Source: Verrucomicrobiales bacterium
Lineage (GTDB): Bacteria; Verrucomicrobiota; Verrucomicrobiia; Limisphaerales; Palsa-1400
NCBI GenBank assembly: GCA_003140095.1
Contig: PLIU01000491.1
Location: 2,789 to 66,788, forward strand
Length of the DNA: 64,000 nt
Reading direction: 5' to 3'
Position numbers and translations under genes: made by a program. The notes beneath the pieces were generated by a model. The model made no database searches and was not told the DNA's origin. It saw only the letters and a program-made list of their open reading frames with translations. Shown here piece by piece: positions 1 through 64,000 of the stretch. Every line of letters starts with the position of its first letter. Positions within the stretch are counted from its first letter, which is position 1.

Positions 1-1
1 C

Positions 2-2182
2 GCGGCCGATGAAAAGCTCCTGCTCTGGTTTCAACAACCGGCCACGCAGCCCATGAACGAAGCCTTGGCCATTGGCAACGGCCGCATGGGCGCACTGGTG
101 TTCGGCGCGCCCGCCAAAGAACGCCTCTGCCTCAACGAGAGCAGCCTTTGGACCGGCGATGAAAACCCCGACGGCAATTACGACTCCATGGGCGCTTATC
201 AGGTCCTTGGCAACGTCTTCATCAACCTGCCCGGCCACGAATCCGCCTACCCTTATCGCCGCGAGCTCGACCTCGGCCAGGCGCTGACGCACGTGCATTA
301 TGAATGCAACGGCGTGCCATTTGAGCGCGAATTTTTTTGCAGCCATCCGGCCGGGGTGCTCGCCGCCCGCTTCACCGCCGCCCAGCGCGGCCGTTACACC
401 GGCGGCATCGAGATGAATGATTCGCACAACGCCAAAACCGTAGTATCCGGCAACCGCATGACCGTGGCCGGCAAACTGGACAACGGTTTGAAATACGAAT
501 GGCAGATCGTGGTGTTGCACGACGGCGGCACAGTGGCCGCCGCCAACGGCCCCGCCCTCGATTTCAAGGATTGCGACAGTCTCACGCTGTTGCTCGCCTC
601 CGGCACGGATTACGTCATGGACAGCGCGAAACATTTCCGCGGCGAAGACCCTCATGCGCGCCTGACTGCGCGATTGGACGCCGCCGCGCAGAAGAATTAT
701 CGCGACTTGAAGGCGGAACATGTGCAAGACTTCCAGGCCTTGTTCAATCGCGTCTCGCTGAACCTCGGAGAATCCTCCCCGGCCCAGCGCGCCTTGCCGA
801 CGGACCAACGCAAGCTCAAGGCCTTCCAGACCGTCGATCCCGAACTGGAGCAACTGCTCTTCCAGTTTGGCCGTTACCTGCTCATCTCGTGTTCGCGCCC
901 TGGCGGCTTGCCAGCCAATTTGCAGGGCCTGTGGAACGACAACAACGATCCGCCCTGGCACAGCGATTACCACGCGAACATCAACATCCAAATGAATTAC
1001 TGGCCCGCCGAGGTGGCCAACCTCGCCGAATGTCACCTGCCGTTCTTCGATTTGGTGCAAAGCCAGCTTCCCGCCTGGCGCAAAGCCACGGCTTTGGCGC
1101 CGGAATTTAAAACGCCCTCTGGTGAAATGACCCGGCGCGGTTTCGCCATCCGCACTTCGCATAACATTTTCGGCGGCATGGGCTGGAAATGGGACAAGAC
1201 GGCCAACGCCTGGTATGGCCAGCATTTCTGGGAGCATTACGCCTTTGGTCTTGACGCCGATTATCTGCGCGCCAACGCCTACCCGGTTTTAAAAGAGACA
1301 TGCGAGTTTTGGGAGGATCATTTGAAGACGCTGCCCGACGGCCGACTGGTCGTGCCCAACGGTTGGTCACCCGAACACGGCCCGGACGAAGACGGCGTCA
1401 GCTACAACCAGGAAATCGTCTGGGATTTATTCAACAACTACGTCCAAGCCTGCGATGCGCTGGGCCTGGACAAGGATTACCGCGACAAAGTGGCCGCGAT
1501 GCGCGACAAACTGGCCACGCCCGGCGTCGGAAGCTGGGGCCAATTGCTGGAATGGTTGACAGAAAGAAAAGGCCCCCGCGCCGATCCCGGCAGTCCCGAG
1601 CTGGACACGCCCAACGATCACCACCGCCACACTTCGCATTTATTCGCCGTTTATCCCGGCCGCCAGATCAGCGCGCGCCTCGCTCCCGCCCTGGCTGCGG
1701 CGGCCAAAGTTTCCCTCGATGCGCGCGGCATCAACCCTGGCAGCGACGTGCGCGAATGGTCGTTTGCCTGGCGCACCGCCCTCTACGCGCGTCTGCAAGA
1801 CGGCGACGACGCGCATCGGATGCTCCAGCAACTCTTTTCCGCCCGCAACACCTGTCCCAATCTTTTCGGCCTGCATCCGCCGATGCAAATGGACGGCAAC
1901 TTCGGCGTGACCGCCGGTATGGCCGAGATGCTGGTGCAAAGCCAGGCCGGAGAAATCCAACTGCTGCCCGCCCTCCCTTCCTGTTGGCCCGCCGGCAGCG
2001 TCAAGGGCTTGCGCGCCCGCGGCGGCTTCGGGGTGGACATAGCCTGGGCGGACGGCAAGCTGGCGCGCGCGTCGATTCGCAGTCTAAAAGGCCTCCCCTG
2101 CCAGGTCCGTTACGGCGACAAGTTGGTTGATATAAAAATCCCCGCCGGCCAAACCCGCGCATTAAACGCCCAACTTAAATAA
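2..2182 (+). CDS. Glycoside hydrolase family 95-like (alpha-L-fucosidase type), 5' end cut by window edge
   Basis: ORF 53..2182 stays open in the same frame to the window start (..LLWFQQPATQPMNEALAIGNGRMGALVFG, typical GH95 N-terminus). Family-typical motifs LQGLWN, HANINIQMNYWPAE, MQMDGNFG. Confidence 0.85.
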   Translation, partial: AADEKLLLWFQQPATQPMNEALAIGNGRMGALVFGAPAKERLCLNESSLWTGDENPDGNYDSMGAYQVLGNVFINLPGHESAYPYRRELDLGQALTHVHYECNGVPFEREFFCSHPAGVLAARFTAAQRGRYTGGIEMNDSHNAKTVVSGNRMTVAGKLDNGLKYEWQIVVLHDGGTVAAANGPALDFKDCDSLTLLLASGTDYVMDSAKHFRGEDPHARLTARLDAAAQKNYRDLKAEHVQDFQALFNRVSLNLGESSPAQRALPTDQRKLKAFQTVDPELEQLLFQFGRYLLISCSRPGGLPANLQGLWNDNNDPPWHSDYHANINIQMNYWPAEVANLAECHLPFFDLVQSQLPAWRKATALAPEFKTPSGEMTRRGFAIRTSHNIFGGMGWKWDKTANAWYGQHFWEHYAFGLDADYLRANAYPVLKETCEFWEDHLKTLPDGRLVVPNGWSPEHGPDEDGVSYNQEIVWDLFNNYVQACDALGLDKDYRDKVAAMRDKLATPGVGSWGQLLEWLTERKGPRADPGSPELDTPNDHHRHTSHLFAVYPGRQISARLAPALAAAAKVSLDARGINPGSDVREWSFAWRTALYARLQDGDDAHRMLQQLFSARNTCPNLFGLHPPMQMDGNFGVTAGMAEMLVQSQAGEIQLLPALPSCWPAGSVKGLRARGGFGVDIAWADGKLARASIRSLKGLPCQVRYGDKLVDIKIPAGQTRALNAQLK

Positions 2183-2451
2183 ATTCACCCGTAAAGCGGC
2201 GCCGTGGCGCGAAATCGGGTGGACGAGATAAAAGTGGGTCTGGCAAGAATTGGGTGGCTCGAGGGGGGCTTTGTCCCGAAGGGGCAGCGGAACCGAGCTA
2301 TAGCCGAGGTTTTTGGCAATGTAGTAGGCAGACTAGAATGAGTGCGCAAAAAACAACACGAATCCGCAAGACCCACTCTTACAGTATCTCATCCACCCCG
2401 CCCCATCCACCGGTTTGACAGTCAGGCCCGCTCTCCGTACGTTGTTCGTCT

Positions 2452-4524
2452 ATGTTCGAGTTGTCCTCTTCTTATCAGCCGGCCGGCGATCAGCCCCAGG
2501 CGATCGTCCGGCTCACCGATGGGGTGTTGGCCGGCGCGCAACACCAAACGCTCGTCGGCGTCACCGGCTCGGGGAAAACTTTCACGGTGGCCAATGTCAT
2601 CCAAAACGTCCATAAACCGACGCTCGTCATCTCCCATAATAAAACGCTCGCGGCCCAGCTTTACGCGGAGTTCAAGAGCTTCTTCCCTCGCAACGCCGTC
2701 GAGTATTTCGTCAGTTACTTCGATTATTACCAGCCGGAGGCCTACATTCCGCGCACCGATACGTTCATCGAAAAAGATTCCAGCATCAACGAGGAGATCG
2801 AACGGCTGCGGCTCTCCACCATGAGCTCGCTCCTGACGCGCCGGGACGTAATTGTCGTCGCCAGCGTCTCCTGCATTTACGGCATCGGCAGCAAGGATAA
2901 TTACGAGGCGCTGGTGCAGCAGGTCTTCGTCGGCCAGTCGGTCACGCGCGACCAGTTGCTGGGGCGCCTGGTGGATTTACAATACTCGCGCAACGATGTC
3001 GCCTTCGAGCGCGGACAATTCCGCGTGCGCGGTGACGTGGTCGAATTGCGGCCCTCCTGGAGCGAGGACGGGCTGCGCATCGAGTTTTTCGGCGACGAGA
3101 TCGAGCGGCTCTCCCGCTTCGAGCCGCTGACGGGGGAGAAAACAGAAAGTCCGCAATCCATCGTCATTTTCCCGGCCAAACAATTCGTCACGCCGGAGCC
3201 GATGATCAAGCGGGCGATCCTGGCCATTCGCGAGGAATTGGGCGAGCGCATCGCCTGGTTTGAGGCGCGCGGCAAATTGATCGAGGCGCAACGGATCAAG
3301 ATGCGCACGGAATACGACCTGGAGATGATGGAGGAAATGGGCTTTTGTTCCGGCATCGAAAATTATTCACGCTACCTGGCCGGCCGCCCGCCGGGTTCCC
3401 GGCCCGGCACGCTGCTGGATTTTTTCCCTAAGGACTATCTGTTGGTGATCGATGAATCGCACGCCTCGGTGCCGCAGATTGGCGGGATGCACGCGGGCGA
3501 CCATTCGCGCAAGTCGGTGTTGGTCGAGCACGGCTTCCGGCTGCCCAGCGCGTTGGACAACCGGCCGCTGGATTTCCTGGAATTTCAATCGATGCAGAAT
3601 CAAACCATTTATCTCAGCGCCACTCCGCAGGAGCGGGAATTGAACTGGTCGCAAGGCCGCATCGTCGAGCAGATCGTCCGCCCCACCGGACTGGTGGACC
3701 CAAAGGTCGTTGTCAAACCCTTGACCGGGCAGATCGACGACCTCCTGGAGGAGATTCGCAAACGTTCCGCCAGCAAGGAGCGCACGCTCGTCACGACGCT
3801 GACCAAGAAATCGGCGGAGGAACTGACCGATTACCTGCGCGAGCTGGGCGTCAACGTGCGCTACCTGCACAGTGAGATCGACGCCATCGAGCGTGTCGAA
3901 GTGTTGCGCGCGTTGCGCAAAGGCGATTTCGACGTGCTGGTGGGCATCAATTTGCTGCGCGAAGGACTGGACCTGCCGGAAGTGTCGCTGGTGGCGATTC
4001 TGGACGCTGACAAGGAAGGCTATCTGCGCAGCGCGACCAGCCTGATTCAAACGGCGGGCCGCGCCGCGCGCCACATCAACGGCGAAGTTATTCTTTACGC
4101 CGACGTGAGGACGCGCAGCATCGAGAAATTTCTGGCCGTATCGGAATATCGCCGCCAGCGGCAACTGGCCTACAATCAGGAGCACCACATCACCCCGCGC
4201 AGCGTGGTCCGGGCGGTGGAGGACAGCCTGGCGGTGTATCAGAACACGCGCGGCCGGGCGGACCTGGTCTTGCGCGAGACCGCCGGAGATTTCGACTTGA
4301 CCGAAACGCTGCGCAGCCTGCAAGAAGAGATGCTCGAAGCCTCCAACAACCTGGAATTCGAGAAAGCCGCCCTCCTGCGCGACCAGATCCGGGAATTGAA
4401 GAGCAGCTTCGGCGAGCGTGGGGAAAAGGACAAAGCTCCGGCCGGCGAAGTCAATTACAAAAAACCGGCCCGGCGCGGAAAACAACGTGCCAAGGCAGGG
4501 CAGGGCAATTCGTACAACAAGTGA
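2452..4524 (+). CDS. uvrB: Excinuclease ABC subunit B
   Basis: 690 aa. Walker A GVTGSGKTF, helicase motifs, C-terminal UVR domain (LEFEKAALLRDQIRELK). Full-length collinear UvrB-like sequence. Confidence 0.97.
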   Translation: MFELSSSYQPAGDQPQAIVRLTDGVLAGAQHQTLVGVTGSGKTFTVANVIQNVHKPTLVISHNKTLAAQLYAEFKSFFPRNAVEYFVSYFDYYQPEAYIPRTDTFIEKDSSINEEIERLRLSTMSSLLTRRDVIVVASVSCIYGIGSKDNYEALVQQVFVGQSVTRDQLLGRLVDLQYSRNDVAFERGQFRVRGDVVELRPSWSEDGLRIEFFGDEIERLSRFEPLTGEKTESPQSIVIFPAKQFVTPEPMIKRAILAIREELGERIAWFEARGKLIEAQRIKMRTEYDLEMMEEMGFCSGIENYSRYLAGRPPGSRPGTLLDFFPKDYLLVIDESHASVPQIGGMHAGDHSRKSVLVEHGFRLPSALDNRPLDFLEFQSMQNQTIYLSATPQERELNWSQGRIVEQIVRPTGLVDPKVVVKPLTGQIDDLLEEIRKRSASKERTLVTTLTKKSAEELTDYLRELGVNVRYLHSEIDAIERVEVLRALRKGDFDVLVGINLLREGLDLPEVSLVAILDADKEGYLRSATSLIQTAGRAARHINGEVILYADVRTRSIEKFLAVSEYRRQRQLAYNQEHHITPRSVVRAVEDSLAVYQNTRGRADLVLRETAGDFDLTETLRSLQEEMLEASNNLEFEKAALLRDQIRELKSSFGERGEKDKAPAGEVNYKKPARRGKQRAKAGQGNSYNK

Positions 4525-4544
4525 GCAGCATAATACTTGTTGTA
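4513..4544 (+). terminator. Hairpin spanning the uvrB stop codon (possible terminator)
   Basis: Perfect 10-bp inverted repeat tacaacaagt / acttgttgta with a 12-nt loop. No U-tract follows, so the terminator role is uncertain. Confidence 0.3.
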
Positions 4545-4632
4545 AAGGCATTTAATCTGCGTTAGTGTGCTGGGCAAGTGACCCAGGCGAGACCGTTTGG
4601 TGGTGCTTGCATGCTTAATTCTTTGAGAACCT

Positions 4633-7035
4633 ATGCCAAGAACCAGCGATCTGCCCTTGCAGACTTCTGCCGTCCATCCTGGCTGCTTTGTCCGATTTCG
4701 CGGCAGTGTGTTCCTTGCGTTGGCGTGGCTGACCTTGAGCGCCGTGCAGGCGCAAACCACCGCTTATGCGTTGGGCACAACCGCGCTCCTGGTGGGATCG
4801 GCTGCGGGAAGTAACAGTGTGGTCCTCGGAGTGACGCCCGCCATAGGCGGCTGGACAGCCACGACGAATGCCACTTGGTTGCGTCTCACGGCAGCGAATC
4901 AAAGCGGCACGGGCAGCACGATTGTTGTATTCAGTTTCGATGCCAATGCGGGCGCGACGCGCAACGGCGCCCTCACCATCGGCGACCAGACGCTCACCGT
5001 CACCCAGGCCGGTTCAACGTATGTCGCGGCTGGACCACTAAGCACATTGGTGTCCGAGGGATTGACTTATCCTTACGGCGTTGCGGTGGACGGCGCGGGC
5101 AATGTTTATATTGCCGACACTGGCAACAACGCCATCAAGCAGTGGACGCCGGCCAACAACACCATGACCATACTGGTTTCCTCGAATTTGTCCAATCCCC
5201 TTGGCGTGGCGGTGGACGGCTCGGGCAATGTCTATATCGCCGACAGTTGGAACGACGAGGTCAAAGAAGTGACGCACGCCTTCGTGGACCCGACCCCGAG
5301 GCTGGAGAAAGGGAACGCCGGCAGCGATTCTTTACCCGTGGTATTGCCTGCCACTCAGAACCTGTTCCCGCCGTTTGCTCCCACCAGCGACCAGCCGTGG
5401 CTGACCATCACCGGCATCACCAACGGCGTGGTCAGTTTTGCCTTTACCGCCACAACTTCCAACCGCGCCGGCAATATCACCGTGCTGGGGCAAACCATTC
5501 CCGTCGTACAAGGCGGCCCTGTTTGTTCCCTCGGCACAACCGCGCTCCTGGAAGGACCGGCTGCCGGAATCGATGGAATCGTGCTGGCGATGATCCCGGT
5601 CACGGGCGCCTGGACAGCCACGGCGAACGCCACCTGGTTGCATCTCAGCGTGGCCAATCAAAGCGGCAACGGTAGCACAAATCTTGTCTTCTCTTACGAC
5701 GCCAATCCGGGTGCAACGCGCTCCGGCACTCTCACCATCGGCGACCAGTCCCTCGCCGTCACCCAGGCCGGTTCAACTTATGTCGCGGTTGGACAGGTGG
5801 CTGCGCTGGCATCGGGATTGCCTGGTCCCGTTGCCGTGGCAGTGGACGGCGTGGGCAATGCTTACATCGCCGACCTCGGCAACTCGATCCAGGAGTGGAC
5901 GGTGGCCAACGGCAATGTGACCACACTGACAGAGCCGGCCCATCCCATTGGCGTGGCGGTGGACGGGGCGGGCAATGTTTACATCGCTGGCCCCGAGCAA
6001 AACGAGATCGAACTGTGGACAGCGGCCAACACCAACCTGACCACACTGGTGACGGGCCTGAACAAGCCGTACGGCGTGGCGGTGGACAACACGGGCAACG
6101 TCTTTATCGCCGACACCGGCAACAATGCGATCAAGAAGTGGACGGCGGCCAACAGCAACCTGACCACAGTGGTTTCCTCGGGCCTGAATTCCCCAGAAGC
6201 CTTGGCGGTGGACGCCGCAGGCAATGTTTACATCGCTGACACTGGCGACAACGCGATCAAGGAGTGGACGGCAGTCAACAACGCCGTTACTACGCTGGTA
6301 TCTTCGGTCTTTTACACACCCATCGGCGTAGCGGTGGACGGTTCGGGCAATGTCTATTTCGCCGATGACGCCTACAACGGGATCAATCAGTGGACGAATA
6401 GCATATATCAGTGGACGATGGCCAACGGTAACGTGACCACAGTAGCGTCCTCTTCCTTGGTATCGTACGATTTCCTAGGCGTGGCGGTGGATGGCGCACG
6501 CAATGTTTACATCGCCGACGACCTCACCGGAGTCATTGAAGAACTGCCGCACGCCTTCGTGGACCCGACGCCCAAGTTGGAAGGTCTGGCCGCCGGCACC
6601 GATGTCTTGCCAGTGGTGTTGCCCGCCACGGAGAATTTGCTGGCTCCGTTTGCTCCCACCAGTGATCAGTCGTGGCTGACGATCACCGGTGTTACTAACG
6701 GCGTGGTGAGTTTCTCCTTTACCACCAATGCTGGACCGGCACGCACGGCCAATATCACCTTGCTTGGCCAAACGGTCGCCATCACGCAGGGAACGATCGG
6801 CACGCCGCCGATGCTGAACGGTGCGCAAATGCTGGGCAACGGGGTCTTGCAGTTTGCCTTCAGCAACACTCCAAACGGTTCCTTTACCGTGCTGTGCACG
6901 ACCAACCTATCGTTGCCGTGGAGCAACTGGACTGTGGTCGGCGCGCCTTCGAATATGGCTTCCGGCCTTTTCCAATTCACCTCGCAGCCGACGACGAATG
7001 ATCCCCAACTCTTCTACGGCGTCCGCTCTCCGTAG
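4633..7035 (+). CDS. Secreted repeat protein: two BACON-like/NHL-blade/BACON-like modules plus a short C-terminal domain
   Basis: 800 aa. Signal peptide (..LALAWLTLSAVQAQT). Ig-like segments (GSTIVVFSFDANAGATRNGALTIGDQTLTVTQAG). 2+6 NHL-type blades (GVAVDGAGNVYIADTGNNAIKQWT). C-terminus ..LFYGVRSP. Confidence 0.75.
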   Translation: MPRTSDLPLQTSAVHPGCFVRFRGSVFLALAWLTLSAVQAQTTAYALGTTALLVGSAAGSNSVVLGVTPAIGGWTATTNATWLRLTAANQSGTGSTIVVFSFDANAGATRNGALTIGDQTLTVTQAGSTYVAAGPLSTLVSEGLTYPYGVAVDGAGNVYIADTGNNAIKQWTPANNTMTILVSSNLSNPLGVAVDGSGNVYIADSWNDEVKEVTHAFVDPTPRLEKGNAGSDSLPVVLPATQNLFPPFAPTSDQPWLTITGITNGVVSFAFTATTSNRAGNITVLGQTIPVVQGGPVCSLGTTALLEGPAAGIDGIVLAMIPVTGAWTATANATWLHLSVANQSGNGSTNLVFSYDANPGATRSGTLTIGDQSLAVTQAGSTYVAVGQVAALASGLPGPVAVAVDGVGNAYIADLGNSIQEWTVANGNVTTLTEPAHPIGVAVDGAGNVYIAGPEQNEIELWTAANTNLTTLVTGLNKPYGVAVDNTGNVFIADTGNNAIKKWTAANSNLTTVVSSGLNSPEALAVDAAGNVYIADTGDNAIKEWTAVNNAVTTLVSSVFYTPIGVAVDGSGNVYFADDAYNGINQWTNSIYQWTMANGNVTTVASSSLVSYDFLGVAVDGARNVYIADDLTGVIEELPHAFVDPTPKLEGLAAGTDVLPVVLPATENLLAPFAPTSDQSWLTITGVTNGVVSFSFTTNAGPARTANITLLGQTVAITQGTIGTPPMLNGAQMLGNGVLQFAFSNTPNGSFTVLCTTNLSLPWSNWTVVGAPSNMASGLFQFTSQPTTNDPQLFYGVRSP

Positions 7036-7042
7036 CTCACTT

Positions 7043-8296
7043 CTACGCAATATCGAGATGGAGTTCCTCATCCACGGGCAGCGTTTTTTCCTCGCGCGTG
7101 GAAAGGTTTTTGAGTTTGAGTTTTGGGCCGCCGGGCGCGGAGGCGTCCAGCTTGACGGTGTAGCGCGCCTTCAATTCCCTCGCGCGTTTGAATTGCTTGT
7201 CCGATTTGGCCGGCGTCAGCGGATATTCCACGGCGTATCCCTTCTCGCGCAAGGACTGCACCAAATTGAGCGACGCTTCCCGCAACGTTTCCTCTTCGAT
7301 CAGGCAGTAGGCATCGATCTGCGAGTCGAACGGCGGCAGCAGGCCGCGCGCCTTGAGCAGCTCGAGCAAAACCACGTCGCCCATGCCGAAACCCAGGGCC
7401 GGCAAATCCACTTTGCCGGCGGAGATGAGGTTGATCAAATTGTCGTAGCGTCCGCCTCCCGCAATGGCGCGGAAATCCCCCTTTTTGTCGAAAGCCTCGA
7501 AGACCACTCCCGTGTAGTAAGCCAGCCCGCGAATAACGTGATAATCAATTCGCACAAAATCACCCAGTCCGCGCGCCCGCAGATTCTTGACAATCGCCTC
7601 CAACTCCGCCGTCGGTTTGCCTTCCGCAATGAACCGGTTGACTTCGTCGAGCGAGAGGCCGGCGTCGGCCAGTTTGGCGCGGCTTTCCTCAGGCGACTCG
7701 CGCTCCAATTTGTCAATGGCCTGGTAAAATGGAGACTCATGCTCCGGGTTGGAGCAGCGCTGGCGGAAGAAATCCTGCCAGGCGTTGCGGCTGCTCAGGC
7801 GGACGGTGAAATCCTCCGCAGTCAAACCAAAAGCACGCAACGAGTCGATCAGCAGCGCCGCCAGTTCCGCGTCGGCAGCCGGGCCGCTTTCCCCGATGAG
7901 GTCGGCGTTGAACTGGAAATGTTCGCGCAGACGGCCCTGTTGCTGTCGCTCGTAGCGGAAAAGCTGGGGGATGGCAAACCACTTGACAGGCTTTTTGTAG
8001 CTGCGCTCGTGCGCGGCGATCATGCGCGCCAGAGTCGGGGTCATCTCGGGGCGGAGCGAGACCGGGCGTCCGCCTTTATCGACAAAATTATAAAGCTGCC
8101 CGACGATCTCCTCGCCGCTCTTGAGGGTGTATAATTCCAGCGGCTCCAGCGGCGGTCCGTCGTATTCGCGAAAGCCGTAACGCCGCGACGTCTCGCGCCA
8201 GCGGTCGAAAATGTGGCGTCGCGCTTCGGCGCTCCAGAGATCGGAGTGCGGGAGCGGTTCGGGATAAAAGTCGCGGAATCCGGGCAATCGTTCCAT
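7043..8296 (-). CDS. hisS: Histidine--tRNA ligase
   Basis: ORF 7043..8776 trimmed to the internal ATG at 8294-8296 (MERLPGFRDFYPE..). HisRS-typical RPEMTPTLARM and AGGGRYDNL. The upstream 160 codons look non-coding. Confidence 0.93.
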   Translation of the reverse strand: MERLPGFRDFYPEPLPHSDLWSAEARRHIFDRWRETSRRYGFREYDGPPLEPLELYTLKSGEEIVGQLYNFVDKGGRPVSLRPEMTPTLARMIAAHERSYKKPVKWFAIPQLFRYERQQQGRLREHFQFNADLIGESGPAADAELAALLIDSLRAFGLTAEDFTVRLSSRNAWQDFFRQRCSNPEHESPFYQAIDKLERESPEESRAKLADAGLSLDEVNRFIAEGKPTAELEAIVKNLRARGLGDFVRIDYHVIRGLAYYTGVVFEAFDKKGDFRAIAGGGRYDNLINLISAGKVDLPALGFGMGDVVLLELLKARGLLPPFDSQIDAYCLIEEETLREASLNLVQSLREKGYAVEYPLTPAKSDKQFKRARELKARYTVKLDASAPGGPKLKLKNLSTREEKTLPVDEELHLDIA

Positions 8297-8446
8297 AATA
8301 GATAGGACACAAAGGCACAACGGGCGGCAAAAGGGAAACAAATTCCGCGTCAACAAAATTGGCGCCACCCATGCCCGCGCCATTCGTGCCGTGGCTCGGG
8401 AAATAAACCTCGTCAGGCCAGGCGGGCAGCTCGTACATTTCTGGCA

Positions 8447-9403
8447 TTGTTGGAAATCCGAAATCTGCAGCTCGAGTTCCGTTCGGACCAGCAGGCTGTC
8501 CGCGCCGTCGATGGCGTCTCCTTTTCCATCGGCCCGGGCGAGACGCTGGGCTTGGTTGGCGAAAGCGGTTCGGGCAAAAGTGTCACCGCCCTGTCCATCG
8601 GACGGCTGCTGCGAACGCCGCCAGCTTTTTATGCTGGTGGAGAAATCCTGCTCAATGGGCGCGATGTCCTGAAGGCGTCGAACCGGGAGTTGCGGGAGTT
8701 GCGGGGCCGGGGAGTGAGTTACATTTTTCAGGAGCCGGGCGTCTCGCTTAATCCGGTCTTCCGCGTCGGCGCCCAAATCAAGGAATCACTCCGCTTGCAT
8801 CGCCCGCAGGCGGCAACGGAGGCGGAGGTGGTGCGTTTGTTGCAAGGAGTGGGCATTGCGGCGCCCGAGATGCGCGTGAAGAGTTATCCGCACGAAATAT
8901 CGGGCGGCATGCAGCAGCGGGTGATGATCGCCATGGCCCTGGCGGCCGAGCCGAAATTGCTCGTGGCCGACGAACCGACCACGGCGCTGGATGTGACGAT
9001 CCAGGCGCAGATTCTGGCGCTGCTCAAAGATGTGCAGCAACGGCTGGGCATGAGCTTGCTGCTCATCACTCATAATTTGGGCATTGTCGGCCAGATGGCC
9101 GACCGCGTTGCGGTCATGTATGCAGGACAAATTGTGGAAACGGCGCCGGCCCAGGAATTATTGCGCCGGCCACTGCACCCCTACACGCGGGCGCTGATGC
9201 AAGCGGCCCCCAGACTCGGCGCGGAGGGCGGCCGATTAGCCAATATTCCCGGCAGCGTGCCGCGCCCGGGAGCGATGCCCTTCGGCTGCCGTTTTCATCC
9301 GCGTTGCGCGATGGCGCGGCCGGAGTGCTCCGTGCAGCAGCCGACATTGGCCGTGGTCGAAGATGGACGGCAAGTGCGCTGTCCTTATTGGAACAGCCCA
9401 TGA
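8447..9403 (+). CDS. Oligopeptide/dipeptide-type ABC transporter ATP-binding protein (OppD/DppD-like)
   Basis: 318 aa, TTG start. Walker A GESGSGKS, signature ISGGMQQRV, Walker [14 protein letters not shown]-terminal Cys-containing Opp/Dpp extension (CRFHPRC). Confidence 0.85.
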
Positions 9404-10398
9404 GCGCGGCTTCACCATTGCTGGAGGTGCGGGATGTGAAGGTTTATTTTCCTGTCAAGCATGGCATTTTCGGCGCGGTGCGGCGATGGGTCAAGGCCGT
9501 CGATGGCGTGAGCTTCGAGCTAGCGGCGGGCGAGACGCTGGGGCTGGTCGGCGAAAGCGGCTGCGGCAAGACCACGCTTGGACGCGCGCTGGCGCGGTTG
9601 GTCCCACTGACCGAAGGGAGCATCCGGCTGGAGGGCGAGGACATGGCGCAATGGACCGGCGCCCAATTGCGCGCGCGGCGGCGGAAATGGCAGATGATTT
9701 TCCAGGACCCCTACAACTCGCTCGATCCGCGCATGACCGTCGGCCACATCATTGGCGAGGCGTTGGAAATTCACCATCTGGCCTCTGACGCGCGGGAGCG
9801 GCAGGCCCGTGTTCGGCAATTGCTCGAATCCGTCGGCCTGGACGGCGCGTACGCGGCGTTTTATCCCCACGAATTCAGCGGCGGCCAACGGCAGCGCATT
9901 GGTATCGCCCGCGCGCTGGCGGTGGACCCGAAGCTGATTATCTGCGACGAACCGGTCAGCGCGCTGGATGTCTCAGTGCAGGCGCAGATCATCAACCTCC
10001 TGCAAGACCTGCAGCAGGAGCGCGGGGTGGCGTATCTTTTTGTGGCGCACGATCTGGCCGTGGTCGAACGGATCAGCCGGCGGGTGATGGTCATGTACCT
10101 TGGCAAAGTGGTGGAATTGGGCCAGGCGGCCGCAGTCGTGCGGACACCCCGGCATCCCTATACCCAGGCCCTGATCTCAGCGGTGCCGGAGATCGACGAC
10201 CAGTCGCAACGGCCGCGCATCGTTTTATCGGGCGAGTTGCCCTCTCCCATCGATCCGCCCTCCGGCTGTCCCTTTCATCCGCGATGTCCTGTCGCCGAAG
10301 CGCGATGCAAACTCGAAGTGCCGCTATTGCGGGAAATAGTCCCAGGCCATTGGGCGGCCTGCCACTTGGCGGGGCCGGCTAGCCGCGCCGAAGCGTAG
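9400..10398 (+). CDS. Oligopeptide/dipeptide-type ABC transporter ATP-binding protein (OppF/DppF-like)
   Basis: Trimmed to ATG 9400 ([17 protein letters not shown]), overlapping the upstream stop (ATGA). Walker [36 protein letters not shown] tail. Confidence 0.85.
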
Positions 10399-10476
10399 CA
10401 CATGAGAGGGTGTACGAAACTGCGCCGAGCTTGTTGAAATGTCAAATTGAGACGGGCACTTGCCTAAAATCTCCTT

Positions 10477-10900
10477 CTAAAACACCGGGTTTTTCAGCAG
10501 AATCGAATGTTTAGATGCGACCCCAATGCCTATTTCTCTGCTCCTGCTGTTCATGAACGATGTCATTTTTCCGTCTTGCAGATTCAAACGGCCAAGGGCA
10601 CCGCCGGAGGTTCCTCCGTAACCGATCCAAAGCGAATCTCCGATCAGGCAAAGGCTCGCAATCCAGTTTTTCGCCAATCCGTCGGCTTCGGTGCGACTGC
10701 TGAACTCGCGTTTGGCCTTGTCGAATTCAAATAATCCACCGCCGTCGCTGCCAAGCCAGATTTTATCTTGCTCCGCGCGCATGCAGGTATAAGTTGGAAA
10801 GCCAGCCCTCCGGGGATGGTGACGACATAATTGGTTTTGAAATTGAAATCAAGACTGTGCAGGCGGCCCGCCGTGAGCAGCAGCCCTTCTTCTGCGCGGG
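10477..10900 (-). pseudogene. Remnant of a beta-propeller (two-component-regulator-propeller type) sensor protein; frameshifted and truncated at both ends
   Basis: The frame of ORF 10477..10782 reads ..AGFPTYTCMRAEQDKIWLGSDGGGLFEFD..DSLWIGYGG..LGRLNL. An adjacent frame upstream reads ..GLLLTAGRLHSLDF..VVTIPGG, implying a frameshift near 10805-10815. No N-terminus or start codon. Confidence 0.4.
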
Positions 10901-10932
10901 CTGACCCTTCGGCTACGCGGTATTTCAATCTT

Positions 10933-12579
10933 ATGTTGCAAAAAAGGTTTTTTACATTGTTCGCCTCCTGCGTGGCCCTTGTGTTCGTGTTGCCCTTGTC
11001 ACCGCAGGCTGGCGCGCCCAACCAGATTCAGGAAGGGGAGATGGCCGGATACCTGCTGGTCCCGAACGAGAAAGTTCAAGAGACGTATAACGCCGGGTTC
11101 TCGATGTATGTAGCAGCTTGGCCTTTAGTGCAGAAATATCCGGGGCATCGTTTTCAAACAGGTTTGTTCGGCACTTGGATGTTCGCGCAGTCTGAGGGTC
11201 CCGCTCCGACCAATTTGTATTCGGATATTGAGGGCGGGCTGGGCTGGTGGACTGACACGCGGTTTCCCACCGAAACGCCGAAGTTCATTATGGGCGGAGT
11301 GGCGCCGAATTTCAGTGAATGGGCAAATGGACCCGGGGCAGGCAAGGAAAGGAACTGGGATGAACCGAAAGGCCAATATGGTGTGGCACAACTCAGCCCC
11401 TGGTTGCTGTGGCCCATGGATGGGTTGAACTTGAAACAAGGCACCTGTGGCGAACTGTTCGGCTACGGTTACCTGCCGCTTCCGCTGAGCACGGCCAAAT
11501 CCGTCACCGCCGGGAAAAATGTACCTACCGGAGATAACTGCTGGACCTTATTTCTGAACACGCGAAACTTCAAAGGTCCGGTTGCCTTCTTCACCCCCTA
11601 TTTCTGGTCCCACGGGACTGTGGAAGATCCTCGCCTGGGTGGAAAGCTTCTGGATAGCCGTCCCTCGCAGCCAAATCGGGCTTTGCAGATGGAAACCCAG
11701 TATATCCCCAGCGTCCAGTCCGTTGACGGGAAAGGGGAGACTTACGCCCGAATTGCCCGAACCTCGTTCCCTCGAGGGCCGAGGGGCGAATCGGTGGTAG
11801 TGCATCGCGTCACCTCCTACAGCAAGAAGGCGCTCTGGGATGCGGTGAAGGCTTGGTTTGAAGGCGGGCCCCAGGTCAGCGGCGCCATCGACCCGCTGGG
11901 GGCTGGTGTGCATAGCTTTAGCGGAGGCGGGGGGGCGACCTGGAGGATCTATACGCCCTCTGTTCCGGAGAAAGAAAGGGCGCCGCTGGCTTGGAATTCT
12001 CTAGCGAGTCCCATCGCAGTTGATTCAAATACCTTCGGCTACCGGTGGAACTCCCAACTGGCTGCGAGAAACGATTCCAAGGATGGCTCGCTGGTGACAC
12101 TGCCCGAATACTATCACCTGGTGACTCATGATCATAAGAAAGCGGAGTGGGTTGCGGTACGACCCGAGGACGTTCCGGCTGAGACAGGCCTGGTCCAGGC
12201 TCGCTTTGATCGGCCGCGCGAGGATCGTCCCGAACCCTACGTCACTCCCGAGGATGCGAAGAGTTGCTGGAAGAAACCTGGCCCGGTGGCAGGGCCTTTC
12301 CAGGCGCACCTGGGGGACGGCAGTGTGGTGACGTACTATTGGTATCGATTCGCCGACCAGCCTGCATTACTCAACGCCGATTTAACAGATCAAGAGCGGG
12401 AGGGCTTGCAGGCGAGGGTGGAAAAACTCCACCGGAACTGGAAAAAAGACCGCGACTACCTGGCGCCGCCCACGATTGGAAAATTGGCGGAGGTTGACCC
12501 GGCGTTGATTGTAACCCCGCCGCCGGGATTGGAGGCAGGGTATGTGCCCATCGCCACACGGCAAGCAGCGGAAGAATAA
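10933..12579 (+). CDS. Secreted protein of unknown function (548 aa)
   Basis: ORF 10831..12579 trimmed to ATG 10933 (MLQKRFFTLFASCVALVFVLPLSPQAGAP, signal peptide). GC-rich third positions throughout. I recognise no family. Confidence 0.6.
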   Translation: MLQKRFFTLFASCVALVFVLPLSPQAGAPNQIQEGEMAGYLLVPNEKVQETYNAGFSMYVAAWPLVQKYPGHRFQTGLFGTWMFAQSEGPAPTNLYSDIEGGLGWWTDTRFPTETPKFIMGGVAPNFSEWANGPGAGKERNWDEPKGQYGVAQLSPWLLWPMDGLNLKQGTCGELFGYGYLPLPLSTAKSVTAGKNVPTGDNCWTLFLNTRNFKGPVAFFTPYFWSHGTVEDPRLGGKLLDSRPSQPNRALQMETQYIPSVQSVDGKGETYARIARTSFPRGPRGESVVVHRVTSYSKKALWDAVKAWFEGGPQVSGAIDPLGAGVHSFSGGGGATWRIYTPSVPEKERAPLAWNSLASPIAVDSNTFGYRWNSQLAARNDSKDGSLVTLPEYYHLVTHDHKKAEWVAVRPEDVPAETGLVQARFDRPREDRPEPYVTPEDAKSCWKKPGPVAGPFQAHLGDGSVVTYYWYRFADQPALLNADLTDQEREGLQARVEKLHRNWKKDRDYLAPPTIGKLAEVDPALIVTPPPGLEAGYVPIATRQAAEE

Positions 12580-12641
12580 GTGAAAGGCGTCGGAACGGTG
12601 TCGCAACGTTGTCAGGACGGCAAAAGGGAATATCGAAGATG

Positions 12642-13244
12642 TTACTTTTTGCCTTTGAACAAGTCCTTCCGCATACGCGCTTTCAGGCGTTTGAGGCATA
12701 GCCTTGCAGCTTCATCGGCGGTGTAGATCCAAAAGCCGGAGATGTCGGAGCCGCCTTTATACTCGTAGTCGGCAGTCCACAATCGAGTTCCGTGGGCGTC
12801 TTTGAGAGTTATTAACATGGTGCTGTTTTGCCAGTTGAGCATGGCGCCGGATGGGGCGTCGCTTGGAGTGGAAGGTGAATAGCCTGTTCCTCCCCAATAT
12901 CCCTCGCCGTCATACCAGCCGGTCGACGTGGCATCGTCCGGACTAATGGTGGTGGGTGAACCGAGAAAGCCGCCTTCGGAACTGCTCTGGAAGATGATTT
13001 CCATTTTTCCGCTCTGAACGAGTTGAGACTCATTTTCGTTGATGTTGAGCAACTGGCCGAATTCCATGACGGCGACTTCATGCACAATTTTGTCCAGGCC
13101 CGGATTGCCGGTGCGAACGAGGATGGAATAGGTCCCTTTGCTTACTTGTTGGGAGGCCAGAGGGGCGATTTGAGTGTTGACCGTGGAGCATCCGCCAAGA
13201 ATATTCACGCACAAACACAAACACAGCAGGACGCAAAATTTCAT
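12642..13244 (-). CDS. Lipoprotein, function unknown
   Basis: Trimmed to ATG 13242-13244 (MKFCVLLCLCLCVNILGGCS, lipobox LGGC). 200 aa. Confidence 0.6.
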   Translation of the reverse strand: MKFCVLLCLCLCVNILGGCSTVNTQIAPLASQQVSKGTYSILVRTGNPGLDKIVHEVAVMEFGQLLNINENESQLVQSGKMEIIFQSSSEGGFLGSPTTISPDDATSTGWYDGEGYWGGTGYSPSTPSDAPSGAMLNWQNSTMLITLKDAHGTRLWTADYEYKGGSDISGFWIYTADEAARLCLKRLKARMRKDLFKGKK

Positions 13245-13595
13245 GCAATTTATGGGGCGATTTGAAACCGCGAATTCACGCGAAAGTCTCAATCCGCGCC
13301 CCCCTCGCTTGGAGGGGGACGAGAATTTCTTTGGCACTCATGGTTTTATTTTAACAGATGGGGAGTGATTGCCAATGCGGAAATCTCGAAAGCCACGTTC
13401 GGCCTTACGCCCAGTCAATACGCCGAGGCTCGCTTCCGGTTCTGCTCGTTTTACCTTGCTGCTAACGGCTTATGGAAAACGCTCGATTTTTGCCGAGAAT
13501 CAGCCATGCTGGCCTTCGACGGTGACGCCTCCATTGATTTGGTTCACATGCGCCGTGCCAATAGCCGGTAGAACCTGAGAGCGGCTATTGCGGGT

Positions 13596-15236
13596 TCACT
13601 TGAGGGGCAAGCGATCGCGGATGAATCTAGCAAGGTCATCTGCCGCGGGCGGGTCAAGATTTGCAAGCGCAACCACGATGTAGTTCGAACCGGGAAAAAC
13701 GGACAACCTTCCGTTCATGCCTGGCGAGCCACCCCCATGGCCAAAGCATCGCACGCCATCCCCCGTTAGCTCATCCTCAAACCCAAACGCATACTTAATC
13801 CCGGGCCGTCGCGTGGAGACTTTTCCCGTGATGAGCAGCTCAGTGTAGTGTGCATCCAGAAGCTTGTGAGAGGTCAGCGCATTGACGAATTTGAGCAAGT
13901 CCCCAACCGTCGAATAGCCTCCGCCGGCAGAAGTCCCCCGATAGGGCAACGAGCCTGTGGTGGCTCGCAGCGAGCCTTTTGAGCCAATCGAGTGGTCCTC
14001 TGAACCGGGTGCAGGGCCAACCAGATGAGGGCCAGGATCGCCCGGACCAAAACCAGGGTTCGGACCCGGACCCGGGCCAATCAAATGCAAACCAGGGCCA
14101 CCTGGGCCGGTATAGCCGACCGACAGGTCCGGCACATTTTGATCCTCCGGCACATTGTCGGTCGAGTTCATTCCGACCGGCTTGAAGATGTGGTCGCGAA
14201 CGTAATCGTAGTAGGACTGACCGCTGACCACTTCAATAATGCGGCCAAGAAGAACAAACCCATAGTTGCTGTAGTCCCAGTCCGTGCCTGGCTTGAACTG
14301 GACCCCTCGCTTTCCGTAGAGCGCCACATAGTCCTTAAGTTCTTTCAACTCCTCCCGATGGGCTTCGTATTCGGGGCTAAAAATATCGCCTGTTCCGCCC
14401 GTGTGCGTGAGCAGTTGATAAATGGTTACCCCTGCGACTTCCTGGTTCGGGTAATCGGTCAAATACTTTGCGATGGGGTCTTCAAGGTGGATCTTGCCGG
14501 CTTGGACTAGCTGCAGAACTGCGACCCCGGTAAACATCTTACCCATCGAACCGAAGCGAAACTTCGTGTCCACCGTATTGGTGATGCGATTCTCACGGTC
14601 GGCATAGCCGTAGGCAGCTTCAAAAGCCGATTGCCCATCCTTGGCGATCAGAACGGCCCCTGAGAACTTGTCCTCCGCGGCTCGTCGTTCCAACTCGGAC
14701 CTCACTGCGGCGATTGCATCGCCCCCAGCATGATTCGCAGGGGTTGCCGGAGTCGCACCGGAGGATTCGCCCGGCTCAACCATCATACTATCGATTTTCG
14801 GTTCCCCGTCTGGCGGAAGGACAAGTTTGACTGTTAGAGCGGTGTCGCCTCGGCTAAATTCGAGGGCCACCAAATTATCCGCAGATTTTACTGCTTGGAG
14901 ACTGGCGCCTTTCAAGTCTTGATTTAGTTGCTCAAGCATCTGCACATGGTCCTTTTCGGAAGCGAATTCCTGAAACCTCCGGCTGTAGTGCTCCTTAACG
15001 AATGTTGCCCTGTCGTTACGGGTTCCCTTTTGCACAACCTGGATGAATTGCCTCACCAATTCTCCGGCTGGCGTCTTAGGAATCTCCGGTTCAGCAGCGA
15101 TTAACGCGCCAGAGAGGCCGAGCAGGATCGCAAGGTTTAAGAATGTGAGGATCGTGGTTGGGATCTTCAGACGAGATCTCTCGGAGCAACCAGGCTGATG
15201 CCGGACCGTTTCAAATTGATGCAGAATCGAATTCAT
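13596..15236 (-). CDS. Beta-lactamase-fold serine hydrolase (class C / PBP-like) with N-terminal extra domain and a Gly/Pro-rich insertion
   Basis: Trimmed to ATG 15234-15236 (MNSILHQ.. followed by a hydrophobic anchor). SxxK motif FRFGSMGKMFTG. YSNYG motif. Confidence 0.85.
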   Translation of the reverse strand: MNSILHQFETVRHQPGCSERSRLKIPTTILTFLNLAILLGLSGALIAAEPEIPKTPAGELVRQFIQVVQKGTRNDRATFVKEHYSRRFQEFASEKDHVQMLEQLNQDLKGASLQAVKSADNLVALEFSRGDTALTVKLVLPPDGEPKIDSMMVEPGESSGATPATPANHAGGDAIAAVRSELERRAAEDKFSGAVLIAKDGQSAFEAAYGYADRENRITNTVDTKFRFGSMGKMFTGVAVLQLVQAGKIHLEDPIAKYLTDYPNQEVAGVTIYQLLTHTGGTGDIFSPEYEAHREELKELKDYVALYGKRGVQFKPGTDWDYSNYGFVLLGRIIEVVSGQSYYDYVRDHIFKPVGMNSTDNVPEDQNVPDLSVGYTGPGGPGLHLIGPGPGPNPGFGPGDPGPHLVGPAPGSEDHSIGSKGSLRATTGSLPYRGTSAGGGYSTVGDLLKFVNALTSHKLLDAHYTELLITGKVSTRRPGIKYAFGFEDELTGDGVRCFGHGGGSPGMNGRLSVFPGSNYIVVALANLDPPAADDLARFIRDRLPLK

Positions 15237-15411
15237 GGGCAGAGCGTAGCAGCGCAGCGCACCCTCTGCGAATTCGTTGAGACGAACAGGGAATAAAACG
15301 AGACGAACATCGACGCAACGAGCACGAAGCTGGCGTGTGCAGGTACGCCTCATGGCACGTCGGGTACGGTATCCCCGGTATCTGCAATGCTGGCTGGGGG
15401 GCCGAACGCGC

Positions 15412-16167
15412 TCAGCGCAACTGAAGCCGGGATTGGACCTCTTTCAACGACAGCGGGCTGAGGAGTTTGGCCCCGGTCTTTAGAAGCAGGTATAATTTGC
15501 CTTTCGGACCAGGTTCAACGCCACGGATTCGGCCGATATTGGCCAAGGCAAAGCGGCTTACCCGTGTGAATACGCGCGGGTTGAGAAGTTTTTCCAAATG
15601 GCCCAGGTTTTCGCGCAGTACATGCGTTTCTTTGCCAACGTGGAGAACCACATAATTGCGGGCTGACACGATATAATCGATTTCCTCGGTGGGGATAAAT
15701 AATACGCGATCGTTCGTTTTGACCGTGATGCTGCGGAGATGCTCGCCCGGGCGCGGTTGAGCCTCCAGGAGCTGGATGACTCGTGCATTGGCTTCGGCCA
15801 ATGTTCGCTGGGTGATCGCGGCCCTGGCGCGTTGGAACGTTTCCTTAAAGCGGGCGTCGCGGAACGGTTTCAGCAGGTAATCCAGAGCATTTAGTTCGAA
15901 AGCCTCTATGGCGTGCCGGTCGAATCCCGTCACAAAAATGATGGCTGGTATCAGGCAGCGAATCTGCCGGAGCACCTCAAGACCACTGGATTTCGGCATC
16001 TGCACATCGAGAAAAACTAGATCAGGGCGCTGTTCCTCGATGGCAGCAACGGCTCCCGGCCCGTCCGAGCATTCGGCCACGATGCGCGCCTCCGGTTCAT
16101 CCGCCAGGAGCGTGCGGATGCGCACTCGAGCCAGCGGTTCATCGTCCACGATGATCGTCTTAATCAT
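15412..16167 (-). CDS. LytTR-family response regulator
   Basis: Trimmed to ATG 16165-16167 (MIKTIIVDDEPLARVRI..DLVFLDVQMP). C-terminal LytTR DNA-binding domain. The start overlaps the kinase stop (ATGA). Confidence 0.9.
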   Translation of the reverse strand: MIKTIIVDDEPLARVRIRTLLADEPEARIVAECSDGPGAVAAIEEQRPDLVFLDVQMPKSSGLEVLRQIRCLIPAIIFVTGFDRHAIEAFELNALDYLLKPFRDARFKETFQRARAAITQRTLAEANARVIQLLEAQPRPGEHLRSITVKTNDRVLFIPTEEIDYIVSARNYVVLHVGKETHVLRENLGHLEKLLNPRVFTRVSRFALANIGRIRGVEPGPKGKLYLLLKTGAKLLSPLSLKEVQSRLQLR

Positions 16168-17363
16168 TTCTCGGTAAGCGCATTTCGAAACGGAATTTGC
16201 AAGGCGACTCGGAAGCCGCCTCCCGGAGTCGAAGTTGCCGTGAATTGATGGTTTCTCGGATAAAGCTCTTCGAGGCGGCATTTCAGGTTTTCCAGCCCGA
16301 CGCCATTTGAGCTCTGATTCGGCATTCCCGCCCCGTTGTCCTCGACGAGAACCGACAGGTCTTCGGCATCGCGAACGGCGCTTACTCGAATGCAAATCGT
16401 CGAAACGCTGTTTTCCAAACCGTGTTTTATCGCGTTTTCGACCAGTGGCTGAAGGAAAAGGGAAGGGGCCAGACAATCGACAGCGCCGGGCTGAATGTCG
16501 ATTTTTAAATTGAGTCGGTCCCCGAAACGAAGCTTTTGAATCTCAAGGTACTTGTTCAAAAAGTCCAGCTCTTCACTGAGTCGAATTTGCTGGCGATCAG
16601 AAATATTGAGGCTTGCGCGTAGAAGTTCGGCCAGAGAGTTGAGGGCTTCCTGGGCTGCAAGCGGATTGGTGGGAATCAGGGCGGAAACAGCGTTAAGAGC
16701 GTTAAAAACAAAATGGGGCTGCAACTGGCCCCGCAATACTTCGAGGCGCGCTTCGCTGAGCTTGGAGGAGAGTTCCAGGGCCTTGCGCTCACGGTTCTGA
16801 GCGCGGTGAGAGTAGTAAACGGTTTGGGTTCCAGCGACTAAAAGCCAGTATATGGTCGCGTCGGAATGTTGATATAGGAAATGAACAAACCAGCGGATGT
16901 ACTCGAATTCAACGCCCTCGGGTTGACGAGGCGCGCCGCCACCTGCCTCTCTCAAGTTCGGGATTGGAAGTTGCACATGCTTTGGCGGCAAAGTCTCCGT
17001 GAGGCGATGTTGCGTCCATCGACCTGCAACCAAGGCAAGTGCAACGCCGCATGCCACGTGAATCGGCAGAGCTTTGAACCAAGAATTCCGCTCGAAACGG
17101 AAGTTCCAGCCTAGCGCAACGATTCCGGGCGAGAAAATCAACCAAGGGAACAAGTCTCGTGCCGCGTCCGCCAGAAGTTTCACCGAGCGGAGGGGATCAT
17201 TCTGGTCGCCCAGGATGAGGTTGTAGTGTTCTGTCTGAATGAGGTGAGGCGCCCTTTCGCCCGAGGGGGCGTCAAACCAGAAAACACCTAGCAATACTAG
17301 ACCCGCCCACAAAATGAGTGCGATCCAGATCTGGATTTTGGCAAGGCTCAGGCGCATGGACAT
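16164..17363 (-). CDS. LytS/YehU-type sensor histidine kinase
   Basis: 399 aa. Membrane N-terminus. His_kinase-type region LQPHFVFNALN. HATPase_c region (LVENAIKHG..DNGAGM..GVGLEN). Confidence 0.88.
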   Translation of the reverse strand: MSMRLSLAKIQIWIALILWAGLVLLGVFWFDAPSGERAPHLIQTEHYNLILGDQNDPLRSVKLLADAARDLFPWLIFSPGIVALGWNFRFERNSWFKALPIHVACGVALALVAGRWTQHRLTETLPPKHVQLPIPNLREAGGGAPRQPEGVEFEYIRWFVHFLYQHSDATIYWLLVAGTQTVYYSHRAQNRERKALELSSKLSEARLEVLRGQLQPHFVFNALNAVSALIPTNPLAAQEALNSLAELLRASLNISDRQQIRLSEELDFLNKYLEIQKLRFGDRLNLKIDIQPGAVDCLAPSLFLQPLVENAIKHGLENSVSTICIRVSAVRDAEDLSVLVEDNGAGMPNQSSNGVGLENLKCRLEELYPRNHQFTATSTPGGGFRVALQIPFRNALTEK

Positions 17364-17708
17364 TTAGGCACTGCATGCAAACAATAACCGGAGTCGCCGC
17401 TCAAAGTCTAGGAAATGGTCCCGAATCGAGATGCCGACAATAACTGGCCAGCCAAAGGGTAATGGCGACACCCAATTCGGTGTCTTCCCGCTCTCTAGCG
17501 TTCTCGGATCTCTGGCTTCACCGAGCCCGCTTCGGACTTCATCAGTTATTGTTTAAAGCTCTCCCTCAATAATTATGCGCACGCTCAACTCCAGGAAGTC
17601 GAACGTTTCACTCTGCAGCTTGCTAATTTCATGAACAAAAAGATCATGCGTCCCATCGATGTTGCTCTGGCCAAGGCCGCCAGATGGCCAATTTGGTTTT
17701 GTTTATTG

Positions 17709-18179
17709 TCATTGCAAGGCGTTTTTTTCGAGTCGAAGGCGCAGTTTTCCGATCAAAGCCAATGCTGCCTCAATTTCTTCACCGCTTGCTCCCGATGCAA
17801 TCTTGTTCGCCCATTGAATTTGACGTTGACTCAACCGCTTCATGACCTGTTGTCCATTTTCACTCAGGCGCATCAGTTTAGCCCTTTGATGGTCCGGATT
17901 CGGGACGAACTCCACCATCCCCGTTTTCTCCATGTTGTCAGCCAATCTCTGGACACTCTGGCGCGCCACGCCCATATTACGGGATATTTGGGCAATAGAA
18001 AGGGGACGATCCACAATCGCACCCAGGACCTGCCAACGGGCGCTGGACAGATCAAACGGTTTGGTCAGGTTGTCCCCTGCGCTCAAAAGCCTTCCGTTAA
18101 ACCGGAAAGTCTCCAGGACCAGTTCTGTGAAGACTTTGCCGGCTCTCGAATGCGATTTCATATGACTATGGGCCAACAC
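17709..18179 (-). CDS. MarR-family transcriptional regulator
   Basis: 156 aa. Winged helix (SSARWQVLGAIVDRPLSIAQISRNMGVARQSVQRLADNMEKTGMVEFVPNPDHQRAK). The start may instead be the 7th codon (MKSHS). Confidence 0.85.
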   Translation of the reverse strand: MLAHSHMKSHSRAGKVFTELVLETFRFNGRLLSAGDNLTKPFDLSSARWQVLGAIVDRPLSIAQISRNMGVARQSVQRLADNMEKTGMVEFVPNPDHQRAKLMRLSENGQQVMKRLSQRQIQWANKIASGASGEEIEAALALIGKLRLRLEKNALQ

Positions 18180-18537
18180 AGAGATTAGGGACGTTGAGAC
18201 GCTTGAAGAGATGCGGGGAGGCGACAGTGGAGGGTGGGTAGTGTTCCATGGCCTTCCTGAACTCCGGATGCTGGAACGCCGCGCGATAGTGAGCGACCGA
18301 TTCCCACACCCCGTAATTCATCAACACGGTGCTGCCAGCAATGCCGCGATGCAACTGCGTCGAGATGAAACCCGGCCGCTGCTTCATCCAATTGGCATCC
18401 TTCTCCCATGCCTTCAGGAGGGCCGGAACATCATTCTCTGCCACCTGAAAGATGTTTACCAAAACCACGGGTGACATATCTGTGTCAATTTGTCGGAATA
18501 TCGGAACGATGTTGTCGAGGGGCTTAATCTGGATCAT
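18166..18537 (-). CDS. ABM (antibiotic-biosynthesis-monooxygenase-like) domain protein
   Basis: 123 aa. Ferredoxin-like ABM pattern VVLVNIFQV..WMKQRPGFISTQLHR..MNYGVWESVAHYRAAF. Confidence 0.78.
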   Translation of the reverse strand: MIQIKPLDNIVPIFRQIDTDMSPVVLVNIFQVAENDVPALLKAWEKDANWMKQRPGFISTQLHRGIAGSTVLMNYGVWESVAHYRAAFQHPEFRKAMEHYPPSTVASPHLFKRLNVPNLCVGP

Positions 18538-19026
18538 ATAAATGAATTATCCTCATAGGGTGTTGTTGTGAAGGACGAATTTAATATGACAGCATGCTGC
18601 CATATTGAAAGCATTATGTCAAATTATTTCGCACCGCTTTTCGGCAAACCGCGGGATGTCCACCCCGGATTCAATACGACGGGTGGCAAACAAGTGGAGC
18701 AAGCCCCGCACGTTGTAATGAATTCATTACAACCTGACGCATCTTTTTCGGCAAGGTTCGTGAAAATGAAAGGAAATTATGCAAATGGAAAATAACTCCT
18801 CGGAGCAAAATGCTCTGACAACCGATAAAAGCGCGGCAGTGCCGGGCATAAATGAGTTCAGCCTGTTTACACGCAACCAGATGGACGAGATCGAAGCAGA
18901 ACGCCTGCGATGGGGTGAAGTCGCCATTACAGAAGCCGAACTGCATCAAACGTTACACACCAGGGCAATTAGCCTTGTCGCGCCGCCCAATCAGGAAGTA
19001 AATTGGTCGGACAGTGATTTGGGAAT

Positions 19027-19216
19027 TCAAAAGCACGATGGGGTTTCGAACGAAAGCAGCCCGGCCAATTCACCTTCCGCGGCAAGTTCGAGGGGGGGCG
19101 GCAAACTCTTTTGCAAGCAGGGCGACGTTGCCAAGATGCGCGGACAAAGGCCGCCATTTTTCCTCTGCCAAGCGTTTGCCTTGGCCGTCTTCAGCGGTGT
19201 GCGCGAAGAATTTCAT
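19027..19216 (-). pseudogene. 5' remnant of a cas3-like HD-nuclease gene (frameshifted, truncated)
   Basis: ATG 19214-19216 gives MKFFAHTAEDGQGKRLAEEKWRPLSAHLGNVALLAKEFAAP. Removing one C from the C7 run (19092-19098) continues PLELAAEGELAGLL. This matches the Cas3 N-terminal pattern YAHS..W.PL..HL..VA.LA..FA.PF....LAGLLHDLGK, and homology stops just before HD. Confidence 0.45.
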
Positions 19217-19893
19217 GCTCGTTTCCTGACGGTGTTCCCACCTGGGCGCGGCACTCTCATTACCCTTGGCGAGGAATGATGACAAGATAAACTTTTTGTT
19301 CCATTTGCCGCGCACTCTCGGTTGGACAAAGGCTGGGTAAGCTGTTGAAGAGCGTGTTTGATAATTCGCACCCGGCGCCGCGTGGGGCACGTGGCCTACA
19401 GAATATGACCAGAATTCCAATCCTTTGCAGAATTGAACGGGATCATCTCTTAATGGCATGTAACGCCTTATTTTTTTCATAAATCTCTTGGTTGGACAGC
19501 GGATGTCCAAGTGCCTCTGGTAATTTGCTCGCATGAACGTGAAATACACATTCAAAGATTTTGACGAGCAGTTCCAAATGGCAACGCTTGCTTGTTTGAC
19601 CAGCAGTTTCATGCCGTCAAGGGATAATCCCGAAGTGGAAAGGGGTGATTTATCATTAGCAAATTTAATTATGCGCGCGCCACGCTTATTTTCGCTTAAT
19701 TTTGACTTTTTTGTTGGACGGCGGCTAGGGTCAATGCTACCTTCCCAGCGGAAGGGGTTGAGAGGTTACTACAGCTTGCTACAGCTTTTTCGACTTTGTG
19801 GGTTTTCCGAAATCACGCGAAAGGGGCTCTTTTCGGTTCGTTGCGGAAAACTTGTCTCTTTCCTTCGCCGGCGAGCTTGGGTAAATACTGGTT

Positions 19894-20388
19894 ATGCGAA
19901 CGGCAATTTATCCCGGCAGCTTCGACCCTCTGACGAATGGCCATCTGGATATCATTCAACGCGCCGCCAAGTTGTTCGACCGCGTCATCGTGGCGGTGGC
20001 TCAAAATGAAGGCAAAAAACCGCTCTTCTCCCTGAAGGATCGACTGAGCTTGGTGCAACAGTCGTTGGGCGAGTTCCCCAACGTCCAGGCCGATTCGTTC
20101 GATACGTTGCTGGTCGATTACGCCGCGGCCCAGGAGGGACAGGCCATCATCCGCGGGCTGCGGGCGGTGTCGGACTTTGAGTTTGAATTCCAACTTGCTT
20201 TGATGAATCGTAAGTTGAACGGTTCGGTGGAAACGATTTTTATGATGCCGCGGGAGACTTATACTTTTTTGAGTTCGCGGATCGTCAAGGAGATAGCGCG
20301 GCTGGGCGGCAATGTTGATGGCTTTGTTCCGCCGCACGTGCGGGCGGCGCTGAGCCGGAAATTCGGACGGGCTAAAGGCAAATCCTGA
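19894..20388 (+). CDS. coaD: Phosphopantetheine adenylyltransferase
   Basis: 164 aa. MRTAIYPGSFDPLTNGHLDIIQRA.., with a full-length CoaD pattern. Confidence 0.93.
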   Translation: MRTAIYPGSFDPLTNGHLDIIQRAAKLFDRVIVAVAQNEGKKPLFSLKDRLSLVQQSLGEFPNVQADSFDTLLVDYAAAQEGQAIIRGLRAVSDFEFEFQLALMNRKLNGSVETIFMMPRETYTFLSSRIVKEIARLGGNVDGFVPPHVRAALSRKFGRAKGKS

Positions 20389-20392
20389 ACGA

Positions 20393-20887
20393 TTGCCCAC
20401 CTTCGCCATGCCGCTCCAGGTCAACATCCGCCACGTGAAAGAGAAGGAAGTCCGGTTGCGGGGACAATTGCCGGTGGCGGAACTGGATTTGGAGAACGAT
20501 GACGAACTGGTGCGGGCGCGCCTTCCTTTACGCTACGACCTGACGGCGGAGATATTGGGCGAGGCGATTCTGGTGCAAGGCCGCCTTGAACTGACGCTGG
20601 ATTGCGAGTGCGCGCGGTGCCTCAAGCCGTTCGAGCACCGGATGGAATTGGGCCATTGGACGGCGCATTTGGCGCTGGAAGGTCCTGAAAAGGCGGCCCT
20701 GAAAGATGATTTGGCGGACTTGACGCCGTACCTGCGCGAAGATATTCTGCTGGAGTTGCCGCAACATCCGTTGTGTGAGGCCGATTGCGCGGGATTGCCG
20801 AATCGAGCCAAGCAAAATAAAACGAAAAGCGCCAGTCCGACGGAGGGTTCGTCTGCCTGGGCTGAACTGAACAAACTAAAATTCTAA
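20393..20887 (+). CDS. YceD/DUF177-family protein (upstream of rpmF)
   Basis: 164 aa. CxxC..C..C pattern (LDCECARCLKPF ... HPLCEADCAGL). Conserved position immediately 5' of rpmF-plsX. Confidence 0.8.
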   Translation: MPTFAMPLQVNIRHVKEKEVRLRGQLPVAELDLENDDELVRARLPLRYDLTAEILGEAILVQGRLELTLDCECARCLKPFEHRMELGHWTAHLALEGPEKAALKDDLADLTPYLREDILLELPQHPLCEADCAGLPNRAKQNKTKSASPTEGSSAWAELNKLKF

Positions 20888-20899
20888 ACAGGAACATTT

Positions 20900-21088
20900 A
20901 TGGGAGTACCCAAACGCAAGCCTTCGCACAGCCGCCAGCGGATGCGCCGGGCTTACAATAGTGTCATGAAGGTCCCCCAACTGAGCACCTGCCCGCAATG
21001 CGCGGCCCCGTATGTGCCGCATCGGGTCTGTCCCTCTTGCGGCTTTTACAAGGGCCGGCAGGTCATCACCGTCAAAACGGCAGCCTGA
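20900..21088 (+). CDS. rpmF: 50S ribosomal protein L32
   Basis: 62 aa. MGVPKRKPSHSRQRMRRA.. with a zinc-ribbon CPQC..CPSC. Confidence 0.93.
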   Translation: MGVPKRKPSHSRQRMRRAYNSVMKVPQLSTCPQCAAPYVPHRVCPSCGFYKGRQVITVKTAA

Positions 21089-21135
21089 CCGTTCTCGGCG
21101 GCGCGGAAGTGATGGGTCTTCCGCGCTCTTTTTTT

Positions 21136-22173
21136 ATGCGCATTGTCTTGGATGTGATGGGAGGCGATCACGGCGCGGAGACGATCATCGAAGGCGCACG
21201 GCTGGCGCTGCAATCCAGGGCCTCCATCACCCAATTGTTTCTGGTCGGGCGCGCGGAGGAAATTGAGGCGGCCATCAAACATACCGGCTGCCGCGACCCT
21301 CGCGTGACCATCGTGCCAGCCACCGAAGTCCTGACCATGGAGGACAAACCGGTGGAAGGGTTGCGACGTAAGAAGGATTGCTCCATTTTGCGCGCCGTCG
21401 AGATGCTCAAGGAGGGACTAGCTGACGCCATGATCTCCCCTGGCAACACCGGCGGAATTGTCGCCGCCAGCATCATTCGTTTGCGCCCCCTGCCGGGAGT
21501 GGATCGGCCGGGCATCGCCACGGTCATTCCGGGACCGAAGAATGAATTTGTGCTGCTGGACTCCGGCGCCAGCGTGGAATGCCGGCCGGCGCACTTGCTG
21601 CATTTCGCCATCATGGGCGGCATTTACTCTCGCGAGATACTCGGATATAACAACCCGCGCGTGGGCATCCTGAGCAACGGCACCGAAGCCAACAAAGGCA
21701 CCGAACTGACGCAGGAGGCCTGCAAACTTTGCCAAATGGCGGACCTGAACTTTATCGGCAATGTCGAGGGGCACGACCTGTTCCACGACCGCGTTGACGT
21801 GGTGGTCTGCGACGGCTTTATCGGCAACATCGTACTCAAGACGTTGGAAAGCTTTGCCAAAGGCCTAGGCGGCTGGGTCAAGGACGAAGTCTCCAAGAAT
21901 CCGAAGCGCATGCTCGGCGCCATGCTGGTCAAGAACGCCCTGCGCACCATCAAGCGGCGCATTGATCCCGATAGACGCGGCGGCGCTCCCTTGCTCGGCC
22001 TGAACGGCACCGTTTTTAAAGCGCATGGTTCCGCCAGCGCTCTGGCCATCACCAACGCCATCGGCGAATGCACCAAGGCCCTGCAGCATCGCCTCAACCA
22101 GATGATCGAATCCGAAGTCGCCAAAGCTAACGAGCACATTGGGAACGCGCCCACCGCCAACGCCAAACCATGA
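21136..22173 (+). CDS. plsX: Phosphate acyltransferase PlsX
   Basis: ORF 20998..22173 trimmed to ATG 21136 (MRIVLDVMGGDHGAE..). PlsX-typical LLGLNGTVFKAHGSA. Confidence 0.93.
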   Translation: MRIVLDVMGGDHGAETIIEGARLALQSRASITQLFLVGRAEEIEAAIKHTGCRDPRVTIVPATEVLTMEDKPVEGLRRKKDCSILRAVEMLKEGLADAMISPGNTGGIVAASIIRLRPLPGVDRPGIATVIPGPKNEFVLLDSGASVECRPAHLLHFAIMGGIYSREILGYNNPRVGILSNGTEANKGTELTQEACKLCQMADLNFIGNVEGHDLFHDRVDVVVCDGFIGNIVLKTLESFAKGLGGWVKDEVSKNPKRMLGAMLVKNALRTIKRRIDPDRRGGAPLLGLNGTVFKAHGSASALAITNAIGECTKALQHRLNQMIESEVAKANEHIGNAPTANAKP

Positions 22174-23204
22174 AACTGCCCGCCCGAGACTTCACCAACC
22201 CGCGCGCCCGCCACAATTTCGAGGGGCGGACCTGCTCGATCATCTCCGTGGGCTCCTACGTGCCCGAACGCGTGCTGTCCAATGCCGACCTGGAAAAAAT
22301 GGTCGATACGTCCAACGAGTGGATCTTCTCCCGCACCGGGATCAAGGAACGCCGCATCGCCGCCCAGCACCAGGCCACTTCCGACCTCGCCGCGCGGGCC
22401 GCGCGCGTCGCCATGACGCGGGCCAAAATCACGCCCGGCGAGATTGATCTGATCATCCTGGCCACCATCACCCCCGATATGCCCTTCCCCTCCACCGCCT
22501 GTCTGGTGCAGGAGAAAATTGGCGCTGAAAACGCGGCCGCCTTTGACATTCAAGCCGCTTGTTCGGGCTTCATTTTCGCCCTGGAGATCGGCCAGCAATT
22601 CATCATGTCCCGCACCTACGACACCATCCTGGTCATCGGCGCGGAAAAACTTTCCTCCATCATCAATTGGAACGACCGCAACACCTGCGTTCTTTTCGGC
22701 GACGGCGCCGGCGCCGCCATTTTGCGCTACCGGCCGGATGCGCACGGATTATTGACAGCCTGCATGGGCTCCGACGGCGCGCGGGCCGGGCTGTTATGCA
22801 TGCCCGGCGGCGGATCGGCTTTTCCGCCCAGCCACGAAACGGTCGCCGCCGGCCTGCATTATTTGCGCATGGACGGCAAAGAGACCTACAAAAACGCCGT
22901 CACGGCCATGCATATCGCCGCCGTGGAGGCCTTGCGCCGATGCGAACTGGACATCGCGCAAATCACCTGCATCATTCCGCACCAGGCCAACCGGCGGATC
23001 ATCGACGCGGTGGCGGAACGATTAGGCGCCAAGCCGGAGCAATTATTCGTCAACCTGGAAAAGCACGGCAACACCTCCGCCGCGTCGGTGGCCATCGCCT
23101 TGGACGAAGCCGTGCAATGTAAGCGCATTCAAAGGGGAGACTTGGTATTGCTGATCGTATTCGGCGCGGGCCTGACCTGGGGCGCCGCCATCATTGAATG
23201 GTAG
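22170..23204 (+). CDS. fabH: 3-oxoacyl-ACP synthase III
   Basis: 344 aa. ATGA overlap with plsX. Active-site region AACSGF, HQANRRI, GNTSAAS. Confidence 0.93.
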   Translation: MKLPARDFTNPRARHNFEGRTCSIISVGSYVPERVLSNADLEKMVDTSNEWIFSRTGIKERRIAAQHQATSDLAARAARVAMTRAKITPGEIDLIILATITPDMPFPSTACLVQEKIGAENAAAFDIQAACSGFIFALEIGQQFIMSRTYDTILVIGAEKLSSIINWNDRNTCVLFGDGAGAAILRYRPDAHGLLTACMGSDGARAGLLCMPGGGSAFPPSHETVAAGLHYLRMDGKETYKNAVTAMHIAAVEALRRCELDIAQITCIIPHQANRRIIDAVAERLGAKPEQLFVNLEKHGNTSAASVAIALDEAVQCKRIQRGDLVLLIVFGAGLTWGAAIIEW

Positions 23205-23267
23205 GTTTGGAATGGATTCGTCATTGACTGTGTGGGAAGGGTCAGGTAGTTTTTGCGGCTCCGAGCG

Positions 23268-23344
23268 GGGGGTGTAGCTCAATTGGTTAGAGCGCTGCCC
23301 TGTCACGGCAGAGGTTACGGGTTCGAGCCCCGCCACTCCCGCCA
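23268..23344 (+). tRNA. tRNA-Asp (anticodon GUC)
   Basis: Hand-folded cloverleaf. Acceptor GGGGGTG/CACTCCC (one G-U). D arm GCTC-AATTGGTTA-GAGC. Anticodon arm CTGCC-CTGTCAC-GGCAG. T loop TTCGAGC. Discriminator G and encoded CCA. 77 nt. Confidence 0.9.
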
Positions 23345-24246
23345 TCTCCCGCATTCTGCCCTGTTGTGACAGGCAATGCCAAACCGTGACAAACTCCTTT
23401 GGTTACAAGGGTTTGCGCAACTTCCGGCCCGACACTCGTTGTGACAGGCAATGACACGTTTTGACCCGTTGCGCCAAATCCTTGTGAGGCTCCTTGTGAT
23501 GATGATTCTATAAAGGACGGCAACACATCAATCGCCGTTTCCGTTCCCAAAAGATTTTCGTCGGTGTAAGTTTTGTCCGTAAGTTTCCCGTCGCTGTGGC
23601 GCATTATCGCCATAGCCGTGCGGCGTGGCACGCCTGCTTTGGCAAGGTTGGTGCAGAGCGTGTTTCGTAACGCATGGAAATCCGCATAACGTCCAAGGGT
23701 GTCTTGATACGGAATGCCCGCCTTTTTCAAATCCAGCTTGAATCGTTCAATGCGCGGGAATCGCTCAAAGACCAACGCTTCCGGCTGACTTTCGCCCTTG
23801 ATCTCGCGCAAGATGGCCACCAATTCAGGATGCAACGTCATGGGTGCCACTTTGCTGTTTTTGGTTGTGGAAGAACGCACAATGGCGAAGGGTCTTGCCT
23901 CATCCAAGTGCAAGTCCGCCCACTTGAGTTGAGACAGTTCGCCGCGCCGCAAGCCTGTGTGAGGGGCCATCAAATAAGCGGCCTTGTTCTTGCCAGCGAC
24001 GGCCAGCAGACGTTTGATCTCATCAATGGTGAACGCCCGCCGCTCGCGTGTTTGTCGCCCTTCCGTTTTGACTTTTTCGACCGAGAGCATCGGATTTTTT
24101 TCCACCCGCTCGTTTTTAATGAGCCAGTTGAAAAAGCAGCGGGCGGCCTCCAAGTAATCATTGACCGTCTTCGGCGCAAGTTCACATTTGCCGCGCCGCC
24201 ACGTCTGGAATGAATCAGAACTTACCGCCCTGATTGTCGTCCAGTG
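23287..24246 (-). CDS. Tyrosine-type site-specific integrase (short N-terminus, no canonical start)
   Basis: Catalytic-domain signature GLRRGEL, ADFHALRNT, MRHSDGKLTDKTY. Core-binding helix ..PKTVNDYLEAARCFFNWL. The frame is open only from 24246 with no ATG. The C-terminal tail reads through the att-arm repeats into the tRNA. Confidence 0.8.
   Translation of the reverse strand, partial: HWTTIRAVSSDSFQTWRRGKCELAPKTVNDYLEAARCFFNWLIKNERVEKNPMLSVEKVKTEGRQTRERRAFTIDEIKRLLAVAGKNKAAYLMAPHTGLRRGELSQLKWADLHLDEARPFAIVRSSTTKNSKVAPMTLHPELVAILREIKGESQPEALVFERFPRIERFKLDLKKAGIPYQDTLGRYADFHALRNTLCTNLAKAGVPRRTAMAIMRHSDGKLTDKTYTDENLLGTETAIDVLPSFIESSSQGASQGFGATGQNVSLPVTTSVGPEVAQTLVTKGVCHGLALPVTTGQNAGDGGSGGARTRNLCRDRAAL
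23318..23345 (+). repeat. attL core (tRNA-Asp 3' end)
   Basis: 28-nt exact copy of 28110-28137. Confidence 0.75.
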
Positions 24247-25708
24247 TCACTCCCAAATTAACCGGCCAATTCGACATTCCAAGTTCGCCAGATGCTTTTG
24301 GGATTGTCCGAGCCGCCGCGCATCACCGAGGAAGTCTTGCAAATGCTCAAAGGAAATGGTTTGTCACATTGTTTCTTCTGTTCGTTTTGGGCGCTGGCGT
24401 CCAGTTGCACGCTCAAAGTGCTGAACTCGACCGAAAGGTGTTTGAGACCACCAAAGCCAAAGCCGAAACAGGTGATGCAGTCTCAGAATTCAACCTTGGT
24501 GTGGCATATGGTGATGTCGTCAGAGTACCACGAAATTATAAGGAAGCAGCCAGATGGTATCGTAAGGCAGCAGAGCAAGGAATGGCAGCCGCACAATGCA
24601 AACTCGGCTTTTTGTATTCCGACGGCCAAGGCGTTCAGAATGATGATACCGTAGCAGTCGGATGGTTTCGTAAGGCCGCCGAACAGGGAAATGCAGTCGC
24701 ACAATTCTACCTTGGTGAAATGTACGCCGATGCCCACGGTGTGGCACAAGATTATGGGGAAGCAAGCAAATGGCTTCGTAAATCCGCAGAACAAGGAAAC
24801 CCACAAGCTCAAATGGGTCTGGGCGATTGCTACGACCAAGGTCTAGGTGTCGCGAAGGATCAGGCGGAGGCTCTGAAGTGGTATCGCAAAGCCGGAGAAC
24901 AGAATGTGGCCGAAGCCCAATACAATGTGGGCAATTACTACACGCTCGGCTTAGGTGTGGTGAAGGATTATGTGGAGGCAGTAAAGTGGTTTCGCAAAGC
25001 CGCAGCACAGGGAATCGCCGTCGCACAATCCAAACTCGGTACGGCGTATGGCAGCGGCGAGGGTGTTCCTAAGAATTATATTGAAGCATACAAATGGTAT
25101 AGCCTTGCAGCGTCGCAAGGAAATGAATCAGCCAAGACGAATTTATCCATCGCTGAAATGCGCATGACGCCGGAACAAGTTGCCGAGGCACAACGCTTGG
25201 CTCGCGAATTCACGCCGCGCAAGACCTCGGATTTCAACAAGGATACCACTGATTCCCAACCCACGGCCAGCGGCACAGGATTTTTCATCACGGACGATGG
25301 TTATTTGATTTCAAATTATCATGTAGTCAAGAATGCCAAGAAGGTTCGTGTGCTCACGAGCGCCGGTTTGATTTCCGCCAAGGTGGTGCGCATGGATGCG
25401 GCCAATGATTTGGCTTTGTTGAAAGCGGACGGGCGCAGCCGGGCAATTCGGGCGGCGCGCTGGTGGATGAGCATGGCAATGTTGTCGGCGTGGTGTCGGC
25501 CAAACTGAATGCGTCGGCGGCGCTGGCGGCGAGCGGGGCGCTGCCGGAGAATGTGAATTACGCGGTGAAGAGCAGTTATCTATTGAGCTTCCTTGAATCC
25601 GTGCCGGAGGTTTCGGCCAAACTTAAGGCGCCAATCGGCACCGAACGGAAGTTTGATGACGTGGTACAGACGGCACAAGCAGCTGCAGTGCTTGTTATGG
25701 TTTATTGA
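24234..25708 (+). pseudogene. Sel1-repeat (SLR) / trypsin-like serine protease fusion, disrupted by an internal deletion plus frameshift
   Basis: About 7 Sel1 repeats (A.WYRKAAEQG...AQ..LG..Y..G.GV..D). Protease N-lobe GTGFFITDDGYLISNYHVV..DLALLKADG, then the frame is lost near 25428-25436. ORF 25463..25708 resumes at (PGNSGGALV)DEHGNVVGVVSAKL. About 60-70 aa of the protease core are missing. Confidence 0.7.
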
Positions 25709-25792
25709 TTCAAATTTCAACCGTCTGAAGTTTTTTCGTGGCCGTGCGACAGCATTTGCTTTATTGCAAGCCCAAGCGTAAATTAAGCCAAT

Positions 25793-26308
25793 ATGACAAG
25801 GCAAGAAAAACAATTCGTGCAACTTCAGCAACTAGGGACAAAATTGCGAATAGCGCAACAGGAGGTCGAAGAATGTCAGAAAAAACTAGCTGAACGTCAA
25901 CGTAAGGTCGCTGAGATTTTGCAAGAAGTGGCGGACCTTGCCAAATTATGGGGAAAGGATCTGAAAAGGTGGCTTAAAATATTGACATTCTGCGAAAGAG
26001 TTCAGAAGGAAACGGGTCAGCCCCGCATAATCGCATATAATTATTTTCCTGCACGCTCGAAAATCCGCATTGTGTCAATCAAGCGTCAAGAGAGAACTGC
26101 AATACCCACCCCCCTTGGTTTTTTTGCCACGGCTCCCGCGACCCTTTCCCAATTGCCCGTGCCCGTGGTTGCTGGGGGGCGGACTTCCTGCAAGCGTGTC
26201 TCCCTTTTAGTGGCGGTCAGAACGGGCATCGAGAGGCAAACGCAAGTTCTTCGATCACCTCCCGAAGCATCCGATGCTTTTCCTCATCCGGTCTGCGACG
26301 CCTTGTAG
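25793..26308 (+). CDS. Hypothetical coiled-coil protein (uncertain; probably shorter than the ORF)
   Basis: AT-rich ORF. The N-terminal ~60 aa are heptad-like (QQEVEECQKKLAERQRKVAEILQEVADL). The 3' third looks non-coding and overlaps the Rep C-terminal ORF. Confidence 0.3.
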   Translation: MTRQEKQFVQLQQLGTKLRIAQQEVEECQKKLAERQRKVAEILQEVADLAKLWGKDLKRWLKILTFCERVQKETGQPRIIAYNYFPARSKIRIVSIKRQERTAIPTPLGFFATAPATLSQLPVPVVAGGRTSCKRVSLLVAVRTGIERQTQVLRSPPEASDAFPHPVCDAL

Positions 26309-27420
26309 CCCCAAAACTTTTCGACGACGCCAATTCTTGCATCGCCTTTTTCCACTCTGGCGACGGGCGCAGGTGGTCGAGCGTGATTTCCGTCACATGC
26401 CACCAGAATTTCCGTGCCAGGTCGCCGCCACTGTTAATCCAGCGAACGTGAACGTTGAGATTCGCCTCGCCTATCGCTTCCCGTGTGGCCCCGTCCTGCC
26501 AGTCATCTTCCACAAACCACACCGCTTGAAACAGTTTGCCCATTTTCCAAGCCCACTTCGGCCCAAGGATGTCTTTGATGTTTAGCTCGGTGATCTTCGC
26601 GCCCTTGTGGTTCAGGACCGTGACCGCTTGCTTGACCAATTTCCCGCCAGGCGCGAGCGCGAGCCGTCATCCAGCCGAACCGGGACTCGTGCGGCGTTGT
26701 CTTTGCGCGTTCCGCCTCTCGCCTTGGTTCTTTTGACCAGTGGCCGAAATAGCGAACGCACCTTGCCCCCTTGTCTTCCGGCAATCGGCTGTCCCAATCC
26801 TTGTGCAGATATGCGCCCAGGTAACGCCCCAGGGCTTCTCCATTCGTACGCAACGGCTGTAGCTGATGCCGACCGAAACCGTAGAGCTTGGCAGTTCTCA
26901 GCCAATATGCCCATTCCCGGTGTATGGCCTTGTTTGCCGTTAAGTAAACCGGTTTGTAAAGCGGTTTTCCAAGACAGTCTTTTGGCGGGAAGCAGGCAGC
27001 GAAATCAATTTGGCCGTAAATGTTTTCTTTGCAGACCACGACCAGATGGAAATGAATGCCGCCGTTCTTGTGGCGTTCCGTGACATTCACCCCGCACACG
27101 TAACGCTTTGAAATCTCATGTGTCATCAGCGAATGGAAACGCCTTTGAGCTTCAATCCTGTCTCGCAGGTTGCGGAATCTTCCACCCACAACCAAATCGC
27201 CCAAGGTCGGAGTGTGCATGGCGACCCGCTCTCGTCCGAATGTTTCAGACATCCAAAGGATATTCTGCGTTAGTGCTTCCGCCTGCTTCTTGCGTGGCCC
27301 CGGCAATGGTGGCTTCTCATCATCATTTGATGCAGTTGTTACAAATAGACAAGGAAGGCCGGAGGCGGGCGGCGCTTCGCGCCGCTCCGCCCCCAGCCCT
27401 TCCCCGTTGCCCGTTGTCAT
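26217..27420 (-). pseudogene. HUH rolling-circle replication initiator (phiX174 gpA / P2 gpA-like, double-tyrosine type), apparently frameshifted
   Basis: ORF 26503..27420 has GGIHFHLVVV (HUH) and RYLGAYLHK (YxxxY-x-K). The coding-like sequence continues in another frame as ORF 26217..26639 (VKQAVTVLNHKGAKITELNIKDILGPKWAWKMG..). The frame switch lies near 26640-26650. Confidence 0.55.
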
Positions 27421-27461
27421 AATCCCTTGCCCTCATTAGCGGAGCCGATTAACCTTGGAAC

Positions 27462-27662
27462 GTGAAAGCAACATTGCCAGAACCCGAAATCGTAACGCGC
27501 AACGGCAAACCCGTTTCGGTAATCATCCCCATCAAGGAGTACGCAGAACTTTTGGAGCGCGTGGAGGACGCCGATGACGTGGCCTGGCTTAAACGCGCCC
27601 GCCGCAAGCCGCTGCACTACCGTCCGCTGGAAGACTACCTGGCCGAGCGCACGCGCAAGTGA
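27462..27662 (+). CDS. Type II antitoxin, Phd/YefM family
   Basis: 66 aa. ..IVTRNGKPVSVIIPIKEYAELLERVEDADD... The stop overlaps the toxin start. Confidence 0.8.
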   Translation: MKATLPEPEIVTRNGKPVSVIIPIKEYAELLERVEDADDVAWLKRARRKPLHYRPLEDYLAERTRK

Positions 27663-27919
27663 CCATGTATCGCGTCCTGCTTGAACGCGCGGCGGAGAAA
27701 GACCTCTCACGGCTCACCTCGCAGATTCACGACCGGGTCATCGCGGCGATTCGGGCGCTGGCGACAAACCCTCGCCCGCCCGGTTGCCGCAAACTGGCCG
27801 GGAGCAAGAACGACTGGCGCATCCGCGTAGGCGACTACCGCGTGGTTTACGAGATCGCCGATGAGATTCGCGTCGTACGTATCAACCGCGTCCGCCACCG
27901 CCGAGACGTGTACCGTTAA
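27659..27919 (+). CDS. Type II toxin, RelE/ParE family
   Basis: 86 aa (GTG 27659, or ATG 27665). ..KLAGSKNDWRIRVGDYRVVYEIADEIRVVRINRVRHRRDVY. Confidence 0.85.
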   Translation: MTMYRVLLERAAEKDLSRLTSQIHDRVIAAIRALATNPRPPGCRKLAGSKNDWRIRVGDYRVVYEIADEIRVVRINRVRHRRDVYR

Positions 27920-28109
27920 TCGCATAGGTCACTCGCCCTTGTTGCTTATGGCGGCGTTGACAATAGCGAGGATTGGGGCCTTGAGTGGCGGAGGAAGTTT
28001 ATCCCATGCAGTGACTACGCGTGCCAGGTCGCGACCCCATGCGCCGGGAGCTTGTGAGGCTCCTTGTGATGGCAGGCTGCCTAAACCGTTGATGGAGAGG
28101 GTTTCGTCG

Positions 28110-28137
28110 CGGGTTCGAGCCCCGCCACTCCCGCCAT
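28110..28137 (+). repeat. attR core (duplicated tRNA-Asp 3' segment)
   Basis: 28-nt exact copy of 23318-23345. The sequence upstream of it does not fold as a tRNA. Confidence 0.75.
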
Positions 28138-28243
28138 TCCCAACTCGCTGGTGCCCAGCACTTACGGTGATTGGGCCTCACCTCGCCGCCCTTTCGTCAC
28201 AACCGGCCCTGTTCACGCCGAAAATTTTCTGTTCTCAGACGAC

Positions 28244-28417
28244 ATGAAAGCAAGAACTCAATTGCCGCGGAAGCAGAAGGCTGAGAAGCCCAAATCTAGA
28301 TTCCGGCTGGAACTGACCCGCCACAAACACCGCGTCGTCATCACCGACTCCATCGACAAGGGCCGCTACGTCAGCTACGTGGTAAGGCGCTGGAGCCGCA
28401 GGAGGCGGAGAAAGTAG
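28244..28417 (+). CDS. Small highly basic hypothetical protein (57 aa)
   Basis: ATG 28244. MKARTQLPRKQKAEKPKSRFRLELTRHKHRVVITDSIDKGRYVSYVVRRWSRRRRRK. GC-rich third positions favour this frame over the overlapping minus ORF 28235..28501. Confidence 0.3.
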   Translation: MKARTQLPRKQKAEKPKSRFRLELTRHKHRVVITDSIDKGRYVSYVVRRWSRRRRRK

Positions 28418-28631
28418 GGTTTCGAAAGAATCCTCGAACTGGAGGCGCTCCGAACAATGGCGAATATTCTCTGGGGGGCTTGCGTCGAAGGAATGGGCCA
28501 TGCTTTCAGGTCATGCTCGCGCGAAATTCTCAATCGGAAGGCCCATTCCGCCATGGATGGCAAAGAAATTTTAATGTTCATTTTGCCAAAACTTCATTTT
28601 GTTAACGTCCAACATTTCAGTTTGTAAGATT

Positions 28632-29312
28632 ATGCGGCTCCTATTGGTGGAAGATGAGAGGAAATTAGCCGAGTTTGTCGCGCGAGGATTGCGGGACGAA
28701 CTTTATGCGGTGGATATTTCCCATGACGGCGAGAGCGCCTGGGGAATGGCCAGTTCTTGCGACTATGACCTGATCATTCTTGACCTGATGTTGCCGGGGC
28801 TCAGCGGCACGGATTTGCTCAGGCGGCTCCGCCAGCATGGTTCGAAGGTGCCGGTCCTGATTTTAACGGCTCGCGACAGCATGGCCGAGAAAGTGCTTAA
28901 TTTTGAGACTGGCGCCGACGATTACCTGACCAAACCCTTTGCCTTTGCCGAGTTGCTGGTTCGAATCAAGGCGTTGCTTCGGCGCGGCGCGACCGAGCGG
29001 TCCAATGTGCTGCGCGTCGATGATCTCGAAGTGGATCGGGTGAATCGAAAGGTCAAGCGGGCAGGAAAAAGGATTGAGCTAACCGTCAAGGAATACAGCC
29101 TGCTTGAATTCCTTGTGACCAATCCAGGACGAGTGTTGTCGCGCAGAGTGATCATTGACCATGTCTGGGATGCGAGTTTCGAGGGTTTATCGAAAATCGT
29201 GGACGTTCACATTCGAAACTTGCGCGGCAAAATGGACATCGGCTATCCAAAAAGGCTGATCCACACCGTGCGAGGCATTGGGTATTCCATCGAAACCGAG
29301 GCGGAACAATGA
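28632..29312 (+). CDS. OmpR-family response regulator (CusR/CopR-like)
   Basis: Trimmed to ATG 28632 (MRLLLVEDERKLAEFV..DLIILDLMLPG..TKPFAFAELL). Winged-helix C-terminus. Confidence 0.9.
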   Translation: MRLLLVEDERKLAEFVARGLRDELYAVDISHDGESAWGMASSCDYDLIILDLMLPGLSGTDLLRRLRQHGSKVPVLILTARDSMAEKVLNFETGADDYLTKPFAFAELLVRIKALLRRGATERSNVLRVDDLEVDRVNRKVKRAGKRIELTVKEYSLLEFLVTNPGRVLSRRVIIDHVWDASFEGLSKIVDVHIRNLRGKMDIGYPKRLIHTVRGIGYSIETEAEQ

Positions 29313-30751
29313 CGACTCGCTCCATCCGTTTCCGCCTTGTGGTCTGGTATGCCGGGCTGTTGATCGCCATCTTTGTTTTGCTCGGCAGTTTGATCTATGC
29401 CGGTTTAAAATCCTACTTGGTGCGGAATTTGGGCCTGACGCAGGTTCAGCGGGCCCAACAAATGGCTGAAACCCTGCTGGCCAATGTGGAGAAAACCGGC
29501 GAAGCGCACGTGGTGGAGGAGATCAATTCCTGGGTCACACCAGAAGTCAACAATCGCTTCGTTCGAATTACCCGCGGCGACTCAAGCGTGCTGTACGTTT
29601 CAAGAAATCCGAGAGACATGAGCTTTGAAGCCAGCCAAGTGCCGACTTACCCAAAGCCAGTGACACAGATTTCATGGCAAACGGAAATCCTGCCCGATGG
29701 GCGAGGCATCGTCGTTGCGGCCGTTCCCTGCCAGTCGAGTTCAGGGTTGCATTTTCTGGTTGAGGTGGGTGTTCCTCTCAAGTCGGTTCAGTCGATATTG
29801 CATCATTTTGTCATTCTTTTGGTCTCGGGTCTGGCGGTCATGGTCGCGGTCTCCATCGCCGGCGGATATTTGCTGGTTGGCCATGCGCTGGCGCCAGTAG
29901 ATCAAATTGCCAGCAGCGCCGAACGGATAAGCCTCCAAAACCTCAGTGACCGGCTGCCCATCGCCAGGACGGGTGATGAACTGGAGCGACTTTCCATCTC
30001 GCTGAACAACATGATTGCGCGATTAGAGGACGCGGTCCGGCATAATCAACGCTTTATTGCCGACGCTTCGCACGAATTGCGTACGCCGCTCACCCTTGTC
30101 AACGGGGAATTGGAGTCCATCGTCCAAAAGAGCAATCTGTCTCAAGAAAACTTGCAGACCCTCTCCAATATTCTCGAGGAAGTGGAACGATTGCGACGCA
30201 TCGTCGAGGGCCTCTTTGCCATTTCCCGATTAGACTCGGGAGAGGCGGAAAAGAAGTGGTTGCCATTTGATCTGGCCGAACTGGCGGCCAGCACCGCGGG
30301 ACAGTTGGAGCCGCTGGCCGAGGACAAAGGGATTTCGATTTCCTCCACAACTCCGAACGCGGTCATCATCGAAGGTGATCGTTCCCGGTTCAAGCAGGTC
30401 GTCGTAAATTTGCTTGATAACGCCATTAAATATACGTCCAGCGGAGGCCAAGTACGAATATCAGTGGTGGCGCGCGACGGTCATGCCGTCTTGGAAGTCG
30501 CCGACACGGGCATCGGGATTCCACTGGAAGCGCAACCTCGGATTTTTGAGCGATTTTTCCGTGTGGACGAAGCGCGTTCGCGGGAATTGGGAGGAGCCGG
30601 CCTGGGTCTTTCTATCGTGAAGTCCATCTGCGTGGCTTACGGAGGAAAGGTTGAGGTCGAAAGCGCCCAAGGGGGGGGCAGCCGATTCAAAGTGGAACTG
30701 CCATTGGCCGAGGGCAGCAAGAATTCAAAACTGTACAAGAATGGAAACTGA
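29309..30751 (+). CDS. Sensor histidine kinase (CusS-like; TM-periplasmic-TM-HAMP-HisKA-HATPase)
   Basis: 480 aa. ATGA overlap with the regulator. SIRFRLVVWYAGLL N-terminus. H-box ADASHELRTPLT. N/G boxes DNAIKYT, DTGIGI, GGAGLGLSI. Confidence 0.9.
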   Translation: MTTRSIRFRLVVWYAGLLIAIFVLLGSLIYAGLKSYLVRNLGLTQVQRAQQMAETLLANVEKTGEAHVVEEINSWVTPEVNNRFVRITRGDSSVLYVSRNPRDMSFEASQVPTYPKPVTQISWQTEILPDGRGIVVAAVPCQSSSGLHFLVEVGVPLKSVQSILHHFVILLVSGLAVMVAVSIAGGYLLVGHALAPVDQIASSAERISLQNLSDRLPIARTGDELERLSISLNNMIARLEDAVRHNQRFIADASHELRTPLTLVNGELESIVQKSNLSQENLQTLSNILEEVERLRRIVEGLFAISRLDSGEAEKKWLPFDLAELAASTAGQLEPLAEDKGISISSTTPNAVIIEGDRSRFKQVVVNLLDNAIKYTSSGGQVRISVVARDGHAVLEVADTGIGIPLEAQPRIFERFFRVDEARSRELGGAGLGLSIVKSICVAYGGKVEVESAQGGGSRFKVELPLAEGSKNSKLYKNGN

Positions 30752-31994
30752 ACACAATAAGACACAAATCGAAGAGAGAACTCCTTCGGCCCCGGAATTG
30801 AGGACTAAATTATCCAAGGGCCTAAATTGGAAACTTCTACTTGGCTCCGCCGTCGTGGTTGCCTGTCTTGCGCTGTTCGGACGGCAATTATCCCGTGGCA
30901 AGACCCTCCCCAGCACGCACGCGGATGATTTGATCACCGTGCCCGTGATCAAAGTGTGCCGGGAAGAGTTGGCTCGCAACGAGAATTTTGACGCAGAATT
31001 TCGCCCGTATCAAGTGATAGATCTGCACGCGGAAGTGGCCGGTTTTGTGCAGAGCATCGATGTGGATATTGGCGACCGGGTTCAGAAGGGAGCCTTGCTG
31101 GCAACGCTGCAAATACCGGAACTCGCGGAAGACATAGAGCGCGCGGCAGCGACCGAACTTCGCGATGAGAAGATAGTGGACCAGGCAACCGCCAATTATA
31201 AGGATGCCCACCTGGCTTGGGGCCGGCTCAATACCATCAACCACAATAAGCCGCATTTGGTCGCGCAACAGGACCTGGATACCGCCCAGGCCAAAGACAG
31301 CGCCGCCGAAGCCGGCCTGGCCGCCGCCAAAGCAAACGTCAATGTGGCCGAGGCTGAACTTAACAAGTTCAAGGCCATCCTCAATGATTGCAAAATTAAA
31401 GCTCCCTTCGCCGGCGTTATTACCAAACGTTATGCGGATGTCGGGGCCTTGGTGCAGGGAGGAGTAAGTCCCAGCGGCGCAGCCATGCCACTGGTTCGAT
31501 TGTCACAAAATGACCGTCTGCGGTTGGACTTCCCTGTTTCAGTTTCCTACGTCCATTATATTAAGCTGGGAGATCCGGTTGAGATTCGGATTGCGGCCAC
31601 GGGCCAAACCATTCACGGCAAGATCACCCGTTTTACCCACGACGTGGAAATGGCAACGCGAACGATGGAGACAGAAGTGGACGTGACCAATGCCGATCTG
31701 TCACTCACGCCCGGAATCTATGCGGAAGCGAGCCTGGAACTCGAACGCCATCGAAATGTGCTGGCTATTCCGACTGATGCGTTGTCCGACCTGAAGACTC
31801 CGATCGCTTTTGTGGTGAACAGCAAGAATCAGATTGAGGAAAGGCCGTTAACACTGGGTCTGGCCACGCCGGACAAATTTGAGGTTGTAGCCGGGCTGAA
31901 GGAGAACGATCTCGTCATGATCGGCAATCGGACGCAAGTCAAACCGGGGCAGAAGGTGATGACGAAATTGATGGGGACGGGAAGTATTCAATGA
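30741..31994 (+). CDS. RND efflux periplasmic adaptor (membrane fusion protein)
   Basis: Trimmed to ATG 30741 (METEHNK.. then a TM helix). Coiled-coil hairpin and lipoyl/beta-barrel pattern (GDRVQKGALLATLQIPEL..IKAPFAGVITKR). Confidence 0.88.
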   Translation: METEHNKTQIEERTPSAPELRTKLSKGLNWKLLLGSAVVVACLALFGRQLSRGKTLPSTHADDLITVPVIKVCREELARNENFDAEFRPYQVIDLHAEVAGFVQSIDVDIGDRVQKGALLATLQIPELAEDIERAAATELRDEKIVDQATANYKDAHLAWGRLNTINHNKPHLVAQQDLDTAQAKDSAAEAGLAAAKANVNVAEAELNKFKAILNDCKIKAPFAGVITKRYADVGALVQGGVSPSGAAMPLVRLSQNDRLRLDFPVSVSYVHYIKLGDPVEIRIAATGQTIHGKITRFTHDVEMATRTMETEVDVTNADLSLTPGIYAEASLELERHRNVLAIPTDALSDLKTPIAFVVNSKNQIEERPLTLGLATPDKFEVVAGLKENDLVMIGNRTQVKPGQKVMTKLMGTGSIQ

Positions 31995-32096
31995 AGAAGA
32001 GTTGGCAGCGAGCCATCAACATGCACCGAATATTCCCCGCTCGGCGGATGGTTATATTCGTTCGATCCACGCAAGTTTCCTCTAACACGTAATTCC

Positions 32097-32783
32097 ATGA
32101 AACCCTGTCTCAGCCTAGAACATTTGGAGGCTCTGCGAAGACTTGACACCTGTGCGGTGGCCAACGCCATTGACACATTTGAATTGCGACTGCGCAACGA
32201 AGGCTACGCTGGTTCGAGCATCCATTGCCTCTTCCCGCGTTTGGCATCGATGGTCGGTTACGCTGTGACTCTCAAGATTCGCTGTTCAACGCTGCCCACG
32301 ACGGGGCACGCTTATGTGGATCGGACGGATTGGTGGACTCACATTTTGGCGCTGCCGGAACCACGAGTCGTAGTGATTCAGGACCTGGACACACCGCCGG
32401 GAATAGGAGCGTTGCTGGGAGAGGTGCATTCTAATATCCTCCGTGCGTTGGGCTGCGTGGGGGCGGTGACCAATGGAGCCGTGCGGGATCTTCCAGCCGT
32501 CGAGAACATCCCCTTTCATTTTTTTGCCGGCGGTTTGACTGTTTCGCACGCCTACGCTCACATCGTGGAAATTGGAGGTGAAGCAGAGATTGGAGGGCTG
32601 AAAATAAATGCGGGCGATCTGCTGCATGGGGATCAACACGGTCTGCTTGTAGTGCCCAAGAAGATCGCCACCCGGATTCCCGCGGTGGCGGCAAAAATTG
32701 CAGAGGAAGAGAGAAGACTGATTGCACTTTGCCGTTCGGGCGACTTCACCTTGGAACAATTGAAAGCAGCGGTCAAACGATGA
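32097..32783 (+). CDS. RraA-like / class II aldolase-methyltransferase-fold protein
   Basis: 228 aa. RraA-family pattern GEVHSNILRALGCVGAVTNGAVRDL...INAGDLLHGDQHGLLVVP. Confidence 0.8.
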   Translation: MKPCLSLEHLEALRRLDTCAVANAIDTFELRLRNEGYAGSSIHCLFPRLASMVGYAVTLKIRCSTLPTTGHAYVDRTDWWTHILALPEPRVVVIQDLDTPPGIGALLGEVHSNILRALGCVGAVTNGAVRDLPAVENIPFHFFAGGLTVSHAYAHIVEIGGEAEIGGLKINAGDLLHGDQHGLLVVPKKIATRIPAVAAKIAEEERRLIALCRSGDFTLEQLKAAVKR

Positions 32784-32801
32784 CCTCCATCTGGGAATAC
32801 C

Positions 32802-35800
32802 ATGCCTAAATTTGCCATTCGCTATCCTTACTTGATTTCCGTCATTTGTGTCATCGTCTGTGTGCTAGGTATTTCCACGCTGACCCGAATGCCGGTGGAT
32901 CTGTTTCCGCCGATCAATATACCGGTGGTGGTGGTGGCTACGTTCTACAGCGGCATGCCACCAGAAGAAATTGAGTCCGCCATCACTGCGCACTATGAAC
33001 GCTTTTTCACTCTTGCCAGCGGCATCGATCACATGGAATCACGTTCGCTGCCAGGAGTGAGCCTGATCAAAATTTACTTTCAGCCGGGTTCCAACCCGGA
33101 TGCGGCCGTCAGCACCATTGGGAATCTGGCCGCAGCCGACCTGCGCCATCTTCCTCCGGGAACCTGGCCGCCCGTGGTGCTGAGGTTCGACGCTTCGAGC
33201 CTGCCGGTTTGTTTGGTGACATTGAAAGGACAGGGATTGGATGAAGCCCAATTGCACGATTACGGCCAATTTGCGGTGCGAAATCAGGTGGCGAACGTGC
33301 CCGGCGCTTCCGTGCCATCGCCCTTCGGAGGCCGTTACCGCCAGATCATGGTCTATGTTGACCCCATCAAACTGGAAGCGCACCAACTTAGCGTCATGGA
33401 TGTCGTGCGCGCGGTCAATGACTCCAATCTCATCCTGCCGGCGGGAAATGTGAAGGTCGGACCATTCGATTACAACTTATACGTTAACAGCGAGCTTCAC
33501 GGCGTTGATGAAATCAACAGCCTGCCGCTTAAGACCGTTGGCAATGCTGCGGTGCTGGTGGGGGATGTAGGCGTGGCTAAAGATGCTTCTGGTCTGCAAT
33601 ATTGCATCGTGCGGGTGGATGGGCAGAAGTCAGTGTACCTCCCGGTGCTCAAGCAGGGTGGCGATGCTAATACCATTTCCGTGGTCAATGGCGTTAAGAA
33701 CTCCTTGTCGCACCTGGTGGGCGTGCCCAAAGAGTTGATTACGAAGGTGGTCTTTGATCAATCCATTTTTGTGAAAAATGCGATTGAAAATCTCCTGCAT
33801 GAGGGTGCCATCGGACTGCTTCTGACGGGAATCATGATCCTGGTCTTTTTGGGAAATTCCAAGGCCACGCTGGCCGTCTTTTTGTCTATTCCCCTGTCCA
33901 CGCTGGCCACTTTTATCGTCCTGGGTCACCAAAACGGCACGATCAATTCGATGACCTTGGGTGGCTTGGCGCTCGTGTTTTCACGTCTCATCGACAATTC
34001 CGTGGTGGTGCTGGAAAACATCTTTCGACATTTGGAATTGGGCGAGTCGCCCGAAGTGGCGGCGGAAAAAGGCGGGGCGGAAGTCGCCCTGCCAGTGCTG
34101 GCGGCGACCTTGACCACCGCAGTTGTATTTTTTCCCGTGACCTTTCTCTACGGAGTTAGCCAGTTTCTCTTCACGGCTTTGGCGCTGTCCGTAGTTTTTG
34201 CCCTGGCCGCCTCTTATTTTGTGGCTTTGACAGTGGTGCCATTGTTTTGCGCCAACTTTATCAAGTCGCCCTATGTCGCCGAAGAAAGCGGGAAATGCAA
34301 ATCATGGGGCCGCCGATTCAACGACGGATTCAACTCCAAATTCAAGGCCTTTGTCAGGCGTTATGGAGCGCTGTTGGAGAAAACCTTGAATCGCCCGCGG
34401 ACGACGGTGCTGGCGCTAACCGGAGTTTTTCTGGCCAGTCTCCTCCTGTGTCATTTCGTGGGCGTTTCGTATTTTCCAAGAACAGATCCGGGCCAGTTTG
34501 TCATTAATCTCAAGGCGACGACCGGCACGCGTCTGGAAAATACCGAGGCCTTGGTGCAACAAGTCGAAAAGATCATTCGAGAGGAAGTTGCGCCTGAGGA
34601 TCTGGATTTAGTCGTGGCGAACATAGGCGTTCAGCCTGGTTTGGCCGCCATGTACACCAGCAATTCTGGCGAGCATACGGCTTTCGTGCAGGCCAGCCTC
34701 AAGGAACGCCACCGCATTGGCAGCTATGAGTATATGGACAGAGTGCGGCGGCGCATTCGTCGCGAATTGCCGCAAGTGAGCGCCTACGTGCAAGGCGGCG
34801 GCTTGCTCGACGCCATTCTCAATCTCGGCTTGCCTGCGCCCATCGATATTCAGGTAACGGGCAATGATCTTAATGCCGATCATCAGACCGCCGTCGAAAT
34901 CGCCCGGCAGCTGCACTCCATCAAGGGAGTAAGCGATGTCTTAGTTCCGCAAGATGTGGATTTCCCGTCCATCCAATTAGACATTGATCGCCGACGCGCC
35001 GGCGAACTGGGCTTGAATGCCAAGGAAGTGGTCAGCAGTGTCATCACCGCGCTTAATTCCGATGAGATGATCGCTCCCAGTTTTTGGATTGATCCCCGCA
35101 ACGGCAATGATTATTTCCTGACCGTCCAATACCCGGAGGAGGAAGTCAAGGACCTCGAACAGTTACGGTCCATTCCGTTGCGCGCCTCTGGTCAATTGCA
35201 CTCCACAAGGTTGGACTCCGTGAGCCAAATGACCCGGTCGCTTTCCTCCACGGAAGTGGACCACTACCAATTACAGCGCGAGATGGATGTGTACGTTTCG
35301 ACCAAAGGCGAAGACTTGGGGGACGTGATGAAGTCGGTCAACCAGATCATCCACCAAACCCATCTGCCAGAGGGAATGCAAGTCAATGTGCGCGGCATGG
35401 TACAGGGCATGAACACGTCGTTTCGCAGTTTTGGTTTGGGCCTTATTCTAGCGGTGCTGCTCGTCTATTTGATCCTCGTGGCGCAATTCAAATCGCTCAT
35501 TGATCCATTCCTGATCTTGCTGGCTGTGCCTTCAGGTTTAACGGGGGTCCTGGTCACGTTATTGCTCACCGGAACAACGCTCAACGTCATGTCCTTGATG
35601 GGCATCGTGATGATGGTGGGCATTGTGGTTTCAAACAGCATCTTGATTGTCGAATTCACCCATCGTTTGCGGGAAGATGGCAAGCCGCTGCGCGAAGCCG
35701 TGGTCACGGCGTGTCAGGTGCGGTTGCGGCCTGTGTTGATGACCTCGCTAGCCACTCTCATCGGGTTAATTCCAATGGCGGCAAAATTAGGCACCGGGGC

Positions 35801-35963
35801 GGAGGCTTATGCACCTTTGGCGCGGGCGATTATCGGGGGGTTGACCGTCTCGGTCGTTCTGACCATGTTCATCGTGCCGGCGGCTTATTTATTGGTCTAT
35901 CGTAACCGGCCGGACAAGGTCCAAATTCCTATCCAAGAAACCTTGCAAGGAGCCTCCGCATGA
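32802..35963 (+). CDS. RND efflux transporter permease (AcrB/CzcA superfamily)
   Basis: 1053 aa. 12-TM RND architecture with two large periplasmic loops. Typical N-terminus AIRYPYLISVICVIVCVLG. Confidence 0.95.
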   Translation: MPKFAIRYPYLISVICVIVCVLGISTLTRMPVDLFPPINIPVVVVATFYSGMPPEEIESAITAHYERFFTLASGIDHMESRSLPGVSLIKIYFQPGSNPDAAVSTIGNLAAADLRHLPPGTWPPVVLRFDASSLPVCLVTLKGQGLDEAQLHDYGQFAVRNQVANVPGASVPSPFGGRYRQIMVYVDPIKLEAHQLSVMDVVRAVNDSNLILPAGNVKVGPFDYNLYVNSELHGVDEINSLPLKTVGNAAVLVGDVGVAKDASGLQYCIVRVDGQKSVYLPVLKQGGDANTISVVNGVKNSLSHLVGVPKELITKVVFDQSIFVKNAIENLLHEGAIGLLLTGIMILVFLGNSKATLAVFLSIPLSTLATFIVLGHQNGTINSMTLGGLALVFSRLIDNSVVVLENIFRHLELGESPEVAAEKGGAEVALPVLAATLTTAVVFFPVTFLYGVSQFLFTALALSVVFALAASYFVALTVVPLFCANFIKSPYVAEESGKCKSWGRRFNDGFNSKFKAFVRRYGALLEKTLNRPRTTVLALTGVFLASLLLCHFVGVSYFPRTDPGQFVINLKATTGTRLENTEALVQQVEKIIREEVAPEDLDLVVANIGVQPGLAAMYTSNSGEHTAFVQASLKERHRIGSYEYMDRVRRRIRRELPQVSAYVQGGGLLDAILNLGLPAPIDIQVTGNDLNADHQTAVEIARQLHSIKGVSDVLVPQDVDFPSIQLDIDRRRAGELGLNAKEVVSSVITALNSDEMIAPSFWIDPRNGNDYFLTVQYPEEEVKDLEQLRSIPLRASGQLHSTRLDSVSQMTRSLSSTEVDHYQLQREMDVYVSTKGEDLGDVMKSVNQIIHQTHLPEGMQVNVRGMVQGMNTSFRSFGLGLILAVLLVYLILVAQFKSLIDPFLILLAVPSGLTGVLVTLLLTGTTLNVMSLMGIVMMVGIVVSNSILIVEFTHRLREDGKPLREAVVTACQVRLRPVLMTSLATLIGLIPMAAKLGTGAEAYAPLARAIIGGLTVSVVLTMFIVPAAYLLVYRNRPDKVQIPIQETLQGASA

Positions 35964-37330
35964 AAAGCAGCCTTTTGATTGCCTTCAGCCAGCCACGCGG
36001 AAAGCGGGTTCAGTGGAAGACCGTGCTCTTCATCGTTCTGGCGGCAATTTCAGCCGGAAAGCCGTGTTTCGGCCAGCCTGCTCCGGCGGAACCGGGATTG
36101 AAGCCCCTCTCGCTCAAAGAAGCCTTGGCCACAGCCTTTCAGAAGCATCCCAAGATACTCGCGGCTGACCTGCGGATATTGATCTCGAAACAGGATTTGC
36201 GGGAAGTGCGTTCCGCTTTTTTCCCAAGCATCCATGCTGACGCCACGGCTGTGGGCACGCCGACCGAGCACAATCAAGTTGTGTCCGCCGGAGCCTTGGT
36301 TGTCTCCTCCACCTATGATCGGGAAGCGGAGGGAATAAGCATCAACCAACTTATCACTGATTTTGGGCGCACGGCGAATCTCTCCGCCAGTTCCAGGTTG
36401 CACTCCCGCGCGGAAGAACAAGGCGCCTTGGCGACGCGCGAGCAAATTGAGCTGGCGGTGAAGGACGCTTATTTCTCCTCCCTGCAGGCGCAGTCGGTTT
36501 TGGAAGTCGCCCGGCAAACGGTGGCCACGCGGCAGTTGCTCTTTGATCAAGTGAGTGAAATGGCCAAGAACAACCTCAAATCGGATCTCGATGAGAGCTT
36601 CGCGGACGTTGACCTTGAAGACAGCAAATTGCTTTTGGCCAATGCGGACAATGATTTGCAAGCCGCCTTGGCAAGGCTGGCCAACCTGATGGGCGAACCA
36701 AAGGAAGGGGGCTATCGGCTCATGGATGAGCCGTTGCCTGCCCGCGTTGTTCAAAACTCATGGCAGCTCATTCAAACGGCGCTCACGAACAGGCCTGACG
36801 TGATTCAATTGCGTTTTGAGCGGGAAGCGGCCGGCAAATTTGCCCGCGCGGAAAGGGATTTGAATTATCCGACTGTCACTGCCGCCGCCAGCGCCGGCGT
36901 TTTGCCCATCCACAATGCGGCGTTGGGTCCCAATTACGCCGCGGCCGGCGTGAATCTTCGGCTGCCCATCTTTGATGGCTGGCTCTTCGCGGCGCGCCAC
37001 CAGGAAGCGCAACTCAAGGAAAGAGTGGTGGCGGAAAACCTTCAGGACGCAGAAAACAACGTTATTCGAGATGTTCGCATTGGAAGCGCCAATCGGCAAT
37101 ATGCCGTCGCGCGCATGGATCTTTCGGACAAGCTCCTGGCCAGCGCCAATAAGGCATTTGATTTGGCTCAGGAACGTTATCAAGTTGGCTCCAGTTCCAT
37201 TATCGAACTCAGCCTGGCGCAACTGAACCAAACCGAGGCCAGGCTTAACCAAGCCAAGGCTGTTTATGAGTTTCATATTCGCGACGCCATTTTGAATTAT
37301 CAAATTGGCAAGCATGGAGCTCCGCAATGA
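35960..37330 (+). CDS. TolC-family outer membrane efflux protein
   Basis: 456 aa. ATGA overlap with the RND gene. Signal peptide and two OEP repeats. Confidence 0.88.
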   Translation: MKSSLLIAFSQPRGKRVQWKTVLFIVLAAISAGKPCFGQPAPAEPGLKPLSLKEALATAFQKHPKILAADLRILISKQDLREVRSAFFPSIHADATAVGTPTEHNQVVSAGALVVSSTYDREAEGISINQLITDFGRTANLSASSRLHSRAEEQGALATREQIELAVKDAYFSSLQAQSVLEVARQTVATRQLLFDQVSEMAKNNLKSDLDESFADVDLEDSKLLLANADNDLQAALARLANLMGEPKEGGYRLMDEPLPARVVQNSWQLIQTALTNRPDVIQLRFEREAAGKFARAERDLNYPTVTAAASAGVLPIHNAALGPNYAAAGVNLRLPIFDGWLFAARHQEAQLKERVVAENLQDAENNVIRDVRIGSANRQYAVARMDLSDKLLASANKAFDLAQERYQVGSSSIIELSLAQLNQTEARLNQAKAVYEFHIRDAILNYQIGKHGAPQ

Positions 37331-37360
37331 TCAATCAATACAAGAACTCTCCTCCATCCA

Positions 37361-37900
37361 ATGAACCATCTTAACGATCCACCCCGGCAACGATTCCTGT
37401 GGCAAACATGGATTTCTCTTCTTGCGGCCGCCGTCCCGATGCTCTCTGGATGCTCAACTCCTTTAGTCATAGACCGCGCGATTGGACCCGACCCATTCAG
37501 CGTTTCCAACGCGGCTGCTCATGGAGAGTTACAAGTTTTCACCATGAAGCAGGAGGAAAATAACGTGGGGTTTGAGTTTCCCTTTTACCAGAGAACGGCT
37601 TACTCCATTTACACTCCAGACGGAAGACACATAAAGGATATTAGTGACAATAATTGCGGCCATTTCGACGACACTCCGCCGGTCATTTCCCTGGCCCCGG
37701 GCGCTTATTCGATAAGAGGGTTCATGGCTGAAGACCTGGGGCAATTTACGGTTTTGAGTGTTGTCATCGAACGAGGGAGAAAGACTGAGGTTCATCTGGA
37801 CGGCCATTGGCAATCGCCTGGCCATGTTTCGCAAAATCAACTGGTTCGCGCGCCCAACGGGTTCTTGCTCGGTTGGCCGGCGCGTTCTCCATCCAATTAG
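37361..37900 (+). CDS. Lipoprotein, function unknown (last gene of the efflux operon)
   Basis: 179 aa. Lipobox PMLSGCS. Starts 30 nt after the tolC-like stop. Confidence 0.55.
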   Translation: MNHLNDPPRQRFLWQTWISLLAAAVPMLSGCSTPLVIDRAIGPDPFSVSNAAAHGELQVFTMKQEENNVGFEFPFYQRTAYSIYTPDGRHIKDISDNNCGHFDDTPPVISLAPGAYSIRGFMAEDLGQFTVLSVVIERGRKTEVHLDGHWQSPGHVSQNQLVRAPNGFLLGWPARSPSN

Positions 37901-38029
37901 CCTCCGTGAGGTCCGCGCCTGCCAGAACCAAAACGGCCCAGATGCTAAAAACTCGAAACTTATGTGCCTGTGTCCGGAACCGCAGTCAGAAAAGCTGGTG
38001 CAATGTCTGCGATGGGTTGCCTGCTGCTG

Positions 38030-38275
38030 GAAATACCCAATTCCGAGGACTGGGTGACCTCCACCGCCCTCAAGGTCGATCAGCATGCCTGGGAACTCCT
38101 GGCTGTCCGCCTCGGTGTTAAAACGGTTGACGATGCGCCGGCAGGCTTCGTCGTCAAAAACTTGCACGAGGCCGGCCTTCTCGTTGGGGTGAACTCCTTC
38201 ATTTTCGAGGTGGAACCAGCCATCGGCCCGAAGGGTGAAAGAAGATTCGCTTATGCTGGGGGTTGTATTTTTCAT
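38030..38275 (-). pseudogene. Possible N-terminal remnant of a phage Mu gpI-like (protease/scaffold) gene
   Basis: ATG 38273-38275. ..LRADGWFHLENEGVHPNEKAGLVQVFDDEACRRIVNRFNTEADSQEFPGMLIDLE.. resembles, from memory, the N-terminus of Mu-like prophage I proteins. Similarity is lost afterwards, and the ORF runs antisense into the lipoprotein gene. Confidence 0.3.
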
Positions 38276-38769
38276 GTCGAATTTTCTGGAGCAAGTTGTA
38301 GTATGCCGCGTGTTATCCTTGGCCCCCGGCGGATGCCTCCGGCTGCTTCTGGCTCGTGGCGACATCCTGCTATAGGCCGCGTGCCCTCACGCGGCGGTCT
38401 TCCTGAGTCATCGTGCGCCGCGGCTCTTTTCCCTTTTTCATCGCCTCTTTCATCACTCATTCTGAATGTCTATTTACCATTCTACGTGTATGATAACTCA
38501 CATATTAAGATCTTGCAACATATTTCGCAAAATATTTTGACCCGTAAACAGTTCCTCGGAACGCGAAGATTGTTTGAAGAGCGCAGGAAAGACCGTTCTA
38601 AAAAAAGTGGATGGACAACGATTTTTCTGTTGATCAGAGGCCCTAATGGCCGACCCTCACGGCCTTCCCCGAGGACTGATAAACATTAAGGGCGGACTGG
38701 GAAGGAGGTCTCCTTCCGGTAAAGCGTTGTTGTCGAGTAAACAATAACAATGAACCGAAAGGAAACCGT

Positions 38770-39130
38770 ATGACAACGAAGTGTATGGCTGGAATCGATC
38801 TGCATAGCAACAATTTGTTTTGCGCGATCGTCGATAGGGAGGGCAAGCGCGTCTTTGAGCAGGCTGCCCTGCCACCTGGAGAGCGTGCTGCAGGCACTTA
38901 AACCGTTTAAGAAACGTCTGGAGAAGATTGCGGTGGAATCGACCTACAACTGGTATGGGCTGGTGGACGGATTGCAGGACCACGGTTATCCCGTCGTCCT
39001 GGCCAACCCGGCGGCGATGCAACAGTAGGACGGGCTCAAGCATGCCGACGACAAGTCGGACCTGGATTTGCAGGCCGGCGAACGCGTGCGCTGGCAACTG
39101 CGGGCTCGTTCCGAACTGCGCCTGATCCGC
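38770..39130 (+). pseudogene. IS110-family transposase remnant (N-terminal DEDD domain only; frameshift, in-frame stop, deletion)
   Basis: MTTKCMAGIDLHSNNLFCAIVDREGKRVFEQ, then a frame change to LPCHLESVLQALKPFKKRLEKIAVESTYNWYGLVDGLQDHGYPVVLANPAAMQQ*DGLKHADDKSD. The C-terminal transposase domain is absent. Confidence 0.65.
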
Positions 39131-39891
39131 CTGCAGCCGCCCCCAACCAAAAAACGCTTAAAAAAGTAGTCCGAGGTTTTTCAGCAGAATCAGTTTTGTC
39201 CGTTTTTCGTTGTTTCAGGTCTGTTTCTCATTCGTTTGATCAATTGATACTCGTTTCTGCGCAGCCGTGCCAGGACGGTTATCTTGCGCCGTTCGGAGTT
39301 CTAAAGTCAGCCGCAAATGGGACAACCTGATCCTCGCACCGTTTAGGGTATTGGCTCACGGCGCAAATGTTTTCGACCAGAAACCGAAAACTCGTTTGTT
39401 GCGACGTTTCCGCTGGCGTTGGCGGACAGGAAGGTGTTGGGGTTTTCGCTCTCCTGTTCCAGCCTTGCGACAATGGCCGCAAAAGATCGAGAGTAATTTT
39501 CATTTATTTTAAAATAAGGATTATGTGAAATTATGGTTCAAAATAAGTTTCGCAGGGCCAAGGATTATTTAGTATTGACTTCCTGATTGAGGACGGAGCA
39601 AGAACAGAGGGTTTCGTGAAGGCGTTTGCCGGGATATGCCGGCATCTATGGAATGGATGGGTATTTCTGCGTATTTCCAATATTAGAATGTTCGAGGAAT
39701 TTCGAGAACTCCGCTGAAATAAAACGGGTGAGTTTCAGATGGGGGATGCAAATGGCGGCCCGCCTTGGCCAAGGCGCGACAAGGACGGGCGCTATGCGGC
39801 AGAAGTCGATAAGGATCTGGGGTTTTGGAATTCCGTCACAATTCAGTTGCACATTGGGCCGGGGTTTGGCTTCATTTCCACCTTTTAGAGG

Positions 39892-40170
39892 ATGAAACGG
39901 CATAGAGTCACAAATCAGTATTCAGGGCGCGTGCAGGGTGTCGGGTTCCGTTATACGGTCCGAACCCTCACGCATGGGTTTGAAGTCACCGGGACGGTGC
40001 GCAACCTGGAGGATGGCCGTGTGGAGTTGTTGGTCGAAGGCGCCAAAGAGGAATTGGAGGCGTTCCTGGACGCGATCCGACAATCGGATGTCGGGCAATT
40101 CATCCGGCAGGAGCAAGCCTGCTGGTCAGAGGCAAAGAATGAATTTTGCGGTTTTGAAATTACGCATTAG
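39892..40170 (+). CDS. acyP: Acylphosphatase
   Basis: 92 aa. [29 protein letters not shown]. Confidence 0.85.
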
Positions 40171-40193
40171 AGGCTGTATATTGGCTTGGTAAA

Positions 40194-40916
40194 ATGAAGT
40201 ACGCGATTATAGCCGATATTCACGCCAACCTGGAGGCCTTCCAGGTTGTGCTGGACGACATTGAAAAGCAGAAATGCACGCACGTGGCCTGCCTGGGCGA
40301 TATCGTCGGGTACAATGCCAATCCGAAGGAGTGTCTGGACACCATCCGGGCCATGAACATCCCCTGCATCAAGGGCAACCACGATGAGTATTGCTCGACC
40401 GACGAGGCGTTGGAGGGCTTCAACCCGCACGCGGCTGAGGCGGTCAACTGGACGCGCAAACAATTGACGCCCGTTGATAAGAAATGGCTCACCGAGTTGA
40501 AATACGTCCGCTTGATCACCAGTTTCACCATTGTCCACGCGACTCTGGACGGTCCCCAACGCTGGGGTTACGTATTCGAAAAACTGGCCGCGGCGGCCAG
40601 TTTCACCTACCAGAACACGGCGGTTTGCTTCTTTGGCCATACCCATGTGCCGGTCGCGTTTATCCGGGCGGCCGACGTCCGCGGCGGAACGTATTCCAAA
40701 TTCCGGGTGGAGCCGGGCCGGAAGTATTTCGTCAATGTTGGCGCCGTGGGCCAGCCGCGCGATAACAATCCCAAGGCGGCCTACGTTGTGTATGACATGG
40801 ATGAAGGGTCGATCGAACTGCGGCGGCTGGATTACGACATTCCGGCGGCGCAGAAGAAAATTATCGACGCCGGCTTGCCGCCCCGGCTGGCGGAGCGGCT
40901 GGCCGTTGGCAGATAG
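40194..40916 (+). CDS. Metallophosphoesterase (calcineurin-like, YfcE/MJ0936-type)
   Basis: 240 aa. ADIHAN, GDIVGY, GNHD, GHTH motifs. Confidence 0.85.
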   Translation: MKYAIIADIHANLEAFQVVLDDIEKQKCTHVACLGDIVGYNANPKECLDTIRAMNIPCIKGNHDEYCSTDEALEGFNPHAAEAVNWTRKQLTPVDKKWLTELKYVRLITSFTIVHATLDGPQRWGYVFEKLAAAASFTYQNTAVCFFGHTHVPVAFIRAADVRGGTYSKFRVEPGRKYFVNVGAVGQPRDNNPKAAYVVYDMDEGSIELRRLDYDIPAAQKKIIDAGLPPRLAERLAVGR

Positions 40917-40918
40917 TC

Positions 40919-42010
40919 TTGACGTTGCCGGACCGGCAAGGAAGAGGCCCGGAGGCTTTGAAAATACTCATCCTCAAGCCCAGTTCCCTGGGCGATGTCA
41001 TTCACGCGCTGCCTGTGCTGCGCCTGCTGAAGCGGCATTGGCCCGAGAGCCACATCCACTGGTGGCTGGACGTCAACCTGGTCCCGCTGTTGGAACGAGA
41101 CCCCGACCTGGAGGGCATCTATGCCTTTGAACGCAAGCATTGGGCCGCGCCACCGCATTGGCTGGAAATTCTTTCCGGCATCAGGGCCATGCGCGAGCAG
41201 CGGTTCGACCTGGCCATCGATCTGCAAGGGTTGGCCCGCAGCAGCATGTTCGCCTGGCTGGCTGACGCGAACACAACCGTTGGGCTGGACAACGAGCGGG
41301 AAGGCGGACGCGAAGGGGCGCGCGCGATGTATGACTTGACGCCGCCGCGCGCGCCGGCGCGCACCCACGCCGTGGACCGCTACCTGGCCGTGCTGCCGTT
41401 ACTGCGCGTGCCGGTGCATTGGGACTTTGAATGGCTGCCGCCGCGGCCTGCAGCCGCCCGGAAAGTGCGCGAGACCTGGGCGCCGGAGACCGAGCGGACC
41501 CGGTGGGTTGTTTTCCTGCCGGGCGGGCGCTGGGACAACAAGCGTTGGCCCGTGCGAAATTTCGTCGAACTGGCCAAGCGGTTTGGGGACATCCCGGAAT
41601 TGAAGCTGGTGGTGCTGGGCAGCAAAGCTGAGCGGTCATTGGGGGAGGAGATCGCGGTCGCCGCACCCGGACGTTGTCTGAATCTGGCCGGTTCGACCAC
41701 CCTGGACGAGATGATTGAATGGATTCGGCTCAGCCGCTTGACCATCACCAACGACACGGGGCCGATGCACGTGGCCGCGGCCTTAAGCCGCCCGGTCCTG
41801 GCGGTCTTCGGGCCAACCGCCCCGTGGAATACCGGGCCGTACCGGCAGTTGGACCATGTCATTCAGGCCACCGACTTGCCCTGTGTTCCTTGCCTCAAAA
41901 GCCGGTGTTTTTATCGGGAGCCGTTGGCGTGCTTGCACGCGATCAAGCCGGAGTTCGTGTTTGAAAAGGCCCGGCAGGAGCTGGCCCGGGACGCCCGGGA
42001 CGGAGTTTAA
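40919..42010 (+). CDS. Glycosyltransferase family 9 (LPS heptosyltransferase-like)
   Basis: LKILILKPSSLGDVIHALPVL..., ..TNDTGPMHVAAAL.. The start is uncertain: TTG 40919, or TTG 40958 (MKILIL). Confidence 0.85.
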   Translation: MTLPDRQGRGPEALKILILKPSSLGDVIHALPVLRLLKRHWPESHIHWWLDVNLVPLLERDPDLEGIYAFERKHWAAPPHWLEILSGIRAMREQRFDLAIDLQGLARSSMFAWLADANTTVGLDNEREGGREGARAMYDLTPPRAPARTHAVDRYLAVLPLLRVPVHWDFEWLPPRPAAARKVRETWAPETERTRWVVFLPGGRWDNKRWPVRNFVELAKRFGDIPELKLVVLGSKAERSLGEEIAVAAPGRCLNLAGSTTLDEMIEWIRLSRLTITNDTGPMHVAAALSRPVLAVFGPTAPWNTGPYRQLDHVIQATDLPCVPCLKSRCFYREPLACLHAIKPEFVFEKARQELARDARDGV

Positions 42011-42086
42011 ACTTCGGCGCTTGACTTGCCGTTGGCGCCGCGACAATTTGCCGGACAGTCGGGAAGCCGACGAATTCTTGAACACA

Positions 42087-43067
42087 ATGGACCACGTTTC
42101 CTCTGAAAATGCGCGTGCCGCCGGGGACGCACAGGAAGTCTTGGTGTGCGTCGATCAGTATGCGTTTCCCGGAGGATGGATCAAGCCCGCTGAGGCGGAC
42201 GCGCGCGCCCAACTGTCTTGCGAGCAACTCGAGGACGGCAAGGTGCTTTGCTTTGAACGCGTGCCTTACCTGCTCTTCCAGGATGACCGGGAATTCCTTC
42301 TCTCGCAACGCCAAAGCGAATCGCGCCTGCACAAGAACGTTTCTTATCGCCCCTCCCGGGATGTCTTGCGCGGTGCGGCCGGCGAGCCGAAGGAGAGGGC
42401 GCGCTTGCACGAGATCATGCGCAAATACTCGCAGGAAGTGACGCGCTTTCTGAAGCAACTGCTGGCGCCTTACGCGCTGGACATGGCGCTGGATTTCGCC
42501 AGCTTCCGGCCCGAAGAAGAGGAAGGAAGAGATTTGCCGACGCATAAACGCAACGATTTGCTGCATTGCGACGCCTTCCCGACCCGGCCCACCAACGGCC
42601 ACCGCATTCTGCGCTGTTTCACCAATATCAATCCCACCGCTCCGCGCATTTGGAACACGACCGATGCCTTTTCGGTCCTGGCGGAGAAGTACGCCAACGA
42701 GGCGGGCCTGGCCGCCTTCGCCGCCAAGGGCAGCGCTCCGAGCCATCCGCTGGTGCGGAGCTTTAAGAAGGCCTTCGGCCTCAAGGCGGTGGACCACTCC
42801 GCCTATGACCGGTTCATGCTCCGGTTCCATGATTACCTCAAGGACAACCGCGACTTCCAGCAAAACTGCCCCAAGACACGCCTGGAATTCCCGCCAGGCT
42901 GCACGTGGATTTGTTATACCGACTCGGTGCCACATAGCGTCATGTCGGGCCGCTACGCCTTGGAACAGACTGTTATCATCCCGCTGACGTCGTTGTTGAC
43001 ACCGGACAAAGCGCCCATCCGCGTGCTGGAGAGGTTGGCCGGAAAGCCGTTGTCCCGATCCTCTTAG
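42087..43067 (+). CDS. Kdo hydroxylase-like (KdoO family) Fe(II)/2-oxoglutarate dioxygenase
   Basis: ORF 41856..43067 trimmed to ATG 42087. HKNVSYRP, FRPEEEEGRDL, RNDLLHCDAFPTRPTNGHRILRCFTNINP match my recollection of the KdoO family. Confidence 0.72.
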   Translation: MDHVSSENARAAGDAQEVLVCVDQYAFPGGWIKPAEADARAQLSCEQLEDGKVLCFERVPYLLFQDDREFLLSQRQSESRLHKNVSYRPSRDVLRGAAGEPKERARLHEIMRKYSQEVTRFLKQLLAPYALDMALDFASFRPEEEEGRDLPTHKRNDLLHCDAFPTRPTNGHRILRCFTNINPTAPRIWNTTDAFSVLAEKYANEAGLAAFAAKGSAPSHPLVRSFKKAFGLKAVDHSAYDRFMLRFHDYLKDNRDFQQNCPKTRLEFPPGCTWICYTDSVPHSVMSGRYALEQTVIIPLTSLLTPDKAPIRVLERLAGKPLSRSS

Positions 43068-43137
43068 GCGGAATTAGGCGGAATTTCCTTCGTGTTTGGC
43101 GCTTGAAATCCACGGAGGTTGCGGCCTAAACTACGGC

Positions 43138-44010
43138 ATGAGGAAATTCGCCATCTTGCTGGCTCTGTTGAGCGCGCCCATGCATTGCACACAAGCACAA
43201 CCCAACGGCGTCACCGCTGAGTTGCAACTGGGCCAGGAACAATACCTGCCGGATGAAGATGTGCAGTTGAAGGTGCGCATCGCCAATCGCTCTGGGCAGC
43301 CGGTTGTTCTGGGAACGGACAACCAGTGGATCACCTTTAACGTCGTGGGCGAGCACGAATACCTCGTGCCCAAGCAAGGGGAGATGCCGATCCAAGGTCC
43401 GTTTACGCTGCTTTCCGGGCAGGTCGTGACGCGGGTGTTCAATCCCACCCCGTATTTTGGTTTCCGGCAGCCTGGCCGCTACAGCCTTGGCGCGACCATC
43501 AGGATAGCGCAGTGGAAGCAGGAAATCGCCTGCAAACCGGTGGCCATTACCGTTTCGGAAGGCGTGCCGCTGCCCCATTTGGGCGATTTGAGCTTTGGGG
43601 TGCCGCCGCCGCCCGGCGTGACCAACGCGCCCCCGGAAGTGCGGCGCTACAGCCTCCTGAAGGCCTCGGACCTGGATGAGTTGCGGTTGTATTTTCGATT
43701 GACAGACAAGAGCGGGCGGACCTTGCGCGTTTTCCCGCTGGCGCGCATGCTTTCCTTCAGCGATCCCGAGGCGCAAATCGACCGCGCCAACAACCTGCAC
43801 GTCCTGCTCCAGACCGGCGCCCAGACCTTCACCTACTCCATCCTGGACCCGAACGGCAACCTGCTGGCGCGGCAGTTCCACCAGTACACGCGCACGCGGC
43901 CTTCCCTGCACGTCAACGATGACGGGCAGATTCTCGTGGAGGGCGGACGGCGGTTGCTGACCTGGGAGGATATTCCCGCGCCGGCGGCCGGCCCGGCCAA
44001 GAGTCAATAG
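43138..44010 (+). CDS. Secreted hypothetical protein
   Basis: Trimmed to ATG 43138 (MRKFAILLALLSAPMHCTQAQ). 290 aa. I recognise no family. Confidence 0.55.
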   Translation: MRKFAILLALLSAPMHCTQAQPNGVTAELQLGQEQYLPDEDVQLKVRIANRSGQPVVLGTDNQWITFNVVGEHEYLVPKQGEMPIQGPFTLLSGQVVTRVFNPTPYFGFRQPGRYSLGATIRIAQWKQEIACKPVAITVSEGVPLPHLGDLSFGVPPPPGVTNAPPEVRRYSLLKASDLDELRLYFRLTDKSGRTLRVFPLARMLSFSDPEAQIDRANNLHVLLQTGAQTFTYSILDPNGNLLARQFHQYTRTRPSLHVNDDGQILVEGGRRLLTWEDIPAPAAGPAKSQ

Positions 44011-44173
44011 ACATGTCGCAGCCGTGCCGGCGGCGGGGGTTGAGAAACGCTTTGTCCATAGACACAAAGAAGGCCATTTTCGCAGGCCGCGCCAGAGGCG
44101 CGAACGAGCGAGCGAATGAGCTTGCGCCGGAGCAACGCCCTCTGTTTCATTATCGTCACGAGCGGTTTACCTG

Positions 44174-45634
44174 ATGCAATTCTATCCAAAACATTACTGC
44201 GGCGTCTTTGGCGTTTTTGGCCATCCCAACGCGGCTGAGTTGACGTACTACGGCCTTTACGCTTTGCAACATCGCGGCCAGGAAAGCGCGGGCATCGTGG
44301 CCTGCGATGGCCGCCAGTTCCGGGAATACAAACGCATGGGGCTGGTGTCCCAAATTTTCACCGGCGACATCCTGCACAATCTGGCCGGCCACGCGGCGCT
44401 GGGCCACACTCGCTATTCCACGACCGGCGCCTCCCATTTGCGCAACGCGCAGCCGTTGACAGGTGTCGGCAAACGCGGTCAGATCGCCATCGCGCATAAT
44501 GGCAACTTGACCAACGCCTCCGCCTTGCGCGAGGAACTGGAGGAAAACGGCGCCGTTTTCACCACCACCGTCGATAGCGAAATCGTCCTCCACCTCCTCA
44601 GCCAGCCCACCCTGGGGGGCAGTGAAAACAACCTTTTGCAAACCGTGCGCCGCTTGGAGGGCGCGTATTCACTGGGCATTCTGACCGAGCAGGAATTGAT
44701 CGGCGTGCGCGACCCGTTCGGCTTCCGTCCGCTCTGCCTGGGCAGGCTCGACGAGGGCTGGGTGCTGGCGAGCGAGTCCTGCGCGCTGGATTTGATCTCC
44801 GCCAAACTGGAGCGCGAGATCGAGCCGGGCGAAATCATCATTATTGACAAAAACGGCCCGCGCAGCTTGCAAGCCTTTCCCGCCCAAACCCAGCGCGCCT
44901 TCTGCATTTTTGAATACGTCTATTTCGCCCGGCCCGACAGCAACATCGCCGGCCGCAATGTCTATAAAGTCCGCGTGGAAATGGGGCGCGAATTGGCGCG
45001 GGAGCATCCGTTGGAAGCGGACCTGGTCGTGCCGGTGCCCGACAGCGGCAACTACGCCGCACTGGGGTACTCCTTGGAGACAGGCATCCCCTACGAGATG
45101 GCATTCATCCGCAATCACTACGTGGGGCGGAGCTTCCTGCAGCCCTCGCAACTGATCCGCGATTTCAACGTGCGGGTGAAACTGAACCTGATCTCCGAAT
45201 TGGTCAAAGGCAAGCGCGTCATCGTGGTGGACGACTCGATTGTGCGCGGCACTACTTGCAAGGCCCGTGTCAATAATTTGAAAGAGGCGGGCGCCAAGGA
45301 GGTCCACGTGCTGGTCAGTTGTCCGCCGCACATGAATCCCTGCGTCTATGGCATTGATTTTCCTGATCGCTCCAAGTTGATGGCGGCCAACTACTCGTTG
45401 GACGAAATCCGCCGTTACCTCAGCGCGGACTCGCTGGCTTATTTGTCGGAGGCGGGCATGGTCAAGGCCACCGGCCTGCCCGCCGACTCCTTTTGCATGG
45501 CCTGCTACAATGGCCGCTATCCCGTGCCCTACGACGAACAATTGGACAAGCACATTATCGAGCGCCGCCGCGCCCGCATCGAGGGCTTGGCCGAGGGGTT
45601 GGAAAAAGAGGAGATGCAGATCAAGCTGTTGTAG
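44174..45634 (+). CDS. purF: Amidophosphoribosyltransferase
   Basis: 486 aa. N-terminal nucleophile context HYCGVFGVFG. PRTase motif VIVVDDSIVRGTT. Confidence 0.95.
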   Translation: MQFYPKHYCGVFGVFGHPNAAELTYYGLYALQHRGQESAGIVACDGRQFREYKRMGLVSQIFTGDILHNLAGHAALGHTRYSTTGASHLRNAQPLTGVGKRGQIAIAHNGNLTNASALREELEENGAVFTTTVDSEIVLHLLSQPTLGGSENNLLQTVRRLEGAYSLGILTEQELIGVRDPFGFRPLCLGRLDEGWVLASESCALDLISAKLEREIEPGEIIIIDKNGPRSLQAFPAQTQRAFCIFEYVYFARPDSNIAGRNVYKVRVEMGRELAREHPLEADLVVPVPDSGNYAALGYSLETGIPYEMAFIRNHYVGRSFLQPSQLIRDFNVRVKLNLISELVKGKRVIVVDDSIVRGTTCKARVNNLKEAGAKEVHVLVSCPPHMNPCVYGIDFPDRSKLMAANYSLDEIRRYLSADSLAYLSEAGMVKATGLPADSFCMACYNGRYPVPYDEQLDKHIIERRRARIEGLAEGLEKEEMQIKLL

Positions 45635-45904
45635 CGGCGCGCCGTTGAAGTGCAGGTCAGACGGTGAAAGGGTTGATGGTCGCCACAAACGGGAAATGGC
45701 TCACATCACGCGTTACCATGGTGAGAGTCCAGGCGCGGGCAGTGGCCGCGATCGCAGAATCACGGGTGGTCCGGAGACGATTTTTTTGTGCATCGCTTTT
45801 CTGGCCCTAGGGCGAGTCCCCTCCTTGGAAGCGTTGCGGGAATGCGGCTCCTGCTCGTCATCTCGGTTCGGTGTCCGCCCCTCGACTTTCCTTCTTTCTT
45901 TGTT

Positions 45905-47101
45905 ATGCTGGCTGACGTGAGTTTTGTTCGTGACTTTAACATGCTTCCTCTCAATGGCCTGCGGCAGGGTTCGTTGGAAGCCACGGCGGACCAGGCGCGC
46001 GAGGCGCTGGAGAAACCGCGCCTAACCGTGGCGGATTTCGCGCGTTTGATCTCCCCCGCCGCCGGCCCAAACTTGGAGGAATTGGCACGCCGTTCGCAGG
46101 CGCTGACGCGGCGGCGCTTCGGCCATGCCATCCGCCTTTTCGCGCCGCTTTACCTCTCCAACGAGTGTGTCAATAATTGTAAATACTGCGGTTTTTCCCG
46201 CGACAATCCCATTGTCCGTGTGACTCTCAGCGTCGAGGACGTCCTGCGCGAGGTGCGGGCGTTGCGGGAACAAGGTTTCCGCAACATCTTGCTGGTGGCG
46301 GGCGAACACCCCAAATTTGTCTCCGGGCAGTACCTGGCCGATTGCATCCGCGCGTTGCGCGCCGAGGTGCCGTCCATTTCCCTGGAACTGGGTCCGATGG
46401 AAACGGAGGATTACCTTCCGCTGGTTCAGGCCGGCGCGGATGGTTTGGTGGTATACCAGGAAAGTTACGACCGCGCGGTGTACGCCGAGATGCACACCGC
46501 GGGGCCGAAACGGAATTTCGATTGGCGCCTGGAAACGCCCGAACGCGCTTACGCGGCGGGATTCCGCCGGCTGGGCATCGGCGCTTTATACGGTCTGGGC
46601 GACTGGCGGCGCGAAGCGATCAGCGTGGCCGCGCACGCGGAGTATCTGTTGCGCCATTGTTGGAAGGCGCAATTGACGGTGTCGCTGCCCCGGCTGCGCC
46701 CGTGCGCGGGCGAATTCCAACCGCCCGCCCCCATGTCCGAGCGCGAGCTGGTGCAACTGGTCTGCGCCCTGCGCCTGTTGCTGCCGGACGCCGGGCTGGT
46801 GCTCTCGACGCGCGAATCGGCGCGGTTGCGCGACGGCTTGATTCCGCTGGGCATAACGATGATCAGCGCCGGCAGCCACACCGAACCGGGAGGGTATACC
46901 GGAGCGGGCCGCGAGAAGTTGCACCACACCCAACACGGACGCATGGTCGAATTGGCCGCGGGTTCCAGCGAATGGGCCTCCGGCGCGACAGGCCAGTTCG
47001 ATATTGCCGACTCACGGTCCCCAAGCGAGGTGGCCGACTTGCTCAAGCGCCTGGGTTACGATCCGGTCTGGAAGGATTGGGACGCGGCGCTGATGGCCTG
47101 A
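45905..47101 (+). CDS. thiH: 2-iminoacetate synthase (tyrosine lyase) ThiH, radical SAM
   Basis: ORF 45788..47101 trimmed to ATG 45905. CVNNCKYCGF (CxxxCxxC). ThiH-like length and pattern. Confidence 0.88.
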   Translation: MLADVSFVRDFNMLPLNGLRQGSLEATADQAREALEKPRLTVADFARLISPAAGPNLEELARRSQALTRRRFGHAIRLFAPLYLSNECVNNCKYCGFSRDNPIVRVTLSVEDVLREVRALREQGFRNILLVAGEHPKFVSGQYLADCIRALRAEVPSISLELGPMETEDYLPLVQAGADGLVVYQESYDRAVYAEMHTAGPKRNFDWRLETPERAYAAGFRRLGIGALYGLGDWRREAISVAAHAEYLLRHCWKAQLTVSLPRLRPCAGEFQPPAPMSERELVQLVCALRLLLPDAGLVLSTRESARLRDGLIPLGITMISAGSHTEPGGYTGAGREKLHHTQHGRMVELAAGSSEWASGATGQFDIADSRSPSEVADLLKRLGYDPVWKDWDAALMA

Positions 47102-47131
47102 GGCCATACCTGCTTGCTGATTATGGTTTGA

Positions 47132-47341
47132 ATGAACGACCACTTTGTCATCGCCAACGGGCAAAAGATCGCCACGCAGTCCCCCTGCACCATCGAGGAG
47201 TTCTTGCGGGCGCGGAAACTTCCGCCCCGCTGCGTCGTGGTCGAGCATAACGGCCAGGCGGTGGCGCCTTCTGAATTCGGCCAGCGTCCCTTGGCGGACG
47301 GCGACCGCCTTGAAATCGTCAACATCGTCGCCGGCGGATGA
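47132..47341 (+). CDS. thiS: Sulfur-carrier protein ThiS
   Basis: 69 aa. Ubiquitin-like, with a C-terminal ..IVNIVAGG. Confidence 0.85.
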   Translation: MNDHFVIANGQKIATQSPCTIEEFLRARKLPPRCVVVEHNGQAVAPSEFGQRPLADGDRLEIVNIVAGG

Positions 47342-48051
47342 ACCCGGATATGCGCGCATTCCTGGCGGCGTTGGACACGGAGATCGTGTTCGGCCAAGTC
47401 GCCGTGCGGCGGCTGGAGCGCGGGTTTGAATTGCGCCACGAGTCTGACCGTTCCGCCGCCGCCGATAACTTGACAACACTCAAAGGAACCGAGTTGCGCA
47501 CGTGGTCGCAACAGGCCGCCGGCGGCGCCTTTCGACCGCTGAAGTCCGCGCCCAATTTGCGGGCCGGCTGGCGGGCACTGGCGGCGGACAGCGCGGCCCT
47601 GGAGCTTCTGCTGCACTACCTTTATCCGGGCGCGGTCGCGGATTGGTTTGCGGCGCAAGCGGCGGCTCCGCCGATCACTTCCTACCGCCAGTTCACGGCG
47701 CGGCAAACGGGGATGTATCGCATCACGACGATGCTCCAAGACGCGATTGCCGGAGCGGCCATTCGCGCCTGCTGTCATGTCGATTTTTGCCTGAAGCGGC
47801 GGCTGTGGTCGGTGGAAGGATTGGAGGCGGACGCCGCCGGGGCGAAGAGCCTCATCCCATGCCTTGAGCCGTGCGCGTTGCTGCTGGAATTCGCCCGGAA
47901 AGTGGCGCGGCTGGAGCAAAACGACGCGCCGCCATCGGAGGAACCGCAGGCGGACGCGGCGGAAGGCGACTTCGACGCCCCCAGCAATCCGAGGCGGAAA
48001 CGATTTGGCTTGGAAAAGCAAGCCCTGGCGGCTAAAAGAGCAGTGGAGTAA
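47338..48051 (+). CDS. Cys-rich protein of unknown function (DR2241-family-like, possible Fe-S domain)
   Basis: 237 aa. ATGA overlap with thiS. FRPLKSAPNLRAGW, ARQTGMYR, ACCHVDFCLKRRLW...IPCLEPCALLLEFAR. The family assignment is from memory only. Confidence 0.55.
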   Translation: MNPDMRAFLAALDTEIVFGQVAVRRLERGFELRHESDRSAAADNLTTLKGTELRTWSQQAAGGAFRPLKSAPNLRAGWRALAADSAALELLLHYLYPGAVADWFAAQAAAPPITSYRQFTARQTGMYRITTMLQDAIAGAAIRACCHVDFCLKRRLWSVEGLEADAAGAKSLIPCLEPCALLLEFARKVARLEQNDAPPSEEPQADAAEGDFDAPSNPRRKRFGLEKQALAAKRAVE

Positions 48052-48062
48052 GATAACATTCT

Positions 48063-49220
48063 ATGAGAATTACCATTTCAATGACGATGTTGGGTTTGTG
48101 GAGTCTGGCCGTCACGGCGGCGGCGCAACAAGTGCCAGAGTCATTGCTGCCTCCGCCCACCAACCAAGTGCCGGCGGCGTTGATACCGCCGGCCACTAAT
48201 CTGCTTACGCATACCCTGGCCGCCAAGGCGCCCGACGCGGCTTGGGAGGAGCTGCAGTCCGCCTCGCACCGGCCCGAACCCCCCGCGCAGTGGCAAGCCA
48301 AGGAGCCGAGCGAAAAGGAGATGGCCGATTTTCTCATGCCCTATGCTTTGGCATTGATGGACAAAGCGAAGGATTTTTACACCCGATTCCCCCAGGACGG
48401 CCACGCCCTCGAGGCCCGCAAGCAGGAAATGGAAATGACAGGCGTGGCCGTGAGCCTGGGCGCCACCAATCAACAATCCCGCCTGGACACCGCGGAGAAA
48501 ACCTTGCTGGCCGACCCCGCGCTTTCCGAGGATGACCGCTTCAGCATCCGCCAAAATGACATCGAACGCGCCGCCCAAGCCAAGGAATCCGAGGGCGAGG
48601 CGGTCGCCGTCGCCGAGTTAGAAAAGGGCGTCCGCGCCTTGCAGAAGGAATTCCCCAAGCGGCCGGAACTCGTGCAGATGCTGTTGGAAATCGCGGGCGA
48701 TGCCGAAAGCGGGAAGGCCCGCGCCCTGTTGCAGGAGATCACCAACAGCTCCGCCGCCAGCGACGAAAGCAAACAGTCCGCCACCGGCGAGTTGAAGAAA
48801 CTGGACTTGGTCGGCAAACCCGTTGATCTGCGCTTCACCGCCGTGGACGGACGCGAGGTGGATGTGTCGAAAATGAAAGGCAAAGTCGTGCTGATCGATT
48901 TTTGGGCGACGTGGTGCGGGCCTTGCGTGGCCGAATTCCCGCATGTCAAGGAGGCCTTCGAGAAGAATCATCCCAAGGGTTTTGAGATCGTCGGAGTGAG
49001 CCTGGACCAGGAGAAGGAGAGTCTGACGCAATTTGTCTCCGGTCATAACATGGCCTGGCCGCAATACTTCGACGGCCAGGGCTGGGACAATAAATTGGCG
49101 GGGCAATTCGGCATCACCAGCATTCCCGCCATGTGGCTGATCGATAAAAAGGGCAACCTGCGGGACCTGCACGCCCGCTCCGACCTGAGCGGCAAAGTCG
49201 AGAAGTTGCTGGCCGAATAA
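48063..49220 (+). CDS. TlpA/ResA-like thiol:disulfide oxidoreductase with N-terminal helical domain
   Basis: 385 aa. Signal peptide. Thioredoxin fold VVLIDFWATWCGPCVAEFPH. Confidence 0.8.
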   Translation: MRITISMTMLGLWSLAVTAAAQQVPESLLPPPTNQVPAALIPPATNLLTHTLAAKAPDAAWEELQSASHRPEPPAQWQAKEPSEKEMADFLMPYALALMDKAKDFYTRFPQDGHALEARKQEMEMTGVAVSLGATNQQSRLDTAEKTLLADPALSEDDRFSIRQNDIERAAQAKESEGEAVAVAELEKGVRALQKEFPKRPELVQMLLEIAGDAESGKARALLQEITNSSAASDESKQSATGELKKLDLVGKPVDLRFTAVDGREVDVSKMKGKVVLIDFWATWCGPCVAEFPHVKEAFEKNHPKGFEIVGVSLDQEKESLTQFVSGHNMAWPQYFDGQGWDNKLAGQFGITSIPAMWLIDKKGNLRDLHARSDLSGKVEKLLAE

Positions 49221-49232
49221 CCCGCGCCCTCC

Positions 49233-49664
49233 ATGCCGCCATTGGATCATTTCCCCTGGATCAATGGGAAATTCCTGGGCATCGCCTGGTCGGTTTGGAA
49301 GGTGGTGGGCTGGCTGGGCAACGCGGTTTTCTTCTCCCGTTTTTTTGTGCAATGGTACGCGACCGAGAAGCGCAAGCAAGTGATGGTGCCCGCGCTATTT
49401 TGGTGGTTGAGTATTGCCGGATCGCTGTTGTTGCTGGCCTACGCTATATTTTACAAGCACGATTCGGTTTTTATTTTCGCCTACGCGTTCACGTGGATTC
49501 CCTACATTCGCAATCTGGTGATCCATCATCGGCACGAAAAAGCGCAACGGCCTTGCGCCGAATGCGGCCTGCTTTCCGCGCCGACGGCCAGCTATTGCAG
49601 CCAATGCGGCGTGAAGCTGTCGGGTTCGGCCATCGCTCCCGAGCATATCAGCCGCACCTCTTGA
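49233..49664 (+). CDS. Lipid-A-disaccharide-synthase N-terminal (LAB_N) domain membrane protein with C-terminal zinc-ribbon
   Basis: 143 aa. GWLGNAVFFSRFFVQWYATEKRK..LLLLAYAI. CAECG..YCSQCG tail. Confidence 0.72.
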   Translation: MPPLDHFPWINGKFLGIAWSVWKVVGWLGNAVFFSRFFVQWYATEKRKQVMVPALFWWLSIAGSLLLLAYAIFYKHDSVFIFAYAFTWIPYIRNLVIHHRHEKAQRPCAECGLLSAPTASYCSQCGVKLSGSAIAPEHISRTS

Positions 49665-49787
49665 ACGCGTTGCCCCCAAGAGATAGGGCTTTCGGGCGGA
49701 TGGGAAGAATTCTGCCTCACACCCATTCGGAAACAAGCTCTGGATCGAAGCTTGAAATTGCGCCAGGAATGAGGTTAGTTATGTGCC

Positions 49788-50009
49788 ATGAGTTCAATTG
49801 CCGAGATCGAGCAGGCCATTGCCAAGCTGTCCACCCGGGAATTTATCGAGTTGGAACGCTGGCTCGCCGCCGAACGAAATCGCAAATGGGATCAGCAGAT
49901 TGAGGCGGATTCCGCGTCCGGCGCGCTGGACCCGCTGTTACGGGAGGTCGAAGAGGACGTTGCCAAGGGAAGGACACGCCCGACGGATGAACTCTGCGAC
50001 AACTCCTAG
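49788..50009 (+). CDS. Putative type II antitoxin (addiction-module-component type)
   Basis: 73 aa. MSSIAEIEQAIAKLSTREFIELERWL... Overlaps the downstream toxin-like ORF by 23 nt. Confidence 0.6.
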   Translation: MSSIAEIEQAIAKLSTREFIELERWLAAERNRKWDQQIEADSASGALDPLLREVEEDVAKGRTRPTDELCDNS

Positions 50010-50256
50010 ATTTCGCCGAGCGTTCGCTGTTTTGCCGGTGGAAACCCAGCGTCGCGCGCGCAAAGCATACCATCTCTGGCGCCAGAGCCACAGCCACCCG
50101 TCGCTTCACTTCAAAAAAGTCGGTAAGATTTGGAGTGCGGGTGTCGATGACATCTCCCGCGTGCTGGCGCATGTGGTTGGAGACACCGCGCATTGGTTTT
50201 GGATTGATCCACATGAGGAGTACGAAAGACTCATTTCGCAGTACCGAAAGGGTTGA
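49987..50256 (+). CDS. Putative type II toxin (RelE/ParE-superfamily-like)
   Basis: ORF 49798..50256 trimmed to ATG 49987. ..FRRAFAVLPVETQRRARKAYHLWRQSHSHPSLHFKKVGKIWSAGVDDISRVLAHVVGDTAHWFWIDPHEEYERL. Confidence 0.6.
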   Translation: MNSATTPRFRRAFAVLPVETQRRARKAYHLWRQSHSHPSLHFKKVGKIWSAGVDDISRVLAHVVGDTAHWFWIDPHEEYERLISQYRKG

Positions 50257-50317
50257 CGTCTGCAGGTTGTCATGCATTCCGCTCTTCATGGAATGCCGGC
50301 CAGAAAGTCCGGCCGCC

Positions 50318-53300
50318 TCACTGATCCAGAGGTTGCAGGCCAATGGTGCCTTGCAGACTGGCCAGGTATTCGCCGGTCTTGACCTTGTGGCACATGGCGC
50401 GGGCCGACTCCAATCTGGCCGGGATGCCCAGGCGTTGCGCTTCCTCGGCGTAGTTTTTCTTCTTGAGGAAATTCTCCAGATACGTCGCGTGATGGCGCCA
50501 GAGCTTGATGTCGTGCCGCTGTTTGGCTTCCAGGCGCCGGTCGTACCAGGCGCTGGCCACGACGCTGTCTCGATTGAAGAGCACGCGAAAACCAGGATGA
50601 TTGACATCGCGTCCGTCGCAGCTGCCACGGGCCATGATGTGGAGCAAGGCCTTCAACGGCGGGCACGCCATCTCGATGCTGCCGTCGGCAAAATAACTTT
50701 CCGCCACCCGCTGGTGTGTGCCGACGATGTTGTCCACCCCGTCAGCGAAGACAGCCATGTCCTGCTGCTCCGGGCGGAGCATCTCGTCGGTAAAGACGGC
50801 GAAGGGGTAATTGAAGACGCGCCCGAAAAAGGTGCGGACAAAACTGGCCGTCATGCGGTAGCCCAGCCGGCTGGCCTGCACCTTGCAGCCGTTGAAGTCG
50901 AAGTCTTCGCATTTTTCAAAGTAGCCATTGTCAATCAAAAATGCCGGCTGGCGCTCCGCCGGACTCATGCGGCACCAGACCTCCGGTATCAGCAGGCTGA
51001 TGTCGTGATCCACCCGCACATGGGACCCAATGTAGCCCGCGGCGGAAATGAACGCGTCGTAATCGGTCAGGGCGAAGGAAACCAGCGCGGCGTTGAGGTC
51101 GATGATGGGCGGCAGCGCGTTGAAGGGGCCTTTGGTCAGCGCGCCTTCCGAGCCGGCGCCGGTGGTGGAGGGCGACTTGCCGGTCATGCTGGAAATGAAC
51201 TCCATGAACAATTCCGGCAGTTCCATGTAATGCACCGGATTGAACACCGCCAGCGAACGGATGCGCGCCGCCGGATCGGGCGGATTGTTCCGGCGGCCCG
51301 GCACCACCACGTTGACCGGGGTGTAGAGCGGCGTGTCCAAGGAAATGCGCCGTTGCAGGCGCGTCGCCATCTCGGCCGCGTGGACCTCGCGGGCGTGGAC
51401 TAGGTCCGGGCGCTTTTGCAGGTAGCGCGGGTTCTTGGAGGGCTGGCCATCGACTATTCGCGGATGAGCCGAGGAAACGAAATAGCGCGGGCCGTCGTTT
51501 TTGAGCGCATCAAGTATAAGATGCTGCATCGGTTCGGTGTAGGTGGCGAAGCCGATGGAGTCCTCGACCAGTTCGCGCGCGTCCCGCGCGGTGAGCGGCT
51601 GGAAATTGGAGAGAAAATTGTCCGGCTCCGAGAGGTCCATTTCCGCCTGTTGGTCATAGCCGCGATGAATCGCCTCGTCCGGGCGCTGGAAGAGGCGGCT
51701 TTCGGTGTTGTGAACAAACTTGACTGACGGGTTGGAATACTCCGGGTTCAAATGGTGGAGCGCGCCGGCGGGAACGACGACCGAGGCGGTGATGTCGTCC
51801 TCGGTTTGCAGTTTGGCCGCGGGATGAAAGTCCTTGCGCAGTCCAAAGACGCGCCAGGAACCGTCGGCGTCGTAGCCCACGCGCAGAAAATTGGAGACCA
51901 GCTTGCGCCCGTCGCACTTCAATTCGTTGCCGGGCGTGCCGTTAATTATATCGACGCTGAAATGCTCGCGCCAATGGGCGCCCCACGAAGCTTTGTAGAA
52001 GCGCTTGAGGACGAAAAGCAGCTCCAAAAGATACTGCGGAATCAAACTGAGCCACTGGTTGAACTTGTCGGTGTAGTCCTTGGCCGAAGGGGTGAACAAC
52101 TTGATGACCGAGCCGAGGGAACGTTCGGAACTCAGGATGAGCCGCGTATCGACGCCGATTTTCAACGGGTCGCGGAAGCGGTCCGAGTAATCGCGGGCAA
52201 TCAAGTCAGCCAGAAGGTCGAAGTCCTTTTTGAAATCGGCAGTGAACACCGGGCCGTGAATGATGGCGTCGGTAATAGGTTTGGAGATTTCCGATTTGCC
52301 GCCGCCGGAGACGGTGGAGGGCTTATGGCACAAGGTCGGTTCGGCGACCGTGCCGATCAGGCGCCAGGTGCGGTTGGCCGAGGGCTTCTCCATTTGCACG
52401 CGGTAGCCGGAAGGACGGATGTAAATCTTGCCGGCCAGCAGCTTGATTGCCCTCTCGCCGCCTTCCGCCGGCCAGGTGATGGTCTGCTTGCGCAAATCGA
52501 ACTGCACGTCGCGCGGCACGTAAACGATGTCCGGGTAAAGCTTGTCAATCGCATAGCCTTCCGGCTGCAGCTCCATGGCCGAACCGGCCAATTGCAGGAC
52601 CTCCTCGAAGGAATGCCCCCGGGAACGCACGTGCTTGTCGGTGTAGAATTCCTCGCCCAGATCGTAGCTGGCATGGACGCGCGCGCCGCCGGCGTGTTCC
52701 TCCTCGCACAAGCCGTAGAGGTTGGCCGCGTAGCTGATCTGGGTCTTGACCTCCTTCTTGCAATATCCGAAGTAGTTGTCCGCGATGATCGTGACGATGA
52801 CGCCGCGTTCGTCCCGTGCCGTGATTTTAAAAGCGCCGCCGTCGTTGTAAAACTCGTTCTCGTCTTTCCAACACATCCCGTCGCGCTGCTGCCGTTCGCT
52901 GGCCGCGTCCCACGGCGGCAGGCCGAGCGATTTCTTGGTCAACTTGACCAGATGCGGAGCCAGGATGATGCAGCCCGTGTGGCCCGTCCAATGGGCCGCG
53001 TCCAGTCCCGCGTCATTTTCGGGCAGGAACGGGTCGCCCGCGTTGCCGAAGATCGATTCGACGAAATCCAGGTTGCTAACCAAATTGCCCGGCGCGAAGA
53101 AGCGGATCTCCATGGACTTCTCCTCGATGAACCCCGCCACCGCGGGGCAGACCACGGGCCGCATGAGCAAGGAAACAAAGCATTCCGCCTGCTCGGCCTG
53201 CGTGGAGGTGAACGGCAAGCGCAGCAAGGAGGCCGGCGGCTGCAACGCCTGCGCCAATAACCGGCCAAAGACGATGTTGGGCACGGCCTTTTTGTCGTCG

Positions 53301-53764
53301 GGAATCGGCAGGCCGCCCTCCGTCACGTGAAAGACGCCCTGCGTGGTACGCCGGTCGCTGGCCGGATTATGCAGCACGCCCTGGCACAAACGATACGAGC
53401 AGATGATATCGGACATGAATTCGTCGCGGTCCGGGGGCAGCGACAAGGCGCGGGCCAGCCCCGGACTGTCCAGAACGAACGTGCGCCTGGGCCAGGGCGC
53501 CGTGAAGCCGGCGTCATAAAGATAGTCGCGCAGAAAATGGTCGATGCGCCAATCGGCCGGGCAGAGGTAATCGGCCAGCAGCCGCATGGTTTCCTTTTGG
53601 CGTGAAAACATGGGAGCCGCCAAACCCGGCAGGGCACTGACCGCGCCGTTGTGGAAAGTAGGGCAGCCGGTCAGAGCCAGGCGCAAATTGATGCCTTCGA
53701 TGAGAGTGGAGTCAGGCCGGCCTTGATTGGCCGCCCTGTCGCTGAAGATGGTATCCGACTTCAT
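50318..53764 (-). CDS. 1148-aa PEPCK-like protein, candidate PPi-dependent phosphoenolpyruvate carboxykinase
   Basis: Uninterrupted 3.4-kb ORF with GC-rich third positions. P-loop-like PSTVSGGGKSE. NYFGYCKKEVKTQISYA resembles the GTP-PEPCK segment GYGGNSLLGKKCFALRIAS. Its size matches reported PPi-PEPCKs of about 1100-1150 aa. The functional call is from memory. Confidence 0.55.
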   Translation of the reverse strand: MKSDTIFSDRAANQGRPDSTLIEGINLRLALTGCPTFHNGAVSALPGLAAPMFSRQKETMRLLADYLCPADWRIDHFLRDYLYDAGFTAPWPRRTFVLDSPGLARALSLPPDRDEFMSDIICSYRLCQGVLHNPASDRRTTQGVFHVTEGGLPIPDDKKAVPNIVFGRLLAQALQPPASLLRLPFTSTQAEQAECFVSLLMRPVVCPAVAGFIEEKSMEIRFFAPGNLVSNLDFVESIFGNAGDPFLPENDAGLDAAHWTGHTGCIILAPHLVKLTKKSLGLPPWDAASERQQRDGMCWKDENEFYNDGGAFKITARDERGVIVTIIADNYFGYCKKEVKTQISYAANLYGLCEEEHAGGARVHASYDLGEEFYTDKHVRSRGHSFEEVLQLAGSAMELQPEGYAIDKLYPDIVYVPRDVQFDLRKQTITWPAEGGERAIKLLAGKIYIRPSGYRVQMEKPSANRTWRLIGTVAEPTLCHKPSTVSGGGKSEISKPITDAIIHGPVFTADFKKDFDLLADLIARDYSDRFRDPLKIGVDTRLILSSERSLGSVIKLFTPSAKDYTDKFNQWLSLIPQYLLELLFVLKRFYKASWGAHWREHFSVDIINGTPGNELKCDGRKLVSNFLRVGYDADGSWRVFGLRKDFHPAAKLQTEDDITASVVVPAGALHHLNPEYSNPSVKFVHNTESRLFQRPDEAIHRGYDQQAEMDLSEPDNFLSNFQPLTARDARELVEDSIGFATYTEPMQHLILDALKNDGPRYFVSSAHPRIVDGQPSKNPRYLQKRPDLVHAREVHAAEMATRLQRRISLDTPLYTPVNVVVPGRRNNPPDPAARIRSLAVFNPVHYMELPELFMEFISSMTGKSPSTTGAGSEGALTKGPFNALPPIIDLNAALVSFALTDYDAFISAAGYIGSHVRVDHDISLLIPEVWCRMSPAERQPAFLIDNGYFEKCEDFDFNGCKVQASRLGYRMTASFVRTFFGRVFNYPFAVFTDEMLRPEQQDMAVFADGVDNIVGTHQRVAESYFADGSIEMACPPLKALLHIMARGSCDGRDVNHPGFRVLFNRDSVVASAWYDRRLEAKQRHDIKLWRHHATYLENFLKKKNYAEEAQRLGIPARLESARAMCHKVKTGEYLASLQGTIGLQPLDQ

Positions 53765-53900
53765 TGTCGGGAGAGAATCATGCAGAAACGGCCCGAGCTT
53801 GGCAATGACTATTCTTGGCTGCGACTTTCTTCCTTCTTTCTTCCATTCTTGGCTGTCCCACTAGAGCAAAGGCCAGGAGGCAGGCAGGCGGGTCCCACCT

Positions 53901-54616
53901 TCAGTTGTGCGACGCCCGGTAGAAACCGGGCTGCGCGCCAAGGGGGGGAATATTTGTAAACGCCAGCAAGGCCGTGGCGGCGTTGGTGGCCAAGAGCGTG
54001 TTCCAGCCCGACGGATCGGCGAGATTTTGATTGAATTGAATGGTGTAGGCATATCCTGGCTCAGTCGGCAAATCGAAGCGGAATTGGCCGTCCGGCAGCA
54101 ACGCGACATTGATCATCACCAGGGAAGCATCTCAGCCTCAATGTCGTACAGCTACCCGGCCTGCAAGGTACCGTTTGCCATCACCGTCCCGTCAGAATTG
54201 ACCAGACCATTGAACGCTATAGTTCCGCGTACGTTCCCAAAAGGCAAACATGAAGAGACGAATTGATAATGGGACGTGTTTGTGACTTCGAAGAGTATAT
54301 AAACCGATGTCACCCCAGCATTGCCTAAATACATGCCGGCGTTTACGCTAACGCTGCCCAAGCCGATGAATGTGCCACCGGCGCAAGAAACTGATTGCGC
54401 ACCGTACACGGAACTCCCGTCAACGTCACTAGAGGCATTCCCGGCAGCGGAGAAGTTTTCCGCGCTGGACTGAGACAACGTCCCGCTCCCCGGACTACCA
54501 ATAACGGAAAAATCACTGGCCACAGTAAAAATGTCGGGTTGGGGGACCGGTGTCGCGCAAACTTGGAGAGCCAGGCCGCTGCCAAGCAGAATTTGGATCA
54601 GATTTTTGTTTTTCAT
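53901..54616 (-). pseudogene. Secreted beta-rich protein apparently split from its C-terminal FY-type domain (stop plus frameshift)
   Basis: ORF 54152..54616 (signal peptide MKNKNLIQILLGSGLALQVCA) ends at TAG 54152-54154. ORF 53901..54119, in another frame, encodes only a ~70-aa C-terminal domain (..YAYTIQFNQNLADPSGWNTLL..GFYRASHN) like that of the 4633..7035 protein. Confidence 0.45.
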
Positions 54617-54736
54617 ATTTCTTATCCGACTCTGTCCGATTACCTGGCAGAAACGGTGAGGGATTCGAAGCCGGAAGACAAGTCAAGAATGTCGCGTTTA
54701 AAGGCTTGATGATTCACGTAGCGCCAGTTAGGAGAG

Positions 54737-55081
54737 ATGGCCGTGAAACGCAAATTTCGATCATCACGCGATATCATTATCCGAACCAATGGTTGGGCCG
54801 AGGCCACCAATTTTTACGGCTCCGTGCTCGGCCTGCCAGTCGCGCACCGGAGCGAAACGCTCATGGGCTTCGAGACAGGCGCCTTCTGTTTGTACGTCGA
54901 GAAGGGCAAGAAGCACGGGCCGGTCTTTGAGTTCCTGGTGCCTGACGTTCAAGCCGCAAAACGCAAGCTGATCGCCGCGGGTTGCACCGTGGTGGAAGAG
55001 AACGCATCCAGCCCACGGTGCTACATTCGAGACCCATACGGTCTCGTGTTCAACCTCGGCAAGGCGCGCGCTGAGAAATGA
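54737..55081 (+). CDS. VOC-family (glyoxalase/bleomycin-resistance fold) protein
   Basis: 114 aa. ..FYGSVLGLPV...YIRDPYGLVFNL. Confidence 0.8.
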   Translation: MAVKRKFRSSRDIIIRTNGWAEATNFYGSVLGLPVAHRSETLMGFETGAFCLYVEKGKKHGPVFEFLVPDVQAAKRKLIAAGCTVVEENASSPRCYIRDPYGLVFNLGKARAEK

Positions 55082-55084
55082 AGC

Positions 55085-55333
55085 TGTGGATAGCACCTTG
55101 GTTTTCGGCGAGTTGCACCGCGCAATTTGATGGGCGCTGGCCGGCGTGATTCAAGCCCTGCGCTATCTGCAAGGCAGCTCCTGCGCTCGCGCGGTTTCGA
55201 CGGCCTTCTTGAGTTTGGAGCCAAATGCGTACGTGCTGGACGGGTTGCCCCATTCCGAGGTCAGATAAGGCACCATGGCCTCAAGCACCTCCGGCGCAAT
55301 GGGCTTTGTCGCGTTGTGGTCGAGATAAATCAC
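55085..55333 (-). pseudogene. N-terminal remnant of a cysteine desulfurase (NifS/IscS-like)
   Basis: (GTG 55331-55333) IYLDHNATKPIAPEVLEAMVPYLTSEWGNPSSTYAFGSKLKKAVETARAQ, then a stop. Weak continuation in another frame. The PLP-binding body is absent. Confidence 0.6.
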
Positions 55334-55791
55334 ATTTAACTTTGCTGTCGCGTGATATTCAGCCGTCCCTTCGGGACTTGTGCAATCCAAATGCGCCTTC
55401 CCCGGCGTTTGAAACGCCGGGCTATGGTCAGGATGTCCTTTGGGACAAAGGCCGCCGAGCCACCCGCTCCTGGCCTAGCCAGGTTGAGAAGAGTCCCGCC
55501 GCGCCACAGGACAATCCGTCAAACCAAGTTTGACGGACTGGCCATTGGATTACACTGTAGTATTGACTCACTACAACACTACAGCTTTTTCGAGCTTTTT
55601 GGTTTTTGGTTTTTCAGGGGATTTTTGATTGACTAGGTTGGACGGATATATTCGCATATTTCCGGATTGGTGCCGAGCCAGGCTCGCGCTGGGAAATGAA
55701 GCTGTGCCGGTGGGGCGAGACTCTGTCGAGCCGTAACTTTATTCCGCCGAATCCAGTCACGGCTCGACGGAGTTGCCCTACCGAGTTGGAA

Positions 55792-58248
55792 TCACTCGAC
55801 CCTCCAGCCCAAAATTCCGCCTGAGAAGCCGAGCTGCAATTGCGCTTCGATCCGCAACGCCGCCGTCAGGACAGGACGGAATGAGAGCGTGTTCCATTTG
55901 TTCGCCGTCACGGACATGGCGGCAGGTTCCGTGACTTCCTTCCACTCTTCGCCGTCCAGGTAGAGCAAACGCCAGGAGGCCGGCAGGCGGCACTCGCCGT
56001 GGCCGGTATCGTCGAACCAATATACCTGCACCGCCGACACGCTTTTGGGCTGCGCAAAATTCAATTGCACCCATTCCTTGGTGCCACGGTGATCCCACCA
56101 AGTGAAGCGCGGGATGTTGTGGTCATCGGAACTGGCCGGTTGGAGGCCGTCGTCCAACGCCTCCAACGTGTCGCCCTCGAAGCAGTGGGAGGCGCTCGCC
56201 TTCAAGGCCGAGGCCGTCCATTCGTGCGCGCCGGGACCGGAGCCGATGACCGGAAACATCGTCAGCCGCAAACGGGCGGCGCCCATGGGAATAAGAGTGA
56301 TCTTCTCGTCCGGTTGGTCCGATTTCACCGGGCTGGGTTGGAGCTTGCCGATGACATGGTTGCCGTCCGCCTGCCAATTGGGAATGCGCCGGCCCAGCGC
56401 CTCCAATTTGATGGGAGTCGTCTCCGGCGTGAATGGCTGCGGCGACAGCGGGCCGCCGTCTGAAATAACCTTGAAGGAGGAGGCTGGATTTTGCTCATCG
56501 AGAACCAAGCCGTAGTTCCAGGGCGATTGGGGAAAAACCTCCCACTCCGGCCACTGGGGATTGCGCCCGCCGTAGGAGGCAAATCGCTCCTGGATCGCCA
56601 GCGAAAAACTCAATGGACCGTAATCCACCGACGCGGCGTCCTGGTTCTTGGGCCACCGGCGCACCGCCAGTTTCATGGGCAACCGCAACGTCACGGTGTC
56701 TCCGTCGCGCCACTCCCGCTCACGCCGGATGAAAGGCAGCGTCTTGGACGGCGCGCCGGCCGCCTCGCCATTGACGCTGACTGAGGCGGAGTCGCACCAG
56801 CGCGGCACCCGCAGATAGAGGGGAAACTTCGCCGGATGGGCGGTCTCGATCGTGAATTTGACCGTGTCTCGAAAAGGGTAATCGGTTTCTTCGATGATTT
56901 TAACCGCGGCCGCGTCCCCGGCCTTAGCGCTGACTTCGCAGGCGGAGTAAAGCGAAGCGCACAGACCGTTGTCGGGCGTGGCTAGCCAAAGTTCCTCAGC
57001 GTAGTAAGGCCAGCCGTGCGACACGTTGTGCTGACAGCAACGATAAACCTCAAACGGGCTGTAGGAAACCATCGTGCCGCCGTTCTGAATTTCGGGCGAT
57101 TTGTTGTCGCGGTCGAGTTGAATCTGGTTGGCGCAAGTGACGTAGTGCAGCGCCTTTTCGTCAGGCGTCAGCGCGGCGGGCAAACTGTTGAACGCGATCT
57201 CCTCGCAACGATCGGCCCAAACGGGCTGCCCGGTGATCTTGGTCAGCATCTCGAAGCTGTGCATCAACTCGACAATGCCGCACGTTTCGATGCCGCCGCG
57301 CGGATCGGTGTAGCCAGGACGCGAATTTTCGTCGCCGACAAATCCGCCGCCGGGAAATTGTCCGTAAGTGGCGAAGACCTTGTCGTAATTGCGTTCAGCC
57401 GAGGCCAGATGCCGGGGGTCTTGCGAGAGCATCCAAAACACCGTGCCCGCGCGAAATCCCTGGGAGACGTTGACGTTATGCCAATTAATGACGTCCTCGT
57501 CCCAGCGCGCCATGCCGGCGTGAATCTTGCGCGCCAAGTCGAGCAGGCCCGGTTCGCCCGTGCGGTTGTAGAGCCAGAAGACGCTCTCGATATTGTCGCC
57601 GAACCGGATTTTTGGCCAGTAGCCTTCGCCAAAAGCGCTGACCGGAAGAGTGTTCTCCCATTTGAAATAGCGGCCCATCACCTCGATGACGCGCGGGTCC
57701 CCTTCCGCCTCGTAATAGGACTGGAGGACGTTGAGCATGAGCATGTGCGGCCAAAGGTCGGGTTTGCCATCCAGGTTGGTGAGCAAATCGCGGGGGCCGA
57801 ACCAACCGTCCTCACGTTGGGTGGCCAGCACCGCCTCGATCCACTTTTTCGACTCCGCCTTTATGCCTTCGTCCTTGAGCACGTAACCGAGATCGCCATA
57901 GCCCTTGAGCCAGTAGGGCATTTCCTCCCAGCCGTATTTGCCGCGGCCCTGCGGGTCCGTCCACGCGCTTTTGGCGAAATCCAGCCATGGGGAGATTTGC
58001 TCCAGATGGCCCGTCATGCCATCGCGTTCCATTTCCAGTTGATGGCGCAGCCACGCGCGCGGGGTGATGGCGCCAATGGGAAGTTTGTAGAACGGAGAAG
58101 CCGCCAGCGGCGGACGGTTGCCGATGTAAGACGAGTTGGTCGAGGTCGAAACCGGGCGATCAACCAGGGCCACCTGGCCGAACCCGGCCACCATCGACGC
58201 GAAAAGACAGAAGGTTGCGAGAAGACGATTGAGAGCGATGGAATTCAT
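55792..58248 (-). CDS. DUF1680/GH127-like glycoside hydrolase (beta-L-arabinofuranosidase family type) with C-terminal discoidin-like domain
   Basis: 818 aa. Signal peptide. CCQHN motif. C-terminal ..SAVQVYWFDDTGHGECRLPASWRLLYLDGEEWKEV. Confidence 0.82.
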   Translation of the reverse strand: MNSIALNRLLATFCLFASMVAGFGQVALVDRPVSTSTNSSYIGNRPPLAASPFYKLPIGAITPRAWLRHQLEMERDGMTGHLEQISPWLDFAKSAWTDPQGRGKYGWEEMPYWLKGYGDLGYVLKDEGIKAESKKWIEAVLATQREDGWFGPRDLLTNLDGKPDLWPHMLMLNVLQSYYEAEGDPRVIEVMGRYFKWENTLPVSAFGEGYWPKIRFGDNIESVFWLYNRTGEPGLLDLARKIHAGMARWDEDVINWHNVNVSQGFRAGTVFWMLSQDPRHLASAERNYDKVFATYGQFPGGGFVGDENSRPGYTDPRGGIETCGIVELMHSFEMLTKITGQPVWADRCEEIAFNSLPAALTPDEKALHYVTCANQIQLDRDNKSPEIQNGGTMVSYSPFEVYRCCQHNVSHGWPYYAEELWLATPDNGLCASLYSACEVSAKAGDAAAVKIIEETDYPFRDTVKFTIETAHPAKFPLYLRVPRWCDSASVSVNGEAAGAPSKTLPFIRREREWRDGDTVTLRLPMKLAVRRWPKNQDAASVDYGPLSFSLAIQERFASYGGRNPQWPEWEVFPQSPWNYGLVLDEQNPASSFKVISDGGPLSPQPFTPETTPIKLEALGRRIPNWQADGNHVIGKLQPSPVKSDQPDEKITLIPMGAARLRLTMFPVIGSGPGAHEWTASALKASASHCFEGDTLEALDDGLQPASSDDHNIPRFTWWDHRGTKEWVQLNFAQPKSVSAVQVYWFDDTGHGECRLPASWRLLYLDGEEWKEVTEPAAMSVTANKWNTLSFRPVLTAALRIEAQLQLGFSGGILGWRVE

Positions 58249-58360
58249 GGATTATGTTCGTAAGATAAGTATAGAGGACATTGGCTCTCAAGTCACGTCG
58301 CCAATTTGGGCCACACGGAGGATCGGCCAGCCTTGTTTCCCCCCGCCACCTTGATCCACG

Positions 58361-60289
58361 TTATTGCCAAATCCGTACCAGGCAGACGCCGTGACGGAGG
58401 ACGTTGGCGGTGAAGGAGTCGGCAAATTCGCCCGCGTCCTTTTGCCGCCATAAATCGCGCACGTGGCATTGGCCGCTCAAGCCCAAATCCGCCCAATGCA
58501 CGGTCACTTCGGTATCGCCTTCGCCGCGGTTGAACAGGCCCACGGCCTTGGAGCCGTCGGCTAGGTCCTTGGCCCAGATTTCCGTGACGCCATCCTTGGC
58601 TTTGCGCGAGGCTTGGCGGCCTGCGGCGTCCTGATTCACGGCCAGCACTTCGTCGTTGGCCAGAAGATTCAAGGTGAACGGGTCCAATTGCGACATGTCG
58701 GCTCCGATAAGCAGCGGCGCGTCCAACAAGCACCAAAGGCTCACGTGGGTGTATTGCTCGTTGGGCGTCAGACGCGTAGGATGAAGATTGCCCCAGCCCA
58801 CTTTTCCCACCACCAGCATGTCGGGATCGTTCCAGTGGCCCGGCCCGGCCCATTTCTCGTGCCCGTTTTGCTGGAAGCCGATGCCGGACATGCTGCTCCA
58901 GGAATCGCCAATGTCGCCGGTGGTGCGCCAGCAATTGCCGCCGACCTCCGCGCCCCATTCCCACACGTCGCCCATGCCGTATTGACAGAGGCTGAACAGG
59001 ATGTCGCGATCCTGTTTGCGCAAGGCCGCCTCCATGACCTGGTAAGGCTTCATCAGGCCCGCGCGGCCGGGCGGCGACTTGTCGTATTCCTGGGAGTAGG
59101 AGCACCAATCGTATTTCAAATAGTCGATGCCCCAGTTGGCGTACTCTTGGGCGTCCTTCTCCTCGTGCTGCCAACTCGCCTCAAAGCCGGCGCATGTTTG
59201 GGGTCCGGGCGAGGAATAAATCCCCATCTTCAGGCCTTTGGAATGCACATAGTCGGCCAGCGCTTTCATGTCGGGAAACTTCTCATTTGATTGGATGAAT
59301 CCGTTCTCGTCCCGCTTGCCTTCCCAACAATCGTCAATATTAATATAGGTCCAGCCGTGATTGATCAAGCCGCTGCGCACCATGGCGTCGGCGGCGCTGC
59401 GGATTTTTCCGTCATCGACCGCGCCGGCGAAGCAATTCCAACTGTTCCATCCCAACGGCGGCGTCAAGGCGATTTTATCTCCAATCACGATCCGCAACAC
59501 CTTTTCTGCGCGGCCACTGGCATTTTGGGCGCTCAGTTTCACTTGAAATTCGCCCGCCTGCGCGACCACGCCGGTGATATCACCGCGCGCCGCGTCCAAG
59601 TTCAACCCCGACGGAAGTTTGTCCGCCGTAACTTTCACCGGCGCTTCGCCTGTCACTGGCACATGATAAAAAAATGGATGTCCCGGCCGCGCGCCGATCA
59701 CGGCGGGCCCGTTGATGCGCGGTTGCGGAGGATCGGGCGGGGTCAGAATCACCGCCTCCTCCCGCGGCGCGGCTGCGGTGGCGGGCGGCGCGCCGTCGTA
59801 CTGGAAACGCGCGTCAGCCCAGTCCGCGTGATCGAAATTGATGCCATCGCCGGCATCACCGACTTTCAAAGTCAGCGTTTTGACTGCGCTTAGGTCGAGG
59901 GTGAACGACTTGGCCGGCTCCCCGGCCTTCATCACGCCGCTTTGCCAGAGCGTTTTGCCGCCGTTGAGCACAAAGAATTCGATGCTGGCCTCCGGGCTGG
60001 CCACCTCTGCGTCCACGCCTACCTTGGCGGTGAATTGCGTGGCGCCGTTGAGAGTAACGTAGAGAGTGCTGGTGGCGTGCGTGCCCAGGCCGTGCTCGAA
60101 ACCCGTTTCCCCGATCTTCAACGGATGTCCCTCGACGGATAGATTGCGGTGGGGTTGGCCCCAGTCCTGTTCGGTATTGCCGACGTCCAATTGATCCAGG
60201 CGAATGGTTTCCGCTCCAGCCGAAAGGCCCAATAGGACAAGGCCGGAAACAAAAACGACGGCGCCGAGGCGATGAGATTTCCCGTTCAT
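58361..60289 (-). CDS. GH27 alpha-galactosidase with N-terminal NPCBM and Ig-like domains
   Basis: Trimmed to ATG 60287-60289 (MNGKSHRLGAVVFVSGLVLLGLSAGA). NPCBM-like HGLGTHA. GH27 core PPLGWNSWNCF..YINIDDCW.. Confidence 0.9.
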   Translation of the reverse strand: MNGKSHRLGAVVFVSGLVLLGLSAGAETIRLDQLDVGNTEQDWGQPHRNLSVEGHPLKIGETGFEHGLGTHATSTLYVTLNGATQFTAKVGVDAEVASPEASIEFFVLNGGKTLWQSGVMKAGEPAKSFTLDLSAVKTLTLKVGDAGDGINFDHADWADARFQYDGAPPATAAAPREEAVILTPPDPPQPRINGPAVIGARPGHPFFYHVPVTGEAPVKVTADKLPSGLNLDAARGDITGVVAQAGEFQVKLSAQNASGRAEKVLRIVIGDKIALTPPLGWNSWNCFAGAVDDGKIRSAADAMVRSGLINHGWTYINIDDCWEGKRDENGFIQSNEKFPDMKALADYVHSKGLKMGIYSSPGPQTCAGFEASWQHEEKDAQEYANWGIDYLKYDWCSYSQEYDKSPPGRAGLMKPYQVMEAALRKQDRDILFSLCQYGMGDVWEWGAEVGGNCWRTTGDIGDSWSSMSGIGFQQNGHEKWAGPGHWNDPDMLVVGKVGWGNLHPTRLTPNEQYTHVSLWCLLDAPLLIGADMSQLDPFTLNLLANDEVLAVNQDAAGRQASRKAKDGVTEIWAKDLADGSKAVGLFNRGEGDTEVTVHWADLGLSGQCHVRDLWRQKDAGEFADSFTANVLRHGVCLVRIWQ

Positions 60290-60438
60290 AGCAAAATCTT
60301 TCAAGGCGGCCATCCTAATGGCAGCCGTCACGGAAAGACAATTAGGAAAATGGAGGCAGAATAATTTAGGGAGACGTTCGGGCGGATTTCTGCCATGATG
60401 TCCGGCGTTCGAAAAAGGCAATCGCATTCGAAGTTCGA

Positions 60439-61197
60439 TTGCGGATGAGATTCAATCTGAACTATTACTTGGCATTGCTGCGCAACAACCCGTTGCTGGG
60501 GCTGGTCGTCGTGTTCCAGCTCTGGATGCTTGTTGACGCCGTGCGGCGGGAGGAATGGCTTTGGGCGGTGTTGATTTTCCTTTTCCCGCCATTTATGCCG
60601 CTGTGGTACTTCGTGTCGGTTTATCGGGCCGCGCCCTCGGCCACGCGGGGCTTCGAGTTGCCCGGCACCGGCAGCCGGCGGCGCATCAAGGAATTGGAGG
60701 GGCTGATCCACAATCTGGACAAGCCCCACCACTATCTTGAACTCGGAGACATCTATTTTCGAAAGGGGAACCTGGCCAAGGCCGAGTCGTGCTACCGCGC
60801 TTCACTGGAACGCGATCCCCAGGACATCGACGCCCGCGCCCATCTGGGCCAATGTTTGCTGCGCCAAAAGAAAGCGGAGGAGGCTTGCCCCACCCTGTAT
60901 CAGGTCTGCACGGAGAATCCCAAACACGACTACGGTTATTCGCTCATGGCCTACGCCGAGGCGCTGGCTGCTCTGGGCGACACGGACGCCGCGATCACCG
61001 TGTGGCAGGAAGTGCTCAAGAACCACAGCTACGCCCGCGCTCGCGTTCAATTGGGCCAATTATATCTGGCCAAGAACCGGCGCGATTTGGCCGAAGTCGA
61101 ATTTCGTGGAACGATCAACGACGACCGCCATGCGCCCAGCTACCAGCGCAAACGGGATCGGATGTGGGTTTGGAAGGCGAGGAGGCTCTTGGCATAA
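60439..61197 (+). CDS. Membrane-anchored TPR-repeat protein
   Basis: 252 aa. Two N-terminal TM helices (LWMLVDAVRREEWLWAVLIFLFPPF) followed by TPR repeats. Confidence 0.7.
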   Translation: MRMRFNLNYYLALLRNNPLLGLVVVFQLWMLVDAVRREEWLWAVLIFLFPPFMPLWYFVSVYRAAPSATRGFELPGTGSRRRIKELEGLIHNLDKPHHYLELGDIYFRKGNLAKAESCYRASLERDPQDIDARAHLGQCLLRQKKAEEACPTLYQVCTENPKHDYGYSLMAYAEALAALGDTDAAITVWQEVLKNHSYARARVQLGQLYLAKNRRDLAEVEFRGTINDDRHAPSYQRKRDRMWVWKARRLLA

Positions 61198-61306
61198 TTT
61201 CAGTGGTGGGTCTGGCTCATGCTCTTGATCGTAATAGTAATCTTAATCTTAATCCCATTTCAATCCCTCGCGTTGCCGTGGATTCAGTATTTGTTAGGTG
61301 ATAGAT

Positions 61307-61588
61307 TCAAGATTTCCGCTTTTGCTTCCTTCTCGGATGCTCGTAAACCTCCGAGGTCTCGTCGAACTCAGTAATGCTGGTCACAGTCGCCATTGGAACC
61401 AGGATGCGCCGGCCACGAACCGTCTTTCCAGAATCATGACCGTGGCGCCCTTCGATGAACAGCAGCCCCTCGTACCACTGCAAACACGGATCTTCAACGA
61501 CGGCAAATCCCTCGGTCACGCTGTCAACTCCGCCGAACGTCACGAGTGCAACGGATTTCGTGAAAAACTTCGGTTTCTTTTTCTTCAT
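61307..61588 (-). CDS. Small hypothetical protein (93 aa)
   Basis: ATG 61586-61588, preceded by aagga. Lys-rich N- and C-termini flank a beta-rich core (VALVTFGGVDSV..GRRILVPMATVTSITEF). Overlaps the preceding ORF by 65 nt. Confidence 0.4.
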   Translation of the reverse strand: MKKKKPKFFTKSVALVTFGGVDSVTEGFAVVEDPCLQWYEGLLFIEGRHGHDSGKTVRGRRILVPMATVTSITEFDETSEVYEHPRRKQKRKS

Positions 61589-61790
61589 TCTTCATTCTTC
61601 CTTTATGCCGGCAGGGCGCGGGTTCTTCGTGGAGGGCGCTCGCATCCGCGGGAACCTTCCGCCCGCGAATCGCCAGTTCGCGCTCGCGCAGGGCATCGAG
61701 CATCCGCAATTTTTCCGCCACGGGCCGCGCGGCCAGACTGCGTCGCAGGGCGCGTTTGCTTTCGAGAATTTTTTGCAGGTCCAGACTCAT
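61524..61790 (-). CDS. Small helical protein (conserved part is about the first 45 aa)
   Basis: ATGA overlap with the NTase-fold gene. MSLDLQKILESKRALRRSLAARPVAEKLRMLDALRERELAIRG. GC-rich third positions in the first ~50 codons only. Confidence 0.45.
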   Translation of the reverse strand: MSLDLQKILESKRALRRSLAARPVAEKLRMLDALRERELAIRGRKVPADASALHEEPAPCRHKGRMKNEEKETEVFHEIRCTRDVRRS

Positions 61791-62314
61791 GGAACATCGC
61801 TCAAGAATTGTCGTTCAAACTTGCGCCAGGCGTCAAGAAGGCTGTGCCGGGCGAGGATGGCTTGAAAACGCGCAGCGTCCAGCGCGCCAGCATCGATGAA
61901 TTGGAGAAGGCGCGCTTTGTCCTTGGCACGCCCGGTTGGGAGCGCAATGGCACCAAGGTGTTCGGCGGTGAAGACAGAGAGCCGAGTTTCGTCCAGGTCT
62001 TTGTTCACAGATTCCTCCAACGCTTCTTCCACCAGCGGATTTCCCGGCGGTAGAAATTGCACGGGACAGCCTCCAATGACGACATATTCGCCCTCCATCG
62101 CGCAGCCCCGCGCCTTGAGGTAATCGAAAATCGGCTGCGGATTGACTATCAAACTGGCCGGATCAGATTTGAAAGCCGCGAAAATGTCCACGTTCAGCGT
62201 GGCCACGGGTTCAAGATAAAAATTCGCGCCCACCTCGCCAACGATCGCGTAGCGCTCGATCACGCCGTCCGCTTGCATCTGGTTAATCGCCTGGATGGCT
62301 TCTATAATCGCCAT
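61787..62314 (-). CDS. Nucleotidyltransferase-fold protein, function unknown (175 aa)
   Basis: ATG 62312-62314. YAIVGEVGANFYLEPVATLNVDIFA fits hG[GS]-x(9-13)-[DE]h[DE]h loosely (GE..NVD). Confidence 0.55.
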   Translation of the reverse strand: MAIIEAIQAINQMQADGVIERYAIVGEVGANFYLEPVATLNVDIFAAFKSDPASLIVNPQPIFDYLKARGCAMEGEYVVIGGCPVQFLPPGNPLVEEALEESVNKDLDETRLSVFTAEHLGAIALPTGRAKDKARLLQFIDAGALDAARFQAILARHSLLDAWRKFERQFLSDVP

Positions 62315-62445
62315 GCTGGCATCGCGAAACTGATGACGAACTGGAGTGTACAGCAGGCCGCTGGAGCGGCAAGAAGCTTTTATTTGCTTTTCCCGGCAGA
62401 CGTGTCCAACATGACGCCCGGAACAACACTTAACCCAGTCATCTC

Positions 62446-63324
62446 ATGGAAACAATTGGATTTGTCGGAGTGGGCCGGATGGGCGCGAATATGGCGCGGC
62501 GCTTGCGCGAGCAAGGCTTCGTCATTGCTGCCGTCTATGATGTGCATCACGAGGCCGCCAAAACACTGGCCCAGGAACTGGGCAGCCAAGCCGCCACCGA
62601 GCTGAAAGAAGTCACCAAATTGTCGGAAGTGATCATCACCGTCGTGACCGACGACAAGGCCATGAGGAGCATTTACCTCGACGGTCTGCTCCAGCGCAGC
62701 CGCGGCAAGCTCTTCATCAATTGCGCCACTGTTTCGCCGGCGGTCCACGTGTGGGTCGAGCAGAAGGCGCAGAAGACCGGCGCGCAAGCGTTGGAAGCCT
62801 GCATGGCCTCCAGCATTACTCAGGCCCGCGAAGGCACGCTCTACCTGATGTGCGGCGGCCACGAGGCGGCTTTCAACCGCGCCAAACCGATCCTGGAAAA
62901 GTTGTCCGCCTCTATGCGCTATATCGGCCTCGCGGGCACCGCGGCGCAGGTCAAAGCGCTGGTCAACATGGTCATGAACATCAACACCGCCGGGTTGGCC
63001 GAAGGTCTCGGCTTGGGGGCGGCGCTCGGATTGGACCTGGGCCTGTTGCGCGAAGTCTTTTCGCAGACAGGCGCCAACTCGCGCGTGTTGCAAACCGACG
63101 GCGAGGACATGCAAAACCGCGAGCATAGCTGCTTTTTTTCCGCCGCCCACGCGGCCAAGGATTCCGGCATCGCCTTGAGCCTGGCCAGGGAACAAGGGCT
63201 GCACCTGCCGCTAGCCGCCGCCACGAAGAAGCAGTTCGATACCATGGTCAAAGAAGGATTGGGCGAGTTGGACAAATCCGGCGTCGCCGAATTGACTTTC
63301 AAAGGCCGGCATCGGCAGAAGTAA
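62446..63324 (+). CDS. NAD(P)-dependent oxidoreductase, 3-hydroxyisobutyrate/6-phosphogluconate dehydrogenase-like
   Basis: 292 aa. Rossmann motif IGFVGVGRMGANMARRL. Confidence 0.88.
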   Translation: METIGFVGVGRMGANMARRLREQGFVIAAVYDVHHEAAKTLAQELGSQAATELKEVTKLSEVIITVVTDDKAMRSIYLDGLLQRSRGKLFINCATVSPAVHVWVEQKAQKTGAQALEACMASSITQAREGTLYLMCGGHEAAFNRAKPILEKLSASMRYIGLAGTAAQVKALVNMVMNINTAGLAEGLGLGAALGLDLGLLREVFSQTGANSRVLQTDGEDMQNREHSCFFSAAHAAKDSGIALSLAREQGLHLPLAAATKKQFDTMVKEGLGELDKSGVAELTFKGRHRQK

Positions 63325-63373
63325 CAGCCTTCGGGCCGATGAGTTCGCACAGAATCCAAAACGGCTGAAATCC

Positions 63374-64000
63374 ATGAAAGCCAGCCCGATTTGGCGCTGG
63401 GAAAAGGGCCGCAGGCCGCGTCGCTGGCCGGATGAATTGGCCCGGGAGGAGCCGCTGGAAATCCGCGTGGACGATCGTGCCGTGGCCGTGACGATGCGAA
63501 CGCCCGGCCACGACGAGGAATTAGCGGCGGGTTTTCTGGTCAGCGAAGGGCTTATCGACCGCCGTGAACAAGTGGTGAACACGGCGACACATCCCCGTAA
63601 CGCGGACCGAAACGTGATCGGCGTTTTCCTGGCCGACGGAGTGGAAATCGATTTCCAACGTCTCACCCGCCACACATTCGTTTCCTCAAGCTGCGGCCTT
63701 TGCGGCAAAGCGAGCATCGAGTCGGTCCGGCGGCAATTCCCGCCGATAAACCGCCCAGTCCGCGTGCTGGCGGAGACCTTGCTGGCGTTGCCGGAGACTC
63801 TGCGCCGCGCGCAAACGACGTTCGCCCGTACCGGCGGCCTGCACGCGGCCGGCCTCTTCGATCTGGATGGAAACTTGCTCATGTTGCGTGAGGACATCGG
63901 GCGGCACAACGCGGTGGATAAAGTCCTGGGCCGCAGTTTTCTCGACGGCCGGCTGCCTTTGGACCGGCACATTCTTGTGGTCAGCGGCCGCGCCTCATTT
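63374..64000 (+). CDS. fdhD: Formate dehydrogenase accessory sulfurtransferase FdhD (3' end beyond window)
   Basis: Not in the ORF track because it has no stop in the window. My translation from ATG 63374: MKASPIWRWEKG..LEIRVDDRAVAVTMRTPGHDEELAAGFLVSEGL..SSSCGLCGKASIE..GGLHAAGLFD..EDIGRHNAVDKVLG. Confidence 0.88.
   Translation, partial: MKASPIWRWEKGRRPRRWPDELAREEPLEIRVDDRAVAVTMRTPGHDEELAAGFLVSEGLIDRREQVVNTATHPRNADRNVIGVFLADGVEIDFQRLTRHTFVSSSCGLCGKASIESVRRQFPPINRPVRVLAETLLALPETLRRAQTTFARTGGLHAAGLFDLDGNLLMLREDIGRHNAVDKVLGRSFLDGRLPLDRHILVVSGRASF

Follow-up and report, generated by a model that had tools for sequence, protein, structure and literature searches.

Phasyl is said to have been described by Seufert, Lurz and Messer in 1988 as a phage-plasmid hybrid. 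RS1 and TLC-phi of Vibrio are integrated elements of approximately 3 to 5 kb that encode an HUH Rep but lack genes for morphogenesis, and archaeal viruses of the SSV1 type have attP inside int. In mycobacteriophages related to BPs, attP lies inside the repressor gene (Broussard and Hatfull 2013, PMC3694055). Streptococcal integrative mobilizable elements (IMEs) carry a tyrosine integrase together with a rolling-circle-initiator-like protein (PHA00330, Rep_2, or Rep_trans), which is proposed to serve maintenance of the excised form as well as transfer (Guedon et al. 2017, PMC5704250).

In the 64,000-nt stretch of DNA analysed here (the window), positions 23346 to 28137 (4,792 bp) very likely represent a degraded small integrative element that a tyrosine integrase inserted into the 3' end of tRNA-Asp(GTC) by recombining attP with the tRNA, with duplication of 28 nt. 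The genes named in a preliminary description of this DNA (integrase, Sel1/protease, an extra ORF, Rep, and Phd/RelE) are all present, and the features of the locus are as follows.

23268..23344, plus strand: intact tRNA-Asp(GTC), the integration target (ARAGORN; Rfam RF00005, 65 bits)
23287..24444, minus strand: tyrosine integrase pseudogene (PF00589, E 8e-18; phrog_1, E 3e-34)
23318..23345, plus strand: attL core, the left copy of the 28-nt repeat and the tRNA 3' end
23346..23501, no strand assigned: P' arm with candidate arm-type integrase sites (repeat search)
24234..25708, plus strand: pseudogene of a secreted Sel1-protease cargo protein in which six Sel1 repeats are combined with a trypsin-like peptidase (Sel1, E 4.5e-58)
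25793..26100, plus strand: AT-richer ORF, the "coiled-coil" ORF of the preliminary description (GC3 0.42)
26217..27420, minus strand: pseudogene of a phasyl-Arp-type Rep, a two-tyrosine HUH initiator (homology)
27326..27403, minus strand: candidate origin in the 5' end of rep, comprising a GC-rich hairpin (27353-27403) and the invariant block CTTGTCTATTTGTAACAACTGCAT (approximately 27326-27353)
27462..27662, plus strand: Phd/RelB-like antitoxin, 66 aa (PF02604, 28.9 bits, cut-off 29.8; phrog_2268)
27659..27919, plus strand: intact ParE/RelE-family toxin (PF05016, 53 bits, cut-off 23; phrog_1213, E 4.5e-21)
27930..28109, minus strand: detached 3' integrase segment in the P arm, 59 open codons and a stop (junction translation)
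28110..28137, plus strand: attR core, the right copy of the 28-nt repeat and a tRNA 3' fragment

The 28-mer CGGGTTCGAGCCCCGCCACTCCCGCCAT has exactly two perfect copies (23318-23345 and 28110-28137) and consists of the last 27 nt of tRNA-Asp, the sole tRNA found in the window by ARAGORN and Rfam, plus one base. A perfect direct repeat derived from this tRNA had been noted before, and it stands, with zero matches expected by chance (100 shuffles); when the 28-mer was checked as a possible dispersed repeat, no third copy was found across the window with up to three mismatches allowed. The empty tRNA-Asp site that had been sought in relatives is present in L002, to which the left flank of the window aligns up to 23345 and the right flank from 28110. 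As these two alignments overlap solely by the 28-nt core, L002 displays the signature expected of an empty site, and the sequence rightward of attR is colinear with the flank downstream of its tRNA-Asp. Two closer relatives are occupied at the same tRNA by related elements, one of 5,307 bp with a 29-nt repeat (L001) and one of 4,375 bp with a 31-nt repeat (L081), both flanked by the same core as in the window.

Repeats containing TTGTGA were identified in the P' arm at 23363-23381 and 23438-23456, together with a 50-nt block at 23452-23501, and the corresponding repeat copy in the P arm lies at 28022-28071; the P and P' arms of the window element share one 21-nt arm repeat without a mismatch. 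L001, L081, and L111 likewise have an arm repeat to the left and right of the core, at comparable distances, with a different sequence in L001 and in L111. The P' arm of the window aligns colinearly with the left half of L151, a contig from a related element in which P' arm, core, and P arm are joined as a natural attP junction.

A composition that is only mildly atypical might suggest that no mobile element is involved and that the repeat arose by chance or local duplication among ordinary host genes. The AT-richer third codon positions described earlier were confirmed in part, for the Sel1 gene (GC3 0.48) and the ORF at 25793 relative to fabH on the left (0.81), but the difference is modest relative to the right-hand genes (approximately 0.63), and GC3 is host-like in Rep (0.60 to 0.67) and in the toxin-antitoxin pair (0.72 to 0.77). 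An origin without any element is nevertheless virtually inconceivable: the repeat is not expected by chance, L001 and L081 carry elements with int and Rep in the same tRNA, and the empty site in L002 and the attP contig L151 refute it.

The integrative element shows decay in several of its genes. The integrase, reported as starting right next to the tRNA, does adjoin it; however, the gene is on the minus strand, so it is the 3' end and not the start that abuts the tRNA, and the ORF reads through attL into the tRNA. Its catalytic domain is intact, the first 45 or so codons or more have been lost, and in-frame stops are present at 24247-24249 and 24364-24366; in a tblastn search the intact integrase of L001 matched over residues 44 to 427 with 56% identity. 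The integrase is itself a pseudogene, which the earlier gene list did not mark. No excisionase gene is left in the window element. In the cargo gene, an internal deletion with a change of frame near 25433-25436 has removed the middle of the peptidase domain: the single ORF matches positions 1 to 71 only of the Trypsin_2 profile, and a composite of two frames matches positions 1 to 59, followed by the Ser-motif region. A Sel1 cargo gene occupies the equivalent position in L083. The ORF at 25793 occurs only in the window and L096 and has no matches in Pfam, PHROG, or NCBIfam; in its longer form (25793-26308) the part beyond approximately 26100 is merely antisense to the 3' end of rep. The antitoxin, which matches positions 24 to 56 of PF02604, is possibly short at its N terminus, and the toxin ORF overlaps its stop by 4 nt; L001 carries HicB/HicA where the window has the Phd/ParE pair.

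The frame-corrected Rep of 401 aa aligns over 99 to 100% of its length with intact homologues of approximately 410 to 450 aa, and comparison with L081 revealed a 1-nt insertion at 26639. Motif I is degenerate (AMHTPTLGD versus GFLTLTLGD), with four nearly invariant positions deviating, while HFH, Y200, Y204, and K207 are invariant in the Rep family. Profile matches were weak (PF23343 and Phage_GPA; 23.1 bits versus a Pfam threshold of 27.8), as were HUH matches in a fold search (best E 0.02). A total of 265 Rep homologues were found, mostly in Verrucomicrobiota, with close homologues in filamentous phage contigs (L124 and L147). Rep also shares 32 to 35% identity over residues 25 to 295 or so with Arp of 26 plasmids of 0.7 to 2.1 kb (E values down to 4e-41), and a pairwise comparison of Rep with Arp gave an E value of 2e-49.

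An independent metagenome contig, L096, is 99.57% identical to the window over 3,041 nt (24377-27417) without a single gap; it does not contain the integrase region and has the same frameshift in Rep and the same deletion in the protease gene. This gap-free identity indicates that the two lesions are not assembly errors, and the preliminary description was right in assigning lesions to three genes. Its view that the element is probably immobile now also stands, since the window copy cannot move by itself: the integrase is without its N-terminal (arm-binding) part and contains two stops, no excisionase remains, and Rep combines a frameshift with a degenerate motif I. As both attachment sites, attL and attR, and most of the arm sites have survived, with both 28-nt cores perfect and the 21-nt repeat identical across the arms, excision in trans could still be carried out by an intact sibling element located elsewhere in the genome, and related elements abound in these bacteria. 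That the copy is nonautonomous rather than dead in this way is nonetheless quite improbable: neither type of integrase or Rep occurs a second time in the 64-kb window, and an excised circle could not replicate with its frameshifted Rep, although a Rep supplied in trans could act on its origin.

The candidate origin lies within rep itself. The invariant block CTTCCTTGTCTATTTGTAACAACT abuts the GC-rich hairpin, also occurs in the phasyl plasmids L148 and L149, and resembles the origin annotated in phiX174 (CTTG followed by ATATTAATAACAC), itself inside gene A. A 48-nt stretch of the origin is 100% identical to that of L001, although the Reps are merely 38 to 39% identical. The hairpin has a DNA folding energy of -29 kcal/mol (z -5.6), and its covariance model matched 44 loci of the family. 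In a structural alignment that was fitted to this model, which favours pairing, 92.1% of hairpin cells were paired versus 74.6% in shuffles (0 of 500 reached the observed value) and 48 to 57% in slid controls. Compensatory variation was strong, with 20 of 22 pairs changed on both sides; mismatches of the G.T and A.C types numbered 44 and 24, respectively, which does not settle the strand or molecule concerned. The hairpin and block probably constitute a replication origin, though the hairpin could also act in RNA as a terminator or regulator.

The detached 3' segment of the integrase is in frame with int across attP only and ends in DLARVVTAWDKLPPPLKAPILAIV, a motif that 13 further loci also retain. 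Reading across the core, int and tail are in frame in the window, L001, L081, L111, and L117, and contig L151 encodes the contiguous long form (P0129, 480 aa). Differences between tails are distributed over the three codon positions as 411/189/651, a coding-type substitution pattern. Since the int frame crosses attP in intact relatives, the tail would be joined only in the excised circle, where the frame would run on over attP into the conserved 59 residues; integration would swap these for approximately 10 residues from the tRNA antisense, so that different integrases would be produced in the excised and integrated states. The swap may bias the direction of recombination, but any role of the tail is speculation, and the L117 tail may have its own start codon in the integrated state.

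Relatives of the window element form a family that includes 64 metagenome loci, with two gene orders on two integrase types, hosts mostly from Verrucomicrobiota, and at least seven kinds of neighbouring tRNA (Asp, Met, Ser, Arg, Gly, Leu, and Thr). In the seven loci with both ends found, tRNA-derived direct repeats bound elements spanning 3,781 to 5,307 bp. Nicking and replication by Rep and recombination by the integrase are activities predicted from homology. An intact member would excise by means of Int and the excisionase, after which the two-tyrosine HUH Rep would nick the circle at the invariant CTTG-containing block beside the hairpin. The nicked circle would replicate by a rolling-circle mode, as one-gene phasyl plasmids presumably do, and could then reintegrate, with toxin-antitoxin pairs and secreted proteins probably travelling as passengers (cargo).

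The preliminary description likened the locus to integrated single-stranded DNA phages or satellites, a resemblance borne out by the homology of Rep to filamentous phage Reps (L124 and L147) and to phasyl Arp. The window element may be a remnant of a filamentous phage satellite, with single-stranded circles, an inovirus-type Rep and origin, and packaging by a helper inovirus, an arrangement like that of RS1 or TLC-phi apart from the tRNA-targeting integrase that the element brings itself; this is a tentative possibility, compatible with the integrative element proposed here, to which it would add a route of transfer. Inovirus genomes hold Rep homologues with the same origin block: L124/L123 encode a Rep 57% identical to that of L081 beside major-coat-like, pIII-like (with a Gly-rich linker), and pVI-like proteins as well as a Zot-like ATPase, the IMG/VR contig L147 has Zot, and profile searches found no morphogenesis genes in the small elements. 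However, when the phage gene sets were compared with the family loci, the sole match beyond Rep was Zot, between the two phage contigs themselves; no packaging signal was identified, and phasyl plasmids demonstrate that a Rep and origin of this type can also drive the replication of a plain plasmid. Descent from an integrative mobilizable element is less likely still. Small size, an int and xis module, and an HUH initiator as the sole DNA-processing enzyme would be in keeping with it, and streptococcal IMEs with proteins of the Rep_trans, Rep_2, and PHA00330 types set a precedent (PMC5704250), but neither a TcpA/FtsK-like coupling protein nor another transfer gene was found among the scanned ORFs, the nearest characterised relatives of Rep are plasmid and phage replication proteins and not relaxases, and there is no known helper in Verrucomicrobiota.

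Compared with known systems, the small integrative elements resemble, in Rep and origin, the phasyl plasmids of Enterobacteriaceae, Aeromonas, and Pasteurella (RefSeq "phasyl DNA replicon protein arp"). Arp has the same HUH and YxxxY..K motifs as Rep, and the block CTTCCTTGTCTAT(T/A)T..AACAACT is found at the matching place in the 5' end of arp. Phasyl plasmids have few or no further annotated genes, which suggests that Rep and origin come close to a complete replicon. They are, however, free and without an integrase (0.7 to 2.1 kb), whereas elements of the window type integrate; their GC hairpin is weak and gave no match to the covariance model, and the verrucomicrobial Rep has an additional C-terminal region of approximately 110 residues. 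The gene A protein of phiX174 is likewise a two-tyrosine HUH initiator with the origin in its own coding sequence, and the order of motifs is that of the Rep block: CTTG, an AT-rich stretch, and TAACA(C/A), with the nick annotated at 4306. The Rep family is linked to it by weak Pfam Phage_GPA matches; the origin spacing is 1 to 2 nt off, phiX174 is a capsid-forming lytic virus without an integrase, and a tblastn search of Rep against the phage collection gave no match. Inoviridae contigs L124 and L147 have Rep and the origin block in common with the family, but their Zot, coat, and pIII-like genes were not found in the window or the small elements. Satellites of the RS1 and TLC-phi kind use host XerCD at dif, whereas the family has its own tRNA-targeting tyrosine integrase and an excisionase. 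Streptococcal IMEs belong to another phylum, have another Rep family, and differ in the coupling protein, which was not found here. In BPs-like and SSV1-type switches recombination at attP alters the 3' end of a gene, as here, and with it the protein encoded in the excised and the integrated state; in this family it is the integrase that is affected, with only its C-terminal tail swapped and the catalytic domain unsplit. Ordinary in itself, the window element is part of a large family of tiny integrating replicons, apparently undescribed so far, whose Rep and origin are shared with filamentous phages and with the 1.3-kb E. coli phasyl plasmids.

The insert lies in a tRNA-Asp(GTC) gene (23268-23344), which is intact and is the sole tRNA gene in the window. 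A direct repeat derived from the 3′ end of this gene bounds the insert (28/28 nt match), leaving the tRNA itself undamaged. As stated in the preliminary description, the repeat is perfect; the 28-mer CGGGTTCGAGCCCCGCCACTCCCGCCAT, in which the final 27 nt of the tRNA are followed by one further base, is present in exactly two copies (23318-23345 and 28110-28137), with none expected by chance. The same description had considered that the 28-mer might be a common genomic repeat, but no third copy was found in the window when up to three mismatches were allowed (again, 0 expected by chance). It had also proposed looking for an empty tRNA-Asp site in relatives, and 80 loci around fabH homologues were fetched and screened for tRNA genes and for the genes of the window. 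In one of these (L002), fabH is followed by tRNA-Asp (4203-4279) and then directly by a homologue of the small ORF that lies to the right of the window repeat (28138 onward). At the nucleotide level, L002 aligns with the left flank up to 23345 and with the right flank from 28110, and as these alignments overlap only by the core, they carry the signature of an empty site. In the closest genome (L001; fabH 84% identical), the same tRNA gene is occupied by an insert of 5,307 bp, and the same core recurs at its two ends as a 29-nt repeat. This element encodes an intact 427-aa integrase, an excisionase-like HTH protein, a 180-aa ORF, a thioredoxin-like cargo protein and an intact 351-aa Rep, with HicB/HicA occupying the place of Phd/ParE in the window. 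Another relative (L081) carries an element of 4,375 bp at this chromosomal locus; its repeat measures 31 nt, and its rep DNA is 82% identical to that of the window. The segment is an integrated mobile element of the tRNA-targeting tyrosine-integrase kind, and the window copy is ordinary in itself.

The genes previously listed between the repeats from the sequence alone, namely, an integrase, a Sel1/Trypsin_2 gene, an extra ORF, Rep and a Phd/ParE-RelE pair, are all present. The features are as follows.

Features of the window element
Adjoining the att site, minus strand: tyrosine recombinase (PF00589, E 8e-18), with in-frame stops at 24247-24249 and 24364-24366
Strand opposite to the integrase: cargo gene encoding six Sel1 repeats followed by a Trypsin_2 domain, with a frame change near 25433-25436
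25793-26100: ORF with no match in PHROGs, NCBIfam or Pfam
26639: one inserted base (relative to L081) that splits rep into two overlapping frames
27462-27662: Phd-like antitoxin, 66 aa (28.9 bits, cut-off 29.8; matches profile positions 24 to 56 of 74)
Overlapping the antitoxin gene at 27659-27662: ParE/RelE toxin (ParE_toxin, 53.1 bits, cut-off 23), gene intact
28109 down to 27933, minus strand: integrase tail segment from the junction translation, stop at 27930-27932

The catalytic R, K, HxxR, H and Y of the integrase were all read from the translation (GLRRGE, TTKNSK, HALRNT, MRHSD and KTYTD) and match those of L001; despite this complete set, the window integrase is a pseudogene. It aligns to the intact L001 protein from residue 44 only, and the remaining sequence upstream is overlapped by the Sel1 gene on the opposite strand. 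Intact homologues show a weak Arm-DNA-bind_3 match in the N-terminal region that is missing here. No excisionase gene is left in the element. In the cargo protein, the peptidase retains profile positions 1 to 59 and the serine-motif region, while the middle of the domain is missing. A near-identical metagenome contig (L096) shares 99.57% identity with window positions 24377-27417 (3,041 nt) without a single gap, ending short of the integrase region; the Rep insertion and the peptidase deletion of the window are therefore both present in it, which shows that these two lesions are genuine. The earlier claim that three genes are damaged thus holds for the integrase, Rep and the peptidase, the latter two also in L096. 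The antitoxin gene starts 41 nt from the divergent rep start, and its product may be N-terminally shortened, the ParE toxin being intact. The AT-richer third codon positions reported previously were recovered for the Sel1 gene and ORF 25793-26100 (GC3 of 0.42 to 0.48, versus 0.81 for fabH), but the right-hand genes reach just ~0.63 and the composition of Rep and the toxin-antitoxin pair is host-like, leaving this a modest piece of evidence. The window copy is dead, a fossil in which the toxin gene and the origin sequence are intact, the cores are perfect and the antitoxin ORF is short, and it could at most be moved in trans. No sibling element was found within the 64-kb window. A tandem repeat unrelated to the element was observed at 5833-6280 (126-nt period, 3.7 copies, 72% matches); it lies in a coding region and presumably encodes a repeat-domain protein.

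Correction of the frame yields a Rep of 401 aa that aligns end to end with intact homologues of approximately 410 to 450 aa, at up to 77 to 79% identity. The window protein carries HFHLVVV and YLGAYLHK, and its motif I reads AMHTPTLGD versus the consensus GFLTLTLGD, with four nearly invariant positions changed. Residues H123, H125, Y200, Y204 and K207 are invariant in 20 to 21 homologues; retention of HFH and of Y200/Y204 followed by K207 in all of them is the pattern of two-tyrosine HUH initiators. The window ORF and an intact homologue (P0001) scored 23.1 and 25.8 bits, respectively, against PF23343, both below the cut-off of 27.8, which was passed by the Rep of an inovirus contig (L147; 33.2 bits) and by Arp, the replication protein of phasyl plasmids (45.9 bits). 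The match of the window Rep-like protein to Phage_GPA is weak. Homology between the window Rep and Arp is independently strong (E 2e-49). An AlphaFold2 model of Rep was confident for residues 45 to 230, and its best PDB matches, although weak, are HUH enzymes (Helitron, E 0.02, and the Rep domains of geminivirus, circovirus and nanovirus). Using Rep as a tblastn query against plasmids, 26 records of 0.7 to 2.1 kb were identified, with 32 to 35% identity over residues ~25 to 295. Their hosts are Aeromonas, Escherichia, Klebsiella, Salmonella, Citrobacter, Enterobacter and Pasteurella, and all were typed as nonmobilizable. Where annotated, the product of the matched gene is "phasyl DNA replicon protein arp." As arp is the only gene on the one fully annotated plasmid, the protein and its origin appear to make up nearly a complete replicon.

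The window and L001 share an identical 48-nt stretch at the 5′ end of rep, although their Rep proteins are only 38 to 39% identical. This stretch folds as a long GC hairpin (−29 kcal/mol, z −5.6), and a hairpin was found in 43 of 46 distinct family sequences (z −3.4 to −7.8). Its stem sequence varies between members, while the invariant CTTCCTTGTCTATTTGTAACAACTGCAT always adjoins it. As a plain MAFFT alignment of the hairpin was not structure consistent, a covariance-model alignment was used; the model was built from 14 members and the motif was found in 44 loci. In this alignment, which is fitted to the model, 92.1% of cells are paired versus 74.6% in shuffles (0 of 500 shuffles reached the observed value), and sliding the partner by 1 to 3 columns lowers pairing to 48 to 57%. 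Twenty of the 22 pairs change on both sides, and the covariation score is 0.41 versus 0.11. G.T mismatches outnumber A.C mismatches (44 versus 24), an asymmetry too weak to assign a strand. Searches of Rfam (gathering threshold for the whole window; E 0.1 for 22.5 to 29 kb) returned the tRNA only, so the rep hairpin matches no described RNA family. It was considered whether Rep might truly start at Leu39, before PGPRKK, with the hairpin lying upstream of the gene; this was rejected, as the codon varies synonymously (CTC, CTG, CTT and TTG) and an in-frame ATG or GTG lies upstream in every member. For the same reasons, the invariant block is translated. The block is found at the same place inside arp of two phasyl plasmids, as GAGCTTCCTTGTCTATTTAGAAACAACTC (L148) and CCCTTCCTTGTCTATATAGTAACAACTC (L149). 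The annotated phiX174 origin, CAACTTG directly followed by ATATTAATAACAC, is likewise located within gene A and shares with the block the order CTTG, AT-rich stretch, TAACA. From this we infer that the hairpin is a putative Rep binding site and that the block holds a putative nick site. The candidate origin sequence is intact in the window copy.

To the corrected Rep, 265 homologues were identified at E <0.001, most of them from peat, bog and lake metagenomes; the few that are organism named are from Verrucomicrobiota, with one labelled Proteobacteria. A metagenome scan yielded 64 loci. Two gene orders recur in the family.

Recurring gene orders in the family
Type A: Rep, small ORFs, excisionase, integrase, then tRNA (window, L001, L081, L087, L105, L111, L117 and L125)
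Type B: tRNA, a different integrase, 85-aa ORF, HTH_17 protein, Rep, then 214-aa ORF (L082, L091, L097 to L100 and L108)

The adjoining tRNA genes are those for Asp, Met, Ser, Arg, Gly, Leu and Thr, and the elements for which both ends were found have repeats of 28 to 63 nt and span 3,781 to 5,307 bp. Type B elements duplicate the 5′ rather than the 3′ part of the tRNA gene (L082, 41 nt at 5921-5961 and 10325-10365; L098, 63 nt at 5488-5550 and 10447-10509) and lie upstream of it, the reverse of the usual target orientation. Cargo is found downstream of Rep on the opposite strand, and a Sel1 protein occupies this place in L083 also. No match to PHROGs, NCBIfam or Pfam was found for the accessory ORFs o227, o180, o85 and o214, while o139 gave weak zinc-ribbon Pfam matches and one weak PHROG match. 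Decay is frequent in family copies. The L081 integrase is frameshifted, and an IS encoding a DDE transposase lies between tRNA-Asp and fabH (12253-13239); L085 has an IS21-like fragment in place of the integrase (4026-4838); and in L117 (7908-9098) a deletion removed the Rep C terminus, fusing the Rep N terminus to the excisionase. Beside a family member next to tRNA-Arg, L100 contains a CRISPR-like array (10095-11368) of 18 copies of the 36-nt CCGCCTCAAGATTTCTGGAATCGCGCCGTGGTCGCC at a spacing of ~71 nt.

The integrase ORF reaches the core without a stop, and in the integrated form it ends within the tRNA as ...GGSGGARTRNLCRDRAAL (window, L001 and L081), an ending also seen in most 427-aa database homologues; this 427-aa integrated form accounts for most of the homologues in the database. 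When the ends of the element are joined as in an excised circle, the frame gains 59 codons on the other arm, with a C-terminal end of DLxRVVxAWxxLPxPLKAAILAIV. The tail lies at 16263-16439 in L001 and at 7822-7995 in L081. A further 13 loci carry it immediately beyond the core and upstream of rep, and the int frame runs through the core into the tail in five elements, which between them use three different targets. Differences within the tail at codon positions 1, 2 and 3 number 411, 189 and 651, respectively, indicating that it evolves like coding sequence; the alternative that the conserved P-arm peptide reflects mere DNA-level sites, such as a rep promoter, is unlikely given this pattern. 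A one-piece 480-aa integrase that includes the tail (P0129) is encoded on contig L151 (1080-2522). In the window and L081, the attL sides are colinear with the left half of this contig and the attR sides with its right half; L151 is a natural attP from a related element. Four lines of evidence support the 59-codon segment as a probable real part of the integrase. Since the frame gains the tail in the circle and ends in tRNA-antisense residues in the integrated form, free and integrated elements would encode different integrases, the long form in the excised circle only. We speculate that the tail may set the direction of recombination, by analogy with mycobacteriophages in which attP is located inside the repressor gene (PMC3694055). 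On one 5-kb contig (L089), two tail motifs lie on opposite strands (963-1034 on the plus strand, and a minus copy at reverse-complement position 4229), a layout pointing to either a pair of elements or an inverted rearrangement.

In every type A element, the core is flanked on both sides by a copy of a second repeat. In the window, 21 identical nucleotides lie within a 50-nt block that is 76% identical overall, placed 136 nt after the attL core and 39 nt before the attR core. L001, L081 and L111 likewise have one copy per arm, at similar distances in L001 and L081; the repeat sequences differ in L001 and L111, while the TTGTGAGGCTCCTTGTGA motif is common to L081 and the window. Type B elements have an analogous repeat pair. 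These second repeats are best read as putative arm-type sites. A tandem second element was rejected as the source of the window pair (23452-23501 and 28022-28071), as the two ends have it in opposite order with respect to the core and L151 has one copy per arm.

A tblastn search of a phage collection with Rep returned no match, and the link to inoviruses came from metagenome and IMG/VR loci. The IMG/VR contig L147 (131-4929) encodes a Rep that is 29% identical and exceeds the PF23343 threshold, together with Zot, an RHH protein and an HTH_17 protein. On the metagenome contig L124 (2470-10233; also L123), a Rep 57% identical to that of L081 is followed by a major-coat-like protein, an 814-aa pIII-like protein with a glycine-rich linker, a pVI-like protein and a Zot-like P-loop ATPase, a gene content that identifies L124 as a filamentous phage. 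Both L124 and L147 share the Rep and origin block of the elements, and their genomes are of Verrucomicrobiota-like origin. Most likely, an intact member would alternate between being integrated and existing as a rolling-circle plasmid, with a replication module of the inovirus/phasyl type. Its transfer between cells could occur through a helper filamentous phage that packages the single strands of the element. However, no morphogenesis ATPase (pI/Zot) or coat protein was found among the element ORFs using Pfam and PHROGs, and when the phage genes of L147 and L124 were used as tblastn queries, Rep was the only match in the family loci, including this part of the window, leaving Rep as the one gene common to the elements and phages found. 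Alternatively, Rep could double as a relaxase in a mobilizable element, with Rep and the hairpin serving as relaxase and oriT, as has been proposed for the initiator of streptococcal IMEs with initiator-like relaxases (PMC5704250); against this, the ORFs scanned yielded no coupling protein.

Taken as a whole, the window may hold a fossil of a widespread group of minimal "integrative phasyl-like" replicons of Verrucomicrobiota, derived from inoviruses, with their own tRNA-targeting integrase encoded across attP, the tail of which is swapped for tRNA-antisense residues on integration, and possibly spread as satellites of filamentous phages; we put this forward tentatively, as a possible rather than a probable account. 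If true, the recombinase would itself be the object of a self-contained switch that depends on integration and might set the direction of recombination; running the int frame across attP would give an element a simple means of producing one recombinase when free and another when integrated. For this genome the consequences are modest: the segment should be annotated as a dead mobile element with an intact TA pair and broken cargo. The family behind the window copy is of moderate interest and matters more than the copy. Its candidate origin is sharply defined, as a variable hairpin and an invariant block of ~25 nt with a CTTG motif, and inovirus searches relying on the morphogenesis ATPase would miss such elements. 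A limited literature search found no description of the family itself, of Rep-plus-origin sharing across phyla or of an integrase with a conserved tail beyond attP. There are precedents both for integrative elements that occupy tRNA genes and for small integrated ones with an initiator-like protein. Here, one Rep-plus-origin module is found across phyla in filamentous phages, in phasyl, which is among the smallest known plasmids, and in integrating elements of 4 to 5 kb, a concrete case of exchange among ssDNA viruses, plasmids and integrative elements.
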